DNA of 64,000 nucleotides from Hydrurus foetidus. Taxonomy: Eukaryota. The notes under the pieces are model-generated. The model saw nothing but the letters and a program-made list of their open reading frames with translations. It did no database searches and was not told the DNA's origin. The DNA is taken from the NCBI GenBank assembly GCA_900617105.1, contig UYFQ01000732.1, positions 62,001-126,000 on the forward strand. The letters are read 5' to 3'. Made by a program: the position numbers and the translations under genes. Shown one piece after another: positions 1 through 64,000 of this stretch (positions are counted from its first letter, which is position 1; each line of letters opens with the position of its first letter).

Positions 1-303
1 CGGCGCCACCTTGGACGCGTCACCCAGCTTGAGTGCACGGAAGTAGCACACCCAGGAGGCACCGGTAGCCAAACCTGACAGACCAAGGAATGCCCAAGTC
101 TTCAAAGAGAGCTCAAGAGGGTTGGACCACTTGCCCGCGTAAGCGACAAACGCTGACAGCACGACGATGATGATCGCCGTGCGAATCAGAGTTGCCAAAT
201 CGGAGTCCACGCCCTGGATACCGATTTTGGCGAAGATGGCCGTCAGCGCAGCGAAGACTGCGGATAAAAGCGCCCAGTAAAACCAATTGCCAGGTTCTGC
301 CAT
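1..303 (-). CDS. EamA/DMT-family small transporter (3' end runs off the window)
   Basis: Manual translation from ATG at 303: MAEPGNWFYWALLSAVFAALTAIFAKIG...SGLATGASWVCYFRALKLGDASKVAP, a typical EamA pattern. Confidence 0.85.
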   Translation of the reverse strand, partial: MAEPGNWFYWALLSAVFAALTAIFAKIGIQGVDSDLATLIRTAIIIVVLSAFVAYAGKWSNPLELSLKTWAFLGLSGLATGASWVCYFRALKLGDASKVAP

Positions 304-371
304 GTCGTTGTCCTTTGCAAGCCCATCTCGCCTGCGCAAGAATACTCCCGGCAAGCGGGCTGCTCAATCCC

Positions 372-821
372 TCAATTCCAGCCAATCACGTCGTAGCCCT
401 TGTCTTTCAGGCAGCGCTGCACAAAGTGTCGATAGGTTGGGCTGGCTTTTTCGCTCAAGGCTCCCGCCACTGCACCTGCAGATCCGCCCACTGCGGCGCC
501 GGCCACACCAGACTCCGCAGCATGCTCTAGGCCCTTGCCGCGCACCAGTGCACTTACGGCGCCAGCAACACCGCCCACGGCAGCACCCTTGCCAGCACCG
601 TGTGCCACTGCGTTGTCTTTCTCTTCTGGCGACAGTCCAGCGCTGCTGGCCTGCGCCATGCACGCCTGTGCGTCCTGGTTGGCCCTGTCCTGGCCCACCC
701 GGTTCAGGGTTGCATTAGGGTAGAACACAGGCTTGGCGGACGGACTGCCACTCCCTGTGCTGGCACACCCCATCAACCACAGAGACACCAGAACGGGGAG
801 AACAACAGTCCGATTTTTCAT
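372..821 (-). CDS. Glycine-zipper lipoprotein
   Basis: Lipobox-like LMGC and GAAVGGVAGA / GAAVGGSAGAVAG glycine zippers. Confidence 0.8.
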   Translation of the reverse strand: MKNRTVVLPVLVSLWLMGCASTGSGSPSAKPVFYPNATLNRVGQDRANQDAQACMAQASSAGLSPEEKDNAVAHGAGKGAAVGGVAGAVSALVRGKGLEHAAESGVAGAAVGGSAGAVAGALSEKASPTYRHFVQRCLKDKGYDVIGWN

Positions 822-836
822 GCCTTGGCCTCTTGC

Positions 837-1433
837 TTACTTGGTGTGGTGCACAGTGCGCACGTTGTGCTTGTCATGCAAGACATCCTCGCTCTGGTGG
901 TTCTCTGCCGTCTGAATACGGACCTGCTCACCCTTGCCGATATGCCCGTTTCGGGCCGCAGCGGCTTCGCGGTGGTCTACGCGTGCTTGTCCGCGCTCCA
1001 GTTGGCCCGCTTCACGCTTGGTGACTGCGCCAGATTGCACGCCTGCTTCAATGCGCTTTTCCTGGTCCACGTTGCGCTGCACATCCGCTTGCAAGCGTTC
1101 GGACGACTTGGACTCGGGGTTGCCTTTGGCATTGTTGTTCTCTGCACGGTGAATATCCTGGCTGGCCTTGTTCTGGGCCCGGAGCAATTGGGCGCGTTCA
1201 CGTGGCGAGAGAGAGCCGTCTTTCAGGTCCTTGGCTTGCAAGCGGTCAATGCGGCTTTGCTCCTTTTCCAGACGCCCGGCCTCTTTGGTATTCAGGCCGC
1301 CGTCTTTGAGGCCACGCTCAATGCGGGTTTGTTGGTTCACGTCGCGCTGAACGGTGTCGGCAGTGGTTTGCGCAAACGCACTGGCAGAGCCCAGGGCAAT
1401 CAGAAGGGAGGCAACAACAATGCGGTGTGTCAT
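837..1433 (-). CDS. Secreted protein with internal helical repeats (198 aa)
   Basis: ATG at 1433 with AAGGA RBS; signal peptide MTHRIVVASLLIALGSASAFA; repeated ADVQRxVxQxxRIExGxxxG..EAGxLE units. Confidence 0.8.
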   Translation of the reverse strand: MTHRIVVASLLIALGSASAFAQTTADTVQRDVNQQTRIERGLKDGGLNTKEAGRLEKEQSRIDRLQAKDLKDGSLSPRERAQLLRAQNKASQDIHRAENNNAKGNPESKSSERLQADVQRNVDQEKRIEAGVQSGAVTKREAGQLERGQARVDHREAAAARNGHIGKGEQVRIQTAENHQSEDVLHDKHNVRTVHHTK

Positions 1434-1764
1434 AGGGAGTCCTTGGTTTGGGTGCAAAGCCACATCGGCTTCGTAGCTACAACGCCACGCCGCTCCAGGC
1501 TGCCGACCTGGAAGCCTCACAGAATTGTTACTGCGGGGTAAAGCCCAGATGACCCCAAGGAAATCACGCCACGCTTTGGCCGGCTGCTGGTTGCATGCGC
1601 ACTGTCTGTCATTGTCTGCGGCGTGCTCGTGTACTTCATGAGCGACAGGTTCGCAAGCTGTTGCGATCTGTCCTGGCTGGATCGACTGAATCACTGAATA
1701 TCAATAGAAACCCGCGATAGCCCGCGCAGATTTTGTATTGCGCAAAACCTATTTTTCGCTCACG

Positions 1765-1965
1765 TCATTGGTTTGTCGATGTGTCCTTCGCTCTGCCAAT
1801 CAAGGCATCAGCAACACTGGTCGCGGCCCTCAGTCCCTCCGCGTCAGTACCAAACTGGTGCTCGCGCAGCAGCTCGGCGCAAATCAATAGTTTGTCACGC
1901 GTGGCAATCAAGGCTGCCGCAGTTCGCAGCAACTCCTCTCTTTTTCGATCGTTTTCGCTTTCCAT
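1765..1965 (-). CDS. Small hypothetical protein
   Basis: 66-aa ORF with a strong AAGGAGG RBS; no recognisable motif. Confidence 0.5.
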   Translation of the reverse strand: MESENDRKREELLRTAAALIATRDKLLICAELLREHQFGTDAEGLRAATSVADALIGRAKDTSTNQ

Positions 1966-2071
1966 TTCAGACGCCTCCTTTACAGGCTAGTCACTCAAAA
2001 GTAATCCGCGGCTGCTTGGGAAAACGCTTTGGCCACCGGCCCCAAAGCTGCAGCTAAAAAAATAGGGTTGC

Positions 2072-3793
2072 CTACGTTAAAAGCTTGCCCAATGGTCGTC
2101 GCCCGCTGAAGCTGTCAGGCTCTTGGTTTTTGCTGCTCCACGCTTTTCTGGGCCCTTGAACGGTGCTTTTTGCGGTGTTGGTCAAACGTAGCGGCGCAGC
2201 TACCGGCGCCACTCCGTGGTGTGTCGCTTGCGCCGACCCCAGATCGAACACACGCACGGTATCCACCAACTCACCGGCTTGGCTCTTCAAACTGCTGGCC
2301 GCCGCCGCCATCTCCTCCACCAAGGCGGCGTTTTGCTGGGTGACCTGGTCCATCTGCTGAACCGCTTCCCCTATTTGCGCGACGCCGGATGCTTGCTCGC
2401 TGCTGGCCGCACTGATTTCGCCCATGATGTCGGTGACCCGTTTGATGGAGTTCACCACTTCGTCCATGGTTACCCCCGCCTGGTCCACCAAGATGGAGCC
2501 CTGTTCCACGCGCTCTACGCTCGCGCCAATCAATGTCTTAATCTCGCGCGCAGCCTCAGCCGAGCGTCCTGCCAGGCTGCGCACCTCAGTGGCCACAACG
2601 GCAAACCCCCTGCCTTGCTCGCCTGCTCTGGCGGCTTCAACGGCAGCGTTCAGGGCCAGGATATTGGTCTGGAACGCAATGCTGTCGATGACGCTAATGA
2701 TGTCGGCGATTTTCCGGGAGCTCTCGTTGATCCCCTTCATCGTTTCAACCACTCGCCCCACCACCTCACCACCGCGGATAGCTACGTCAGACGCCTTCAT
2801 GGCCAATTGGTTGGCTTGCCGGGCGTTGTCGGCGTTTTGCTTCACGGTCGAGCCCAGCTCTTCCATAGAGGCGGCTGTTTGCTCGAGTGCGCTGGCTTGT
2901 TGTTCGGTGCGTGCGCTCAAATCATGATTGCCAGAAGCAATTTCAGCGCTTGCAGTAGAAACGCCTTCGGAGCCCTGGCGCACGCTGCCGACCACGTGAA
3001 TCAGTGAATTTTGCATGCGCGCAACGGCAGCCATCAAGCTGGTCATATCGCCTGCACGCACTTCCAGCCGGCTTGTCAGATTACCGTCTGCAACCTTGCC
3101 GACCACATCGCACAGCTCGGCTGGCTCGCCACCCAGTGCCCGTGTGAGGCTGCGAGTGATCAACGCACTAGCCACGAGGGCTGCTGCAAGCGCCAGGCAG
3201 CATGCCAAAGTGAGATAACTACGCTGAGACGCATAGTCGGCACTAGCAGCATCCACCAGGTTGGCCGCCCGCTCTGTGGTGAACGCGGAGTATTTGTCTG
3301 ACACCGCCACCAACTTGGCTAGCAGTGGCCGGCACTCGGTGTTCATCTTGGCAATGGCTTCCTCATGCTTGCCATTGAGTGCCAAGTCCACGATCGACAT
3401 TGCTACGGGTGCATACTCTGACTCAATATCGCCAATTTCCCCGATCATTTTTCGGGCTTCTTCGGGAGTGCCTGGGGCCTCAGCCAGCTTCTTCAGTTTG
3501 GCCAAATTGGTACCAACATCGGCATGCGCTTTGGTGACGACCGCTTTCTCAACCAACACATCGGCCGGACTGGTTACCAGCACAAGATTGCGCGCAGCGA
3601 TGGCGCGCAGGTCAATGGCTTCCCGGACCAAATGCGCGGTGCTTGCCCGTGCATTGATGCCGCTGACATAGGATTCAAAGCGCTGATTTTCATCCCCCAG
3701 GTATTTGATGGACAGCCCTGCGATCAGCAGAACCAGAAAGGCAAGCCCGCCAAAGGCCCAAGTCAATTTGGCGCGCACAGTCAAATTACTCAT
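2072..3793 (-). CDS. Methyl-accepting chemotaxis protein (periplasmic sensor, HAMP, signalling domain)
   Basis: Two TM segments and the hairpin-tip motif IAFQTNILALNAAVEAARAGEQGRGFAVVA. Confidence 0.97.
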   Translation of the reverse strand: MSNLTVRAKLTWAFGGLAFLVLLIAGLSIKYLGDENQRFESYVSGINARASTAHLVREAIDLRAIAARNLVLVTSPADVLVEKAVVTKAHADVGTNLAKLKKLAEAPGTPEEARKMIGEIGDIESEYAPVAMSIVDLALNGKHEEAIAKMNTECRPLLAKLVAVSDKYSAFTTERAANLVDAASADYASQRSYLTLACCLALAAALVASALITRSLTRALGGEPAELCDVVGKVADGNLTSRLEVRAGDMTSLMAAVARMQNSLIHVVGSVRQGSEGVSTASAEIASGNHDLSARTEQQASALEQTAASMEELGSTVKQNADNARQANQLAMKASDVAIRGGEVVGRVVETMKGINESSRKIADIISVIDSIAFQTNILALNAAVEAARAGEQGRGFAVVATEVRSLAGRSAEAAREIKTLIGASVERVEQGSILVDQAGVTMDEVVNSIKRVTDIMGEISAASSEQASGVAQIGEAVQQMDQVTQQNAALVEEMAAAASSLKSQAGELVDTVRVFDLGSAQATHHGVAPVAAPLRLTNTAKSTVQGPRKAWSSKNQEPDSFSGRRPLGKLLT

Positions 3794-4239
3794 CTAACGA
3801 CTCCAATCATTTCTTAGTTGGTGCGCACCCGCGCATTCCGGCCAAGCCCGACAGCAGGGTCTTGGCGTATTCGATGGGGACAATGGACGAGGTTTGGCGC
3901 AGCCATATCGATGGAAAACCAGCCGATGAGGAACGGCTGATCTGAACGGCGGAACGCTGAATAGAGACTCCAACGAACCCGCATTCATCCGAGGGAATGA
4001 ATACATACATAACCTCACGCCACTCTCCGGGCAATCGAGATTTGCAAGGCGGGTTCAGGACCTTAGAGACTTTGGTGCCATGCGCAGGAGCGACCAAAAT
4101 GATGGAAAAATTTTAGCAGAAGTAAAACAAAGTGGAGGATTTGTCGGTCCATTTACCTTGCTAAAAAGCTACAACAAGACCGCCCAACAAGAGGTTTTCA
4201 GCGTCACACTTCCACCAACAACCCAGCGAACCAAGTCTC

Positions 4240-5619
4240 ATGCCTGAAAAAACACGCCTCATCACGGCTATTGCCGACAATCTGCCAGGCATGATTGGCT
4301 ACTGGTCACGAGACCTCATTTGCTTGTTTTCCAACGCGGCTTACCAAACATGGTTTGGTTTCAACCAAGAGCAGATGCGGGGGATCAGCATGCAGCAACT
4401 ATTTGGGCCGGAACTCTTCGCGAAGAACGAGCCGTCTGCTCGCGCGGTACTGGCTGGCGAAGACCAACAATTTGAGCGTGCCATAGTGAAGCCGAACGGC
4501 GAGACCGGCCACATCTGGACGCAATACATAGCCGACCGCATGGGTGGAGAAATATGCGGCTTCTTTGTGCTCGCGTCGGACATCACAACGCTCAAACTTA
4601 GCCAGATGGAACTGGAAAAAGCCACTGCCGAGCTCCGAGTTTCGGCCATTGCATTTGAAGGTCAAGAGGGCATTCTGGTCACGGACCATGAGCGCCTGGT
4701 ACTGCGATCCAACGCAGCTTTCACCCGCATCACGGGTCATGCCGAAGGCAGCATGGTCGGCGTACGTGCATCGGTAATGCGTTCCAGTCGCCACAGCGAC
4801 GCTTTTTACGAAGCCGTTTTTGCGGAGGTCCAGACCAAAGGCGCTTGGGCTGGCGAGCTTTGGTGCACACATGCAGACGGCCGGGATATCCCCATATCTC
4901 TCACCGCTACGGCCGTACGAAATGCGCAGGGCATTCTTGCAAACTATGTCATCACTTATATTGACATTTCCGAGCGATACCAAAGGGAAGAGCAACGTCG
5001 CAGTCAAGAAGCTGCGCAGCGTGCAGCGCTGGTGCGTGAGGTGCACCACCGCATCAAAAATAGCTTGCAGGGCATTTCGGGCTTGCTGCGGCGTTTCGGG
5101 CAAGAGCACCCGGCAACGGCGGCCGTATTGGACTTGGCCATCGGCCAACTCAAAAGTATTTCCGCCGTCCACGGTTTACAGGCTCAGGCTGGGGGCCATG
5201 TGTCACTGCGTGACATGCTGCGCGCGACTACGGGGCATTTGGCAGAGATATGGCAATCACCGATTGCCGTGGAAGAGCTGCCGATGGAAGGCGACCTTTT
5301 CATTGCCGAAGAGGAAAGCGTGCCCGTAGCGATGATTCTCAACGAGTTGTTGCTCAATGCCGTGAAGCACCGTGACCCGGATTGCCCGGGCGCCAGCGTT
5401 CGACTTCACCAAGACCCGCGAGCGTGCGTCGCCAAAATTCTTATAAGCAACCAAGTCGCGCATGGGCAGACTGCGCCCAAGGATCTGCTGTCCGGCTCGG
5501 GCCAGCAGCTTATGCGGCATCTGATGCCAAGCAACGGCGCGCGGATGACCGCCACACTGCGTGGCGCGACCATGGACGTTGAGTTGGTCCTGTCGAGCCC
5601 AGTGCTTGTGTTGAAATAA
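4240..5619 (+). CDS. Cytoplasmic PAS-PAS sensor histidine kinase (HisKA_2/HWE-like)
   Basis: Two PAS folds, H-box REVHHRIKNSLQ, N-box NELLLNAVKH. Confidence 0.9.
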   Translation: MPEKTRLITAIADNLPGMIGYWSRDLICLFSNAAYQTWFGFNQEQMRGISMQQLFGPELFAKNEPSARAVLAGEDQQFERAIVKPNGETGHIWTQYIADRMGGEICGFFVLASDITTLKLSQMELEKATAELRVSAIAFEGQEGILVTDHERLVLRSNAAFTRITGHAEGSMVGVRASVMRSSRHSDAFYEAVFAEVQTKGAWAGELWCTHADGRDIPISLTATAVRNAQGILANYVITYIDISERYQREEQRRSQEAAQRAALVREVHHRIKNSLQGISGLLRRFGQEHPATAAVLDLAIGQLKSISAVHGLQAQAGGHVSLRDMLRATTGHLAEIWQSPIAVEELPMEGDLFIAEEESVPVAMILNELLLNAVKHRDPDCPGASVRLHQDPRACVAKILISNQVAHGQTAPKDLLSGSGQQLMRHLMPSNGARMTATLRGATMDVELVLSSPVLVLK

Positions 5620-5623
5620 CGGC

Positions 5624-6238
5624 ATGAGCACCGCGACAAACAACAAGACGCAACACATCCTGTTGGTGGACGATGACCGTTTGGTGCTGGCAATGCTGGC
5701 CACCAGCGTTGCCAAGGCGGGCTATACCGTAACTAGTGCCAAAAGCGCTGAAGAGGCGGACGAGCTATTGGCTGGGGGGTCCCGCCCTGACTTGGTCCTA
5801 CTGGATGTTCGCATGCCCGGCCAAAGCGGCCTGTATTTGGCCCAGCGCCTACGTGAACTGGACCATATTCCCTTCCTCATGCTCAGCGCGTACAGCGATG
5901 AGAAGACCGTCAAGGAAGCCCTTGCCCTAGGTGCTTTGGCGTTTTATGCCAAGCCGTTGGAAGACGCGCAATTGCTGCTTGCGATAGAGGCCGCCCTTGC
6001 CCGCGGAGAAGAGCTGCACGATTTGCGGACCCATCGGCAACAACTGCAACAGGCGCTGGACAACGAGCGCTACGTCAATGTAGCCGTGGGCATCACCATG
6101 GTGCAATACCGTCTAAAACGCAAAGATGCTTTTGAACAGCTCCGCGCAGCAGCCCGCAACCGCAACGTGAAATTGGCAGACCTTGCACTTGAAGTGCTGC
6201 AATCCTGCGAAGTGATTGCAGAGGGATCCATTCGTTGA
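5624..6238 (+). CDS. REC-ANTAR response regulator
   Basis: LLVDDD and DLVLLDVRMPG receiver motifs; C-terminal AVGITM...AFEQLRAAARNRNVKL ANTAR motif. Confidence 0.9.
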   Translation: MSTATNNKTQHILLVDDDRLVLAMLATSVAKAGYTVTSAKSAEEADELLAGGSRPDLVLLDVRMPGQSGLYLAQRLRELDHIPFLMLSAYSDEKTVKEALALGALAFYAKPLEDAQLLLAIEAALARGEELHDLRTHRQQLQQALDNERYVNVAVGITMVQYRLKRKDAFEQLRAAARNRNVKLADLALEVLQSCEVIAEGSIR

Positions 6239-6292
6239 ATTGAGGCTCTAGCCCGCGTGCAATATGCGCAAGCAGCTCCTAAATCAGGAGCA
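6235..6292 (-). repeat. Fixed-spacing dispersed repeat, copy 1 (intergenic, between convergent genes)
   Basis: Reverse complement GCTC-CTGATTTAG-GAGC-TGCTT-GCGCA-N13-CTAG. Confidence 0.85.
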
Positions 6293-6307
6293 CTTGCACA
6301 GTCCCAC

Positions 6308-8695
6308 TCACTCCACCCGCGTAATTCCCGACGGCTTGAAGCCCAGGTCCGCCGCCTTGCCCTTGCGCCCGCGTGCGGCGCGGGCGTTGTTCAGGCTGCG
6401 GATTTCCAGGGTCTCGTCGCGCTCTTTGCCACCGCGGCCAATACCGTCGATGCGAATGCTGCGCGTGTAGGCGGCAGCGCCGGCCAGGGTGTCCTTGGGT
6501 TCCAGGTCGATCAGCATGAGGCCGCGGCCGCCCTTCTCCATGGTCTTGAGTTCGGATAGCTCAAAGGTGAGGATGCGGCCCAGCGTGGACGCGCAGGCCA
6601 CGTGGGTGGCGGGTGCCACCAGCGTAGCGGGCGTGCCCGCCACGGCGACCTTGCCTTGCGCACCGGCCACCACCGAAGGACGACACAGAGTTTCGCCCTC
6701 GCCCACGCCCACAAAGGCCTTGCCGGCCTTCTGGCGTGACACCATGTTCTCCACACTGGCGATAAAGCCGTAGCCCCCCGAACTGGACAGCAGCAGCGTG
6801 GCCGCCGCAGGGCCGGCAAAGTAATACAGCAGCTGGGTGCCACTTTCCAGTTCGATCAACGTGGTGACCGGCTGGCCGTCGCCACGGCCACCGGGCAGCA
6901 GCGACACGGCCACCGAATAGATGCGCCCGTTGGAGCCGAACACCAACAGCGTGTCCACACTGCGGCACTCAAACGTGCCGTACAGGCCGTCACCAGCCTT
7001 AAAGGCGAAGGTGGACGCCTCGTGGCCATGGCCGGTACGGGCGCGTACCCAGCCTTTTTCAGAAACGACCACGGTCACCGGTTCGTCCACCACCTTGATC
7101 TCAAGCACGGCCTTCTTCTCGGTCTGAATGAGCGTACGGCGCGCGTCGGCAAACACCTTGGCGTCGGCCTCGATCTCTTTGATCATCAGGCGGCGCAGCG
7201 CGGCGGGACTGCCCAAAATTTCTTCCAGCTTGCCCTGATCGCCGCGCAGTTCGGCTAGCTCCTGTTCGATCTTGATGCCTTCCAGCCGCGCGAGTTGGCG
7301 CAGGCGGATTTCCAAGATATCTTCGGCCTGTCGGTCCGAGAGGCGGAAGCGTTCGATCAGCGCGGCCTTGGGCTCGTCCGACTGGCGGATGATGGCGATC
7401 ACTTCATCGATGTTCAGCAGAACCGTCTGACGGCCTTCCAGAATATGGATGCGGTCCAGCACCTTGTTCAGGCGGTGGCGGCTGCGTTTCTCGATGGTGG
7501 TTTGGCGGAACGCGATCCACTCCGTCAGCATCTGGCGCAGTGACTTTTGTGTGGGCCGGCCGTCCAGCCCCACCATGGTCAGGTTGATAGGCGACGAGGT
7601 TTCCAGGCTGGTGTGGGCCAGGAGGGCGGTGATCAGCTCCTGCTGCTCAATGCGGCTGGTCTTGGGCTCGAACACCAGACGCACCATGGCGTCCTTGTTC
7701 GACTCATCGCGCACCACGTCCAGCACGCTCAAGATGCTGGCTTTCAGCTGGGTTTGTTCTTGGCTCAGCGCCTTCTTGCCGGCCTTGACCTTGGGGTTGG
7801 TCAGCTCTTCAATTTCTTCCAGCACGCGCTGGCTGCTGACGCCTGGCGGCAGCTCGGTCACCACCAGTTGCCACTGGCCACGCGCCAGGTCTTCAATCTT
7901 CCAGCGCGCACGCACCTTGAGCGACCCACGGCCGGTGCGGTAGGCATCGGCAATGTCTTGCGCCGGGCTGATGATCTGGCCGCCACCCGGATAGTCGGGG
8001 CCGGGCACCAGCGTGTACAACTCGGCGTCTGCCATCGCGGGAGTCTTGATCAGCGCCACGCAGGCGTCGGCAATCTCGCGCAGGTTGTGGCTGGGAATTT
8101 CGGTGGCCAGACCGACAGCAATGCCGCTGGCGCCGTTCAACAGGCTGAACGGCAGGCGCGCGGGCAGCTGGCAGGGTTCTTCGGTCGAACCGTCGTAGTT
8201 GGGCTGAAACTCCACCGTGCCCTGGTCGATTTCTTCGAGCAGCAGCGTGGTGATCTTGGCCAGGCGCGCCTCGGTGTAACGCATGGCCGCGGCGCCGTCG
8301 CCGTCACGCGATCCGAAGTTTCCTTGGCCATCGACCAGCGGGTAACGCTGCGAAAAGTCTTGCGCCATGCGCACCAGCGCGTCGTAGGCGGATTGGTCGC
8401 CATGCGGGTGAAAGCGACCCAGTACGTCACCCACCACACGGGCACACTTCACCGGCTTGGCACCTGCGTTGCCATTGGCACCGCCAAAACCCAGGCCCAT
8501 GCGTGACATGCTGTACAGAATGCGGCGCTGCACGGGCTTCAGGCCATCACACACATCCGGCAGCGCACGGCCCTTGACCACCGAGAGGGCGTATTCGAGG
8601 TAGGCGCGCTGGGCGTAGGTGGCCAGGTTCAGTTCGCTGTCGTCGCCAGGGGCGGCGGGTTCGGGGATCAAATCAAGCGTGGTTTGGTCAGTCAT
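6308..8695 (-). CDS. parC: DNA topoisomerase IV subunit A
   Basis: [32 protein letters not shown]; downstream of parE. Confidence 0.97.
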
Positions 8696-8701
8696 GTGTC
8701 T

Positions 8702-9541
8702 TCAGTCAGCTATCGGGGTGTCAGGCGCAGGCAGGCGCTGCAGGGGCGCCACCATGTTGCCGCGGCCAGAGGGCGCTTTCAAAATATAGGGATCACGGGC
8801 GCCGGCCATCACATAGCCTTCGCCGTAGGTGGCTTTGACCCGGCCAGATGCCGTCTTGTTCACCTGGGCCACGGGCACGGGTTTGAGCGCGGTGTACAGC
8901 TCGCCCACGGTGACCACGTAGTTTTGGGTTTCCTTGAAGTTGGGCACCTTGTTGCCCGCGCGCTGCACGGCGCCTTCGCCCGCGTTGTACGAGGCCAGCG
9001 CCAGGTCAAGCTTGCCGGGGAACATATCCATCAACAGCCGCAGGTAGCGCGTGCCCAGGTTGATATTGATCTTAGGGTCGGCCAGCTTGGCTTCTACTGA
9101 CTTCCAGCGGTCGCTATCCACGCCAAAGCGGCGCGCCGTGTCGGGCATCACCTGCATCAGGCCAATGGCGCCCTTGGGCGAAACAGCGGCCGCATCGAAC
9201 CCCGACTCGGCGGCCACGAGGGCCTGCAGCAGCTCGTAGTCCACCCGGTAGCGTGCAGCGGCGTCTTTGAGCAGGGGCTGGATCTTGCGATAGCGCGGCG
9301 AGGACTCAAAAAATTCGGCTAACTTGGGATTCACGCGGGGCGCTGCGGGTGCCACAGGCGCGGCGGCGCCCAGGGCGGCAGGCTGCGCCGGTGCGCGGTA
9401 AAACAAGCTGTAGCGCGCGTCCACCTGCTGGTCAGAGAAGTAGCTGCGGCCTTGCTCGTCCACCCACACCCAAACATCCGCTTGGGCATGAAAAGAGGCC
9501 ATAGCCCCCGTCAACAGTGCGCAAGCAGCTACATATTTCAT
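8702..9541 (-). CDS. Lytic transglycosylase (SLT domain) with a DUF4124-like N-terminus
   Basis: ALVAAESGF, AVSPKGAIGLMQVMP, ALASYNAGEG. Confidence 0.92.
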   Translation of the reverse strand: MKYVAACALLTGAMASFHAQADVWVWVDEQGRSYFSDQQVDARYSLFYRAPAQPAALGAAAPVAPAAPRVNPKLAEFFESSPRYRKIQPLLKDAAARYRVDYELLQALVAAESGFDAAAVSPKGAIGLMQVMPDTARRFGVDSDRWKSVEAKLADPKININLGTRYLRLLMDMFPGKLDLALASYNAGEGAVQRAGNKVPNFKETQNYVVTVGELYTALKPVPVAQVNKTASGRVKATYGEGYVMAGARDPYILKAPSGRGNMVAPLQRLPAPDTPIAD

Positions 9542-9545
9542 AGCA
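9483..9545 (-). repeat. Fixed-spacing repeat, copy 2 (encodes the SLT start and signal peptide)
   Basis: Reverse complement GCTA-TGAAATATG-TAGC-TGCTT-GCGCA-N13-CTAT. Confidence 0.85.
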
Positions 9546-9546
9546 A

Positions 9547-11517
9547 TCAGACGTCGATTTCCACCGAGTCGCCGTGCAGCTCCATCAGCTCGCGCCGGGC
9601 CGCAGCCTCGCCCTTGCCCATGAGCTTGGTGATCAGCGCCTCGGTGGCACCAAAGTCAATCGCGCCCAGCATCACCGGCAACAGGCGGCGGGTGTCGGGG
9701 TTCAGCGTGGTGTCCCACAGCTGCTCGGCGTTCATCTCGCCCAAGCCCTTGAAGCGGCTGATGCTCCAGGCGCCTTCACGCACGCCTTCCTTGCGCAGTT
9801 TGTCCAGGATGGCGGTGAGCTCGCCTGCGTCCAGCGCGTAGGCCTTGCTGGCGGGCTTTTTGCCGCGCGCTGGTGCATCGACCCGGAACAGCGGCGGGCG
9901 CGCCACAAACACATGGCCGGTCTCAATCAGCTTGGGGAAATGGCGGAAGAACAGCGTCAGCAACAGCACCTGGATGTGCGAGCCGTCCACGTCCGCATCG
10001 CTCAGGATGCAGACCTTGCCATAGCGCAGGCCGCTCATGTCAGGGGTGTCGTTGGGGCCGTGGGGGTCTACGCCAATGGCTACCGAGATGTCATGGATTT
10101 CGTTGTTGGCAAACAGGCGGTCACGGTCCACTTCCCAGGTGTTGAGCACCTTGCCGCGCAGCGGCAGAATGGCCTGGTTTTCCTTGTCGCGGCCCATCTT
10201 GGCGCTGCCGCCGGCGGAGTCGCCCTCCACCAGAAACACTTCGTTGTAGGCGATGTCTTTGCTCTCGCAGTCGGTCAGCTTGCCGGGCAACACGGCCACG
10301 CCGCTGCTCTTGCGCTTCTCCACCTTTTGGCCGGCCTTTTGACGGGTTTGCGCGGCCTTGATGGCGAGCTCGGCCAGCTTCTTGCCGTAGTCAACGTGCT
10401 GGTTCAGCCAGAGTTCGAGCGTGGGGCGCACAAAGCTGGACACCAGGCGCACCGCGTCGCGCGAGTTCAGGCGTTCCTTGATTTGGCCCTGGAACTGCGG
10501 GTCCAGCACCTTGGCGCTCAGCACATAGCTGGCGCGGGCAAACACGTCTTCGGGCATCAGCTTCACGCCCTTGGGCAGCAGACTGTGCAGCTCGATAAAG
10601 CTCTTCACCGCGGTGAACAGGCCATCGCGCAGGCCGCTCTCGTGCGTGCCGCCGGCGCTGGTGGGAATCAAATTGACATAGCTCTCACGCACCGGCGCGC
10701 CATCTTCGGTAAAGGCCACGCACCAGCTGGCGCCCTCGCCTTCGGCAAAGTTGTCGCTCTGCGCATCAGCAAAGCCTTCGCCGTCAAACAGCGGAATGAC
10801 GGGGTCGCCATTCAGGGTCTGCATCAAATAGTCTTTGAGGCCGCCCTTGTAGAGCCAGTTTTGGCTTTCCTTGGTCTTCTCGTTCACCAGCGTCACGCTG
10901 ACGCCGGGCATGAGCACGGCCTTGCTGCGCAGCAGGTGGGTCAGCTCGCTCATGGGCAGCACGGGGGATTCGAAATACTTTGGGTCGGGCCAGACGCGCA
11001 CCGTAGTCCCCTGCTTGCGGTCGCCCTCGCCGGCCTTGCGGATCTCCAGCGCCTCGGTCACGTCGCCACCCTCAAACGCCAGGCGAGCCACCGAACCTTC
11101 GCGGTAGCTGGTGGCTTCCAGGCGCTTGCCCAGCGCGTTGGTGACCGACACGCCTACGCCGTGCAAGCCGCCCGAGAAGCTGTAGGCCCCGCCCTTGCCT
11201 TTGTCGAACTTGCCACCGGCGTGCAGGCGGGTGAACACCAGTTCTATGACTGGGGCGTTTTCTTCGGGGTGCATGCCAAACGGGATGCCGCGGCCATCGT
11301 CCTCGATGCCCACCGAGCCGTCGGCGTGCAGGGTGACCTTGATCTTCTTGCCGTGGCCGGCCAGCGCTTCGTCGGCGGCGTTGTCCAGCACCTCCTGGAT
11401 CACGTGCAAGGGGTTGTCGGTGCGGGTGTACATGCCCGGGCGCTGTTTGACGGGCTCCAGGCCCTTGAGCACACGGATCGACGCTTCAGAATATTCGGGG
11501 GGTGGTTTCACTGCCAT
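9547..11517 (-). CDS. parE: DNA topoisomerase IV subunit B
   Basis: EVLDNAADE, LHAGGKF, VEGDSAGGSAK, DADVDGSHI; start set at ATG 11517 (MAVKPPPEYSEASIRVL). Confidence 0.97.
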   Translation of the reverse strand: MAVKPPPEYSEASIRVLKGLEPVKQRPGMYTRTDNPLHVIQEVLDNAADEALAGHGKKIKVTLHADGSVGIEDDGRGIPFGMHPEENAPVIELVFTRLHAGGKFDKGKGGAYSFSGGLHGVGVSVTNALGKRLEATSYREGSVARLAFEGGDVTEALEIRKAGEGDRKQGTTVRVWPDPKYFESPVLPMSELTHLLRSKAVLMPGVSVTLVNEKTKESQNWLYKGGLKDYLMQTLNGDPVIPLFDGEGFADAQSDNFAEGEGASWCVAFTEDGAPVRESYVNLIPTSAGGTHESGLRDGLFTAVKSFIELHSLLPKGVKLMPEDVFARASYVLSAKVLDPQFQGQIKERLNSRDAVRLVSSFVRPTLELWLNQHVDYGKKLAELAIKAAQTRQKAGQKVEKRKSSGVAVLPGKLTDCESKDIAYNEVFLVEGDSAGGSAKMGRDKENQAILPLRGKVLNTWEVDRDRLFANNEIHDISVAIGVDPHGPNDTPDMSGLRYGKVCILSDADVDGSHIQVLLLTLFFRHFPKLIETGHVFVARPPLFRVDAPARGKKPASKAYALDAGELTAILDKLRKEGVREGAWSISRFKGLGEMNAEQLWDTTLNPDTRRLLPVMLGAIDFGATEALITKLMGKGEAAARRELMELHGDSVEIDV

Positions 11518-11550
11518 AGACTTCCATTGTAGTGCGGGGGATTGAAATAC

Positions 11551-11566
11551 CTGTATAAACATACAG
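11551..11566. promoter_or_regulatory. LexA (SOS) box upstream of parE
   Basis: CTGTATAAACATACAG = CTGT-N8-ACAG; a minus-strand TACAAT -10 lies at 11526-11531. Confidence 0.75.
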
Positions 11567-11642
11567 AAACCTCGCCATCCCCTTCCACCCATCTGTCACT
11601 GCCGCTTCAGCAATTGGCCGGCAAACTGGCTACAGTGCACGC

Positions 11643-12857
11643 ATGACCCAACCCAGCAAGCCGCTTTCCATCGTTCAGGTTCTGGCCTGCGGTGCCGCCA
11701 TCGTCACCCTGTCCATGGGCATACGCCATGGATTTGGCCTGTGGCTGCAGCCCATCACCCAAGCCCAGGGTTGGACGCGCGAAACCTTTGCCTTTGCCAT
11801 CGCCATCCAGAACCTGACCTGGGGCATCGCCGGCATCTTTGCCGGTATGGTGGCCGACCGGTTTGGTGCCTTCCGCGTGATTCTGGTGGGCTCAGTGCTG
11901 TACGCGCTCGGGCTGGTGGGCATGGCCCACGCCAGCACCCCGCTGCTATTCACCTTGTCTAGTGGCGTGTTGATTGGTATCGCCCAAGCCGGCACCACCT
12001 ATGCGGTGATCTACGGGGTGATCGGCCGCAATGTGTCGGCCGACAAGCGCTCTTGGGCCATGGGGGTGGCCGCTGCTGCGGGCTCGTTTGGCCAGTTTTT
12101 GATGGTGCCGACCGAGGGCTTTTTGATCGGCCACATGGGCTGGCAAGAGGCGCTGGTGATTCTGGGCGCCGCTTCGCTGCTGATGATTCCGCTGGCCTGG
12201 GGTTTGAAAGAATCCAGTTTCGCGGGCAATACAGCCCCCAAACGCGAGCAATCCATCGTCCAGGCCCTGCGCGAGGCTTTCAAGTACCCCAGCTTTCAGT
12301 TGCTGATGGCGGGCTACTTTGTCTGCGGCTTTCAGGTGGTGTTTATTGGCGTGCACATGCCCAGCTACCTGAAAGACAAGGGCCTGTCGCCCCAAGTGGC
12401 GAGCTACGCACTGGCGCTGATCGGCCTGTTCAATGTGTTTGGCACCTACGCCGCAGGGGTATTGGGCCAAAAAATGCCCAAGAAAAACATCCTCGCCTTT
12501 ATTTACCTGGCCCGTGCCATCGCCATCAGTGTGTTTCTGATCGTGCCGCTGACGCCGGCCAGCGTTTACGTGTTCTCGTCCGTCATGGGTCTGCTGTGGC
12601 TGTCCACCATTCCGCCCACCAATGCCACCGTGGCGCAGATCTTTGGGGTGGCCCACCTGTCCATGTTGGGTGGCTTTGTGTTCTTCAGCCACCAGATCGG
12701 TTCATTCATGGGCGTCTGGCTCGGTGGTTTCTTGTACGACAAGACCGGCAGCTACGACGTCGTCTGGTACATCGCCATCGTGCTGGGCGTGCTGGCCGCG
12801 CTGGTGAACCTGCCAGTGCGCGAGGCCCCCATCCAGCGCACTGCGCTGGCGCATTGA
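11643..12857 (+). CDS. MFS transporter
   Basis: About 12 hydrophobic segments; GMVADRFGAFR motif A. Confidence 0.92.
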   Translation: MTQPSKPLSIVQVLACGAAIVTLSMGIRHGFGLWLQPITQAQGWTRETFAFAIAIQNLTWGIAGIFAGMVADRFGAFRVILVGSVLYALGLVGMAHASTPLLFTLSSGVLIGIAQAGTTYAVIYGVIGRNVSADKRSWAMGVAAAAGSFGQFLMVPTEGFLIGHMGWQEALVILGAASLLMIPLAWGLKESSFAGNTAPKREQSIVQALREAFKYPSFQLLMAGYFVCGFQVVFIGVHMPSYLKDKGLSPQVASYALALIGLFNVFGTYAAGVLGQKMPKKNILAFIYLARAIAISVFLIVPLTPASVYVFSSVMGLLWLSTIPPTNATVAQIFGVAHLSMLGGFVFFSHQIGSFMGVWLGGFLYDKTGSYDVVWYIAIVLGVLAALVNLPVREAPIQRTALAH

Positions 12858-12858
12858 C

Positions 12859-12984
12859 GTGACCCTGCCCCGTCGCCTGATCCTCTGGAGCGTCGCCGCT
12901 GCGGCGTTGCTGGGCGTGTTTTACCTGTACACCCAACCTGATTTTCTGGTCCAGCTGGCCAATCAGGTGTGGGCCTGTTTTTGA
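12859..12984 (+). CDS. Small membrane protein (41 aa), below the ORF-track cutoff
   Basis: GTG 1 nt after the MFS stop; MTLPRRLILWSVAAAALLGVFYLYTQPDFLVQLANQVWACF; fills the gap in the operon. Confidence 0.65.
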   Translation: MTLPRRLILWSVAAAALLGVFYLYTQPDFLVQLANQVWACF

Positions 12985-12994
12985 TAGTCCCCGC

Positions 12995-13819
12995 ATGACC
13001 GATAGCCTGAACACCACCATCATCACCGGCGCCTCGGATGGCATTGGGGCAGAAATGGCACGCCAGTTGGCCCGCCAGCACGGGGCCAAAGGCGCGCTGG
13101 TGCTGGCAGCGCGCAACGCCGAGCCTCTGCATACGGTTGCCCAGCAGTGCACCGACCTGGGTGCCCAGGTGCTGGTGGTGCCCACCGACGTGTCGGTAGA
13201 AGCCCAGTGCCGCCACCTGGTAGAACAAACCATGCAACGCTTTGGCCGGGTAGACGCACTGATCAACAACGCGGGCATCTCGGCCCAGGCCCTGTTCAGC
13301 GATGTAAAGGCCGAAGACCTGGGCTGGTACGAACAACTCATGCGCGTCAACCTGTGGGGCAGCGTGTGGTGTACCCACGCAGCCCTGCCCCATCTGAAGG
13401 CCAGCCGCGGCCACATCGTGGCCGTGTCGTCGCTGGCCGGGCTGGTGGGCGTGCCCGGGCGCACGGCCTACAGCGCGTCCAAATTTGCCATGGCGGGCTT
13501 CTTTGAGGCGCTTCGCACCGAGCTGCGCGGCGCGGGTGTCAGCGTCACCACGGCCTACCCCGGCGTGGTGCTGACCAATATCCGCAGCCGTGGCCTCAAT
13601 GCCGTCGGCCAGGCGGCAGGCTCCAGCGGCCTGAAGGAAGACAAGGCCATGACGGTAGAAAAATGTGCGCGGCTGATTCTGGACGGCATGGCCCGGCGCG
13701 AGCGCGAAGTGGTGATGACGACCGCCGGAAAGCTGGGGCGCTTCGTCAAACTGCTGCTGCCGGGTATGGTGGAAAAGATGGCGATGGCGGCGCTCAAAGA
13801 CCACGTTAAACCGCAATGA
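12995..13819 (+). CDS. SDR-family oxidoreductase
   Basis: TGASDGIG, NNAG, YSASK. Confidence 0.95.
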   Translation: MTDSLNTTIITGASDGIGAEMARQLARQHGAKGALVLAARNAEPLHTVAQQCTDLGAQVLVVPTDVSVEAQCRHLVEQTMQRFGRVDALINNAGISAQALFSDVKAEDLGWYEQLMRVNLWGSVWCTHAALPHLKASRGHIVAVSSLAGLVGVPGRTAYSASKFAMAGFFEALRTELRGAGVSVTTAYPGVVLTNIRSRGLNAVGQAAGSSGLKEDKAMTVEKCARLILDGMARREREVVMTTAGKLGRFVKLLLPGMVEKMAMAALKDHVKPQ

Positions 13820-14394
13820 GCATGAGCAACCCGGAACATGGCAGTCTGCCAGCCTCACCATGGATCCAACGCTGGAGTCATCTGCTGGCCCCGGACGCCA
13901 CGGTATTGGATGTAGCCTGCGGCACAGGCCGGCACCTGGAATGGTTTCACCGTCGGGGCCATGCCGTGACCGGGATAGACCGCGACACGGCACTGGCTGC
14001 AAAGCGCGTACCCCACGCCACCTTGGTGCAGGCAGACGTCGAAAATGCCCCGTGGCCACTGCGGCAAGGCGCGGGACCACGGCAGTTTGGCGCTGTCGTA
14101 GTCACCAATTACCTGTGGCGCTCTTTGCTACCCACGCTCGTGGCCAGCCTGGCTCCGGGCGGTCTGCTGCTGTATGAGACCTTCGCCACAGGCAACGAAA
14201 CTGTGGGGCGGCCCAGCCGCCCCGATTTCCTGCTGCAGCCCGGTGAGTTGCTCAGCGCATGTGCCGGTTTGCAGGTGGTAGCCTATGAAAATGGCTACCT
14301 GGACCAGCCGCCGCGGTTTGTACAACGTATCGCCGCGGTGCGTATCTTTACCCCCGCGACATCCGGGGCTCTGCCGGCCCGGCATGCACTCTAG
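13816..14394 (+). CDS. Class I SAM-dependent methyltransferase
   Basis: VLDVACGTGRH motif I. Confidence 0.88.
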   Translation: MSMSNPEHGSLPASPWIQRWSHLLAPDATVLDVACGTGRHLEWFHRRGHAVTGIDRDTALAAKRVPHATLVQADVENAPWPLRQGAGPRQFGAVVVTNYLWRSLLPTLVASLAPGGLLLYETFATGNETVGRPSRPDFLLQPGELLSACAGLQVVAYENGYLDQPPRFVQRIAAVRIFTPATSGALPARHAL

Positions 14395-14428
14395 TTAAAA
14401 TGCCCGTTTACCGAACAATCCACTCGAC

Positions 14429-15325
14429 ATGAACGCTTCTACAGGTCCAATCCGGGGCAGCATCGTAGCCCTCATTACCCCGATGCTCGACGACGGCTCC
14501 GTGGACTACCCCGCGCTGCGCAAGTTGATCGACTGGCACATCGCAGAAGGCACCGACTGCATTGGCGTGGTCGGCACCACGGGGGAGTCCCCCACAGTGA
14601 GTGTGGAAGAGCATTGCGAGATCATCCGCGTGTCTGTCGAGCAGGCCGCAGGCCGCGTGCCCATCATGGCCGGTTGCGGTGGCAATTCCACCCGCGAAGC
14701 CATTGCCCTGGCCAAGTTTGCCAAAGGTGTGGGGGCTGACTGCCAACTGCAGGTCGTGCCCTACTACAACAAGCCCACGCAAGAGGGCCAGTTCCAGCAT
14801 TTCAAGGCAATTGCCGAGGCCACGGGCGATCTGCCCATCGTTCTGTACAACGTGCCGGGCCGCTCTGTGGCCGATATGGCACATGACACCGTGCTGCGTC
14901 TGGCCGAAGTGCCCGGCATCATCGGTATCAAGGAAGCGACAGGCAACATCGAACGCGCCCAGTGGTTGATCAAGGATGCGCCCAAACATTTCTCCATCTA
15001 CTCGGGCGATGACCCGACCGCCGTAGCGCTGATGCTGTGCGGTGGCCATGGCAACGTGAGCGTGACCGCCAATGTGGCGCCCCGCCTGATGCACGAGCTG
15101 TGCGTGGCCGCCATCGCTGGCAATGTAGCGCGCGCGATGGAAATCCAGTTGCAACTGCTGCCCCTGCACAAGGCGCTGTTCGTTGAATCCAACCCCATCC
15201 CCGTGAAGTGGGCCGTGGCCCGCATGGGCCATTCCAAGCAGGCCTTGCGCCTGCCTTTGACACAACTCACACCGGCCAACCAGCCCGTTGTCGAGACGGT
15301 GCTCAAAGCTGCCGGACTGATCTAA
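14429..15325 (+). CDS. dapA: 4-hydroxy-tetrahydrodipicolinate synthase
   Basis: GTTGES, PYYNKP, LYNVPGR, GIKEA. Confidence 0.97.
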
Positions 15326-15351
15326 GTCTCCCTTACCGTTCTAGGACATTT

Positions 15352-16434
15352 GTGAATTCCACTTCCAAAGTTTTTCTGCTGGCTGCGGCCGTCGCGCTGG
15401 GGGGCTGCTCGGCCCTGGAAACCGACAAGGTTGACTACCGCAGCACCGGCAAAGCGCCGTCGCTCGACATCCCACCCGATTTGACCCAGTTGTCCAAGGA
15501 CACCCGCTACACCGTCATCGGTGGTGCGGTATCCGCCTCGGGCTACCAAGCCAACCAGGCCGCCACCAGCAAAATGCCTCTTGCGGCACTGGCGGTGGGC
15601 GATGTGCGCATCGAACGTGCCGGCAACCAGCGTTGGCTGGTGGTCAACCGTCCGGCAGATAAGCTGTGGGAGCCAGTGAAGGACTTTTGGCAGGAAAACG
15701 GCTTTCTGCTGGCCATGGACCAGAGCAATCTGGGCATCATGGAAACCGACTGGGCAGAAAACCGCGCCAAGATCCCGCAAGACATGATCCGCAATGCCCT
15801 GGGCAAACTGCTGGACTCGCTGTACTCCACCCCGGAACGCGACAAGTTCCGCACCCGTTTGGAACGCGATGGCAATGGCAACACCGAGATCTTTATCAGC
15901 CACCGCGGCATGCTGGAGGTGTACACCACCAATGGTGAGAAGCAAACCATATGGCAACCCCGCCAGGCTGACCCCGAACTCGAAGCGGAGTTTTTGCGCC
16001 GTTTGATGATCAAGCTCGGCGCGACGCAGGAACAGGCAAAGGCACAAATTGCAGCGAGCGCTGCCAAGCCTACTGCCACCGTAAGTACGGTGAACGGACA
16101 ACCCGCGGTTTTGCTGGAAGAAGGTTTTGACCGCGCTTGGCGCAGAGTGGGGCTGGCGCTGGACCGCACCGGCTTCACCGTAGAAGACCGTGACCGCAAG
16201 CAGGGGATTTACTTTGTGCGCTACGTGGCCAGCACGTCGGAAAACTCGGAACCCGGGTTTTTCAGCAAACTGTTCAGTGGCTCCAGCAAGAACACGCCCC
16301 CAACCAAGTACCAGATTGCCGTGCGCAGCCAGGGTGAAAGCTCCACGGTAAACGTGCTGGACGCCGCTGGCACACCAGAGACCTCGGCCGTCGCACAACG
16401 CATCGTCAAGGTAATTGCCGACGACATCAAGTAA
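15352..16434 (+). CDS. bamC: Outer membrane assembly lipoprotein BamC/NlpB
   Basis: Lipobox LGGC, LDIPPDL motif, dapA-bamC synteny; GTG start at 15352. Confidence 0.9.
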   Translation: MNSTSKVFLLAAAVALGGCSALETDKVDYRSTGKAPSLDIPPDLTQLSKDTRYTVIGGAVSASGYQANQAATSKMPLAALAVGDVRIERAGNQRWLVVNRPADKLWEPVKDFWQENGFLLAMDQSNLGIMETDWAENRAKIPQDMIRNALGKLLDSLYSTPERDKFRTRLERDGNGNTEIFISHRGMLEVYTTNGEKQTIWQPRQADPELEAEFLRRLMIKLGATQEQAKAQIAASAAKPTATVSTVNGQPAVLLEEGFDRAWRRVGLALDRTGFTVEDRDRKQGIYFVRYVASTSENSEPGFFSKLFSGSSKNTPPTKYQIAVRSQGESSTVNVLDAAGTPETSAVAQRIVKVIADDIK

Positions 16435-16440
16435 TTTCCA

Positions 16441-16499
16441 CCTGCGCTGTTTCGGCAGCGCAGGGACGAAAAAAAACCACCTTGCGGTGGTTTTTTTTT
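16441..16499. terminator. GC hairpin followed by a bidirectional rho-independent terminator
   Basis: CCTGCGCTGT-TTCG-GCAGCGCAGG, then A8-CCACC-TTGC-GGTGG-T9 between convergent genes. Confidence 0.88.
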
Positions 16500-16513
16500 C
16501 GTCTGCAAGCAGA

Positions 16514-16696
16514 TTATTGCTTGGCTGGCTCGGAAGCAGTGGCTGCGGGAGCAGCAGGAGCAGCAACAGCAGCAGGCGCTTCAGCAGCAGGAGCTGCAGC
16601 TGGTGCGGGAGCAGCCATAGGAGCTTCTTCTTTTTTACCGCAAGCGGCCAGGGCTGCAGCAGCGATGATGGCTGCCAAAACGAGAGATTTGTTCAT
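16514..16696 (-). CDS. Small Ala/Pro-rich lipoprotein
   Basis: Lipobox LAAC followed by GKKEEAP and an A/P-rich tail. Confidence 0.85.
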   Translation of the reverse strand: MNKSLVLAAIIAAAALAACGKKEEAPMAAPAPAAAPAAEAPAAVAAPAAPAATASEPAKQ

Positions 16697-16852
16697 TTTT
16701 AAAACTAAAGTGAGTTAACGAAACAGTTTCCGGAAATTGTCTAACCAGCAAGCCGGCCAGCCCTGACAAAAAGCGTTCGATTTACTTTTCACCAGAGTTA
16801 TAAATTATACAAGACCTAAATTGGTACCCACGGGTAAACCCTCTTGCCCGAT

Positions 16853-17350
16853 TTACAGCCCCAAAATGGTTGCCGAAAACCCGGGTGAACTTTGCCTGCG
16901 GCACTCTTCGAGTTCTTCGCGCAGCAGCAGCCTGGGCTGCGGTTCCGTACCCGCAACACCCACGCTGCGCGTGACGTCCAGCCGGCGCATGGCCCACGCG
17001 GGGCTCCACAGGGCGCTGGGAAACTCACTGGCGTCCACATGTTTGCAAACACGGCATTCAATGAGGTGATCCCAGATCCCGCGCCATTGCACAAACCGGT
17101 GTTGGTCGCGTTGAACCACGCTATAGCTGCACGCCAGCAGGGTCAGCCGTCCCCCTTTGCGGGACCACGCCTGCAAGGACTCGACCACGGCCTTCTCCCG
17201 CAACGGCCAGTCATCAAAGTCTGCATCGCTCCAGACCATGCTCAGCCAGCCCTCCTGCGCTGCACAGGCCAACGCATTCCGCACCAGTTGCGCAAATTCA
17301 GTGGGGCCCGCGAAGGGGCCGCTCCACAGTGACGAACTCGTGTCAGTCAT
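16853..17350 (-). CDS. Hypothetical protein, coupled to the JmjC gene
   Basis: 165-aa ORF overlapping the JmjC stop codon. Confidence 0.75.
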   Translation of the reverse strand: MTDTSSSLWSGPFAGPTEFAQLVRNALACAAQEGWLSMVWSDADFDDWPLREKAVVESLQAWSRKGGRLTLLACSYSVVQRDQHRFVQWRGIWDHLIECRVCKHVDASEFPSALWSPAWAMRRLDVTRSVGVAGTEPQPRLLLREELEECRRQSSPGFSATILGL

Positions 17351-18473
17351 CGGGATTCAACCAGCCGACGGCGCACCAGTCCTCCATCAAAGCCCGCGCA
17401 CCCGCGCTCAGCCGTTTGACCTCCAATGCAGTCAAGCCTCGGGTATCGGCCAACTGGTGCATGAGCTTGGCATCTTTGCCAGCCGCATCGAAGCTCTCGC
17501 CATTGATGAACACATGGTCAGCGTCATAAAGCATGCGTGTCTTGCGGTCCAGGCGCACCGCGCCATGCACCTCGGCCTCGCCGCCGTCGAACCAGACGTT
17601 CGCCTTGGGCTCGCTCAAGTACTCCCCCAGTGCGCGCGCAACCGCCTTGGGGTCTTGCAAGGCTGCATGCAAGGCCTCCTGGGCAAACTCCATCAACGGT
17701 GCGGGCAAAGCGCCGCTGTGGGCCACCGCGCCTTGTTTGGGATCGCGGTACAAGCTGGGGCTGACCTCGTCCATGGCCTGCTCTGCCAGTCGCTGCAAAA
17801 TTTCCTGCGCCAACTCGGCCCGGTCGGGCGAGCGAAAGCCAATGGAATAGGTCATGCATTCGCCTTCGGCTACACCGTCGTGCGCGTACTTGGGTGGCAA
17901 ATACAGCATATCCCCGGGCTCCAGCACAAATTCTTCTTCAGGTTCGAAGTTCGCCAGGATTTTGAGCGGCATGTCTGGCTGCAGGCTCAGGTCTTTCTGG
18001 CGGCCTATGCGCCAGCGACGGCGGCCATGGGCTTGCAACAAAAACACGTCGTAACTGTCAAAGTGCGGACCGACGCCACCGCCGTCAGAGGCGTAGCTGA
18101 TCATCAAATCGTCCAGGCGCGCATCCGGCACAAAGCGAAACTGGTTGATCAGCGCATGCACCCGCGCATCGTGCAAGTCCACGCCCTGTACCAAGAGCGT
18201 CCACCCGGCCTGTTTGAAAGGCGGCAGCGCTTTGCGCGCAAAGGGACCGTGCTTGAAGCGCCAGCCTTGTGCGCTACCGGCAGTCGCTTGCACCACCAAG
18301 CGCGACTCCACTTCCTCCTGCGCCGCCAGGTCCAACAGCTCGGGGCGATCCAGCAAGGGCTGAAAGCCCGGGATGGCCTGGCGGATGACCAGTGGCTTCT
18401 TCTGCCAGTGGCGTTGCATAAAGGTCTGCGGCGACAAACCGCCCAGGAGTTGCAAGGGTTCTTGAATGTTCAT
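17343..18473 (-). CDS. JmjC/cupin-4 oxygenase (YcfD/RoxA-like)
   Basis: GGVGPHFDSYDVFLLQ, LEPGDMLYLPP..AHDG. Confidence 0.92.
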   Translation of the reverse strand: MNIQEPLQLLGGLSPQTFMQRHWQKKPLVIRQAIPGFQPLLDRPELLDLAAQEEVESRLVVQATAGSAQGWRFKHGPFARKALPPFKQAGWTLLVQGVDLHDARVHALINQFRFVPDARLDDLMISYASDGGGVGPHFDSYDVFLLQAHGRRRWRIGRQKDLSLQPDMPLKILANFEPEEEFVLEPGDMLYLPPKYAHDGVAEGECMTYSIGFRSPDRAELAQEILQRLAEQAMDEVSPSLYRDPKQGAVAHSGALPAPLMEFAQEALHAALQDPKAVARALGEYLSEPKANVWFDGGEAEVHGAVRLDRKTRMLYDADHVFINGESFDAAGKDAKLMHQLADTRGLTALEVKRLSAGARALMEDWCAVGWLNPDD

Positions 18474-18486
18474 GGGACAATTCTGC

Positions 18487-19020
18487 ATGGAAATTACTCA
18501 ACAATGCGTCGTTGCCCTCACCTGGACGCTGAAAGATACATTGGGCGAAGAACTGGACGTTTTGGACGAGCCGGTGGAATTTTTGTTAGGCGGCCATGAT
18601 CTGTTGCCGCCCATCGAAGCCGCCCTGCAAGGCCACGTTGCGGGCGACGCCCTGGACCTGCAGATTGAACCCGATCAAGCGTTTGGCGATTTCAATGACC
18701 AGTTGCTGTTTCTGGAGCCACGCACCCTGTTTCCGGCAGAACTGCAGGAAGGCCTGACCATGGAGGGCCATGCGTTGCCAGAGGGTTGCAACCCGGACGC
18801 CCCCAAAGACGCCTTCTACACCGTCACCGACATCTACCCAGAGCATGTAGTGCTGGACGGCAACCACCCGCTGGCGGGCATTGCCATTCGCATCAGCCTG
18901 AAAGTAGCGTCGGTGCGCGAGGCGACCGAAGAAGAAATCGGCCGCGGTACCACAGGCAGCGGCTTCTTCCGCATCCAGCCAGTGCACGCCTCCGCCCCCG
19001 GCAACGACACGCTGCATTAG
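18487..19020 (+). CDS. slyD: FKBP-type peptidyl-prolyl isomerase (SlyD-like)
   Basis: DGNHPLAG and VREATEEEI motifs. Confidence 0.85.
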   Translation: MEITQQCVVALTWTLKDTLGEELDVLDEPVEFLLGGHDLLPPIEAALQGHVAGDALDLQIEPDQAFGDFNDQLLFLEPRTLFPAELQEGLTMEGHALPEGCNPDAPKDAFYTVTDIYPEHVVLDGNHPLAGIAIRISLKVASVREATEEEIGRGTTGSGFFRIQPVHASAPGNDTLH

Positions 19021-19034
19021 CCGCCACGCAGCTC

Positions 19035-19139
19035 GCCGGGCCTTGCTCAGGAACCCCGCGGAACCGGCTTTGCCGGGCCGCTGGGGTTGTCCCCCTCCGG
19101 GGGAGAGGGGACTACACGCAGTGAGTCCCAACAGGGGGT
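19035..19139. repeat. GC-rich REP-like palindromic element between convergent slyD and dut
   Basis: AACCCC-GCGG..CCGC-TGGGGTT and TCCCCCTC..GAGGGGGA stems; only one copy in the window. Confidence 0.45.
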
Positions 19140-19585
19140 TAACTTTTCCCGGTCGAGCCGTAGCCGCCTTCGCCGCGCTGTGAAGCCTGGAATTCTGACA
19201 CCACGTTGAATTGCGCCTGCACCACCGGCACGATCATGAGTTGCGCAATGCGCTCCATGGGCTGGATGGTGAATTCCACGGTACTGCGGTTCCAGGCGCT
19301 GACCATCAGCTGCCCCTGGTAATCGCTGTCAATCAAACCCACTAGGTTACCCAGCACGATGCCGTGCTTGTGGCCCAGGCCTGAGCGCGGCAGGATCAGC
19401 GCCGCGTAGGCCGGATCTTCCAGGTAAATCGCCATGCCGGTGGGCACCAGTTGCCAGGCGTTGGGCGCGAGGGTCAGCGGCGCATCGAGGCAGGCCCGCA
19501 AGTCCAGCCCAGCGCTGCCGGGAGTGGCATAAGTCGGCAGGTTGTCGTGCAGCCGGCTGTCGAGGATCTTGACGTCAATTTTCAT
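19139..19585 (-). CDS. dut: dUTPase
   Basis: [31 protein letters not shown]. Confidence 0.97.
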
Positions 19586-19594
19586 GGGATAGGT

Positions 19595-22568
<2,974 letters not shown>

Positions 22569-22569
<1 letters not shown>

Positions 22570-23423
22570 TGAAACTCTGTGGATTTGACATTGGCCTGGA
22601 GCACCGCATCTTCCTGATTGCAGGCCCTTGCGTCATTGAATCCGAGCAGCTCCAGATGGACACTGCGGGCACCCTGAAAGAAATCACCAGCGCGCTGGGC
22701 ATTCCCTTCATATTCAAAAGCAGTTTTGACAAAGCCAACCGCTCCAGTGGCAGCACGTTCCGTGGTCCGGGCATCGACAAGGGCCTGGAGATTCTGGCCA
22801 AGGTCAGGCGTGAACTGGGTGTGCCAGTCCTGACGGACATCCACGACGAGTCACAAATCGCCCAGGTCGCGTCTGTGGTGGACGTGTTGCAGACTCCGGC
22901 TTTCCTGTGCCGCCAGACCGATTTCATTCGCGCCGTCGCCCAAAGCGGCAAGCCCGTGAATATCAAGAAGGGGCAGTTCCTGGCCCCCGGCGACATGAAA
23001 AATGTCATCGACAAAGCCCGTGCTGCCGCCAAAGAAGCCGGTTTGCCCGAAGACAACTTCATGGCCTGCGAACGCGGTGCCAGCTTTGGCTACAACAACC
23101 TGGTGAGCGACATGCGCAGCCTGGCCATCATGCGCGACACCGGTGCCCCCGTGGTGTTCGACGCCACGCACTCGGTGCAGTTACCCGGTGGCCAAGGTAC
23201 CAGCAGCGGTGGCCAGCGAGAGATGGTGCCCGTGCTGGCCCGTGCCGCCGTAGCGGTCGGCGTGGCAGGCCTGTTCATGGAAACCCACCCGGACCCCTCC
23301 AAAGCCATGAGCGATGGCCCCAACGCGGTGCCGCTGCGCCACATGAAGGCCTTGCTGGAAACCTTGGTTGCGTTAGATTTCGTAACCAAAAAAACTCCGT
23401 TCCTGGAGAACAGTTTCCAGTAG
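22569..23423 (+). CDS. kdsA: KDO8P synthase
   Basis: [31 protein letters not shown] overlaps the pyrG TAA. Confidence 0.97.
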
Positions 23424-23474
23424 CCACGCGCATGATCCAGTCTGCCGTTTTTGTTTGTGTGTTTTTGAACTTGA

Positions 23475-24767
<1,293 letters not shown>

Positions 24768-24791
24768 AGCGCACCCCGGCGCCCTACCACG

Positions 24792-25070
24792 GTGATGAGC
24801 AACCGACTTGTCCCAGCTGCGTTGATCGCGTTGTTGGTCATCTTGCACGCTCAGCTGTGGTTTGGGCGCGGTAGCGTCCCCAATGTGTCTCGGCTGGCCA
24901 GCCAGCTGGACGCCCAGAAGCAGCACAACGCCCAGGCTGCTTTGGCCAACGAGCGCTTGGTTGCCGAAATTAACGACCTGCGCGAAGGTCTGGAGATCGT
25001 GGAAGAAAAAGCCCGCTCTGAATTGGGCATGGTGAAAGCCAACGAGATTTACGTCCAAGTGGCCCACTAG
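24792..25070 (+). CDS. ftsB: Cell division protein FtsB
   Basis: TM helix, LWFG, coiled coil, EEKARSELGMVK; follows eno. Confidence 0.92.
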   Translation: MMSNRLVPAALIALLVILHAQLWFGRGSVPNVSRLASQLDAQKQHNAQAALANERLVAEINDLREGLEIVEEKARSELGMVKANEIYVQVAH

Positions 25071-25084
25071 CCCCCCGTTGCCGT

Positions 25085-25720
25085 ATGAAAATTGGCATCC
25101 TGGGCGCTGAATGCAGCGGCAAGTCCACGCTGGCCCATGCGTTGGTCACCCCGCTGGCAGCCACTTACCCGGACATCTCCGTCATCGACGAGTACCTGCG
25201 TACTTGGTGCGCAGAACACGGACGCCCACCCCAAGCCCATGAGCAGGCCCATGTGGCCCATACGCAGGCACTGCGCATCCGGCAAGCCGCGTCAGCCTGT
25301 GTCATTGCGGACACCACGCCGCTGGTCACTGCGGTCTATAGCGACGTGCTGTTCAACGACCCCACGCTCTACCCCGAGGCCATAGCCTTCCAGCGGACCT
25401 TGGATGTGACGCTACTTATGGGGTTGGACATCGCCTGGGTGGCAGATGGCATACAACGCGATGGCATGGCCATGCAGCAACGTATCGATACACGCCTGCG
25501 CGAAACGCTGCTCGCACACCAATTGCCCTTTGCCAGCGTCTATGGCCAGGGCGACGAACGTACCGTAGCCGCACTGACCGCCATCACCCACACAAACACC
25601 AAACACCGCGCGCAACAGGGCACTGGCCAGCCCTGGGTATGGGTGTGCGACACCTGCTCCGATGCCGCCTGCGAACACCGGCTGTTCCGCCGGCTCACGC
25701 AAGGTTCAGTGGGTCTCTGA
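25085..25720 (+). CDS. NadR-like P-loop ATP-binding protein (AAA_28)
   Basis: GAECSGKST, DTTPL, WVADGIQRD. Confidence 0.85.
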   Translation: MKIGILGAECSGKSTLAHALVTPLAATYPDISVIDEYLRTWCAEHGRPPQAHEQAHVAHTQALRIRQAASACVIADTTPLVTAVYSDVLFNDPTLYPEAIAFQRTLDVTLLMGLDIAWVADGIQRDGMAMQQRIDTRLRETLLAHQLPFASVYGQGDERTVAALTAITHTNTKHRAQQGTGQPWVWVCDTCSDAACEHRLFRRLTQGSVGL

Positions 25721-26695
25721 GCCGCCCACTACACGCTGGACGGGCTCGGCGAACAACTCTGCCGCATCGACCGGGTCAAACCGGTACTGCACACCACAGA
25801 ACTCGCACGCGACTTCGATGTTGTCGCGCTCGGTCAGGATACTTTCTACTTCTTCGCGCCCCAAGCCCACGATCATTCTCGCTACCCGCTCGCGGCTGCA
25901 ACTGCAGACAAACCGCGGAGCTGTCTCTCCCTCCAACGGCTCGAAGCGAACCAACTGCTCTTCCCAGAACAGGCGACGCAAAATCGTGTCCACATCCAGA
26001 GTGAGCAGCTCCTCGCGCTTGAGGCTGCTGGCCAGCATGGCAATGCGGTTGTAGTGTTCGTTCACACCAATGGCGTCTTCGTTCTCTTTGGACACCATGC
26101 TGCCCGACAGATTGCCCTGGCCAGCCATTGGCAGCCGCTGGATCAACAAGCCTGCCGCCACCTTGTCATCGGCAGCCAGCACCAGCGTGGTGTCGAGCTG
26201 CTCACTCTGCAGCATGTAGTGCTCCAGCACCTCGCTGAGTTTTTCAATCGACTCGCCATGGTCGTCAAACAGGGGCACCACACCTTGGTAGGGCTGCTGC
26301 CCAGGGAACTTGGTCTTCGGATCCAGCGTGATAGCGCAGCGGCCCTGGTTGCTGGCATTCACCATCTGGCTCAGGGTCAGGTCGGAAGCCATGTCGCCCG
26401 CCACGGTGGCGGTGGCACGCAAAGTCAGGTCCGCTTGCACTTCCACCACGGCCACCTTCACAGGACCGTCACCAAAAATCTGCAGCACCAGGGCGCCATC
26501 AAATTTGATGTTGGACTGCATCAGCGTCGCCGCGGCGGTCATCTCACCCAGCATTTCCTGCACGGGAACCGAGTAGGCCCCGGTCACCGAGTTGGACGCC
26601 CTGCGCCGCAGGATCTCCACCCAGGCATCGGTCAACCGCACGATGGCTCCGCGCACGGGCAAACCATCAAACAAAAACTTGTGCAGTTCAGACAT
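25706..26695 (-). CDS. hslO: Hsp33 redox chaperone
   Basis: QSEQ, CSCS and CEFC zinc motifs. Confidence 0.95.
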   Translation of the reverse strand: MSELHKFLFDGLPVRGAIVRLTDAWVEILRRRASNSVTGAYSVPVQEMLGEMTAAATLMQSNIKFDGALVLQIFGDGPVKVAVVEVQADLTLRATATVAGDMASDLTLSQMVNASNQGRCAITLDPKTKFPGQQPYQGVVPLFDDHGESIEKLSEVLEHYMLQSEQLDTTLVLAADDKVAAGLLIQRLPMAGQGNLSGSMVSKENEDAIGVNEHYNRIAMLASSLKREELLTLDVDTILRRLFWEEQLVRFEPLEGETAPRFVCSCSRERVARMIVGLGREEVESILTERDNIEVACEFCGVQYRFDPVDAAELFAEPVQRVVGGSETH

Positions 26696-26735
26696 GCACG
26701 TCTCCAGTCAAGCCAGGCCTCAGCGGCCCAGCGGG

Positions 26736-27260
26736 TTAAGCAATTTTCTTGAGTCCGTTTTTAAAACGCTGGGCGTTCTCAACGTAGTGCAGTGCACTCG
26801 TGCGCAGGCCCGCCTGCTGTTCGGGTGAGAGCTCGCGCACGGCTTTGGCAGGGCTGCCCAGGATCATGGAGCCATCGGGAAATTCCTTGCCCTCCGTCAC
26901 CAGCGATCCGGCGCCCACAATGCAGCCCTTGCCGATCTTGGCGCCATTGAGCACGATGGCGCCAATGCCAATCAGCGAGCCATCGCCCACGGTGCAGCCA
27001 TGCAGCATGACCTGGTGCCCCACGGTCACGTTCTCGCCAATGGTCAGCGGCATGCCGATGTCGGCGTGCAGCACGCTGGCATCCTGGATGTTGGAGCCTT
27101 TGCCGATGCGGATGGTCTCGGTATCACCACGCACCACGGCACCGAACCAGACACTGGCGTCATCGGCCAACTCGACATTGCCCATCACCTGGGCACTGTC
27201 AGCCACCCAGGCCGAGGCTGCAACACGCGGCGCTATCCCATCAAGTTCATAAATGGCCAT
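26736..27260 (-). CDS. Gamma-carbonic anhydrase family protein
   Basis: Hexapeptide repeats; RGD, NIQD, LH, VGH, LHGC. Confidence 0.93.
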
Positions 27261-27301
27261 GTTTGTACTTTCAGATGCGCGCAAAACCTAGAATTGTAGA
27301 G

Positions 27302-28099
27302 ATGGAACTCCGACACCGCGCGCTGCACGCCTTTTGCCTGACCGATGCGCTTGAAAAGGCCGATGCCACCCAAGCACTATGGACAAACGCTGCGAACCTC
27401 CCACTGGACACCGTGGTGGCATTCCCGTGGCCAGAACAGCCAGGACGTCCCCTTCGCCCCGAGCAGGTTGACCCAAAGGATGTGCCGCGCCGTACACCTT
27501 TCACCGCAGAAGGCCACGCGGCCCTCATGCATTCCATTGCCCATATCGAATTCAACGCCGTCAACCTAGCCCTCGATGCCGTCTGGCGCTTTCCGGGCAT
27601 GCCGCCCGCGTACTACCTGGACTGGCTGCGCGTTGCCCAGGAAGAAGCCACGCATTTCAAACTGCTGCACACCCATCTGCAGGCCTGCGGCTACGACTAT
27701 GGAAGTTTTGCGGCCCATGACGGCCTGTGGACTGTGTGTCAGCACACCCGCCACGATGTAGTGGCCCGCATGGCCCTGGTGCCGCGCACCATGGAAGCCC
27801 GCGGCCTCGACGCCATTCCGCTGATACAGACCAAGCTGCGCAAAGTGGGCACGCCACAGGCGCTGCAAGCGATGGCCGTACTGGACGTGATTTTGGAAGA
27901 AGAGGTGGGCCACGTGGCCATCGGCAACCAGTGGTACCACTGGCTTTGTAAACAAAATGGGCTGGAACCCGGCGCGTTCTATGCGCATGCTGCTATCAAA
28001 CATGCAGCACCGCGCCCCAAGCCGCCGTTCAATCTGGAGGCCCGCAAACGGGCCGGTTTCTCGGATGCAGAGATGCAAGCCTTGCTGGACGGCGCTTGA
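27302..28099 (+). CDS. Ferritin-like protein (DUF455)
   Basis: HSIAHIEFNAVNLALD, EEATHF, EARGLD, EEVGHV. Confidence 0.9.
   Translation: MELRHRALHAFCLTDALEKADATQALWTNAANLPLDTVVAFPWPEQPGRPLRPEQVDPKDVPRRTPFTAEGHAALMHSIAHIEFNAVNLALDAVWRFPGMPPAYYLDWLRVAQEEATHFKLLHTHLQACGYDYGSFAAHDGLWTVCQHTRHDVVARMALVPRTMEARGLDAIPLIQTKLRKVGTPQALQAMAVLDVILEEEVGHVAIGNQWYHWLCKQNGLEPGAFYAHAAIKHAAPRPKPPFNLEARKRAGFSDAEMQALLDGA
27945..28009 (-). repeat. Fixed-spacing repeat, copy 4 (inside the DUF455 gene, degenerate)
   Basis: Reverse complement GCTG-CATGTTTGA-TAGC-AGCAT-GCGCA with the CTAG box degenerate and an AT-rich tail. Confidence 0.6.
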
Positions 28100-28145
28100 A
28101 CCACAACGCCACGTCTAGAATGCCCTGAACACCGCTCTGCGCACC

Positions 28146-29393
28146 ATGTCCGACTCTGCCATCTCCGCTCCCAGCCCCACCACAGCGCCCATCGCCATTG
28201 CCCGCCAGGCGATTCTGGATGCCCAGCGCATGGTGTTTGGCTACGAACTGTTCGACCGCTCCGTGCGAGCCGACCACCACACCGCCTCCAGCGATGCGCA
28301 ACTGCTGTTCAACCTGCTGTCCATGGCGGAGAACCAGCCTTTGATGGACCGCAAGACCCTGTTCGTCAACTGCACGCATGACAGCCTGGCAGGTGGTCAC
28401 CTGGAGCTTGTCGCCCCTGACCACATCGTGCTGGAAATTCCGCCGTTGTCCGTTTCGCAGGTGGACCAGATCAAAACCCGCTTCCCCACCTTGCAGACCA
28501 TCCGCGACCGTGGTTTTCGGCTGGCGTTTGATTACTCGGTACTCACACGCTCTTACGAAGACTGGCTGCCTCTGGCGTCTTTCATCAAGTTTGATCTGTC
28601 CGTCCTCAAACCCCAGGCTGTGGCCTCGTTTGTCAAACTGGCGCGGACCAAATCCAGCGCCCAGCTGATTGCAGAAAAAGTCGAGACCGCCCAGCAGCAC
28701 GCAATGCTGCAAGAGCTGGGCATCACCCTGTTTCAGGGCTACTGGTTTGCCAAGCCCGTGTTGGTCGAAGGCCAGACCATCCGGCCCACACAAGCCACCA
28801 TCCTGCAACTCATCAACCTGGTGCGCAAGCAGGCCAGCACCAACGAGATCGAGGAAGTGCTCAAGCGCGACCCTACTCTGTCGTTCAACCTGCTGCGCTT
28901 TATCAACTCGGCAGGTTTTGGTCTGCGCACCGAAGTCACTTCGTTCAAGCACGCGGTCATGTTGCTGGGGCTCAACAAATTGTTCAAGTGGGCGGCCCTG
29001 CTACTCACCACATCCCAGGCAGGCGACACGCCACCGGCGGTGGGCACTACCGCCGTGGTGCGGGGACGGCTCATGGAGTTACTGGCGGGCGAAACCCTGC
29101 CCGCCGATGAATGCGACAACGCGTTTGTGGTGGGCGTGTTCTCGCTGCTGGACACACTGCTGGGCATTCCCATGCCCGCCGCCCTGGCAACGCTGACGCT
29201 GCCAGACACCGTCACCAACGCCCTGCTCTACCGCACCGGCCCGCTGGCAGCTTATCTGTCCTTGACCGAAGCCTGTGAGACGGGTGACGACGCCACATTC
29301 GCCCAAACCACCACGGCCCTGGGCCTGAGCAGCAACCAGGTCAACTGGGCCCACCTGCAGGCGCTGGCCTGGGCCGAAACCCTGCTCGACTAA
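28146..29393 (+). CDS. EAL-HDOD domain protein
   Basis: ARQAI, GYELF, AEKVET, FQGYWF, LLRFINSA, VGVFSLLD. Confidence 0.92.
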   Translation: MSDSAISAPSPTTAPIAIARQAILDAQRMVFGYELFDRSVRADHHTASSDAQLLFNLLSMAENQPLMDRKTLFVNCTHDSLAGGHLELVAPDHIVLEIPPLSVSQVDQIKTRFPTLQTIRDRGFRLAFDYSVLTRSYEDWLPLASFIKFDLSVLKPQAVASFVKLARTKSSAQLIAEKVETAQQHAMLQELGITLFQGYWFAKPVLVEGQTIRPTQATILQLINLVRKQASTNEIEEVLKRDPTLSFNLLRFINSAGFGLRTEVTSFKHAVMLLGLNKLFKWAALLLTTSQAGDTPPAVGTTAVVRGRLMELLAGETLPADECDNAFVVGVFSLLDTLLGIPMPAALATLTLPDTVTNALLYRTGPLAAYLSLTEACETGDDATFAQTTTALGLSSNQVNWAHLQALAWAETLLD

Positions 29394-29410
29394 ACCCGCG
29401 TGCGGTTAGC

Positions 29411-31942
29411 CGCGTATTCCGGGCGAACTGACCACCCGCGCCGGCATCAATTGACCCGTACGGGAAATGCGCTGGCGGGCGTTGACCACGACTGTGACCG
29501 GCTGTTGAAGGCCAGTAGCGGACTTTTCTGGCGCTCCATAGCTGACATCAATCACCACACAATTGGTGTGCGGCAATTGCATTAAAGGTGCTTAGCTCTG
29601 AGCGTACTAGGGCAACCATTTAGACATAGGTATCGCATACAAACGACTTGCCGCCAGATTTTGACTTGCTTTTTGATGCCCCAGAAAGCGGATTTCCGAG
29701 CTGGCTACATCCCATTGCATGGGTTTATTAGTGTACGGATCGTTGAATTCCTCGGGCAGACTGCGTAACGTCTCCGGGATGCTAGCAAGTGGTATATCTT
29801 TGTTTGCGAGTCTTAACTGCAATGCAAGCAATCGGATGTGGCCATTCAAGTCATGATGCTTTTCGATGATCCCAAAATAGTCGGCACTATAGAAATTTGC
29901 TTGGCTCAGTATTTTTCCTATCGGATTGACGGGGTGAAAATTTGCCAAGATTCCAAACTCATTGGCAGCACTGAGTTTCAAGCCTGTCCTCTCAACCTCT
30001 GCGTCATAGGTGTCGGCTGAGGACTTCGCCAAATGGATATATTTTTCAAACTCCGTGAAGATTAGATTTTCAGTAGCTTTCGGCATAGCAAAGAGCCGAG
30101 CGACAAACCGGGGCCACCACCTTACGGTTGGCGAATTCAACATTTCCCGTATTGGCCGTAGAACTCTCGCCCGCTCATCTTCGAAGGCTCTTTCCACGCT
30201 GAATTCGGAACCGGCAACAGGGTCTGCGAGCGGCTGCAGTTCTTGAATGTATTTGCTTACGATAGAGGGGTACTTTTGTACAACCTCGCTGATGAACCGC
30301 AAGTCCTTATTCACCATTCCCACTGCGATCAGGTAGCTGTAACGTGTTGTTGCTTGTTGAAGCACTCGCCTTGAGAACAGGGCGTTACTTACCAAGTGTT
30401 GAATGCCCTCGGTGTACTTGCCATCCGCCAGCTCAAATAGGGCCATTGCCCTAACCAGATCCGAACCGTCTGTGAGATACCGCCAGTTTGTGCCTCCCAA
30501 TTGCGTGAGCGGTGTCACTACAACTTCAAATCGCGTTGAACCCGCAATCAATCTTAAACGCTGCTCTAGGGTCGAAATCTGGGGCGACGCGTTCGCGATC
30601 GAAGACCGGATACTGAGGTAGTGCTCAACACAATTTTGTTTTGAATAGTCGCAGAGATATTTTGTGAACGCTGTAGCGGGCATGACATTCGTAGAGTCGC
30701 CTGCGAGAAGCTGACCATCACGCCTTCGTTTTTCGTATTCATTCAATTGCGATTGCAATATGGCTTTGCCTACAGCCGCAGGATCAACATCGGGCGCGGC
30801 ATCTTGACCCAAAAGCACGATGTAGCCGTTGTCGTCAAACGCGGTTGGCGATGGTGCCCATTCAAAGACTTTGGCCACCTCTGGACGCAGTGCTTCATCC
30901 TTCCAATTGATGGCTACCAGAATCAATAGCGCAGTAATGACCAGCCCGAGCAGTGCCACGAACAGGTATACGAGCCACTTGAGTACGTAGCGCACCAACT
31001 TCTTTATCTTCGTAAGCGGTGTTCCTTCCATCACCCCTTCTGCGCGGATCACAACGCTATTTGTAAGGTAGTCGTGCAGGGTTTGATGTCTTTTCGTAAA
31101 CGGTTGAATTAGGTCGCCAACCAACCCTATGCCTGGCACTGAGTGGATGAAAGCACGCAGGGCCGCTCTGCAGTAGCTCAGGCGAGAAGCGTCGGTTCTA
31201 ACCACTTTGATTGAAAACAGGCGCTTTCCAAAACTGGCTGAGTATCGACCGGACTCTTGGAATCCAAAATAGATTGGACCAAACAGCGCAATGACTACAA
31301 CTAAAGCCACAAGCTGCCCAACCGGATCGGGTATGTGCATAGTCCAGTCTCCGCCAGGGAGCACTTGAAAGTTCATTTGTTCAAACAAACTCCAAGTCCA
31401 CATTTGTATTGCGAGCCACAAAGTGAAAGTGAATACGACGCTGTCCACTGCCAAGGCTGCCACTCTCCGCCACCATTGCGCATAGGCTGCGTTCGGTTCG
31501 ACGTACGACGCAGCCACAGTTTCTATAGATGGGGGCTTTACGTCCATATGGCGAATAACCTAAAGTAATGTATTGTTAATACGGTTTGGTTTGCCGTTCG
31601 AATTGCGCATCATGCCAGAAGCATTTGCCCAGAGTGCCCAGCTTTAGTCACACAAACTCTATGACTTATGACGGTGATGGAGTGTCTAGTGAATCACTTG
31701 GGAGGGGAGGTGCAAGCGTGCGAAACGACGAAACTACAACCCACTGGGTCACGCGCTCGAACGGCCGGTTTCGCGGCAGTCCAGCCGGTCGCCAGCACAT
31801 GCGGAATGAGAACATACCCGCCATGGTGGTGATCGAGCGCTAGCGCGTGCAACTGGCCATTGACCCGCGCACGTTGCTGGTCAGCAGCAGCAGGGTGGTC
31901 AGCCTTTGCCGGAACGGTGTTCAGTGGTTGCCACCATACGCA
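29411..31942. mobile_element. Degenerate IS21-like ends enclosing a passenger gene (no transposase)
   Basis: Left end CGCGTATTCCGGGCGAACTGACCACC..CCGGCA..TGACC; right end (rc) TGCGTATGGTGGCAACCACTGAACACC..CCGGCA..TGACC; flanks TTAGC / CTAGC. Confidence 0.55.
29607..31547 (-). CDS. RDD-domain membrane protein fused to a large extracytoplasmic domain
   Basis: YAQWWRRVAALAVD, SFGKRLFSIKVV, QTLHDYLTNSVV; visibly more AT-rich than its neighbours. Confidence 0.85.
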   Translation of the reverse strand: MDVKPPSIETVAASYVEPNAAYAQWWRRVAALAVDSVVFTFTLWLAIQMWTWSLFEQMNFQVLPGGDWTMHIPDPVGQLVALVVVIALFGPIYFGFQESGRYSASFGKRLFSIKVVRTDASRLSYCRAALRAFIHSVPGIGLVGDLIQPFTKRHQTLHDYLTNSVVIRAEGVMEGTPLTKIKKLVRYVLKWLVYLFVALLGLVITALLILVAINWKDEALRPEVAKVFEWAPSPTAFDDNGYIVLLGQDAAPDVDPAAVGKAILQSQLNEYEKRRRDGQLLAGDSTNVMPATAFTKYLCDYSKQNCVEHYLSIRSSIANASPQISTLEQRLRLIAGSTRFEVVVTPLTQLGGTNWRYLTDGSDLVRAMALFELADGKYTEGIQHLVSNALFSRRVLQQATTRYSYLIAVGMVNKDLRFISEVVQKYPSIVSKYIQELQPLADPVAGSEFSVERAFEDERARVLRPIREMLNSPTVRWWPRFVARLFAMPKATENLIFTEFEKYIHLAKSSADTYDAEVERTGLKLSAANEFGILANFHPVNPIGKILSQANFYSADYFGIIEKHHDLNGHIRLLALQLRLANKDIPLASIPETLRSLPEEFNDPYTNKPMQWDVASSEIRFLGHQKASQNLAASRLYAIPMSKWLP

Positions 31943-32851
31943 CTAGCCGCGCGGGTGGTGCTGGGCGTGCAAAGCCGCCAAGCGTTCCCGTGCGACATGG
32001 GTGTAAATGGTGGTGGTGGAAATATCTGCATGGCCCAGCAGCATTTGCACGGAGCGCAAATCCGCACCGTGGTTCAGCAAATGGGTGGCAAAGGCATGGC
32101 GCAAGATGTGCGGTGACATGGGCGCGCGTATGCCTGCCGCCAGCGCGTACTTTTTCACGATGCCCCAGAACATCACCCGTGACATGGCCGTGCCTGCCTG
32201 CGCGCCGCGCGAAGTGATGAACAAATCCTGGGTCTGCTTGGGGCCCAACAACTCCGCGCGAGCCTGGCCCAAGTACCGCTGCAGCCACTGCGCTGCCACT
32301 TCGCCAAACGGTACTAGGCGCTCCTTCGATCCCTTGCCCAGCACCCGCAGCACGCCCTCGTTCAGGCCCAGGTTCAGCGTGCGCAGCGTCACCAGTTCGG
32401 TAACCCGCAAACCGCTTGCGTACATCAGTTCCAGCATGGTGCGGTCGCGCACGCCCAGCGCCGTGCCCGTGTCGGGCGCGGCCAACAGGGCTTCTACCTG
32501 GGCTTCGGTCAGGGTTTTGGGCACCCGCAAGGCCTGCTTGGCGGCCTGCAGTTTGAGTGTGGGGTCGGCGGCCACCATCCCCTCACGCAGAGCCCAGCGA
32601 AAGAAGCGCCGAAACACCGTCAAGCGCCGGTTGGCCGTGGTGGCTTTGGTGTGCGCATGCTGCGCCCCAAAGTAAGCCTGGATGTCATGTTCCTGCACCT
32701 CCGTCAGGCTGCGCCCCTGCAGCGACTGGGCAAACAGCGTCAGGTCACGCCGGTAGGCCTGCAAGGTATTTTTGGACAAGCCCTCTTCCAGCCAGAGGGC
32801 ATCAATGAAGGCGTCGACCGACGCCGTATCGGCCATCGCAGCAGCGGTCAT
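31943..32851 (-). CDS. xerD: Site-specific tyrosine recombinase XerD
   Basis: [48 protein letters not shown]-terminal HHPRG. Confidence 0.96.
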
Positions 32852-33807
32852 TCCAGGTGCAATTTGGCGGACTCCACCACTTTTTTGTACACGTCAAACT
32901 CAGCCTTGATCTGCGCGGTGAACTGCTCCGGCGTATTGCCCACCACCAGAGAGCCGGTTTCTTCAATGCGCTTCTTCACCGCCGGGTCTTCCAGTACCTT
33001 GCGCACGGCGGCGTTGATCTTGTCCACCACCTCGCGGGGCAAGCCCTTGGGGCCATAGATGCCGTAGAAGGCCATGCGGTTGGCCGGCTCCAGCCCCACT
33101 TCCTTGAACGTGGGCACATTGGGCAACTGCGCCAGCCGCTGCGGCGCAGCCACCACGATGGGGACCAGCTTGTTGGCATTGATGAAGGGCATGGCCGATG
33201 GCATGTTGTCAAAAATCATGGGCACCTGGCCCGCCACCGTATCGTTAAGCGCGGGGCCCGCACCGCGGTACGGGATGTGGGTGATAAAGGTGCCGGTCAG
33301 GCTCTTGAACAACTCGGTCTGCAAATGTCCGATACCGCCGGTGCCCGACGTGGCGTAGGAATACTTGCCCGGGTTGGCCTTGATCTCGGCCAGAAACCCC
33401 TTGTAGTCCTTGGCCGGAAAACTGGGGTGCACCGCAATCACATTGGGCGTGGCCGCAATGTTGATGATGGGCGTGAAGTCAGTCAGCGGGTTGTAGGGGT
33501 TCTTGGGGTTGATGGCCGGGTTGGCGGCCACCGTAGACACGGTGGCAATGCCCAGCGAATACCCGTCGGGCACGGCCTTGGCCGTTTCATTGGCGCCCAC
33601 CACACCGCCACCACCGGCCTTGTTCTCCACAATCACGCTCTGGCCCAGCACCTTGCCCAGCGGGTCGGCAATCACGCGGGCAATGATGTCAGTGGTGCCG
33701 CCGGGCGCAAAAGGCACCTGCAGCTTGATGACCTTGTTGGGGTAGCCCTGCGCCAGCGCAGCACTGGATGCGGCCACGAGGCCCATGGCGAACAGCAGAC
33801 GACGCAT
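32848..33807 (-). CDS. Bug/TctC tripartite tricarboxylate transporter substrate-binding protein
   Basis: [29 protein letters not shown]. Confidence 0.93.
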
Positions 33808-33922
33808 GTGATTTCTCCTGTGGAATTGGCGGAATGGTACCCCCGCTCCATGGCGCCTGCCATGCTGATTTTCGCGTACGTGGAAACCCGGGTGCTTGCA
33901 CCCTGGCTGCTATCCTTGGCCT

Positions 33923-34834
33923 GTGAATTACGCCCAACTCCTTTTCCCTGATTTCTCCCTGATCTTGTGCGGCTACCTGGTGTGCCGCTACACCGCACTG
34001 AACCGGCCCGTGTGGGAGCAGGTGGAGTCGCTGGTGTACTACTTTCTGTTCCCGGTGTTGTTGTTCCAGTCCATTGTCAAAAGCCCGTTGGACCTGGGGG
34101 CTGCGTCCAGCCTGATTGGTGCGGGATGGGCCAGCGGCTTGGTGGGCATTGGCCTGGCCTATGCCATTCCCCATCTGCCCTGGCTGCGCACCCATGTGGA
34201 TGCGCGTGACCATGCCTCCAGCGCGCAGATTGCATTTCGTTTCAATTCCTTCATCGGCTTGGCCATTGCCGAGCGCCTGGCCGGCCCGCAGGGCTTGCAG
34301 CTGATCGCGGTGCTGATTGGCGTGTGCGTGCCCCTGTTCAATGTGGCCGCGGTGTGGCCCATGGCGCGGCATGCCCAGCGCGGCTTTGTGCGCGAACTGG
34401 TGCGCAACCCGCTGATCATCGCCACCGCCACCGGCTTGGCTGCCAACCTGCTGGGTTTTGCCATTCCCACCTGGCTGGAACCGACAGTCAACCGCCTGGG
34501 TGCGGCCTCGTTGGCGCTGGGGCTGATGGCCGCTGGGGCCGGCATGCAGCTGGGCGCGCTGGCGCGTGGCAAGGTGCTGGCAGTGGCGGTGATCGCCATT
34601 CGCCACCTGTTGACCCCCATTGCCGCCTGGGCCATTGCACACGCCCTAGGCCTGAGCCCGATTCAAACGACCATCCTGCTGGCCTTCACCGCCTTGCCCA
34701 CGGCCTCCAGCTGCTACGTGCTGGCCGCGCGCATGGGCTACGACGGCGCCTACGTGGCGGCGCTGGTGACCGTGTCGACCCTGATGGGCATGGTCAGCCT
34801 GTCCTTTGCGCTCGGGGTGCTGCGCGCGCTGTAG
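33923..34834 (+). CDS. AEC-family transporter
   Basis: VYYFLFP, RNPLI, LPTASS; many TM helices. Confidence 0.88.
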   Translation: MNYAQLLFPDFSLILCGYLVCRYTALNRPVWEQVESLVYYFLFPVLLFQSIVKSPLDLGAASSLIGAGWASGLVGIGLAYAIPHLPWLRTHVDARDHASSAQIAFRFNSFIGLAIAERLAGPQGLQLIAVLIGVCVPLFNVAAVWPMARHAQRGFVRELVRNPLIIATATGLAANLLGFAIPTWLEPTVNRLGAASLALGLMAAGAGMQLGALARGKVLAVAVIAIRHLLTPIAAWAIAHALGLSPIQTTILLAFTALPTASSCYVLAARMGYDGAYVAALVTVSTLMGMVSLSFALGVLRAL

Positions 34835-34842
34835 CGGGCCGC

Positions 34843-35853
34843 CTAGTACCAGTGTTGCAGCGCCTCGGCGTGCAGCACATGGCGCTGGCCATCCTGCGGC
34901 GCCCAGGAGTCTGCGCTGCAGGCGGCGCGGGTCAAAAAATCCAGCATCCACAAATGCCGGCGCAGCACGCGCTGCTGGCGGTGGCCAATCAGCGGGTTGA
35001 AGATGCCATGGCGGCTGAATAGCTGGCGCGGGTTCTTCTTGATCCACAGCCACGAGCCCATCTCCAGTGTCAGCGGTAAGAACACCCTTTCAGGCGCCGC
35101 GCGCGACTGCAGGTACAGGTGGTCCCACAGGTCGCCATGCGTCAGGTACTGCAGGCTTTGGGGTTCAAACACATAGGGGTGGTGGTTGTAGGTCTGGCGA
35201 AAGATCACCTGCAGCGCATACATCTCGGCCAGATGGTGCAGAGGCTGGCGCGTGTGGGCAAACGGAAACCACAGCCGGTCCCGCACTCCAAAGCCCGAAT
35301 GGCAATCCACCGACATGCTAAAGGGGCGCGGTAGCAGCTCCTGCGCCACCACCTCGCACACCGCCAGGTTTTCCTCCTCCATGGGCGCGCCCGCTATGCC
35401 CCGGTACCAGGGCAGTCGAGAACTTAAGCGTTGGCCGCCCACCCAGGTGGGCACGGGCTCGAGCGCCTCCACCGGCGCATTGCGCATCAGGTCTACGCCG
35501 CGCGGGTTGGCCCGCGTGCCCAATGCCATGCCGCCGGGGTTCACCAGCGGCATGAACACCAGGCGCAACGACTCTAGCTGGCGGTGCAGCGTGTGGTCCC
35601 AGTTCAGCCGCATGACGATGCTCAGCAGGTAGGCCAACACCACCTCGGCGCCAATGCGCTCCAGACCATGCACGCCGCCAAAGAACCCGATGGCTGGCAC
35701 CTGCGGGTCCGGGTTGCCCAGCGCAATGGCGTACACCGGCAAATTCACCCCGCGGCAGTCCACCTGGCGCACCACGCGGGTGTCCACGCGGTCCCCCGCA
35801 AGCTGGAGAATCCGCTCCAGTTCGGTCAGTGCAGCGAGTGCGCGGTGTTGCAA
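34843..35853 (-). CDS. M14-family zinc carboxypeptidase-like protein
   Basis: GVHGLERIG, RANPRGVDLMRN, DCHSG, LTLEMG; TTG start after AAGGAG. Confidence 0.85.
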   Translation of the reverse strand: MQHRALAALTELERILQLAGDRVDTRVVRQVDCRGVNLPVYAIALGNPDPQVPAIGFFGGVHGLERIGAEVVLAYLLSIVMRLNWDHTLHRQLESLRLVFMPLVNPGGMALGTRANPRGVDLMRNAPVEALEPVPTWVGGQRLSSRLPWYRGIAGAPMEEENLAVCEVVAQELLPRPFSMSVDCHSGFGVRDRLWFPFAHTRQPLHHLAEMYALQVIFRQTYNHHPYVFEPQSLQYLTHGDLWDHLYLQSRAAPERVFLPLTLEMGSWLWIKKNPRQLFSRHGIFNPLIGHRQQRVLRRHLWMLDFLTRAACSADSWAPQDGQRHVLHAEALQHWY

Positions 35854-36002
35854 AAACCTGGCTCCTTGTTGGGCGCCAGCATAGCCGGGCCGCGCGGGTT
35901 TTCGACATCCTGCCTGCACCTGATGCCAATGCACCACACTGCCATGAAACCGTCACACAGGCCTCCTAGAGTGGCTGCATCTGCAACCCACGGGAGCCCA
36001 CG

Positions 36003-36092
36003 ATGATCCTCAAAATGCTTGGACTGCAACGCTTGCTCGACAACCTCTTCGAAGACAACTGGCTGGAGCCAGTGGCTTTGATCGAGATCTGA
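36003..36092 (+). CDS. Putative 29-aa small protein
   Basis: GGGAG RBS; MILKMLGLQRLLDNLFEDNWLEPVALIEI; stop directly abuts the next ATG. Confidence 0.35.
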   Translation: MILKMLGLQRLLDNLFEDNWLEPVALIEI

Positions 36093-36221
36093 ATGCGCAA
36101 ACGTACGTCACCCTCCCGCCCCTTCCTGTTGCCCTGGCTGGCCGTCACGCTGGCGCTGGTGCAAGGCGTGGGTGAACTGCTGGCATTGCAACGTACCCAC
36201 CTTCCCCGCAAACGCCGCTGA
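36093..36221 (+). CDS. Putative 42-aa small membrane protein
   Basis: MRKRTSPSRPFLLPWLAVTLALVQGVGELLALQRTHLPRKRR; ends 15 nt before the MBL gene. Confidence 0.45.
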   Translation: MRKRTSPSRPFLLPWLAVTLALVQGVGELLALQRTHLPRKRR

Positions 36222-36236
36222 CCCTACACTGCCCGC

Positions 36237-37253
36237 ATGAAAATTTTCAAGCGGCTGGTTCTGGGTTTGTTGGTCTTGCTGGTGGTCGCTGTGTCGGCGC
36301 TGACTTGGATGCTGGGCCACCCTCCCAGCCTGAGCGGCCTGGACCGTTTGCGCTGGTCTGCTGCCCCCCCAGCCCCAAAGGCCCCTCTGCGGGTCAGCTT
36401 TCTGGGTGTCGCGACGGTGCTGCTGGACGACGGCGAGACCGCCCTGCTCACCGACGGCTTTTTCTCCCGGCCTGACAAGCTCACCACCTTCCTGCGCAAT
36501 GTGGAGCCCGATGTGGCCGGCATTGCGGCCGGCCTGCAGCGTGCCGGCATTCCAACGAACACAGGCAAGCTGGCCGCGGTGATTCCCCTGCACTCGCACT
36601 ACGACCATGCCATGGACGCCCCCGAGGTGGCCAAGCGCACCGGCGCCTTGCTGTTGGGCTCGTCGTCCACCGCGATGGTAGGCCGCGGCTGGGGCCTACC
36701 CGAGGCGCAGATCCGCGTCGCGCAGCTGCGCACCCCTTACACCTTTGGCCGCTTCACCGTCACGCTGTACCCCGCACTGCACACGCCCACCGGCTTCACC
36801 GGGGGCGAAATCACCGCGCCGCTCATTCCCCCTGTGCGCGCCACGGAATACAAGGAAGGCCAGAGCTATGTGGCCCGCATCGACCACGACGGCCGCACGC
36901 TGTTGATCAGCGGCACCGCGGGCTTTGTGCCCGATGCACTGACGGGCGTGCAGGCCGATGTGGTGATGCTGGGCATAGGCGCCATGGGCCCGCGCAGTGA
37001 AGAACACAAGCAAGCCTATTGGCGCGAGACCGTGACCACCGTGGGTGCACGCCGCGTGATTCCCATCCACTGGGACGACTTCTGGATTCCCTCCACCCTG
37101 CCCATGCAGCCCATGCCGCCTCCGCTGGACGACTTTGACGCCTCCATTACCTTCTTGCAGCGCAAGGGGGCGCAAGACGGGGTGGAGATTCGCCTGCCGC
37201 TGGAGTGGAAGGCGATGGACGTGTTTGCGGGGCTGCCGCCGCGCCTCAAGTAA
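36237..37253 (+). CDS. MBL-fold metallo-hydrolase with an N-terminal anchor
   Basis: HSHYDH, LLTDGFFSRP, IPIHWDDF. Confidence 0.9.
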   Translation: MKIFKRLVLGLLVLLVVAVSALTWMLGHPPSLSGLDRLRWSAAPPAPKAPLRVSFLGVATVLLDDGETALLTDGFFSRPDKLTTFLRNVEPDVAGIAAGLQRAGIPTNTGKLAAVIPLHSHYDHAMDAPEVAKRTGALLLGSSSTAMVGRGWGLPEAQIRVAQLRTPYTFGRFTVTLYPALHTPTGFTGGEITAPLIPPVRATEYKEGQSYVARIDHDGRTLLISGTAGFVPDALTGVQADVVMLGIGAMGPRSEEHKQAYWRETVTTVGARRVIPIHWDDFWIPSTLPMQPMPPPLDDFDASITFLQRKGAQDGVEIRLPLEWKAMDVFAGLPPRLK

Positions 37254-38058
37254 GCGTGGCCAGGGTGGCCGTGCCCAGGCCGGCCGCACGGGCTTGCGCC
37301 AGAAACGCCTGTCCTGCTGCCTCAAAACCACTCACCGGGCTCATGCAATCGGTCAGCAGCACGGTCTGCTGCAGGCGCGCCGCGGACAAGTTCGCCATCA
37401 TGTCGGCAACCGACGCGGCCACACAATGGCTCAAGGCCTCGCCCGCTACCAAAAGCGTAGCACCTGGCGCAGACAGCACGCGGACTAGCGGCTGATTAAG
37501 CAATGTTCGGTCGTCGTCGGCGCGCGGCACCTCGGCCTTGAAGGCGCTGTACTGCTCGGTCATCGGGTTTTGCCCCTTCAGCACCTTCTGGCAGGTGCGG
37601 CCAGTCTCCTCCTCCCAGCGGGCAATCGCCTCGCCCAGGCCGGTATGGATGTTGTGGCCCCAAGTGCCCAGCACGCAGTGCACCGGCCACACAATGAGCT
37701 GGCGCTGGCCCGTCGCTTCCAGCGCCTGCAGGTAGGCCACCACCTCGTCGGTGCGCTCCGCATGGCGCGGCCGAAAGCTGCCTTGCTGCACCTCCACAGC
37801 GGCGATCAGGGTGAACGGGGCCACTGCGCTGCCATCGGCCTGCTGCCAAAACGTGGTGCGTTCCACGCCCACGCTGGCGTGTGAGTCCAGCGTGACCGTG
37901 AGCGTGCGCACCTGTGCCGCGTGCGTGCTCAGCCACGCGGCCAGGCGGTCCATGTCGGCTTGGGCACCGGGAACGGGCAAGGCTGCCCCGGCAATGTCCA
38001 GAAAATCGTTTTGCGGGTCAATCACCAGCAGGTCGTACAGCGGCATGGGGTGGTTCAT
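37246..38058 (-). CDS. Cysteine hydrolase (nicotinamidase/isochorismatase family)
   Basis: IDPQNDF, LDSH, WPVHCV, KG, GEALSHCV. Confidence 0.88.
   Translation of the reverse strand: MNHPMPLYDLLVIDPQNDFLDIAGAALPVPGAQADMDRLAAWLSTHAAQVRTLTVTLDSHASVGVERTTFWQQADGSAVAPFTLIAAVEVQQGSFRPRHAERTDEVVAYLQALEATGQRQLIVWPVHCVLGTWGHNIHTGLGEAIARWEEETGRTCQKVLKGQNPMTEQYSAFKAEVPRADDDRTLLNQPLVRVLSAPGATLLVAGEALSHCVAASVADMMANLSAARLQQTVLLTDCMSPVSGFEAAGQAFLAQARAAGLGTATLATLT
37445..37504 (+). repeat. Fixed-spacing repeat, copy 5 (inside the cysteine hydrolase gene)
   Basis: GCTA-CCAAAAGCG-TAGC-ACCTG-GCGCA-N13-CTAG. Confidence 0.8.
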
Positions 38059-38060
38059 GG

Positions 38061-39191
38061 TCAGGAGGTGTGTTGCAGGGCCCACTGCACGTGCTCTTGC
38101 ACCAGCGGGTCGGGGTGGTCAGTGCGGCGTTGCAAGGACTGCACCAGGGTCTGGCGCTGCGCGGCAGGCAACGCTTTATCTGCAAGCGCGTTGCCCATGG
38201 CCACGGCCACATTGCGCAGCCAGCGCACGTGGCCGATGCGGCGGATCGGGCTGCCCTCGGTGTGCCGCAGGAAGGTGCCTTCGGTCCAGTCCAGCAGCGT
38301 GGCCAGTTGCATGCCGGTCAAGCCGTCACGCGCGTCAAAATCCGGCAAGGCGCTGCGCTGGGCAAACTTGTTCCAGGGGCAGACCAGTTGGCAGTCGTCG
38401 CAGCCGTAGATGCGGTTGCCGATCAGCGGGCGCAGTTCCAGCGGAATGGGCCCGGCGTGCTCAATGGTCAGGTAGGAGATGCAGCGCCGCGCATCCAACC
38501 GGTGCGGCGCGATGATGGCCTGCGTGGGGCAGACGGTGATGCAGGCGCTGCAACTGCCGCAGTGCGCTTGCACCGGCGCGCTGTCGGGCAGGGCCATATC
38601 CACATAAATTTCGCCCAGAAAAAACATGGAACCCGCCTCGCGGTTCAACAGCAGCGTGTGCTTGCCGCGCCAGCCCTGGCCGCTGCGCGCGGCTAACTCG
38701 GCCTCCAGCACGGGCGCGCTGTCGGTGAACACGCGGTAGCCCAATGGTCCCATGTGCTCGGACATGGTGTCGGCCAACTTTTGCAGGCGGTTGCGCAGCA
38801 CCTTGTGGTAGTCCCGTCCCCGGGCGTAGACCGACACAATGCCCTCCGTCGGATGCTGCAAGCGTGCCAACTCGGTGTCTTGCCAGCCCTCGGGGGTGTC
38901 GCGCGGCAGGTAGTCCATGCGGGCGGTAATCACGCTCACGGTACCTGGCACCAGCTCGGCCGGGCGGGCCCGTTTGAGGCCGTGGTGGGCCATATAGGCC
39001 ATGTCACCGTGGAATCCTTGCGACAACCATGCCAATAAACCGGCTTCTGCAGACGACAAATCCACACCGGCCACGCCAATTTGGGAGAATCCAAGTTCTC
39101 GGGCCCAGGCCTGTATCTGCACAACCCACGGGTTGCCCTCTTGCCCACTGTTTGATTGAGCCTTGATTTGAGTGCTGTTGATCGTCACCAC
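38061..39191 (-). CDS. queG: tRNA epoxyqueuosine reductase
   Basis: YARGRDYH, DSAPVLE, CGSCSACITVCPT, YGCDDCQLVCPWN; start uncertain (GTG at 39191 or 39188). Confidence 0.93.
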   Translation of the reverse strand: MVTINSTQIKAQSNSGQEGNPWVVQIQAWARELGFSQIGVAGVDLSSAEAGLLAWLSQGFHGDMAYMAHHGLKRARPAELVPGTVSVITARMDYLPRDTPEGWQDTELARLQHPTEGIVSVYARGRDYHKVLRNRLQKLADTMSEHMGPLGYRVFTDSAPVLEAELAARSGQGWRGKHTLLLNREAGSMFFLGEIYVDMALPDSAPVQAHCGSCSACITVCPTQAIIAPHRLDARRCISYLTIEHAGPIPLELRPLIGNRIYGCDDCQLVCPWNKFAQRSALPDFDARDGLTGMQLATLLDWTEGTFLRHTEGSPIRRIGHVRWLRNVAVAMGNALADKALPAAQRQTLVQSLQRRTDHPDPLVQEHVQWALQHTS

Positions 39192-39686
39192 CCCATTGTA
39201 GAAAGCAGCCTGACCCTGGCGTGGGCGGACGAATCGGCCACCCACGCGTTTGCCGCCCACTGGGCGAGTCAACCCGCGCTGGCCAACGCCTTCATTGCGC
39301 TGCATGGCAATCTGGGCGCCGGCAAAACCACCTTGGTGCGCCACCTGCTGCAGGCGCTGGGCGTCACCGGTCGCATCAAAAGCCCCACCTACGCGGTGGT
39401 GGAGCCCTATGAGCTGGACGCCCTCAACATCTGGCACTTCGACTTCTACCGCTTCAGCGACCCGCGCGAGTGGGAGGAAGCTGGCTTTCGCGACATCTTT
39501 GCCAGCCCCGGCCTGAAGCTGGCCGAGTGGCCTGAAAAAGCCGTAGGCATGCTGCCAGTAGCCGATGTGGACCTGCACATCCGCACGCTGGACGATGCCA
39601 GTCGCCTCGTCACCCTGACGCCGCACACGGCCACCGGTGCCGCGCTGGTGCAGCATTTGCAACGCTTGCCCGAGGCGACGGCATGA
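39156..39686 (+). CDS. tsaE: t6A biosynthesis ATPase TsaE
   Basis: GNLGAGKT, KSPTY, HFDFYR, EWPE; start uncertain. Confidence 0.93.
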   Translation: MSLDLSAVDRHHPIVESSLTLAWADESATHAFAAHWASQPALANAFIALHGNLGAGKTTLVRHLLQALGVTGRIKSPTYAVVEPYELDALNIWHFDFYRFSDPREWEEAGFRDIFASPGLKLAEWPEKAVGMLPVADVDLHIRTLDDASRLVTLTPHTATGAALVQHLQRLPEATA

Positions 39687-41095
39687 AGCGCCGCACACTG
39701 TTGCAGGCGGGCAGCATTGTGCTGACCCTGGGCGCGGCCGAACTGGTCCGCGGCGCCACCATCATGACGGTGCGGGTCTGGCCTGCGCCCGAGTACTCGC
39801 GCGTCACCATCGAGTCCGACGCGGGCCTGGTGACCAAGCAACTCTTTGTGCCCAGCCCGCCACGCCTGGCCGTGGACATTGAGGGCATCACCCTGAACCC
39901 TGCCCTCCGGGAGCTGGTGGCCAAGGTGCAGGCCGACGACCCCAACATCGCCGGCATCCGCGTGGGCCAATTCACACCTACGGTGGTGCGGCTGGTGGTA
40001 GACCTGAAGCACGCCATTCGCCCCCAGGTGTTTTCGCTGAGCCCGGTGGCGGCCTACCAGCACCGGCTGGTGCTGGACCTGTACCCGGTGAACGAGGTGG
40101 ACCCGCTGGAGGCCCTGATTGCTGAGCGCCTGACCGACACCAACAAGGCGGCTGCGGCCAACCCGCCCAAGCCCGCCGCCAGTAACGACCCGCTGGACGC
40201 GCTGATTGCGATGCACACCCAGCGCCCCGCCTCCAACCCTGTAGCGCCAGGCGGCACAACCGCTCAGAATGCTCCTAAAATAGGAGCTGCTCGCGCAGAC
40301 CCCACGGTGGCTAGCGGCCTAAATGGCACCAAACTCCCAGCGGCGGCACTGCCTACAGCCCCCACCACCGAGCGCCTCATCATCATTGCGCTGGACCCCG
40401 GCCATGGCGGGGAAGACCCCGGCGCCATCGGCCCCGGTGGCACCAAAGAAAAAGACGTGGTGCTCAAACTCGCCCACCTGCTGCGCGAGCGCATCAACAA
40501 CGCCAGCGTCAACGGCAACGCCATGCGCGCCTACCTGACGCGCGACGCCGACTTCTTTGTGCCGCTGGGCACCCGTGTGCAAAAGGCGCGCCGCGTGCAG
40601 GCCGACCTGTTTGTGAGCCTGCATGCCGATGCGTTCTTCACCCCCGACCCACAGGGTGCCAGCGTGTTTGCGCTGAGCCAGGGCGGTGCCTCCAGCAGCG
40701 CTGCGCGCTGGATGGCAGCCAAGGAAAACAAGGCCGATTTGATTGGCGGCCTCAATGTGAAGGCCAAGGACGCCACGGTACAACGCGCGCTGCTGGACAT
40801 GAGCACCACCGCCCAGATCAACGACAGCCTGAAGCTGGGCAGCAACCTGTTGGGCGAGATCAAACGCGTGGGCAAACTGCACAAGCCCAAGGTCGAGCAG
40901 GCTGCGTTCGCCGTGCTCAAGGCGCCCGATATTCCCAGCGTGCTGGTGGAGGCCGCCTTCATCAGCAACCCCAGCGAAGAGGTGAAGCTCAATAGCGAGG
41001 ACTACCAGAACCAGCTGGCCGACGCACTGATGCGCGGCATAGAAAGCTACTTCGCCAAGAACCCACCGCTGGCACGCAACCGCACCACCAGCTAA
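39683..41095 (+). CDS. amiC: N-acetylmuramoyl-L-alanine amidase (AMIN + Amidase_3, Tat signal)
   Basis: KRRTLL Tat motif, LDPGHGGEDPGA, SLHADA, SVLVE. Confidence 0.93.
   Translation: MKRRTLLQAGSIVLTLGAAELVRGATIMTVRVWPAPEYSRVTIESDAGLVTKQLFVPSPPRLAVDIEGITLNPALRELVAKVQADDPNIAGIRVGQFTPTVVRLVVDLKHAIRPQVFSLSPVAAYQHRLVLDLYPVNEVDPLEALIAERLTDTNKAAAANPPKPAASNDPLDALIAMHTQRPASNPVAPGGTTAQNAPKIGAARADPTVASGLNGTKLPAAALPTAPTTERLIIIALDPGHGGEDPGAIGPGGTKEKDVVLKLAHLLRERINNASVNGNAMRAYLTRDADFFVPLGTRVQKARRVQADLFVSLHADAFFTPDPQGASVFALSQGGASSSAARWMAAKENKADLIGGLNVKAKDATVQRALLDMSTTAQINDSLKLGSNLLGEIKRVGKLHKPKVEQAAFAVLKAPDIPSVLVEAAFISNPSEEVKLNSEDYQNQLADALMRGIESYFAKNPPLARNRTTS
40270..40333 (+). repeat. Fixed-spacing repeat, copy 6 (amidase interdomain linker)
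   Basis: GCTC-CTAAAATAG-GAGC-TGCTC-GCGCA-N13-CTAG. Confidence 0.85.
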
Positions 41096-41171
41096 CCCCC
41101 AGCCTGCACCTTCGCTAAACGCATCAGACCCGAAAAGGCGGCCAAATCACCGCTTAATTCGGCTATTACAA

Positions 41172-41188
41172 CTAGGGTCCAACCCTAG
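41172..41188. promoter_or_regulatory. Palindromic putative operator upstream of the FeeM-like gene
   Basis: CTAGGGT-CCA-ACCCTAG, 38 bp before the ATG. Confidence 0.5.
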
Positions 41189-41226
41189 ACTGACCTTCTC
41201 AATAACGTCACTGAAGGGAGGTTGTC

Positions 41227-42006
41227 ATGGTTCAGGCAAGCTGCGTTTCAACGCTGGGGGTTCCGTCGGAGATTTTGCCGTTCAAGGTGGAGATTGCGTC
41301 CAGGGCCCACATGGAGGGCGTGATCCAACTCCGGGCCGCCTCTTACGGCAAACACCTCCCCGAACTCGGTGCCAAGCTGCGCGAACCCGAAGCTGCGGAC
41401 TTTGAGCCCGGCTGCGAAGTCTTCATCGCCACCTCCAAACTAGACGGCTCCATGCTGGGCACCTTGCGCACGCATGCCAACTGGGTCAAGGCCCTGCCCT
41501 TGCAGCATTCTCTGAAACTGCCCGCCCGCTTTCACGGCAGCCGCATGGTGGAAACCACCCGCCTTTGCGTGAAGGGCAACCCCAACTCCTCCCTGGTGCG
41601 CACCGCCCTCTTCAAGGCGCTGCACAGCTACTGCCTGGCGCAGGGTGTGGACTGCATGATGGCCACGGGCCGCCGCCCGGTAGACCGCATTTATGACAGC
41701 CTGTACTTCACCGATGTAGGGGACGCCGGTGTCTTCTACCCCATGACGTTCACCGGTGGCGTGCCGCACCGGGTCATGCACCTGGCGCCGCAGGCTGTGA
41801 AACCTCTGTGGCACGCCGCACAGCACAGCCTGCACCGTTTTTTCTTCGAAGCCCACCACCCAGACATCGATCTGTCTGGCGCCAAGCCCCTTGCACAGCC
41901 GTGGCAATGCCCGGAAATTGAGGCGCCGCAAACCACGGTGGAAGACAGCATGGCGCTGAGCGCCAGCAACGCCGAGTGGAAAGTCTCTGCCGCCATGGCC
42001 CTCTAG
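41227..42006 (+). CDS. GNAT-fold acyltransferase, N-acyl amino acid synthase (FeeM/NAS)-like
   Basis: LRAASY, GTLR and VETTRLCV segments resemble the NAS/LuxI-like fold; family recognised by eye. Confidence 0.6.
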   Translation: MVQASCVSTLGVPSEILPFKVEIASRAHMEGVIQLRAASYGKHLPELGAKLREPEAADFEPGCEVFIATSKLDGSMLGTLRTHANWVKALPLQHSLKLPARFHGSRMVETTRLCVKGNPNSSLVRTALFKALHSYCLAQGVDCMMATGRRPVDRIYDSLYFTDVGDAGVFYPMTFTGGVPHRVMHLAPQAVKPLWHAAQHSLHRFFFEAHHPDIDLSGAKPLAQPWQCPEIEAPQTTVEDSMALSASNAEWKVSAAMAL

Positions 42007-42024
42007 CCAGGAAGTCGCGCAGGG

Positions 42025-44964
42025 TCAGTGCAGGATGCCCAGGTTGGATTCCTGGAACAGGGACATGGTGGCATCCGCATTGGTCTGCAGTAGCTTGACG
42101 AAGGCGAGGATTTCGGGGTCCTCGATGAAATCGGCACCGCTTTTGGCAGCGAGGATTTTTTCGGGCATCACCGGTTTGCTGATGCCATAGCCCTGCGCGT
42201 AATCAATGCCCGCGTCCACCAGAGCCCGAATGGTGGGCAGGTCTTCGGCGAACTCACCCACCGACTTCATGCCCATGCTGCTCACCAGGCCGCCAATGGC
42301 CACGATGATGGCCATGCCCGACTGGCTGCGTGCGGCATCGCGCACCAGCGAGCCATCCAGCTTCAAGGCGTCCACCGACAGCCCCTTGAGGTAGCCGAAC
42401 GAGGAATACCCGGCGCCAAAGTCGTCCAGCCCCACCTTGGCGCCCATGGCGCGCACGCGGTCAATGAAGCGCTGCATGTTGCGCATGTCGGTAATGGCCA
42501 CGGTCTCGGTGATCTCGATACAGATCTTGGACAAGGCCTGCGGGTGCTGCTCAAACAGGGCGAACAGCTCTGCCGTGAACGACTCGTCGTTGAGCGAGCC
42601 GCCAGACAGATTCACACCCACAAAATGGGTCTGCTGCAGCGCCTGGGCATGCTGCTCCAGCCAGTCGATGGCGGTGGTGACCACCCAGCGGTCAATGATG
42701 GCCGTCTTGCCATGGGCCTCGGCCGCTTCGATGATGGTAACGGCCCCCACCACGCTGCCATCGGGCTTGCGTAGGCGCACCAGTACTTCAAAGTTCAGCG
42801 AGTCAAACGGGCGACTCAGCGACAGCTCGGGCTGCATCATAAGGAACAGCCCCTGGGGCGTTTCACCGCGCTCCAGGCAGTTGATGAGGTCCAGCTCGTC
42901 CTGGTGACGCTGGAAGAAATTGTCCCCGGATTCCATCACCACCAGGCGCTGGTTGCTGCGCTTTTTGGCCATGCGGCACAGCGTGTCGGCGGCCGACACA
43001 ATGTCTTTCAGCGACGACAGGGCAAACTGCGCGGTCTCCACCAGGCCGCCCGACACGTCCAGCGAAAAGCTCTGGTTGTCGATCTGGAACGGGGCCGAGC
43101 CTATCAGCATGGCGATGCTGTTGCAGCTGGCCTCGCTATCGGCCATGCTGGCGCGGGAGAACACCACCACAAACTCATCCCCGCCCACACGCGCCAGCAT
43201 GTCTTGACGCTGCAGCACGCTGCCCATGCGCTCGGCCACCTGCATCAGCACGTTGTCCCCGGCGGTGTGGCCGTATAGGTCGTTGATCAGCTTGAAACGG
43301 TCCAGGTCAAAATAGGCCAGCGCGCTGAACTCGTAGCCCACTTTGGCCGTCTCCAGGGCCAGACCGCGCAGGTTCAGGCAGCCGGTCAGCGGGTCGTGGC
43401 TGGCCAAGTACTCCAGGCGCTGGGTAACTTGCACGCGCTCGGTGATGTCCTGCAGCGAACATTCAATCGTGCTGCCGTCCACCGTCGAGGCCTTGATGGC
43501 AAACCAGCTGTTGCCCGTGGCACGGGGCAACAGTGCCTGGGTTTGCAGCTCGATGGATTTACTGCTGCGGGCGCGGTGCAAGGCCACGATCTGCCGCACC
43601 ACATCCGTGTCAAACAGCTGCTGCAAGGCCAGGGGCCCATCCACGGCAATGCGCCGGACCATGGCATGAAAAGCCGGATTGGCCTTCATGATCTGCTCGC
43701 CCACGCCAATGGTGAACAGGCCCACCGGAGAGTCCTGGTAGGCCGCTTCCAGCAGCTTTTGCGCACGCTGGTTTTGCAGGCGGTGTGAGCGCATGTGCTC
43801 GGCCACCGCGGCAGAGGCTAGCAGAGCCGATGCGATGGCCGCCGTCACGCTGTTCAGCCCAGCCAATAGCAGGCGCTGTCCGGTGGCCGCAGCCACCACC
43901 TCGTTCATGCTGGCGACCAGCGTGACGATGATGGACGCGGCATACCACGCCGCCACGCGGGAATGCGTGTGGCGCAGGATTTTGGCTAGGTACACGATCA
44001 TCAAGATCACCACCGAAGCGGTAGCCACCCAGAGAATCGGCAAGGTCCTCTCGTACGACAGGAACGGGCAGGCCACGATGATGGCCACGGCACTGAACTG
44101 GTGCAGCCTCAGCAACCAACCGGCCTTGACGTCCTTCAGTTCAGCCCTGAACAGCGCACTGAACAGGCCAATGGTCATGGCGTAGTAAATGCACAAAGTC
44201 CATTGCCGCATGGCCGTAAACCACGACGGTTCAATGGCGTAGCCAAAGATCTCGCCGTCGGTGCCCGCAGACAAGCCTGCCATGCGCATATTGAGCAGCA
44301 GCCAGCCCACGAAGGTCCAGTACAGCGCGCTGCGGTTCACCATCGCGGTGAGCAGCATGAAGATGGCCAGAACGCCAATGCCAGCTTCCAGCATCACGCC
44401 GGTTTTTTGGTGCGACACCTGCGCCACGTCCAAGGCATGCGGCTCCCAAGCGTCCGCAGAAATTTTGGCCGGCCCCCGGTAGGCGGCTCGGCACAGCAGG
44501 CGCCAGGACGCCGCGGACTCGGCCGGCTGCAGCGAGAAACCCGCGCGGCTGCGCTGCATGCCGCCAGACACGGCCATCCGATTGGCATCGCCTAGCGACA
44601 GACCGGTCTCCAGGTTCCAGCAACTCAATGCCGTAGCGTGGCGCGATGGGAAATCGATCTCCCACGGCTGGTCCACAGGGCTTTGCGGCACCTGCACGGC
44701 AAACCAGAAGTTGCTGGTAGAGAGATGGGTTTCTGCGGAGGCCGTGGCGGGCGCGGCTTGCAGATGCTGGCGAACGCTGTCTAGCTCCGCCACATCCACG
44801 GGCCCAGATTCCTCCCACACCTGAACGGGCAGAGGAATGCCTCTTGCCATGTCTGAGTGCCCCAATTGCCACAACAGCGCCATACCGGCCAGCGCCACCA
44901 GCACGGCTGGAAACACCAACGTGGTTAATCGGTCCAGCAGGGTCTCAACGATTTTTCCCGCCAT
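42025..44964 (-). CDS. Membrane sensor diguanylate cyclase/phosphodiesterase (7TM-DISM-like, PAS, GGDEF, EAL)
   Basis: Periplasmic region followed by about 7 TM helices; DLDRFKLIND, RVGGDEF, FEVLVR, DDFGAGYSS. Confidence 0.93.
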   Translation of the reverse strand: MAGKIVETLLDRLTTLVFPAVLVALAGMALLWQLGHSDMARGIPLPVQVWEESGPVDVAELDSVRQHLQAAPATASAETHLSTSNFWFAVQVPQSPVDQPWEIDFPSRHATALSCWNLETGLSLGDANRMAVSGGMQRSRAGFSLQPAESAASWRLLCRAAYRGPAKISADAWEPHALDVAQVSHQKTGVMLEAGIGVLAIFMLLTAMVNRSALYWTFVGWLLLNMRMAGLSAGTDGEIFGYAIEPSWFTAMRQWTLCIYYAMTIGLFSALFRAELKDVKAGWLLRLHQFSAVAIIVACPFLSYERTLPILWVATASVVILMIVYLAKILRHTHSRVAAWYAASIIVTLVASMNEVVAAATGQRLLLAGLNSVTAAIASALLASAAVAEHMRSHRLQNQRAQKLLEAAYQDSPVGLFTIGVGEQIMKANPAFHAMVRRIAVDGPLALQQLFDTDVVRQIVALHRARSSKSIELQTQALLPRATGNSWFAIKASTVDGSTIECSLQDITERVQVTQRLEYLASHDPLTGCLNLRGLALETAKVGYEFSALAYFDLDRFKLINDLYGHTAGDNVLMQVAERMGSVLQRQDMLARVGGDEFVVVFSRASMADSEASCNSIAMLIGSAPFQIDNQSFSLDVSGGLVETAQFALSSLKDIVSAADTLCRMAKKRSNQRLVVMESGDNFFQRHQDELDLINCLERGETPQGLFLMMQPELSLSRPFDSLNFEVLVRLRKPDGSVVGAVTIIEAAEAHGKTAIIDRWVVTTAIDWLEQHAQALQQTHFVGVNLSGGSLNDESFTAELFALFEQHPQALSKICIEITETVAITDMRNMQRFIDRVRAMGAKVGLDDFGAGYSSFGYLKGLSVDALKLDGSLVRDAARSQSGMAIIVAIGGLVSSMGMKSVGEFAEDLPTIRALVDAGIDYAQGYGISKPVMPEKILAAKSGADFIEDPEILAFVKLLQTNADATMSLFQESNLGILH

Positions 44965-45071
44965 GTTTTTTTCTATTCTCAGTGTGCCTGACCAGGGGAC
45001 AGACCACGAAATGGTTTTATGGAAGTAACGTGCAGTTGCACGTCTCTTCTACTATGCCATGAGAACAGTGC

Positions 45072-45716
45072 TCAAGCCGCGCTCTTGAAGCGCGACTTGA
45101 TCGCGCCCGCACAGATGATGACGCCAGGAATCAGGATCATGGCCCAGATGATTTTGTCCAGATGGGCCTTGACCCAAGGGAAATTGCCAAAGAAGTAACC
45201 GATGGTGACAATGCCGACCACCCACAGCACGCCGCCCACCACGTCAAACAAAGTGAACTTGGAGCGTGTCATCTGCGCCACACCGGCCACAAACGGCGCG
45301 AAGGTGCGCAGGAACGGCATGAAGCGCGCGGCAACGATGGTCATGCCGCCGTACTTTTCATAAAACGCATGGGCCTGGTTGAAGGCCTGCTTGTTGAAGA
45401 AGCGCGAGTCCTCCCACTGGAACACTTTGGGGCCGATGAAACGTCCAATGGCGTAGTTGCTCTGGTTGCCCAGAATCGCCGCCGCCAAGAGCAGGCCCAC
45501 CGACATGGTGTAGTCCATCAGGCCCACGCCACACATGGCGCCCACCACAAACAATAGGGAGTCGCCCGGCAAAAACGGCATGATCACCACACCGGTTTCC
45601 ACAAAGATGATGGCGAACAACAGCGCGTAGACCCACAGGCCATAGCTCTGTATGAATATCTCTAGGTATTTGTCTACATGCAGGACGAAGTCGAGAAGCG
45701 AGGCGATGAGTTCCAT
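45072..45716 (-). CDS. dedA: DedA/VTT-family membrane protein
   Basis: FVETG..PFLPGDSLLF, ARFMPFLRT. Confidence 0.93.
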   Translation of the reverse strand: MELIASLLDFVLHVDKYLEIFIQSYGLWVYALLFAIIFVETGVVIMPFLPGDSLLFVVGAMCGVGLMDYTMSVGLLLAAAILGNQSNYAIGRFIGPKVFQWEDSRFFNKQAFNQAHAFYEKYGGMTIVAARFMPFLRTFAPFVAGVAQMTRSKFTLFDVVGGVLWVVGIVTIGYFFGNFPWVKAHLDKIIWAMILIPGVIICAGAIKSRFKSAA

Positions 45717-45786
45717 GGGTGTGGATTATCCCTGCCCACAACGGCACCGCCGTGACACCCCAGCAACCGTGGGGCTTCCCGCGGCT

Positions 45787-46242
45787 TCAGGCGAAGACGT
45801 TGAGCTTGGCGACCGCTTGTTTGAAGCTGCCAAAACTGCCGAATCGGCTTGCGGGGAGTGCTGCGCCGCCGCCTACGGAGGTCGACGGGGTCCCCATGCC
45901 GGCCTTGTTAACGTCAAAGTCGCGCAGGGTGTTGACGGCCGCGGCCACGAACTGTTCGGCGGGCGTTTGGTCCACCGCCGCGCTGGCACGGCCGGCGAAC
46001 ACACCGTCGCGCGTGTAGAGGCCACTGGCCGCCGCCTTTTGGTCGCTGCCCAGCTCCAGCGTCACCCCTGCAGGGGCTGCCGGGGTTTCGGGTGGCGTGC
46101 TGGGCTCCACTGCGGCCACGGCCTTGCGCGTTGGCGCGGTGCCCGCATCAGACGGCAGCAGCGCGTCAGACGACGCTGGCGCAGCGCCAAGTGTGCCAGG
46201 CGTGGCGGGTGGAAAGATGAGGTTCAGGCGGGTGATTTGCAT
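45787..46242 (-). CDS. Hypothetical low-complexity protein
   Basis: ORF from ATG 46242 with an A/P-rich N-terminal half and a GLYTRDG segment. Confidence 0.6.
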   Translation of the reverse strand: MQITRLNLIFPPATPGTLGAAPASSDALLPSDAGTAPTRKAVAAVEPSTPPETPAAPAGVTLELGSDQKAAASGLYTRDGVFAGRASAAVDQTPAEQFVAAAVNTLRDFDVNKAGMGTPSTSVGGGAALPASRFGSFGSFKQAVAKLNVFA

Positions 46243-46332
46243 GGCGAGCCCCTGGAGGGATGTGCGTCCACACAGTGTCGCCATGGCTGCGACCGCTCAG
46301 CCGCAAAATAAAGCCCGAAAAGCGCCGTTTTT

Positions 46333-47145
46333 CTATGCCTTGGCTACGGATGTCACCTGGGCAAAGCGCTGCAGGTACAGCGGATTTTCGGTTTTGAAGA
46401 CACGGTCCCACCAGGTAAACCACAGGCCGTAGTTGCCCTGCGCGGTCTCGTGGTGCAGGTGGTGGTGGGTGGTGGTGGTGAACCGCCCGCCCAGCCAGTG
46501 GGTGGCGAAGCCGCGTGGCATGATTTCTACAGCGGCATGGCCATGGGCGTTGCGCGTGATCTGGTGCACCGCAAAGGCCAGCAACACACCCACATGCAAA
46601 GGCACGACCAACAAGGCCAGCGGCGTGACCAGCGCGTTCACCAGCGCTTCCAGCGGATGGAAGGCGTAGGCCGCCCAGGGCGAGGGATTGCGCGAGCGGT
46701 GGTGCAAGCCATGGACATGGCGAAACAGCCAGCGCGTGTGCAGCAGCCGGTGCGTCACATAAAAGTAGAAGTCGTGCCACAGCAGCATGGCCGGAAAGCT
46801 CAGCACCAGCCACAGCAGACCGTATTCGGTCGGGCGAAAGTACACCGTCACCTTGCCGCGCAACACGGCAGCGGTGATGGCCATAGCCAGGGCAGAAAAA
46901 ATTAGCAGGGTGGAGACGGAATAGCGCATCTCGCGCCGAATGTCCTGTTGCGCGGGCCATTGGGCAATCAGCCGGTGCGCCAGGCGCTTGCGCAACACCA
47001 CGTGCAGCAGCAGCCACATGCCCAGCACCGCGGTCAGGTAAAACGCGCCTTCGTGGATGACGGCCTGGCCGTACACATGGGCCAGCCAGGCCAGGGCCTC
47101 GGGGTTCTGCCAATTGCTGAGATCAGGAAGCTGCCAAAACTGCAT
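46333..47145 (-). CDS. Sterol desaturase / fatty acid hydroxylase family protein
   Basis: His boxes HRLLH, HGLHH, HHHLHH. Confidence 0.92.
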   Translation of the reverse strand: MQFWQLPDLSNWQNPEALAWLAHVYGQAVIHEGAFYLTAVLGMWLLLHVVLRKRLAHRLIAQWPAQQDIRREMRYSVSTLLIFSALAMAITAAVLRGKVTVYFRPTEYGLLWLVLSFPAMLLWHDFYFYVTHRLLHTRWLFRHVHGLHHRSRNPSPWAAYAFHPLEALVNALVTPLALLVVPLHVGVLLAFAVHQITRNAHGHAAVEIMPRGFATHWLGGRFTTTTHHHLHHETAQGNYGLWFTWWDRVFKTENPLYLQRFAQVTSVAKA

Positions 47146-47217
47146 GCCACGCCCTTGAGGTCACCACAACACTGTGGCCGCCGCATGCTACCCCACTTCG
47201 CCCCATAAAATGGGCCG

Positions 47218-49239
47218 GTGAACGCCTCGTTACCTTCCTCCATCGCCGCGGCCGAGCGCCGCCCCATCCGCGAACTACCCGACGAACTCATCAGCCAGAT
47301 TGCGGCCGGTGAAGTGGTCGAGCGCCCGGCCAGCGTGGTGCGCGAACTGGTGGACAACGCGCTGGACGCCGGTGCCACGCAAGTGACGCTGCGGCTGCTG
47401 GCCGGTGGCGTGCGCCTGATCAGCGTGGAAGACGACGGCCAGGGCATCTTGCGCGACGAGCTGCCCATCGCCTTCAAGCGCCACGCCACCAGCAAGATCG
47501 GCAGCCTGCACGACCTGGAGAGCGTAGCCACCATGGGCTTTCGCGGCGAGGCACTGGCCGCTATCAATTCAATAGCTGATTGCGCAATACTGTCGCGGGC
47601 TAGCGGTCTGAATGATGCTTATCTGCTGGACGGCCGCACCGGCGAACTCAAACCCGTGGCACGCAGCCAGGGCACCACGGTCGAGGTGAAAGAGCTGTTC
47701 TACAGCACGCCGGCGCGCCGCAAGTTCCTGAAGACCGATGCCACCGAGCTGGCCCACTGCATCGAGGCCGTGCGCCGCCACGCGCTGGCGCGCCCCGACG
47801 TGGGCTTTGCCATCTGGCACGAAGGCAAGCTGGTGGAGCAGTGGCGCAAATGTGTGGTGGATGGCGACCACCCCGACCCGCTGGCCGCGCTGGACCAGCG
47901 CCTGAGCGATGTGCTGGGCCCCGAGTTTCTGGCCCAAAGCGTGCGCGTGGACTGGCACAGCAAACAGGCAAATGAGTACGGTCAGCCCGCGCTGCGCCCG
48001 GAGGGTCCACAGCCCCTTCGGATCTGGGGCCGCGCCGGTGTACCGGATGCCGCCCGCTCGCGCGCCGACCAACAGTTTTGCTACGTGAACGGCCGCTTTG
48101 TGCGCGACAAGGTGCTCACCCACGCCGCGCGCAGCGCCTACGAAGACGTGCTGCACGGCCACCGCCAGCCGGTCTACGCGCTCTACGTGGCCATGGACCC
48201 GACGCGCGTGGACGTGAACGTGCACCCCACCAAGATTGAAGTGCGTTTTCGCGACAGCCGCGAAGTGCACCAGGCTGTGCGCCATGCGGTCGAAGACACA
48301 TTGGCGGCCCCGCGCGCCGCCGCTGCGGCAGGCGCCGCAGATGGTCAGACCCAAGCGCCCTCCTTGCTGGCCCAGCCCGGCACTTATATACAAAAAGCAC
48401 CTGTAGCCCCCATGTACAGTGCGCAGCCCGCTATCAAATTTGAAGCGAGCACGGGCCTGATCGGCCACCGCGTCAGCGATGTTGGCGCCTTATGGCAGCG
48501 CAACCCCACCGCCCAAGAAGGCTGGGCGGCACAGGGCTTTGCGCAGGTCAAGGAGGAGCCCGCAAAGCGGGCGGGGGACACGGAGCAAAGCGCTGTGCCG
48601 TCCAGCCGCCCAGCGAGCGAAGAAGAAGAAGAAGCCTGGCCCCTGGGCCGCGCCATAGCCCAGCTGCAAGGCGTCTACATCCTGGCCGAGAACACCCAGG
48701 GCCTGGTCATCGTGGACATGCACGCCGCCCATGAACGCATCGTCTATGAGCGGCTGAAGAACCAACTGGCACTCACCGCACCTGATGGCTCGGTGCATCC
48801 ACTGTCCAGCCAGCCCCTGTTGATCCCCGCCACCTTTGCCGCCACGCCTGACGAAGTGGCCACGGCCGAGGCGCACGTGGCCACGCTCAACACGCTGGGC
48901 TTGGAAATCAGCCCCTTCTCGCCCAAAACCCTGGCCGTGCGCGCCGTGCCCACCACGCTGGCCCAGGGCGATGCAGTCGAGCTGGCCCGCAGCGTACTGG
49001 CCGAGTTGGCCCAGCACGACGCCAGCACCGTGATCCAGCGCGCACAAAACGAAATTCTGGGCACCATGGCCTGCCACGGTGCGGTGCGCGCCAACCGCAA
49101 GCTGACCATTGAAGAGATGAACGCTCTGCTGCGCGACATGGAAGCCACCGAGCGCAGCGACCAGTGCAACCACGGTCGCCCCACTTGGCGCCAGCTCAGT
49201 ATCCGCGAGCTGGACACGCTGTTTTTGCGAGGTCGTTAA
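47218..49239 (+). CDS. mutL: DNA mismatch repair protein MutL
   Basis: IAAGEVVERP, GFRGEAL, DVNVHPTK, DMHAAHERIVYE, CNHGRP. Confidence 0.97.
   Translation: MNASLPSSIAAAERRPIRELPDELISQIAAGEVVERPASVVRELVDNALDAGATQVTLRLLAGGVRLISVEDDGQGILRDELPIAFKRHATSKIGSLHDLESVATMGFRGEALAAINSIADCAILSRASGLNDAYLLDGRTGELKPVARSQGTTVEVKELFYSTPARRKFLKTDATELAHCIEAVRRHALARPDVGFAIWHEGKLVEQWRKCVVDGDHPDPLAALDQRLSDVLGPEFLAQSVRVDWHSKQANEYGQPALRPEGPQPLRIWGRAGVPDAARSRADQQFCYVNGRFVRDKVLTHAARSAYEDVLHGHRQPVYALYVAMDPTRVDVNVHPTKIEVRFRDSREVHQAVRHAVEDTLAAPRAAAAAGAADGQTQAPSLLAQPGTYIQKAPVAPMYSAQPAIKFEASTGLIGHRVSDVGALWQRNPTAQEGWAAQGFAQVKEEPAKRAGDTEQSAVPSSRPASEEEEEAWPLGRAIAQLQGVYILAENTQGLVIVDMHAAHERIVYERLKNQLALTAPDGSVHPLSSQPLLIPATFAATPDEVATAEAHVATLNTLGLEISPFSPKTLAVRAVPTTLAQGDAVELARSVLAELAQHDASTVIQRAQNEILGTMACHGAVRANRKLTIEEMNALLRDMEATERSDQCNHGRPTWRQLSIRELDTLFLRGR
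47560..47621 (+). repeat. Fixed-spacing repeat, copy 7 (MutL ATPase domain)
   Basis: GCTA-TCAATTCAA-TAGC-TGATT-GCGCA-N13-CTAG. Confidence 0.85.
48384..48446 (-). repeat. Fixed-spacing repeat, copy 8 (MutL linker)
   Basis: Reverse complement GCTT-CAAATTTGA-TAGC-GGGCT-GCGCA-N13-CTAC. Confidence 0.75.
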
Positions 49240-49277
49240 ACAAGTCCACAATGGGCCGAACAACCGGAGGCCCTTCC

Positions 49278-49769
49278 ATGACTTTGCGCGCTGCTGTTTT
49301 ACTGGCTGTCTTTGCCTGCCTGTTTGCCTTTATCGGGCTGAACTGGGCTGAGTTTTCTGCCACGTCCACCCTGTCCTTCGGATTCGCTGTCATGCAAATG
49401 CCCGTGGGTTTTGTCATGCTGGGCGCATTGCTGGTGGTGGCCGCCTTGTTCTCCACCTACGTGATGTACCTGCAGGCCACCTGGGCCCTGCAGCAGCGCC
49501 GTGTGTTTAGCGAGCTGGAGTCGCAGCGCAAGCTCGCGGACCAGGCTGAAGCCTCCCGCACGGCCGAATTGCTGGTCCGCGTCAACACGACGTTCGATCT
49601 GTTGACCCAATCGCTGGCATCGACCACCGCCACCCTGGAGCAGAAGATCGCCAGCGCGACTGAAACCAACCAACGGGCCTTGTCGGAAGCGACCCACTCG
49701 CTCAGTGCACACCTGGGCGAGATGGAAGACAAACTGGACAAAGCCATTGCCCCTTCTGCCCCCCACTGA
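49278..49769 (+). CDS. LapA/DUF1049-like membrane protein with a coiled-coil tail
   Basis: FIGLNW..LSFGF..MPVGFVML, two TM segments; GGAGG RBS. Confidence 0.7.
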   Translation: MTLRAAVLLAVFACLFAFIGLNWAEFSATSTLSFGFAVMQMPVGFVMLGALLVVAALFSTYVMYLQATWALQQRRVFSELESQRKLADQAEASRTAELLVRVNTTFDLLTQSLASTTATLEQKIASATETNQRALSEATHSLSAHLGEMEDKLDKAIAPSAPH

Positions 49770-49828
49770 CGATTGGTATACAAGCCTACTCTGGGTCGGG
49801 CTTTCATTGGCTTGCGTATAGTGAAGCC

Positions 49829-50632
49829 ATGCCCTTTCAATCACCGGCATTACTCATAGGCGTTTCGGCGCGCATCTATTACCCGTCCGGCCCGGTGCTG
49901 GACCTGGGCGGTGTGTGGACCAAAACACTGCACTTCCTGGAGCAGTCCGTGGCCCAGTGGCTCATGCGCGGCGGCGCGCTGCCGGTGATGGTTCCTGCGG
50001 TGGATGCGCAAAGCGTGGTGCAGACCGAAGAACTGAACCTGAGCCACTACGCGCAAGCACTGGACGGGCTGGTTCTGCAAGGCGGAAACGACGTCGCTCC
50101 GGCTTCTTATGGCGAAGTACCGATAGCCCCCCAATGGGCCGGCGACCCAGTGCGTGACGCATACGAAAAGAGCCTGATTCAGGCCTTTGTCAAAGCCGGC
50201 AAGCCCGTGTTTGGTATTTGCCGCGGCCTGCAAATGCTCAATGTGGCATTTGGCGGAACCCTGTGGCAGGACATTGAAACGCAGATGCCGCAGGCGTTGC
50301 CGCATGTCCGCTCCGAGATGTACGAACGCAATGTGCACGCACTCGAAATTGTGCCGGGTACGCACATGGCTGCGCTGTATCCCGGTCTGAAACGCGGGAT
50401 GATCAACAGCATCCATCACCAATCCATCAAGGACTTGGCGGCGGACTTTGTGGTCGAGGCGCGCTGCCCGGATGACGGCGTGATCGAAGCCATTCGCCAG
50501 CGCGGGCCAGGCTTTGTTGCCGGAGTGCAATGGCACCCGGAGTTTCGCCAGAAAAACTGCCAGGTTATCTTTGATGACAACCCGCTGCTGCACGACTTTC
50601 TCGCGTTCGCACGGGCTCGCAGAAACGATTAA
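49829..50632 (+). CDS. Gamma-glutamyl hydrolase (peptidase C26, PuuD-like)
   Basis: LQGGNDV, GICRGLQ, NSIHHQ, QWHPE. Confidence 0.9.
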   Translation: MPFQSPALLIGVSARIYYPSGPVLDLGGVWTKTLHFLEQSVAQWLMRGGALPVMVPAVDAQSVVQTEELNLSHYAQALDGLVLQGGNDVAPASYGEVPIAPQWAGDPVRDAYEKSLIQAFVKAGKPVFGICRGLQMLNVAFGGTLWQDIETQMPQALPHVRSEMYERNVHALEIVPGTHMAALYPGLKRGMINSIHHQSIKDLAADFVVEARCPDDGVIEAIRQRGPGFVAGVQWHPEFRQKNCQVIFDDNPLLHDFLAFARARRND

Positions 50633-50657
50633 CTAGTCTACAAAAAGAGGAGAACCC

Positions 50658-51809
50658 ATGGAATTCAAAAAATCACAAGCACTCACCTTCGGGATGGAAC
50701 TTGAGCTGCAAATTGTCAGCGCCGCCACAGGCACGCTGTCCCCCTCCAGCCTGGAGTTCTGGGAGATCGTCAAGCAGCGCACGGATGCGGAACGTTTCTC
50801 TCTGGAGGCCACCCTCTCCACCATGGAACTCAATACCTCGGTGCATACGGATGCCGACGAGATGGCTGCTGAAGCCGTGGCCTTGACGCAAGTGCTGTGC
50901 GATGTGGCCGCGCCCATGAATCTGATGATCCGGGGTGGCGGAACGCAACTGACGCAGTTCTGGAACGAGCGCGTACTCGCGCCCACCGACCGTGCGGCCG
51001 AGTTGAGCCGCCGCTTTGGCTATTTGCCCAAACGCTTTTCTACCTACGGCATGCACGTCCATATCGGCGCCGCCAGTGCCGATGACGCCATCCACATGGG
51101 CAATGGCTTGCAGGCCCTGGTGCCCCTGTTCATCGCCATGTCTGCCGCATCGCCCTATCTGCAGCTGGAGGACACCGGCTTCTGCGCCTCGCGGCCTTTG
51201 GAGCCCCTGATCTACCCCCATGGCGGCCCCATGCCGAGACTGAAGAACTGGGCAGAGTTTGAGCGCCTTGCCCAAGATATTTTTTCCACCCCACTGGCCA
51301 CCTCTCTTAAGGACGTGTACTGGGATGTCCGCCCCAAGCCAGAGTTCGGCACCATCGAAGTGCGCGTGTTTGACACGCCGCTGTCCGTCGCCAAGGCGGT
51401 GGGGCTGGCGGCATTCACCCGCGGCTGCGCTGCCTTGATCCTCCAAGGCAAACTGGCACTACCGACCACACCATCGCCACCGACAGCCGAACGCGTGAGC
51501 CGTTTTTTCGCCTGCCGCGACGGGCTGGACGCGGAATTGTTCGATCCCTTCACCCAGCAATGGAAGCCCGCACGCGACTGGTGTGCCAGCCTGATCCAGA
51601 GCATTGAACAGTCGCCCGTGTGCGAGGCCGATATCGAACACATCCGCCGCCTGCACGCCCACATCGGCAACGAACAGGACGCCACCCTCATGCGCAATAC
51701 CTGGGAAGAGACTTTGAATGTGGACCACCAGGTCCAGTCCAAAGACGATGGCTTGGTGAACAACTCCAAAGCATTGAGCCAGCATTTGCTGGCCCCCATG
51801 CGGGGCTAG
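50658..51809 (+). CDS. YbdK/GCS2-family carboxylate-amine ligase
   Basis: TFGMELELQ, GMHVHIG, SAASPY, YWDVRPKPEFGTIEVR. Confidence 0.9.
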   Translation: MEFKKSQALTFGMELELQIVSAATGTLSPSSLEFWEIVKQRTDAERFSLEATLSTMELNTSVHTDADEMAAEAVALTQVLCDVAAPMNLMIRGGGTQLTQFWNERVLAPTDRAAELSRRFGYLPKRFSTYGMHVHIGAASADDAIHMGNGLQALVPLFIAMSAASPYLQLEDTGFCASRPLEPLIYPHGGPMPRLKNWAEFERLAQDIFSTPLATSLKDVYWDVRPKPEFGTIEVRVFDTPLSVAKAVGLAAFTRGCAALILQGKLALPTTPSPPTAERVSRFFACRDGLDAELFDPFTQQWKPARDWCASLIQSIEQSPVCEADIEHIRRLHAHIGNEQDATLMRNTWEETLNVDHQVQSKDDGLVNNSKALSQHLLAPMRG

Positions 51810-51897
51810 AGGCCATGGGCGCGGCGCCTCACCGCCGCGCAACACCTTATGCACCAGGCCTGCGCCTGGATACTGCGCCGGCGTGTGAAAGGCCCGC

Positions 51898-52947
51898 TCA
51901 GTACTTCAGCGCCGTACTCTTGCCCCAAAACACGCGGTAGGCAAACACCGTGTAGCCAATGATGACCGGCAGCACGACCACCGTGCCATAGAAGATCACC
52001 ATCAGCGCCTCGGGCGCACTGGCGGCGTTCCAGATCGTCAGCTTGTCCACCACCAGCCACGGGAACAGGCTGTAGGCCAGGCCGTAAAACGCCAGCAGGA
52101 AGATGCCCACGGTGCTGGCAAACGGCACGGCTGCGCCGTACTGGTTGTTTTGCGCCAGACGTGTGGGCAGGCGTCTGAGGCTGCGCGCTATCACCACAAA
52201 CAGCGCCACCGTCATCGCCGGAATCGGCAACAGCATGACCAGGTTGGGGAAGCTGAACCACTTGTCAAAAATGCGCTGGCTGACCCAGGGGGTGGCCAAG
52301 GAGATGGCGGCCACGCCAGCGGCGGTGAGCCACAAACTGCCCTGCGCCCAGCGCACGGCTTTGAGCTGCAGCGCGCCTTCGGTCTTCATGATGAGCCAGC
52401 CCGCGCCCAACAGGCAGTAGGCCGCCACCAGGCACAGGCCAATCAGCGCGTTGAAGAGCTGGCTGCCCCAATCCGTGGCAAAACCGGTGACCAGGCCGCC
52501 GAGCATGAAGCCCTGCGACCAACCGGCCAGGAGCGAACCCGCGTAGAACGCACGGTCCCACAGCGGCTTGTGCTTGTCCCGCGCCTTCACCCGGAAGTCA
52601 AACGCCACACCACGCAGCGTGAGCGCCACCAGCATCAGCGCCACGGGCAAGTACAGCGCCCCCAGGATGACGCCATGCGCCATGGGAAAGGCCACCAGCA
52701 GCACGCCCACACCCAGCACCAGCCAGGTTTCGTTGGCATCCCAAAACGGGCCAATGCTAGCGATCATGGTGTCCTTTTGCGCGACGTCGTCGGCGCGGCG
52801 CAGCAGCACGCCCACGCCCAGGTCGTAGCCATCCAGAATCACATAGGCCAGCATGGCCAAGGCCATCACCAGCGCAAACACCAGCGGCAGCCAGCCTGCG
52901 GGCTGGGTCAGGTCGGGCATGGTCAAAGCGGTCGTCGTATCAAGCAT
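51898..52947 (-). CDS. cydB: Cytochrome bd-type oxidase subunit II
   Basis: YVILDGYDLGVG, PFWDANETWLV. Confidence 0.95.
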   Translation of the reverse strand: MLDTTTALTMPDLTQPAGWLPLVFALVMALAMLAYVILDGYDLGVGVLLRRADDVAQKDTMIASIGPFWDANETWLVLGVGVLLVAFPMAHGVILGALYLPVALMLVALTLRGVAFDFRVKARDKHKPLWDRAFYAGSLLAGWSQGFMLGGLVTGFATDWGSQLFNALIGLCLVAAYCLLGAGWLIMKTEGALQLKAVRWAQGSLWLTAAGVAAISLATPWVSQRIFDKWFSFPNLVMLLPIPAMTVALFVVIARSLRRLPTRLAQNNQYGAAVPFASTVGIFLLAFYGLAYSLFPWLVVDKLTIWNAASAPEALMVIFYGTVVVLPVIIGYTVFAYRVFWGKSTALKY

Positions 52948-54274
52948 GGGCCACCTCCGGCAAAACGGGCTCTGGGATGCTGGCCTTGCGCGCCAGGTAG
53001 AACAACACACTCACATACGAAGTTAGCAACACGGCATAGAGACTCAGGTACATCACCAGCGTGAAAGCAATGTTGCTGGCAGGCACTTTGGAAGCCGCCT
53101 GTGCCGCCGTCAATACGCCCTGCACCAGCCAGGGCTGGCGGCCAATCTCCGTCACGTACCAACCGGCAATCAGCGCCACCCAACCCGCAAAGGTCATGCC
53201 CACCAGCACGCGCAGCAGCCAGGTGCTGACCTCGCCTTTGCGCACCTGCCAACTACCCAACCAGCTCACCGTCAGCATGAGCATGCCCACACCCACCATG
53301 ATGCGGAAGGCCCAGAACACCGGTGCCACGGGCGGATGTTGGTCACCAAAGTCTTTGATCCCTTTGATCTCGCCATTCCAGTCGTGCGTGAGGTACAGCG
53401 ACGCCAGCTTGGGGATCGCAATCTCGTACTTGTTGGTTTGCGTGGCCTTGTCGGGCATGGCAAACAGCACGGCGGGCGCACCCTTTTGCGTTTCCCAAAT
53501 GCCCTCCATCGCCGCGATCTTGGCGGGTTGGTGCTGCAGCGTATTCAGGCCGTGCTGGTCGCCCACCACGATCTGCAGCGGGATCAGTGCGGCCGCCACA
53601 AAAAGGCCAGTGCGCAACGACGCCTGCACCGCTTTGCCCTTGTCGCCTTTGAGCCAGCGGTAGGCACTCAGGCCCGCCAGCAAGAACGCTACGGTAAGGC
53701 CCGAGGCGATCAGCATGTGCGTCAGGCGGTAGGGAAACGAGGGGTTGAAGATGACCTCCAGCCAGCTCGTCACATGCGCTTTGCCGTCGATCATCACAAA
53801 GCCAGCCGGGGTGTGCATCCACGAGTTAAGCGCCAAAATCCAGAAGGCCGACATGGTGGTACCAAACGCCACCAAAAACGTAGCGGTGGTGTGCACCCGT
53901 TCGCTCACACGCCCTCGGCCAAACAACATGATGCCCAGCATGGTGGCTTCCAGGAAGAAGGCCGTCAGCACCTCATACGCCAAGAGCGGCCCGGCCACAT
54001 TGCCCACGGTGTTCATGAAGCCCGGCCAGTTGGTGCCGAACTGAAAGCTCATGGTGATGCCGCTCACCACGCCCAGCGCAAACGTCAGCGCAAACACCTT
54101 GACCCAGAACTGGTAAGCGTCCATCCAGTGCTGCTCGGCGGTGGCAATGAAGCGCGTTTTGAAGAACAACAGCACCCAGCCCATCGCGATGCTGATGGTG
54201 GGAAACAGGATGTGGAAGGTCATGTTGGCCGCAAACTGAATGCGGGCCAGCACGACGGGGTCAAAGCTGTCCAT
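52940..54274 (-). CDS. cydA: Cytochrome bd-type oxidase subunit I (short, CIO-like)
   Basis: ARIQFA..FHILF, FQFGTNW, QPAKIAAMEG, EIGRQPW. Confidence 0.96.
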   Translation of the reverse strand: MDSFDPVVLARIQFAANMTFHILFPTISIAMGWVLLFFKTRFIATAEQHWMDAYQFWVKVFALTFALGVVSGITMSFQFGTNWPGFMNTVGNVAGPLLAYEVLTAFFLEATMLGIMLFGRGRVSERVHTTATFLVAFGTTMSAFWILALNSWMHTPAGFVMIDGKAHVTSWLEVIFNPSFPYRLTHMLIASGLTVAFLLAGLSAYRWLKGDKGKAVQASLRTGLFVAAALIPLQIVVGDQHGLNTLQHQPAKIAAMEGIWETQKGAPAVLFAMPDKATQTNKYEIAIPKLASLYLTHDWNGEIKGIKDFGDQHPPVAPVFWAFRIMVGVGMLMLTVSWLGSWQVRKGEVSTWLLRVLVGMTFAGWVALIAGWYVTEIGRQPWLVQGVLTAAQAASKVPASNIAFTLVMYLSLYAVLLTSYVSVLFYLARKASIPEPVLPEVAHA

Positions 54275-54851
54275 GGTCGGCTCCTTCGGTAGTGGGTTTG
54301 GCGGGGGTAAACACGCTCTTCACCCGGTCTTTCATCTCCAGCAGCTTTTGCACCTTGGCGCCCATTTTCATCAGGCTGGCCAGCGTTTCGGAATCCATCT
54401 TTTGCACATCGTCCAGCCAATCGGTCATCAGCTCGATGAAGGCGTGCATCTGCTTCATGCGCTCCTGCGCGTGGATGTCCTCAGTCCCGCTGGGCTGCTC
54501 CATCAGCGCGTCGCGCAACATGGAGAGCGTCGGGTCAATCTCACGCTTGCGCCGCTCGGCCGCCAGGGTGCGGAAGATGGTCCACACATCTTCCGGGGCC
54601 TGAAAATACTCTCGCCGGTCATTCGGTTGGTGGATCAGCCGCACCAGGTTCCACGACTGCAGCTCTTTGAGCCCCATGCTCACATTGGACCGGGAAAACG
54701 CCAGCGCCTCCCCGATTTCGTCCGCATTCAGCGGCTTGGCCGACACATAGAGCAGCGCGTAAATCTGGCCCACCGTGCGGTTGATGCCCCAGCGGCTGCC
54801 CATTTCGCCGAAGTGCAGCACAAAGCGCTGCGTGAGCGGAGGAAGGTTCAT
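54261..54851 (-). CDS. GbsR/MarR-family transcriptional regulator
   Basis: FGEMGSRWGINRTVGQIYALL, SRSNVSMGLKEL, DRREYF. Confidence 0.92.
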   Translation of the reverse strand: MNLPPLTQRFVLHFGEMGSRWGINRTVGQIYALLYVSAKPLNADEIGEALAFSRSNVSMGLKELQSWNLVRLIHQPNDRREYFQAPEDVWTIFRTLAAERRKREIDPTLSMLRDALMEQPSGTEDIHAQERMKQMHAFIELMTDWLDDVQKMDSETLASLMKMGAKVQKLLEMKDRVKSVFTPAKPTTEGADHGQL

Positions 54852-54860
54852 GTTCTGATT

Positions 54861-54896
54861 TTCCTGAGTTTTCAGTATTTTCTGAAATATCAGGAA
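54861..54896. promoter_or_regulatory. Palindromic operator, probably for GbsR-type autoregulation
   Basis: TTCCTGA-GT-TTTCAG-TATTTT-CTGAAA-TA-TCAGGAA, just upstream of the regulator ATG. Confidence 0.7.
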
Positions 54897-54921
54897 TTAA
54901 GGGAAGTCGGAGCCTTTAACC

Positions 54922-54935
54922 TTGACTTGACGCAA
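54922..54935. promoter_or_regulatory. FNR-like box
   Basis: TTGAC-TTGA-CGCAA versus consensus TTGAT-N4-ATCAA, upstream of an oxidase operon. Confidence 0.45.
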
Positions 54936-54953
54936 GGGGTATTCATGGGGCAG

Positions 54954-55018
54954 TTTAGGCATGGAATTGGCCTCTAGCCCCCGTGGAATATGCGCAAGCA
55001 GCTATCAAAGTAGTAGCA
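54954..55018 (-). repeat. Fixed-spacing repeat, copy 9 (at the island boundary)
   Basis: Reverse complement GCTA-CTACTTTGA-TAGC-TGCTT-GCGCA-N13-CTAG. Confidence 0.88.
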
Positions 55019-55458
55019 AATTGAGGGTCATTGGGCAGGCTGTAGTAATAATGGCTTTCCACCCGAGGTACTGCCCAAGGTGACCGCGGGGCTGAACGTT
55101 GGCGCGGGGGTGACGTTCATTGTGTCGGGGGTGTCGGTGCTGGCGTTGAAGTCGCGGGCGAACTGAATTCAGATTGTGTTTGACCACTGGTGTGAAGCAC
55201 AGCAGAGCGGCGGGTGGGTCCCTGGTGCTTTGGCATTGAGGGCGGTAACCGAACCTTTGCGGACCTCCGAAGTCTCAACTTCCTATCCAGAAAGCCGACG
55301 TCCGACGCACCGCGAAACCGGCCTACCTCAAAGCCCAGGAAAGTTGGTAGCTCGGGCCTAACAACGCGTGGCGTATCTCTTGCGCCAACGGTAGAACTCA
55401 CACTTTGTTCCAACGTCCCCTTTTCAGCGTCAGGCAGGACACTCAACGGTGAGGGTGG

Positions 55459-57867
55459 TCACTCTCCAGGCGCGTCAGCGTTCGGCGGCTCGGCTGGCAG
55501 GTCAATCTTCGGGGGCTCGTCATTTCGGAAGTAGATGGCGGTAGTGGCCATTGCCAGATCTTCGGCTCGCGACGCAAGAAACTCGATCTCGCCAAATTCC
55601 TTCTTCGTGCGCTCATAGAGACTATACGGCTCAAGCTCACGGTCGGTAAGCAAGATGACGCGTTGTTCGTATTGCCCATTCAGAGAGCGCGCAAGCGCAA
55701 TTTCTTCCTGCGTGAACGCTGCCAGCTTGGCGAACAAGATGTAGACGCGAAAGCGCCGGCGTGGAAACGCATCGGCAACTGCCCTGAGATTTTCGATGTC
55801 GTTCGCGTTGATAGTTCCGGCTTCACCCTGCCGCGCGCCGGTGCCACGATCCTTGCACTCCCCGATGATGATCGGCGTTCTTCCATCACGGTTCGTTGAC
55901 CTGCCGGTCGTTATCCAGGCGAAGTCGACCTCGCATGTTGGCATTGCGCCTGCGACCTTTGGTGTCAGATCGAGCGATGTCGAATGAAGTTCGTCACCGA
56001 ACACGCCGTGCAAATTTGCGTCGAGTTGCTGGAGCGTCATCAACACGGGGATCGCTCCCTGCACATTCTTCTCCGCACCGAGAACGCCGGACCGTCGGTA
56101 GTGCCATTGCTCTTTGATGAGCTGGCGCGTTGCGTCGAAGGTGTTGCCGCACATATCGCATGAGACTTGCTGCCTCAGATTTTCAAGCGAGGTCCAGCTC
56201 GTGATCTGACAGGTTGGGCAAAGCAGATCGTAGCCGATACGAAACAACTTCTTGTCGACGAGATACTTGAAGACATCCTGCTGGGTCAGGTCGCCGCCGC
56301 TGCGTGGTTCGAGATACAGGTCCTTATGCTGGGCGAACGTCGCTGCAGGATTGTCAGGGTCCGGCTTTCCAATGAGGCCAAGCGCAGATGACTTCGTGAA
56401 GGCGTCCGTGGGACCAAACGTTTTCAAGAGCCGACGAACACCAGGAATCTTGAATGCGATCGCTCCCCGAAGTCCGCCTAGCTGCGCAATTAGTTGCCGC
56501 GCCATCAAGCCGCCGCGGCTGTGCTGCGCTGTGAAGCCGGCCAGGCCAAAGACTGCCTTAAAGAGCGCGTCGACCGGCAGCGCGTAGATGAACTCGTCGG
56601 TATCGGTCGCATCGATTACGAAGCCGATCCGATCCGGCTCAGCGCGAAGGCGGTCGTATCGAAAGTGCATGGATCGCGCAAGGAATTCGTTCAACTCCGG
56701 CACGTATGGGGGCCTGAGCGTGAAGTTGTCATTTGCGTAGAGACCGCCGATGAAGGACAGCGATGCGACAAGCTTCTGCGTGTGAAACCAAGTCTCGCCG
56801 GAGAACGGCTTGTCGGCCAATGCAAACGAGAGCTTTGGCTTGGACCCGTCGGTCATCAGAACGCCGAGCGACGTTGATTTGCCAAGATACATCATGGGCG
56901 CAGCGATGTTGAGCCCGTTCCATGAGTGCTCGGACACATCATCTATGACCAACTCTTGGACGCCGAGAACTCTGCGCGTCTCCTCCACGCGCTCTTGCCA
57001 TTTGTCATGAGGTTGTCCCTGGGACCAGACGGTCACTCCTCTTGGCCCAACGTTGTCGGGCGCACGCGCGAGGAGTTGAGCGACCTGCTCGTTCCATTTC
57101 GGGATGATCTCGGCGTAGCGTCCTTGAACGGACGGATCGACGAATATCGTGGAGATGTTGGCGGCTCTCAGGTTCCAGAACGTGACGAGATCTGCCAGGT
57201 TGGACGAAGAGCCAAAGAAGTAACCGGGCCGGTTTCTGCCGCTGTAGCCTCTGTGGTAGGCAGACAGCCCAGCGCGGGCAAGGTATGCAATGCTCGGATG
57301 CTCCAGGGCGTCACGCGAGATGACGTCGTTTAGGCCGATTGCATGGGCGTCAGGCTTGAGAGCAACCTTCACCAAATCGAGGTAGTCGATACCGATTTCG
57401 TCGCGGGCCGGATAGCCGCCGAATTGAACGAGGAACGTGTCCGCGAGCGGGTCGCTCTCATCCCAGGTGACGATTTGGAACTTGGACGGCAAGTGTCCCC
57501 ACGCGGGGGTCGCCTGTGCATGGACCAGCAGGTTATGAACGTCCAAGACGTTCGAGTGAAACCCATGCCTCTCTTCGCCGATGAAGAGCCGCTCAGGAAA
57601 CATCGGGTTGATCAGGTGCGGGAAACGATCTACGAAAGGCTTCGTGACGGCGGCATCACCAAGCGGGACCACCAGATCAGCACAGAAAAGCTCAAGGATG
57701 CGCGTTGCCTCTTCGGGACGGTCGGCGAACACGATCGGATTGAAACGGCCACCGAAGAAGCAGTGCGTATAGCGAACCGCCTTGCGAAAGGATGCAATGT
57801 CCGTGCTTGCGATCGCCCAGCAGATGCGAAGCGGTCTGTAGTAGATGTCGACGCGTACCGTGTCCAT
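55459..57867 (-). CDS. 802-aa hypothetical protein with a C-terminal Zn ribbon and a PD-(D/E)xK nuclease-like motif
   Basis: CPTC..CDMC; EVDFAW...IIGECKD; long uninterrupted ORF inside the island. Confidence 0.75.
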   Translation of the reverse strand: MDTVRVDIYYRPLRICWAIASTDIASFRKAVRYTHCFFGGRFNPIVFADRPEEATRILELFCADLVVPLGDAAVTKPFVDRFPHLINPMFPERLFIGEERHGFHSNVLDVHNLLVHAQATPAWGHLPSKFQIVTWDESDPLADTFLVQFGGYPARDEIGIDYLDLVKVALKPDAHAIGLNDVISRDALEHPSIAYLARAGLSAYHRGYSGRNRPGYFFGSSSNLADLVTFWNLRAANISTIFVDPSVQGRYAEIIPKWNEQVAQLLARAPDNVGPRGVTVWSQGQPHDKWQERVEETRRVLGVQELVIDDVSEHSWNGLNIAAPMMYLGKSTSLGVLMTDGSKPKLSFALADKPFSGETWFHTQKLVASLSFIGGLYANDNFTLRPPYVPELNEFLARSMHFRYDRLRAEPDRIGFVIDATDTDEFIYALPVDALFKAVFGLAGFTAQHSRGGLMARQLIAQLGGLRGAIAFKIPGVRRLLKTFGPTDAFTKSSALGLIGKPDPDNPAATFAQHKDLYLEPRSGGDLTQQDVFKYLVDKKLFRIGYDLLCPTCQITSWTSLENLRQQVSCDMCGNTFDATRQLIKEQWHYRRSGVLGAEKNVQGAIPVLMTLQQLDANLHGVFGDELHSTSLDLTPKVAGAMPTCEVDFAWITTGRSTNRDGRTPIIIGECKDRGTGARQGEAGTINANDIENLRAVADAFPRRRFRVYILFAKLAAFTQEEIALARSLNGQYEQRVILLTDRELEPYSLYERTKKEFGEIEFLASRAEDLAMATTAIYFRNDEPPKIDLPAEPPNADAPGE

Positions 57868-58723
57868 GTAAATGCCCGTTACCGAGTGAGTTTACGCTCT
57901 TGAGATAGCCGCGTCGTTCTGTTCGATTGCGACGCGACATCCGTCTTCGATTGCAATCAATCCGGCTCGAGGATCGCGACCGTGGGATGCCCGGATCCTC
58001 GCCAGCAACACGCCGATTTCGACGTCTTGTTCCGGTTTGATGGAAACCAATACCTGGTCCCAGGTTGCGTTGGAACTGGCCAACGTCCCGCACTCTGCCA
58101 CTAGCCGCTGAGCGGAGGTTGGCGCGCTGCCGGACGCTTCAGCGTCGCGGACCTCGTTCGCAGTGTTCTACTGAACGAACTTAGCTGCGAAGTACAAGAT
58201 CGCGGCCGCAGCAACTATCCAGATAATGGTCATCCAGCAAGTGTGCTGCCGGGAAGCTGACGGTCGCCAAGGGCAGCTCCTGGCCCAAAGCGAACAACGT
58301 ATTCGCACAAAGCCTGGGTTGATTCAATGAAGCTCCTTGGGGAACACATAGTGAATGCGGAAGACAGAATCCAAGACGGCTTCTGCGGTTGCGTGCGCCG
58401 CCCCTTTTGGCATACGAAATTTCTTCATGTAGTACTCAAGCAGTGCGCGCTCTGCCAGAGGGTAATGTTCTTTAATCGACGCATAAGCCTTTCGATACGT
58501 CATACCTTGGCCGGCCCAAGTCTCAAGATTAGCGTCGACCTCTTCACGAGAGTTATACGGTTTTCCCATGGCCCACGGACGCAAGGCAGCATTCGCCCAT
58601 GCCTGCTGGACGTCAATGCGAATACGTGCAGTAGGCTGAAGCGTTCCTTCGTTTTGACCGCTACCGATGGTCTGATTCAACAAAATACTGAGTCTTTGAA
58701 CAGAGCGAGGTAATAGAAAATGT

Positions 58724-60052
58724 CAGTAGTGTCCCAACGTTTTTCAGAGGAGAACGAGCTGTCGAGGCTCGAAATCCAAAACTGAATCGGTCGCGGATGG
58801 CGTAAGTAGTTGATTTATTGGGGTTTGTTCAAACATGGTCAAGCTCAGGATTTGTAGGATTTCGTAAAGGCTGTGATGTTCAAGATGCAAGCGCTTCTTT
58901 GCAATGGCGATCAACACGTAGGTGCAAACCGCAATCCAGATTTGCGTCTTCACGGCGTTCTCGCTGGTGCCCAAGAAAGCTTTGATGCGAAGGTGCTGCT
59001 TGACCCATTTGAAGAACAACTCCACCTTCCAGCGTTGACGGTACAGATCGGCAATGAGCTCTGGCTTCAAGGCAAAGTTGTTGGTCAGAAACGTGATGCG
59101 CTTGCCGGTTTCGTCCTTGACTACCACCCGGCGCAAAGTAGTTGGGTAATCCTTGCTGGAGTAGAACACCGTGAGCACGCCGATCTGATCGCAGATAACC
59201 GACGTGTTGCTGCGGTCCACAGGGTTGGAATAGCGCCGTCTGAACTGGGTATTGCTCTTGGCACGCGTCACGAAGAAGGCCTGCGCCTGATGAATCACGT
59301 ACAGCCTCTTGAAATCCAGATAACCCCGATCCATCAGGTAGAACGCTCCGGCTTCGAGCACCAAATCGTCCAGTACGTTGACCTCGTGGGTCTTGCCATC
59401 GGTGATGTGAATGAAGCTGGGGATGGAGCCATGCAGATCCAGCAAGGTGTGCAGCTTGATAGCGGCCTTGGTGGATCGAAACGGCGCCCACGGATGCAGG
59501 GACAGACACAAGTCGATGGTGCTGGCGTCGAACGCGTAGACGGCTGCATCCAGATCGATGCCCAAAGGCTCTTTGGCATACAACGGTCTGGCCATACCAA
59601 TCAGGTGCTGGGCAAAGTCCGCGTAAATCTGCCACGGTCGTGTGGCGTTCGCATTGGCCAGCGTGTTGCGCGAAATCGTAGAGCAGCGAAAACCCATGTG
59701 ATAAAGCCGATTGGCTTGCGCGCGCAGGTTCACCTCGATGTCGCGCAAGGACTCCCGGTAGGTCAGTTGCGCGAATGCCATGGCGAAGAACTGGTCCAGG
59801 CACGAAAAGTCTTTGACCTTGTGGTCCCCGCGATGCTTGGCCACACAACGCCGGAAAGTAGTCATGGGCAGAAAGGCCATGAGTTGAGAAAACACGAGCT
59901 TGCCTTGGTGCATACCGGCCCTTCGCGCGAATGCGCAAAAGGCCATAAGTCTGACGCTCGACGTTCAAATCGAGACCAGACTGAAATGCAAAATTCTGCA
60001 AGTAAATCATTAACTTACGAAGTCCTGATGTGAGAACGTTGGGACACTACTG
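58724..60052 (-). mobile_element. IS4-family insertion sequence, 1329 bp
   Basis: Perfect 18-bp IRs CAGTAGTGTCCCAACGTT; 9-bp TSD AGAAAATGT at 58715-58723 and 60053-60061. Confidence 0.95.
58744..59913 (-). CDS. IS4-family DDE transposase (DUF4372 + DDE_Tnp_1)
   Basis: FDASTI, MDRGYLD, LYRQRWKVELFFKWVKQHL. Confidence 0.95.
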   Translation of the reverse strand: MHQGKLVFSQLMAFLPMTTFRRCVAKHRGDHKVKDFSCLDQFFAMAFAQLTYRESLRDIEVNLRAQANRLYHMGFRCSTISRNTLANANATRPWQIYADFAQHLIGMARPLYAKEPLGIDLDAAVYAFDASTIDLCLSLHPWAPFRSTKAAIKLHTLLDLHGSIPSFIHITDGKTHEVNVLDDLVLEAGAFYLMDRGYLDFKRLYVIHQAQAFFVTRAKSNTQFRRRYSNPVDRSNTSVICDQIGVLTVFYSSKDYPTTLRRVVVKDETGKRITFLTNNFALKPELIADLYRQRWKVELFFKWVKQHLRIKAFLGTSENAVKTQIWIAVCTYVLIAIAKKRLHLEHHSLYEILQILSLTMFEQTPINQLLTPSATDSVLDFEPRQLVLL

Positions 60053-61309
60053 AGAAAATGTGCATTCTTAACATCGGGACGAAAGAGAATTTCGCAGGTC
60101 GGTTTTGGTGAAACGGGATTAGGTACATAGACCTCCCAGTTCGGTGAAAACACGTACGGTTCACCAACGTAGATCATCCAGAGATCCTGTCCACTACCCT
60201 TCCTAAAAACCAGTGGTGCACGCCAGCCTCCCGAGATCAATGCAGCTAGCTTGGATAGGGCTCCACTGCTCCTTGCGGTCAAATAGTCTGTTTCCTTGAT
60301 CTGTCGGTCAATAGAGCGGACTTCATATACATCACCTCTCCATCCATGAGGTATCTCTTCGATGACCAATCGTTCACCGTTTCTTATCTCACTCTGCCAG
60401 TAGATGCTTCGTGGGCCGTAATCTGGCAATGGAATTTTTGTGAAAACTTCAAGGTCTACTTCGAGGGCATCGCCACCTGATAGGTCGTAGCCGGAAGGAC
60501 CAACAACCATGGTGTGGCCGAAGTCATCAGGAATGATTGGAGGCGCCCAGAGAGTAAAGTTTCCCGATTCGTGGGCCCACTTTGCGAGCCTCATTGCGGC
60601 CCTGCATTCGGTGGAGTTCTTACCGTTCACCAGCTTTGGCCACGCGTCGTTTGCGGCATTTGCTGAATGCAACGCAAGTCCAAGAAATAGCCCGCAGACA
60701 ATTGACTGCATTTGCATATGCCCCCCGTTTTCTAATTTCCCAAGATGCTACTGCCTTTCCGACTCGGAATAAAAAGGAGGCTTCATAACCCACAGTTGGA
60801 GTGCATTATTGGGTGCAGTAATGACTTCATTGGTGTGGTCGCGACTGGTTTGCAAATAGCAGAGAGAAGTTGCTAACGGCAGTTTTTTCCGCAGTGCGAA
60901 GTCTCAATTCAGTGCCCTAAAGCGGCCATTACTCAAGGACTGCTGGTGTTAAGGGTTGTAGGATGCCCGCCCGCGCAGGCGCACAAAGGCTGTCCGAGTC
61001 ATTGGAGGGCGGGCGTCGTACAAGCCCCGAGGGAGGAAACCGCGGGGCCAGAAGTGCCCCACACGCAAACCCAGTCGTTATTGAGCTATGGCGATTTGAA
61101 GTTACCGGGAACGTCCAGCCTGTGGGCTAAGGGTGCTACGTGGCCCGGCAAGCTGGCGCAATGATGTCGGCGTGGGCGAATTCGCCATCGTTTTACTGTG
61201 GGCGGTTGCGCATGAAGACCCGCCAGTGCAGCCACAGGCAAGGCAACTCCATTTGACGTTCCAAACGGCTTCGTCAATTGCATGTATTGGCGTACGGGAC
61301 AGTGCGCGG

Positions 61310-62521
61310 TCATGGGCCATCCCGCGCTGACGGTGGCGCACGTATCGACTGACCACGCACGAACGATTCCACAACAACCATTTGTGCGCCGCAGTGCGTG
61401 CATACAAAGTTGGGTCGCACTGGTTCATCACCTGCTGCATGGGCATCTGCTACCTGTTCGATAGGAACGGCAGTCGCCACGCCCAGCAGTTCACGCGCAA
61501 GCGCAAGTTTCTCCTTGCGTCCGTTATTGGCGATCAAGCCGAAGTGGCGTATGCGATGAAACCCGCCAGGCAAGACATGCAGCAGGAAACGGCGCATGAA
61601 CTCATCGGAGCTGAGCGTCATCGTCTTGTGCCGTGCCCTGTCCGGGTTGCTCTTGTCGCGGTAGTCCTTCCAGCGAAAGGTGACACCACGCTCGTCCATC
61701 GCCACCAGACGGGAATTGGCAATGGCCACGCGGTGCGTGTAGCGCGACAGGTAGGCCAGCACCGCTGCTGGCCCTGCGAACGGGCGTTTGGCATACACGA
61801 CCCATTCGATCTTGCGAAGTGGCGCCAGCCACCTGGCAAATGCCTTGGGATCTGCCAGCCCCGCGCTCTCACCAAAGAACTGCAGCCGACCCTCACGGTG
61901 CACCTCCTCCAGCGCCTCCAGGAAGCGCCGTCGGAACAGGCGCGAGAGCACCCGCACAGACAGGAAGAAGCCGGGCTTGCAAGAAACCCAGCGCTTGCCA
62001 TCCGGTGAGAGCCCTCCGCCCGGCACGATTCCGTGCACATGGGGATGGTGCGTGAGCGCCGAACCCCAAGTGTGCAGCACCAATGTCGCGCCGACCTGCG
62101 CACCCAGATGCTTGGGATCGGCTGCGATGGTGATCAGGGTTTCAGCGGCGATCTCGAACAGCAGGCCGTAGACCACAGCCTTGTTGTAGTACGCGATGTC
62201 GCTGATGGGTGCCGGCAGTGTGAAGACCACATGGTAGTAATCCACCGGCAAGAGGTCGGCCTGGCGGGCTTCCAACCAGCGCTTGGCAGCATGGGCCTGG
62301 CACTTGGGGCAATGCCGGTTGCGGCAGGAGTTGTAGGACACCTGATCGTTCTGGCAGTCCGGACAGCGCAAAACATGGCCCCCCAGCGCCGCCGTGCGGC
62401 ACTGTTCGATCGCTGTCATGACCTTGAGCTGACCCAGACTCAGATGAGAGCGCTGCGCAGCCCTATAGGCAGGCCCATGGGCGCGGAAGATGTCCGCCAC
62501 CGCCAGGGCACTAGGCCCCAT
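61310..62521 (-). CDS. IS91-family rolling-circle (Y2, HUH) transposase
   Basis: Zn motif SCRNRHCPKC, HUH motif HPHVH, YLSRY. Confidence 0.95.
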   Translation of the reverse strand: MGPSALAVADIFRAHGPAYRAAQRSHLSLGQLKVMTAIEQCRTAALGGHVLRCPDCQNDQVSYNSCRNRHCPKCQAHAAKRWLEARQADLLPVDYYHVVFTLPAPISDIAYYNKAVVYGLLFEIAAETLITIAADPKHLGAQVGATLVLHTWGSALTHHPHVHGIVPGGGLSPDGKRWVSCKPGFFLSVRVLSRLFRRRFLEALEEVHREGRLQFFGESAGLADPKAFARWLAPLRKIEWVVYAKRPFAGPAAVLAYLSRYTHRVAIANSRLVAMDERGVTFRWKDYRDKSNPDRARHKTMTLSSDEFMRRFLLHVLPGGFHRIRHFGLIANNGRKEKLALARELLGVATAVPIEQVADAHAAGDEPVRPNFVCTHCGAQMVVVESFVRGQSIRAPPSARDGP

Positions 62522-62529
62522 GGAAGTGC

Positions 62530-63405
62530 CTACTTCGTTGGCAGTGTTTCCAGCGGGCTGATCACCTCTTTAAGCACCTCGGTGGCCACCTGGGTATAAA
62601 GCGCCGTGGTCTCCAGCTTCTTGTGCCCCAGCATTACCTGGATCACGCGGATGTCGACCTTCTGTTCCAACAGATGCGTGGCAAAGCTGTGTCGCAGGGT
62701 ATGCATGGACACGCGCTTGTCGATCTTGGCCAGGGTGGCCGCTTCATGAATAGCGCGGTTGAGTTGCTTCGCAGTAAGAGGGTCGATCGGATCACGCCCT
62801 GGAAACAGCCAGCCGCCATTGAGCATCTTGCCCTGTGCGCGTGCGACACGCCACCACACGCGCAGACGCTCCAACAAGATCGGCGAGATCATGGCGTACC
62901 TGTCCCGTCCGCCTTTGCCTTGTTCCACGCGCAGCGTCATGCGTTGACTGTCGATGTCGCTCACTTTGAGCGAGAGCACTTCACTGACCCGCAGTCCTGT
63001 ACCGTAGGCCACCGCCAGTGCGGTTTGGTGCTTGAGGTTGCCGGCACAAGCAATCAAACGGGCGACCTCTTGCTTGTTCAAGACAACGGGGATCTTGTGG
63101 GGCACACGAACCGATTGCATCTTCGCCAGAACATCGCCATGGCCCAACGTCACATCAAACAGGAACTTCAAGCCGGTGATGGTGGCGTTGAGGGTAATCG
63201 GGGAGGTACCTGCGTCCACCAGGTGCAATTGATAGCGGCGCAAGTCCTCGGCAGTGGCGGTGTCCGGGGAACGCCCCAGATACTGTGCAAATCTGCTGAC
63301 CGCTCGGATATAGGCTTCCCGCGTCTTGGGCGCGAGTTTGCGCATACGCATATCCTCCAGCATGCGTTGACGCAGTGGAGATACCGGTTGGCTTGACGTT
63401 TCCAT
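62530..63405 (-). CDS. Tyrosine recombinase/integrase with an N-terminal SAM-like domain
   Basis: YGTGLRVSE, GKG, HTLRHSFATHL, LGH, ALYT. Confidence 0.95.
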   Translation of the reverse strand: METSSQPVSPLRQRMLEDMRMRKLAPKTREAYIRAVSRFAQYLGRSPDTATAEDLRRYQLHLVDAGTSPITLNATITGLKFLFDVTLGHGDVLAKMQSVRVPHKIPVVLNKQEVARLIACAGNLKHQTALAVAYGTGLRVSEVLSLKVSDIDSQRMTLRVEQGKGGRDRYAMISPILLERLRVWWRVARAQGKMLNGGWLFPGRDPIDPLTAKQLNRAIHEAATLAKIDKRVSMHTLRHSFATHLLEQKVDIRVIQVMLGHKKLETTALYTQVATEVLKEVISPLETLPTK

Positions 63406-63653
63406 GGCTGTGCTCCTGTGTGAATGAGGCCAATTGCCTCAATTCACAACATAGGCACGCGCTAAACCAGATGGGCGCAAACCGCGCTGGCTCGGGGACT
63501 ACCGCGATAGCGGTTTCGTCCAATGGCCCAAAGCAGAAAAAATGCGCGCCGTCATCGCCAGTTCTCAGCTCAAACAATTGAAGCCTAAGGTGTCAGCATC
63601 CGCCAAAAACTGCATTGCTCTCAGGACACAGCATCGGAGACCAATTCAAAAAA

Positions 63654-64000
63654 GGGAGCTTCGTTGAATTCACTGTGATTTTCTAGCCCATCGCCAAGTT
63701 CAACTTGCCACAATGAAACAGAATCCTTGCCCGGTAGTTGGTGAAGTTACGAAACCCACGGGCATTGGCCTTGATGAGTTGGATGGCGCTGTTGAAGCCC
63801 TCCGCACAGGCGTTGCTGATCCTGTGCTGGCTGAAGTTCAGCAATCCCTCCTCGTGGCGCCTGAGCATCTTGACGACCTTTTTGATTGGCTCCAACTTGC
63901 TGCGCATCGCGTTGTTCGACCAGGCTTTGAAGTGGCGTTTGGCAGCACCCTTGTAGCTGTAACTCCAGAACTGGGTGAAGTTCTCCTTGATGCACCAAGC
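63654..64000 (-). mobile_element. ISL3-family element, 3' part (runs off the window)
   Basis: Transposase C-terminus next to an A-rich tract; element end is approximate. Confidence 0.7.
63683..64000 (-). CDS. ISL3-family transposase, C-terminal part
   Basis: SNACAEGFNSAIQLIKANARGFRNFTNYRARI motif. Confidence 0.88.
   Translation of the reverse strand, partial: AWCIKENFTQFWSYSYKGAAKRHFKAWSNNAMRSKLEPIKKVVKMLRRHEEGLLNFSQHRISNACAEGFNSAIQLIKANARGFRNFTNYRARILFHCGKLNLAMG

Follow-up and report, generated by a model that had tools for sequence, protein, structure and literature searches.

The dif site, on which XerC and XerD act, is 28 bp long with an 11-6-11 layout, and FimB/FimE-type enzymes are short tyrosine recombinases of about 200 residues with a catalytic domain only. 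IS91 elements with an upstream tyrosine recombinase form a group in ISfinder, with names such as ISAzo26 and ISShvi3. In Acinetobacter, dif (pdif) modules and 'site hunters' of the IS1202 family have been described, and the accessible portions of these reports call dif modules unique to Acinetobacter plasmids (PMC13141974, PMC10132070). Integrons, as outlined in the available part of PMC3458562, consist of intI, attI and attC cassettes, and a GTTC tetranucleotide is given for the IS91 family in the available part of PMC5737581. Literature searches, with most subscription papers, ISfinder/TnPedia and supplements lying outside their reach, returned no description of the site, the site-homing of the element or the short recombinase reported here.

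In the window (the whole stretch of DNA analysed, 64,000 nucleotides), a degenerate 30-bp site holds the break points seen for a 3-kb module and is also where a 2,575-bp element has inserted; its native enzyme is probably a stand-alone 207-aa tyrosine recombinase encoded outside the window, a reading that we favour, with some reserve, from sequence comparison. As in the pdif system, as far as the accessible portions describe it, accessory modules lie between short, two-armed, double-stranded sites in varied order and orientation, and a site-homing insertion sequence is present; in contrast, the modules here are both chromosomal and plasmid-borne and occur in several proteobacterial classes. 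More tentatively, and with doubt and belief nearly in balance, the observations may describe a third natural module-exchange system, after integrons and dif modules, that is widespread in Proteobacteria. In it, a degenerate 30-bp site would be served by a mobile minimal recombinase that lacks a binding domain and needs no core homology to swap modules at one base, and an IS91-type parasite would enter the site by means of an IntI relative and a single-stranded, attC-like substrate made by its HUH enzyme. For many small low-GC islands of environmental Proteobacteria no entry route is known; with the site defined, the crossover placed at an exact base and two enzymes as candidates, such a route becomes testable. 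If confirmed, this would be a way of shuffling genes that depends neither on integrons nor on Xer enzymes, and it would explain the role of the extra recombinase of IS91-like elements; if true, rolling-circle transposition and integron chemistry would have a living link in this element, and a 207-aa recombinase tolerating degenerate sites would be a compact genetic tool.

The 30-bp site and its copies

The site consensus, AAYGDCNGCT-NNS-GGYC-NNN-AGCNGHCRTT, was obtained, independently of the window, from 80 homologous elements, which contributed 65 left and 58 right junctions. A weight matrix built only from homologous-element junctions (61 left and 52 right halves, with the window and nine tandem or unclear rows left out) reproduced the originally predicted motif, AAYGKCNGCT-N10-AGCNGMCRTT, and the letters of the site copies listed with that motif all stand at the positions given for them. 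Sites of at least 14 bits numbered 77 in 729 kb of element flanks, versus 10 in shuffles and none in 163 kb of control DNA, from which window stretch 27400-32900 was excluded. Most sites (53/78) are intergenic, and intergenic DNA makes up 23% of the bases. The single orientation originally noted for the motif is not general, with 41 versus 36 sites by direction in other element loci. A strict IUPAC pattern gave four strand matches at three places in five genomes. A looser pattern, applied to 126 genomes, fell mostly below its own reversed control and showed no genome-wide excess; it was therefore used only for choosing stretches, and no genome-wide count or enzyme correlation was drawn from it.

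The arms show no covariation (353 pairs observed, 357.5 +/- 10.6 in shuffles; 4.5 of 10 pairs per site), and the sites are therefore not attC sites; a hairpin, either as HUH origin or as attC, was ruled out on the same ground. Searching 54800-64000 against Rfam gave no match, although whether Rfam holds an attC model was not established, and a repeat finder run on the same interval did not recover the sites, which are too degenerate for it. The 30-bp site is likely a double-stranded tyrosine-recombinase site. It would consist of two 12-bp binding arms flanking a 6-bp core (SGGYCN). Wherever the break can be resolved, namely at element right ends, short-recombinase gene ends and the module end in run X1, it lies after base 18. 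With 18|19 as one cleavage position, exchange would be a single strand swap for which core identity is not needed. Exchange at one fixed base without core identity, as such a swap would give, resembles the integron reaction as outlined in the available part of PMC3458562, whereas the pdif rearrangements in the accessible portions of the Acinetobacter reports involve identical or near-identical spacers and the cores here differ between partners.

A full site at 58269-58298 (minus strand, 13.8 bits; 0.135 expected per 8.5 kb of shuffled DNA) marks the start of the 3-kb module and bears out one of the originally listed copies. Four bp from it, inside the module end, lies an accessory arm with a good score (58255-58264, minus strand); the weak copy proposed near 58254 is thus present as an arm but not as a full site. 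Similarly, the copy proposed at 60875-60904 retains one good arm (60875-60884), but its full 30-mer is at chance level (4.1 bits; 24 expected on the same scale). The proposed right arm at 60921-60930 (minus strand) scores well by the matrix as a strong single arm; it stands back to back with the arm at 60935, across a 4-bp gap, and its own partner arm is degenerate. Neither of the other weak copies was recovered: near 58082 there is no site (best 4.5 bits), and near 55050 the score is negative, at the deletion junction of a host lysE gene that is intact in the related genome G091 and of which a 3' remnant persists here (55066..55166, plus strand). Absent from the original list is a full site at the island left border (55238-55267, minus strand, 11.4 bits), which is weak alone (0.61 expected on that scale) but contains an observed breakpoint. 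Also missed was a site split by the element: bases 1-18 and two variable bases lie in front of it (63522..63541, minus strand), bases 19-30, that is, two variable bases and the right arm, lie behind it (60935..60946, minus strand), and the site scores 19.4 bits after in silico removal of the element. A 15.9-bit match at 28000, inside a host gene, was taken as chance.

The IS91-family element

Together, recombinase and Y2 transposase make up a discrete insertion sequence, present in multiple copies, which landed in a site. The 2,575-bp element (60947..63521, minus strand) has ends that are sharp and conserved in homologous loci, is inserted after base 18 of the 30-bp site, and belongs to elements that occur in multiple near-identical copies in genomes G921, G919 and G071. 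Its 291-aa tyrosine recombinase (62530..63405, minus strand) contains Phage_int_SAM_4 and Phage_integrase domains with the R-K-H-R-H-Y motifs present, and falls in the integron-like subgroup as far as this is set out in the available part of 10.1101/542381. As had been suggested, it is not IntI, with a TIGR02249 score (177.6 bits) below the cut-off of 265 and without the IntI-specific insertion found in the IntI of G091. The 403-aa transposase (61310..62521, minus strand) is an IS91 Y2/HUH enzyme with HUH and YxxxY motifs and a zinc-binding domain (NF033538, 433 bits, cut-off 125). The transposase score above the NCBIfam cut-off, the upstream recombinase gene and the lack of target duplication agree with the IS91 group.

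The right end (60947..61050, minus strand) is a long imperfect hairpin that terminates in ACAACCCTTAAC plus one base, and the left end (63500..63521, minus strand) starts with GGAC, followed by a short hairpin that may be terIS-like. Terminal inverted repeats are lacking; the two ends share no more than an imperfect, internal inverted match of 12 bp. The GGAC/GAAC of the left end matches GTTC on the other strand, as in IS91 according to the available part of PMC5737581; unlike IS91, the element targets not a tetranucleotide but a two-armed site of 30 bp, with two variable bases at each end. The flank behind the right end consists of two variable bases and a site arm, with no CTTG/GTTC target tetranucleotide, which makes the element a member of a variant subgroup rather than a canonical IS91. 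The 'site hunter' of pdif modules differs in being, in the accessible portions of those reports, a DDE element that inserts 5 bp away with a 5-bp duplication; here a Y2 element sits at the crossover itself.

When joined, the left and right ends are predicted to form an attC-like stem on the bottom strand, which folded more stably than the top strand in 10 of 10 elements. Between close element pairs, the first base behind the right end agrees in 46/56 and each of the next two in 18/56. For six identical copies in G921, each pair of bases found in front (AA or TT) is also seen behind one copy or another; this two-base rule holds in only 1/3 cases in G919 and 1/2 in G920. At loci L009 and L039, end-to-end element junctions have three bases between the ends, which fits a circle or a tandem copy. 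The element would act as a site hunter: a single-stranded circle that includes two flanking bases would be produced by Y2, the joined ends would fold like attC and the IntI-related recombinase would insert the element at 18|19 of the site.

The predicted attC-like fold resembles that of integrons, whereas the module borders show no such fold, the recombinase has no IntI insertion, there is no single entry site, modules hold several genes without general co-orientation, and sites lie on both sides of the element. The original prediction of an integron-like, co-oriented array run by the element's recombinase was not upheld: the recombinase belongs to an insertion sequence, arrays occur without it (at the same spot in G091, and in G015), sites and nearby ORFs face both ways in other loci, and the 207-aa enzyme is the likelier agent. 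In a related explanation, the IntI-related recombinase, with or without Y2, would move cargo modules and the short recombinase would be another passenger. Since the element inserts at the base where modules break, the site must be recognised either by its enzyme or by a partner; modules vary at bases 19-20 (X1 versus X3; window versus G091) as the element does, two G921 copies share a ~30-bp tail reaching as far as base 18 of the ordinary site that follows, and G003 holds site clusters and the element with no short-recombinase match. We nonetheless consider this explanation rather unlikely, with element ends that are long fold-backs and not ordinary sites, ordinary sites that show no fold, and the arrays that occur without the element.

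Exchange of modules and their cargo

The region 55250..58280 (minus strand, ~3.03 kb) is an exchangeable module, of which a copy (~96% identity) with different flanks is found in two metagenome runs from separate studies (X1 and X3). The left breaks are at 55250 (X1) and 55248 (X3), where each run has a different left arm in keeping with the motif; on the right side the homology ends at 58285 and 58290, respectively; all four ends fall within sites. Modules were thus exchanged at sites between genomes, as in the pdif module system. The syntenic relative G091 has kept the chromosome-side (outer) arm at the 55238 position, with other, likewise co-oriented cargo and without the recombinase-Y2 element. 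The breaks in X1 and X3 and the arm in G091 support the view, taken at the outset, that the sites are recombination points delimiting exchangeable gene modules. Such a module would carry the right arm at its start and the left arm and core at its end.

The original expectation that variable genes break at sites held for X1 and X3, but not for run X8 and locus L283, where a near-identical 802-aa gene and a near-identical (95%) homolog, respectively, lose homology at gene edges outside the sites. Run X6 reached too short a distance to locate the break relative to the site, and most distant homologs of the 802-aa gene have no nearby site. Runs X23/X24, probably from the same organism as the window and hence not independent, showed no joint at sites, although their contigs cannot exclude one. 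When element flanks were compared all against all, no other cargo module emerged that had sites at both of its ends. The sites might instead be mere scars or hot spots of an insertion sequence, in islands where cargo builds up by unrelated routes, as the gene-edge breaks in X8 and L283, the genome-wide pattern counts at or below reversed controls and the only modest rarity of single window sites would allow. We regard this explanation as very unlikely, given that the four X1/X3 ends lie inside sites, that those on the left have acquired new arms which fit the motif, that the reciprocal half is retained in G091 and that short-recombinase units end at base 18.

The module encodes an 802-aa protein (55459..57867, minus strand) of a large unnamed family, which had no match in Pfam, PADLOC or NCBIfam; its weak structural likeness to Card1/Can2/Cdn1 nucleases makes a defence gene possible. 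A single-protein metagenome scan with it was empty, a class search that left G767 unscored matched only G661, on which no conclusion is based, and a family DNA search was swamped by IS4 element matches. The module also holds a small membrane-anchored ORF (57892..58233, minus strand, ~113 codons), whose codon 22 is an in-frame stop. The originally described 351-aa gene is present (58324..60717, minus strand, ~351 aa, probable signal peptide) but is broken by a 1,329-bp IS4-family element (58724..60052, minus strand, 9-bp target duplication), an unrelated passenger. An intact 350-aa homolog in G061 lies in another context, with a 16-bit site upstream. Cargo shares the strand of recombinase and transposase in the window (all minus), as originally stated, but not across element loci, where nearby ORFs divide 131 versus 125.

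A second site-bounded module (29497..31789, minus strand), with a low-GC, 646-aa RDD-domain gene, lies between an EAL/HDOD gene and xerD. Its sites, 29497-29526 (23 bits) and 31760-31789 (15 bits), were not in the original list. G091 lacks the 29.4-31.9 kb module and both its sites, which implies that the first site must come by another route; homologs of the 646-aa gene are too distant for placing breakpoints.

Candidate enzymes and the 207-aa recombinase

Neither candidate enzyme is found in every site-bearing genome; G091 and G103 contain sites and match neither. A host enzyme (XerC/XerD or a resident integron integrase) could perform the exchange, with both recombinase genes just exploiting the sites. 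G091 has site-bounded cargo and, as tyrosine recombinases, only XerC, XerD, IntI and two weak matches, and one module is directly downstream of xerD. This explanation is nevertheless very unlikely in our view: the arms of the 30-bp consensus are unlike those of the familiar dif consensus, the tight linkage between short-recombinase gene and site would be left unexplained, and the integron array of G091 holds no 30-bp site of at least 12 bits, for which reason the sites were also rejected as attC sites of a resident integron.

The 207-aa tyrosine recombinase gene, found at other loci (for example L326:558-1181), has this site at its end as well, with the break at the same base. A site lies no more than 300 bp downstream in 11 of 18 short-recombinase loci (0.2 expected; one mis-sliced row dropped) and no more than 400 bp upstream in 5 of 18. 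In the pairs L346/L362 and L348/L359, the match stops exactly at base 18. Nine copies end in an arm-4 bp-arm arrangement, which recurs at 58255/58269 and 60921/60935. The gene is present in 5 of 80 element loci, and the single-contig genome G015 combines a site array with the short recombinase and has no Y2 match. On these sequence relationships, the 207-aa enzyme is likely a better candidate for the module enzyme than the element's recombinase, in contrast to pdif modules and XerC/D; it would excise and insert modules in either orientation, in trans or earlier in time. It could itself be a passenger.

The short recombinase has no N-terminal binding domain and, like FimB/FimE, consists of about 200 residues with the catalytic domain only; it scores 23 bits against the FimB/FimE-type profile (cut-off 222), and its gene is a mobile unit bounded by the site rather than a fixed invertible switch. 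Viral contigs gave only two partial matches, and homologs occur in 361 plasmid records. Among plasmid loci from other genera, a site of at least 11 bits lies within 100 bp of the gene in five of six.

The recombinase-Y2 insertion sequence and its 30-bp target

The tyrosine recombinase-Y2 transposase pair is an insertion sequence. In the 80 element loci kept out of 531 confirmed relatives, the Y2 gene lies directly behind the recombinase gene in 77, and conservation begins sharply at GGAC(T/G)AAACCGC on the left and stops at ACAACCCTTAAC on the right. These conserved termini locate the element in the window at 60947-63521 on the minus strand. Among close element pairs, agreement is 46 of 56 at the first base past the right end and 18 of 56 at each of the two bases after it; for the two bases preceding the left end it is 13/35 and 9/35. 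Six copies with identical ends each occupy a different place in genome G921. Three near-identical copies in genome G071 (L209, L212 and L213) match the recombinase in several pieces and are frameshifted. In metagenome runs X23 and X24, 60947-63521 is covered ~3 times as deeply as the cargo, and a further transposase contig shows roughly 85% identity; both observations indicate that the probable source organism carries further copies.

The target of the element is the 30-bp two-armed site. Two halves of one motif were found in unrelated DNA flanking the element ends (65 distinct left and 58 distinct right flanks), and the consensus arm-NNS-GGYC-NNN-arm was derived from 78 intact sites in such flanks; the motif of the original prediction was thus recovered from element-homolog junctions independently of the window. 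A weight matrix built from 61 left and 52 right half-sites gave 77 sites of at least 14 bits in 729 kb of element flanks, compared with 10 in Markov shuffles and none in 163 kb of control DNA (excluding window 27400-32900). By rough ORF calls, 53 of the 78 sites fall between ORFs, where the intergenic share of bases is 23%. A hairpin reading of the site was ruled out by missing arm covariation (353 pairs observed against 357.5 ± 10.6 shuffled), and the site is therefore a protein-binding palindrome. The element is very probably a site-homing variant of IS91, for which the available text of PMC5737581 gives CTTG/GTTC as targets. The closest working analogy, from the accessible portions of PMC13141974 and PMC10132070, is that of dif modules and IS1202 site hunters.

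Site copies and gene setting in the window

The island is preceded by gbsR-cydAB-like host genes, and the genome is Rhodoferax-like by its closest element homologs. The minus-strand genes of the island encode the 291-aa tyrosine recombinase, the 403-aa IS91 Y2 transposase, an IS4-broken product (58324-60717), a small broken ORF and an 802-aa protein (55459-57867). The end of an ISL3-family transposase lies at 63683-64000, and the island probably extends past the window. A high-copy, REP-like intergenic repeat common to many genus genomes (54955-55020) bears no relation to the site.

Among the copies originally proposed, that at 58269-58298 stands as a full site (13.8 bits), and those at 60921 and 58255 are single arms, each 4 bp from another arm. 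The copy at 60875 has one good arm and, as a full 30-mer, scores at chance level (4.1 bits); those at 58082 and 55050 are not sites by weight-matrix scoring. Overlooked sites are those at 55238-55267, 29497 and 31760, and the one split by the element, which scores 19.4 bits once restored in silico. The sites at 29497 and 31760 bound a second module (29394-31942) whose 646-aa product has an RDD domain; the module has an EAL/HDOD gene on one side and xerD on the other, and further single arms lie at 29540 and 29569; the related genome G091 has about 12 bp and no site at this position. In 55269-55302 and 60898-60930, one and the same 10-mer arm variant (TTGAGACTTC, minus strand) occurs 13-14 bp past each left half-site, and arm spacing in other loci peaks at 4, 13, 15, 16, 25 and 35 bp, which suggests empty micro-modules.

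Exchange of cargo modules

Site bases were numbered 1-30 in the sense of the island's minus-strand genes. G091 is syntenic with the window region at 86-89% identity and has an intact lysE followed by a site at the same spot as 55238, with the outer arm kept. Homology ends inside that site, beyond which the cargo genes differ and another site follows. The only G091 matches to the family of the element's recombinase are XerC, XerD and IntI. The reciprocal half, the module side as opposed to the chromosome-side arm, is supplied by X1 from a lake and X3 from groundwater, sequencing runs of two different studies, which contain the ~3.03-kb module (55250-58280, minus strand) at about 96% identity and cover neither the host DNA to its left nor the next cargo gene. 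On the left, X1 departs from the window at 55250, exactly base 18, and X3 at 55248, each continuing into a different motif-fitting arm. On the right, they depart at 58285 and 58290, within the 58269 site; because the core is conserved, these ends agree with a crossover at 18|19 but cannot pin it down. Tyrosine-recombinase sites usually have a 6-bp core flanked by arms of 12 bp, and a break after base 18 would fit this spacing.

The sites had been proposed as gene-exchange points, and the outer arm kept with other cargo in G091, together with breaks inside sites at both ends in X1 and X3, bears this out; we are highly confident that the site is real and used for module exchange. As counter-evidence, homology of the near-identical genes in run X8 and locus L283 stops at gene edges. 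The match in run X6 is too short to place a breakpoint, the majority of the 802-aa gene's distant homologs have no sites nearby, and no second module of this kind was found when all sampled flanks were compared. A 350-aa homolog of the broken cargo gene occurs at a different location in G061, with a site upstream. The X1 module has 41 extra bases at 58240, adjoining an accessory arm. The 802-aa protein belongs to a family of at least 1000 homologs without a Pfam name; its best Foldseek matches belong to the Card1/Can2/Cdn1 type (E values from 2e-5 to 9e-4 at low TM), an Atlas lead points to Mrr_cat at 0.88, and it is possibly an undescribed defence nuclease.

Candidate enzymes and proposed movement of the element

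A 207-aa short recombinase that consists of the catalytic domain alone is encoded between sites of an array in G015 (a single 3.89-Mb contig), where no Y2 match was found. Of 126 genus genomes sampled, 17 carry it, as do 5 of the 80 element loci and 361 plasmid records. With one mis-sliced row excluded, 11 of 18 loci have a site no more than 300 bp downstream (0.2 expected) and 5 have one no more than 400 bp upstream; in plasmid loci of other genera, 5 of 6 have a site within 100 bp. One subgroup (L355, L356 and L358) has a toxin-antitoxin-like gene pair in place of the upstream site. Two near-identical pairs cease matching at base 18, and nine copies, chosen by their common core, end in arm-4 bp-arm-core, an arrangement that the window shows twice, at 58255/58269 and 60921/60935. 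Since its unit ends in an ordinary site and contains no further gene for mobility, the short recombinase is the simplest candidate and, from gene context, somewhat favoured as the module enzyme. That the element's own recombinase moves the modules seems unlikely. Against the short recombinase, G003 has site clusters and the element with no short-recombinase match, and the site-bearing G091 and G103 match neither recombinase. In these genomes the arrays may be orphans whose enzyme has moved on, as with integrase-less attC clusters. One site and one crossover base are common to the element, the short recombinase and the cargo module, with both reciprocal halves seen; a literature search found no account of the site, the short recombinase or site targeting by such elements.

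The original prediction of a non-IntI recombinase holds, as the score is under the integron-integrase cut-off and the IntI insertion is missing. These same features, the non-hairpin sites and the mixed orientations speak against the integron-like array also proposed. Co-orientation of cargo is not a general rule: across element loci, 131 ORFs within 3 kb are on the same strand and 125 on the opposite one, and 41 flank sites point the same way as the element and 36 the opposite way (weak calls for a near-palindrome). Integron identity was rejected on these grounds and because the true integron of G091 (L207:4073-10181; a 334-aa IntI with some ten small genes) contains no 30-bp site of 12 bits or more. 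A simple attC pattern matched there only near the integrase start. The bioRxiv survey of recombinases (10.1101/542381), in its available text, places IS91-associated recombinases in an integron-like subgroup without the IntI insertion; the accessible part of the version published in a journal (PMC8138268) is silent on IS91.

When joined, the element ends are predicted to form a long stem, with z from -2.9 to -7.5 relative to mononucleotide shuffles and the bottom strand more stable in 10/10 elements. In L009 and L039, element ends meet end to end across three bases. In G921, AA or TT precedes each copy and both dinucleotides occur behind other copies, where bases are more varied; outside G921 this two-base rule held in 1 of 3 cases in G919 and 1 of 2 in G920. 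These features fit a model in which Y2 would make a single-stranded circle carrying two flanking bases along, which may enter a site by one strand exchange, comparable to attC x attI in integrons as described in the available text of PMC3458562. Behind the right end in L043 and L045 (G921), a ~30-bp tail common to both loci runs up to base 18 in the ordinary site that follows.
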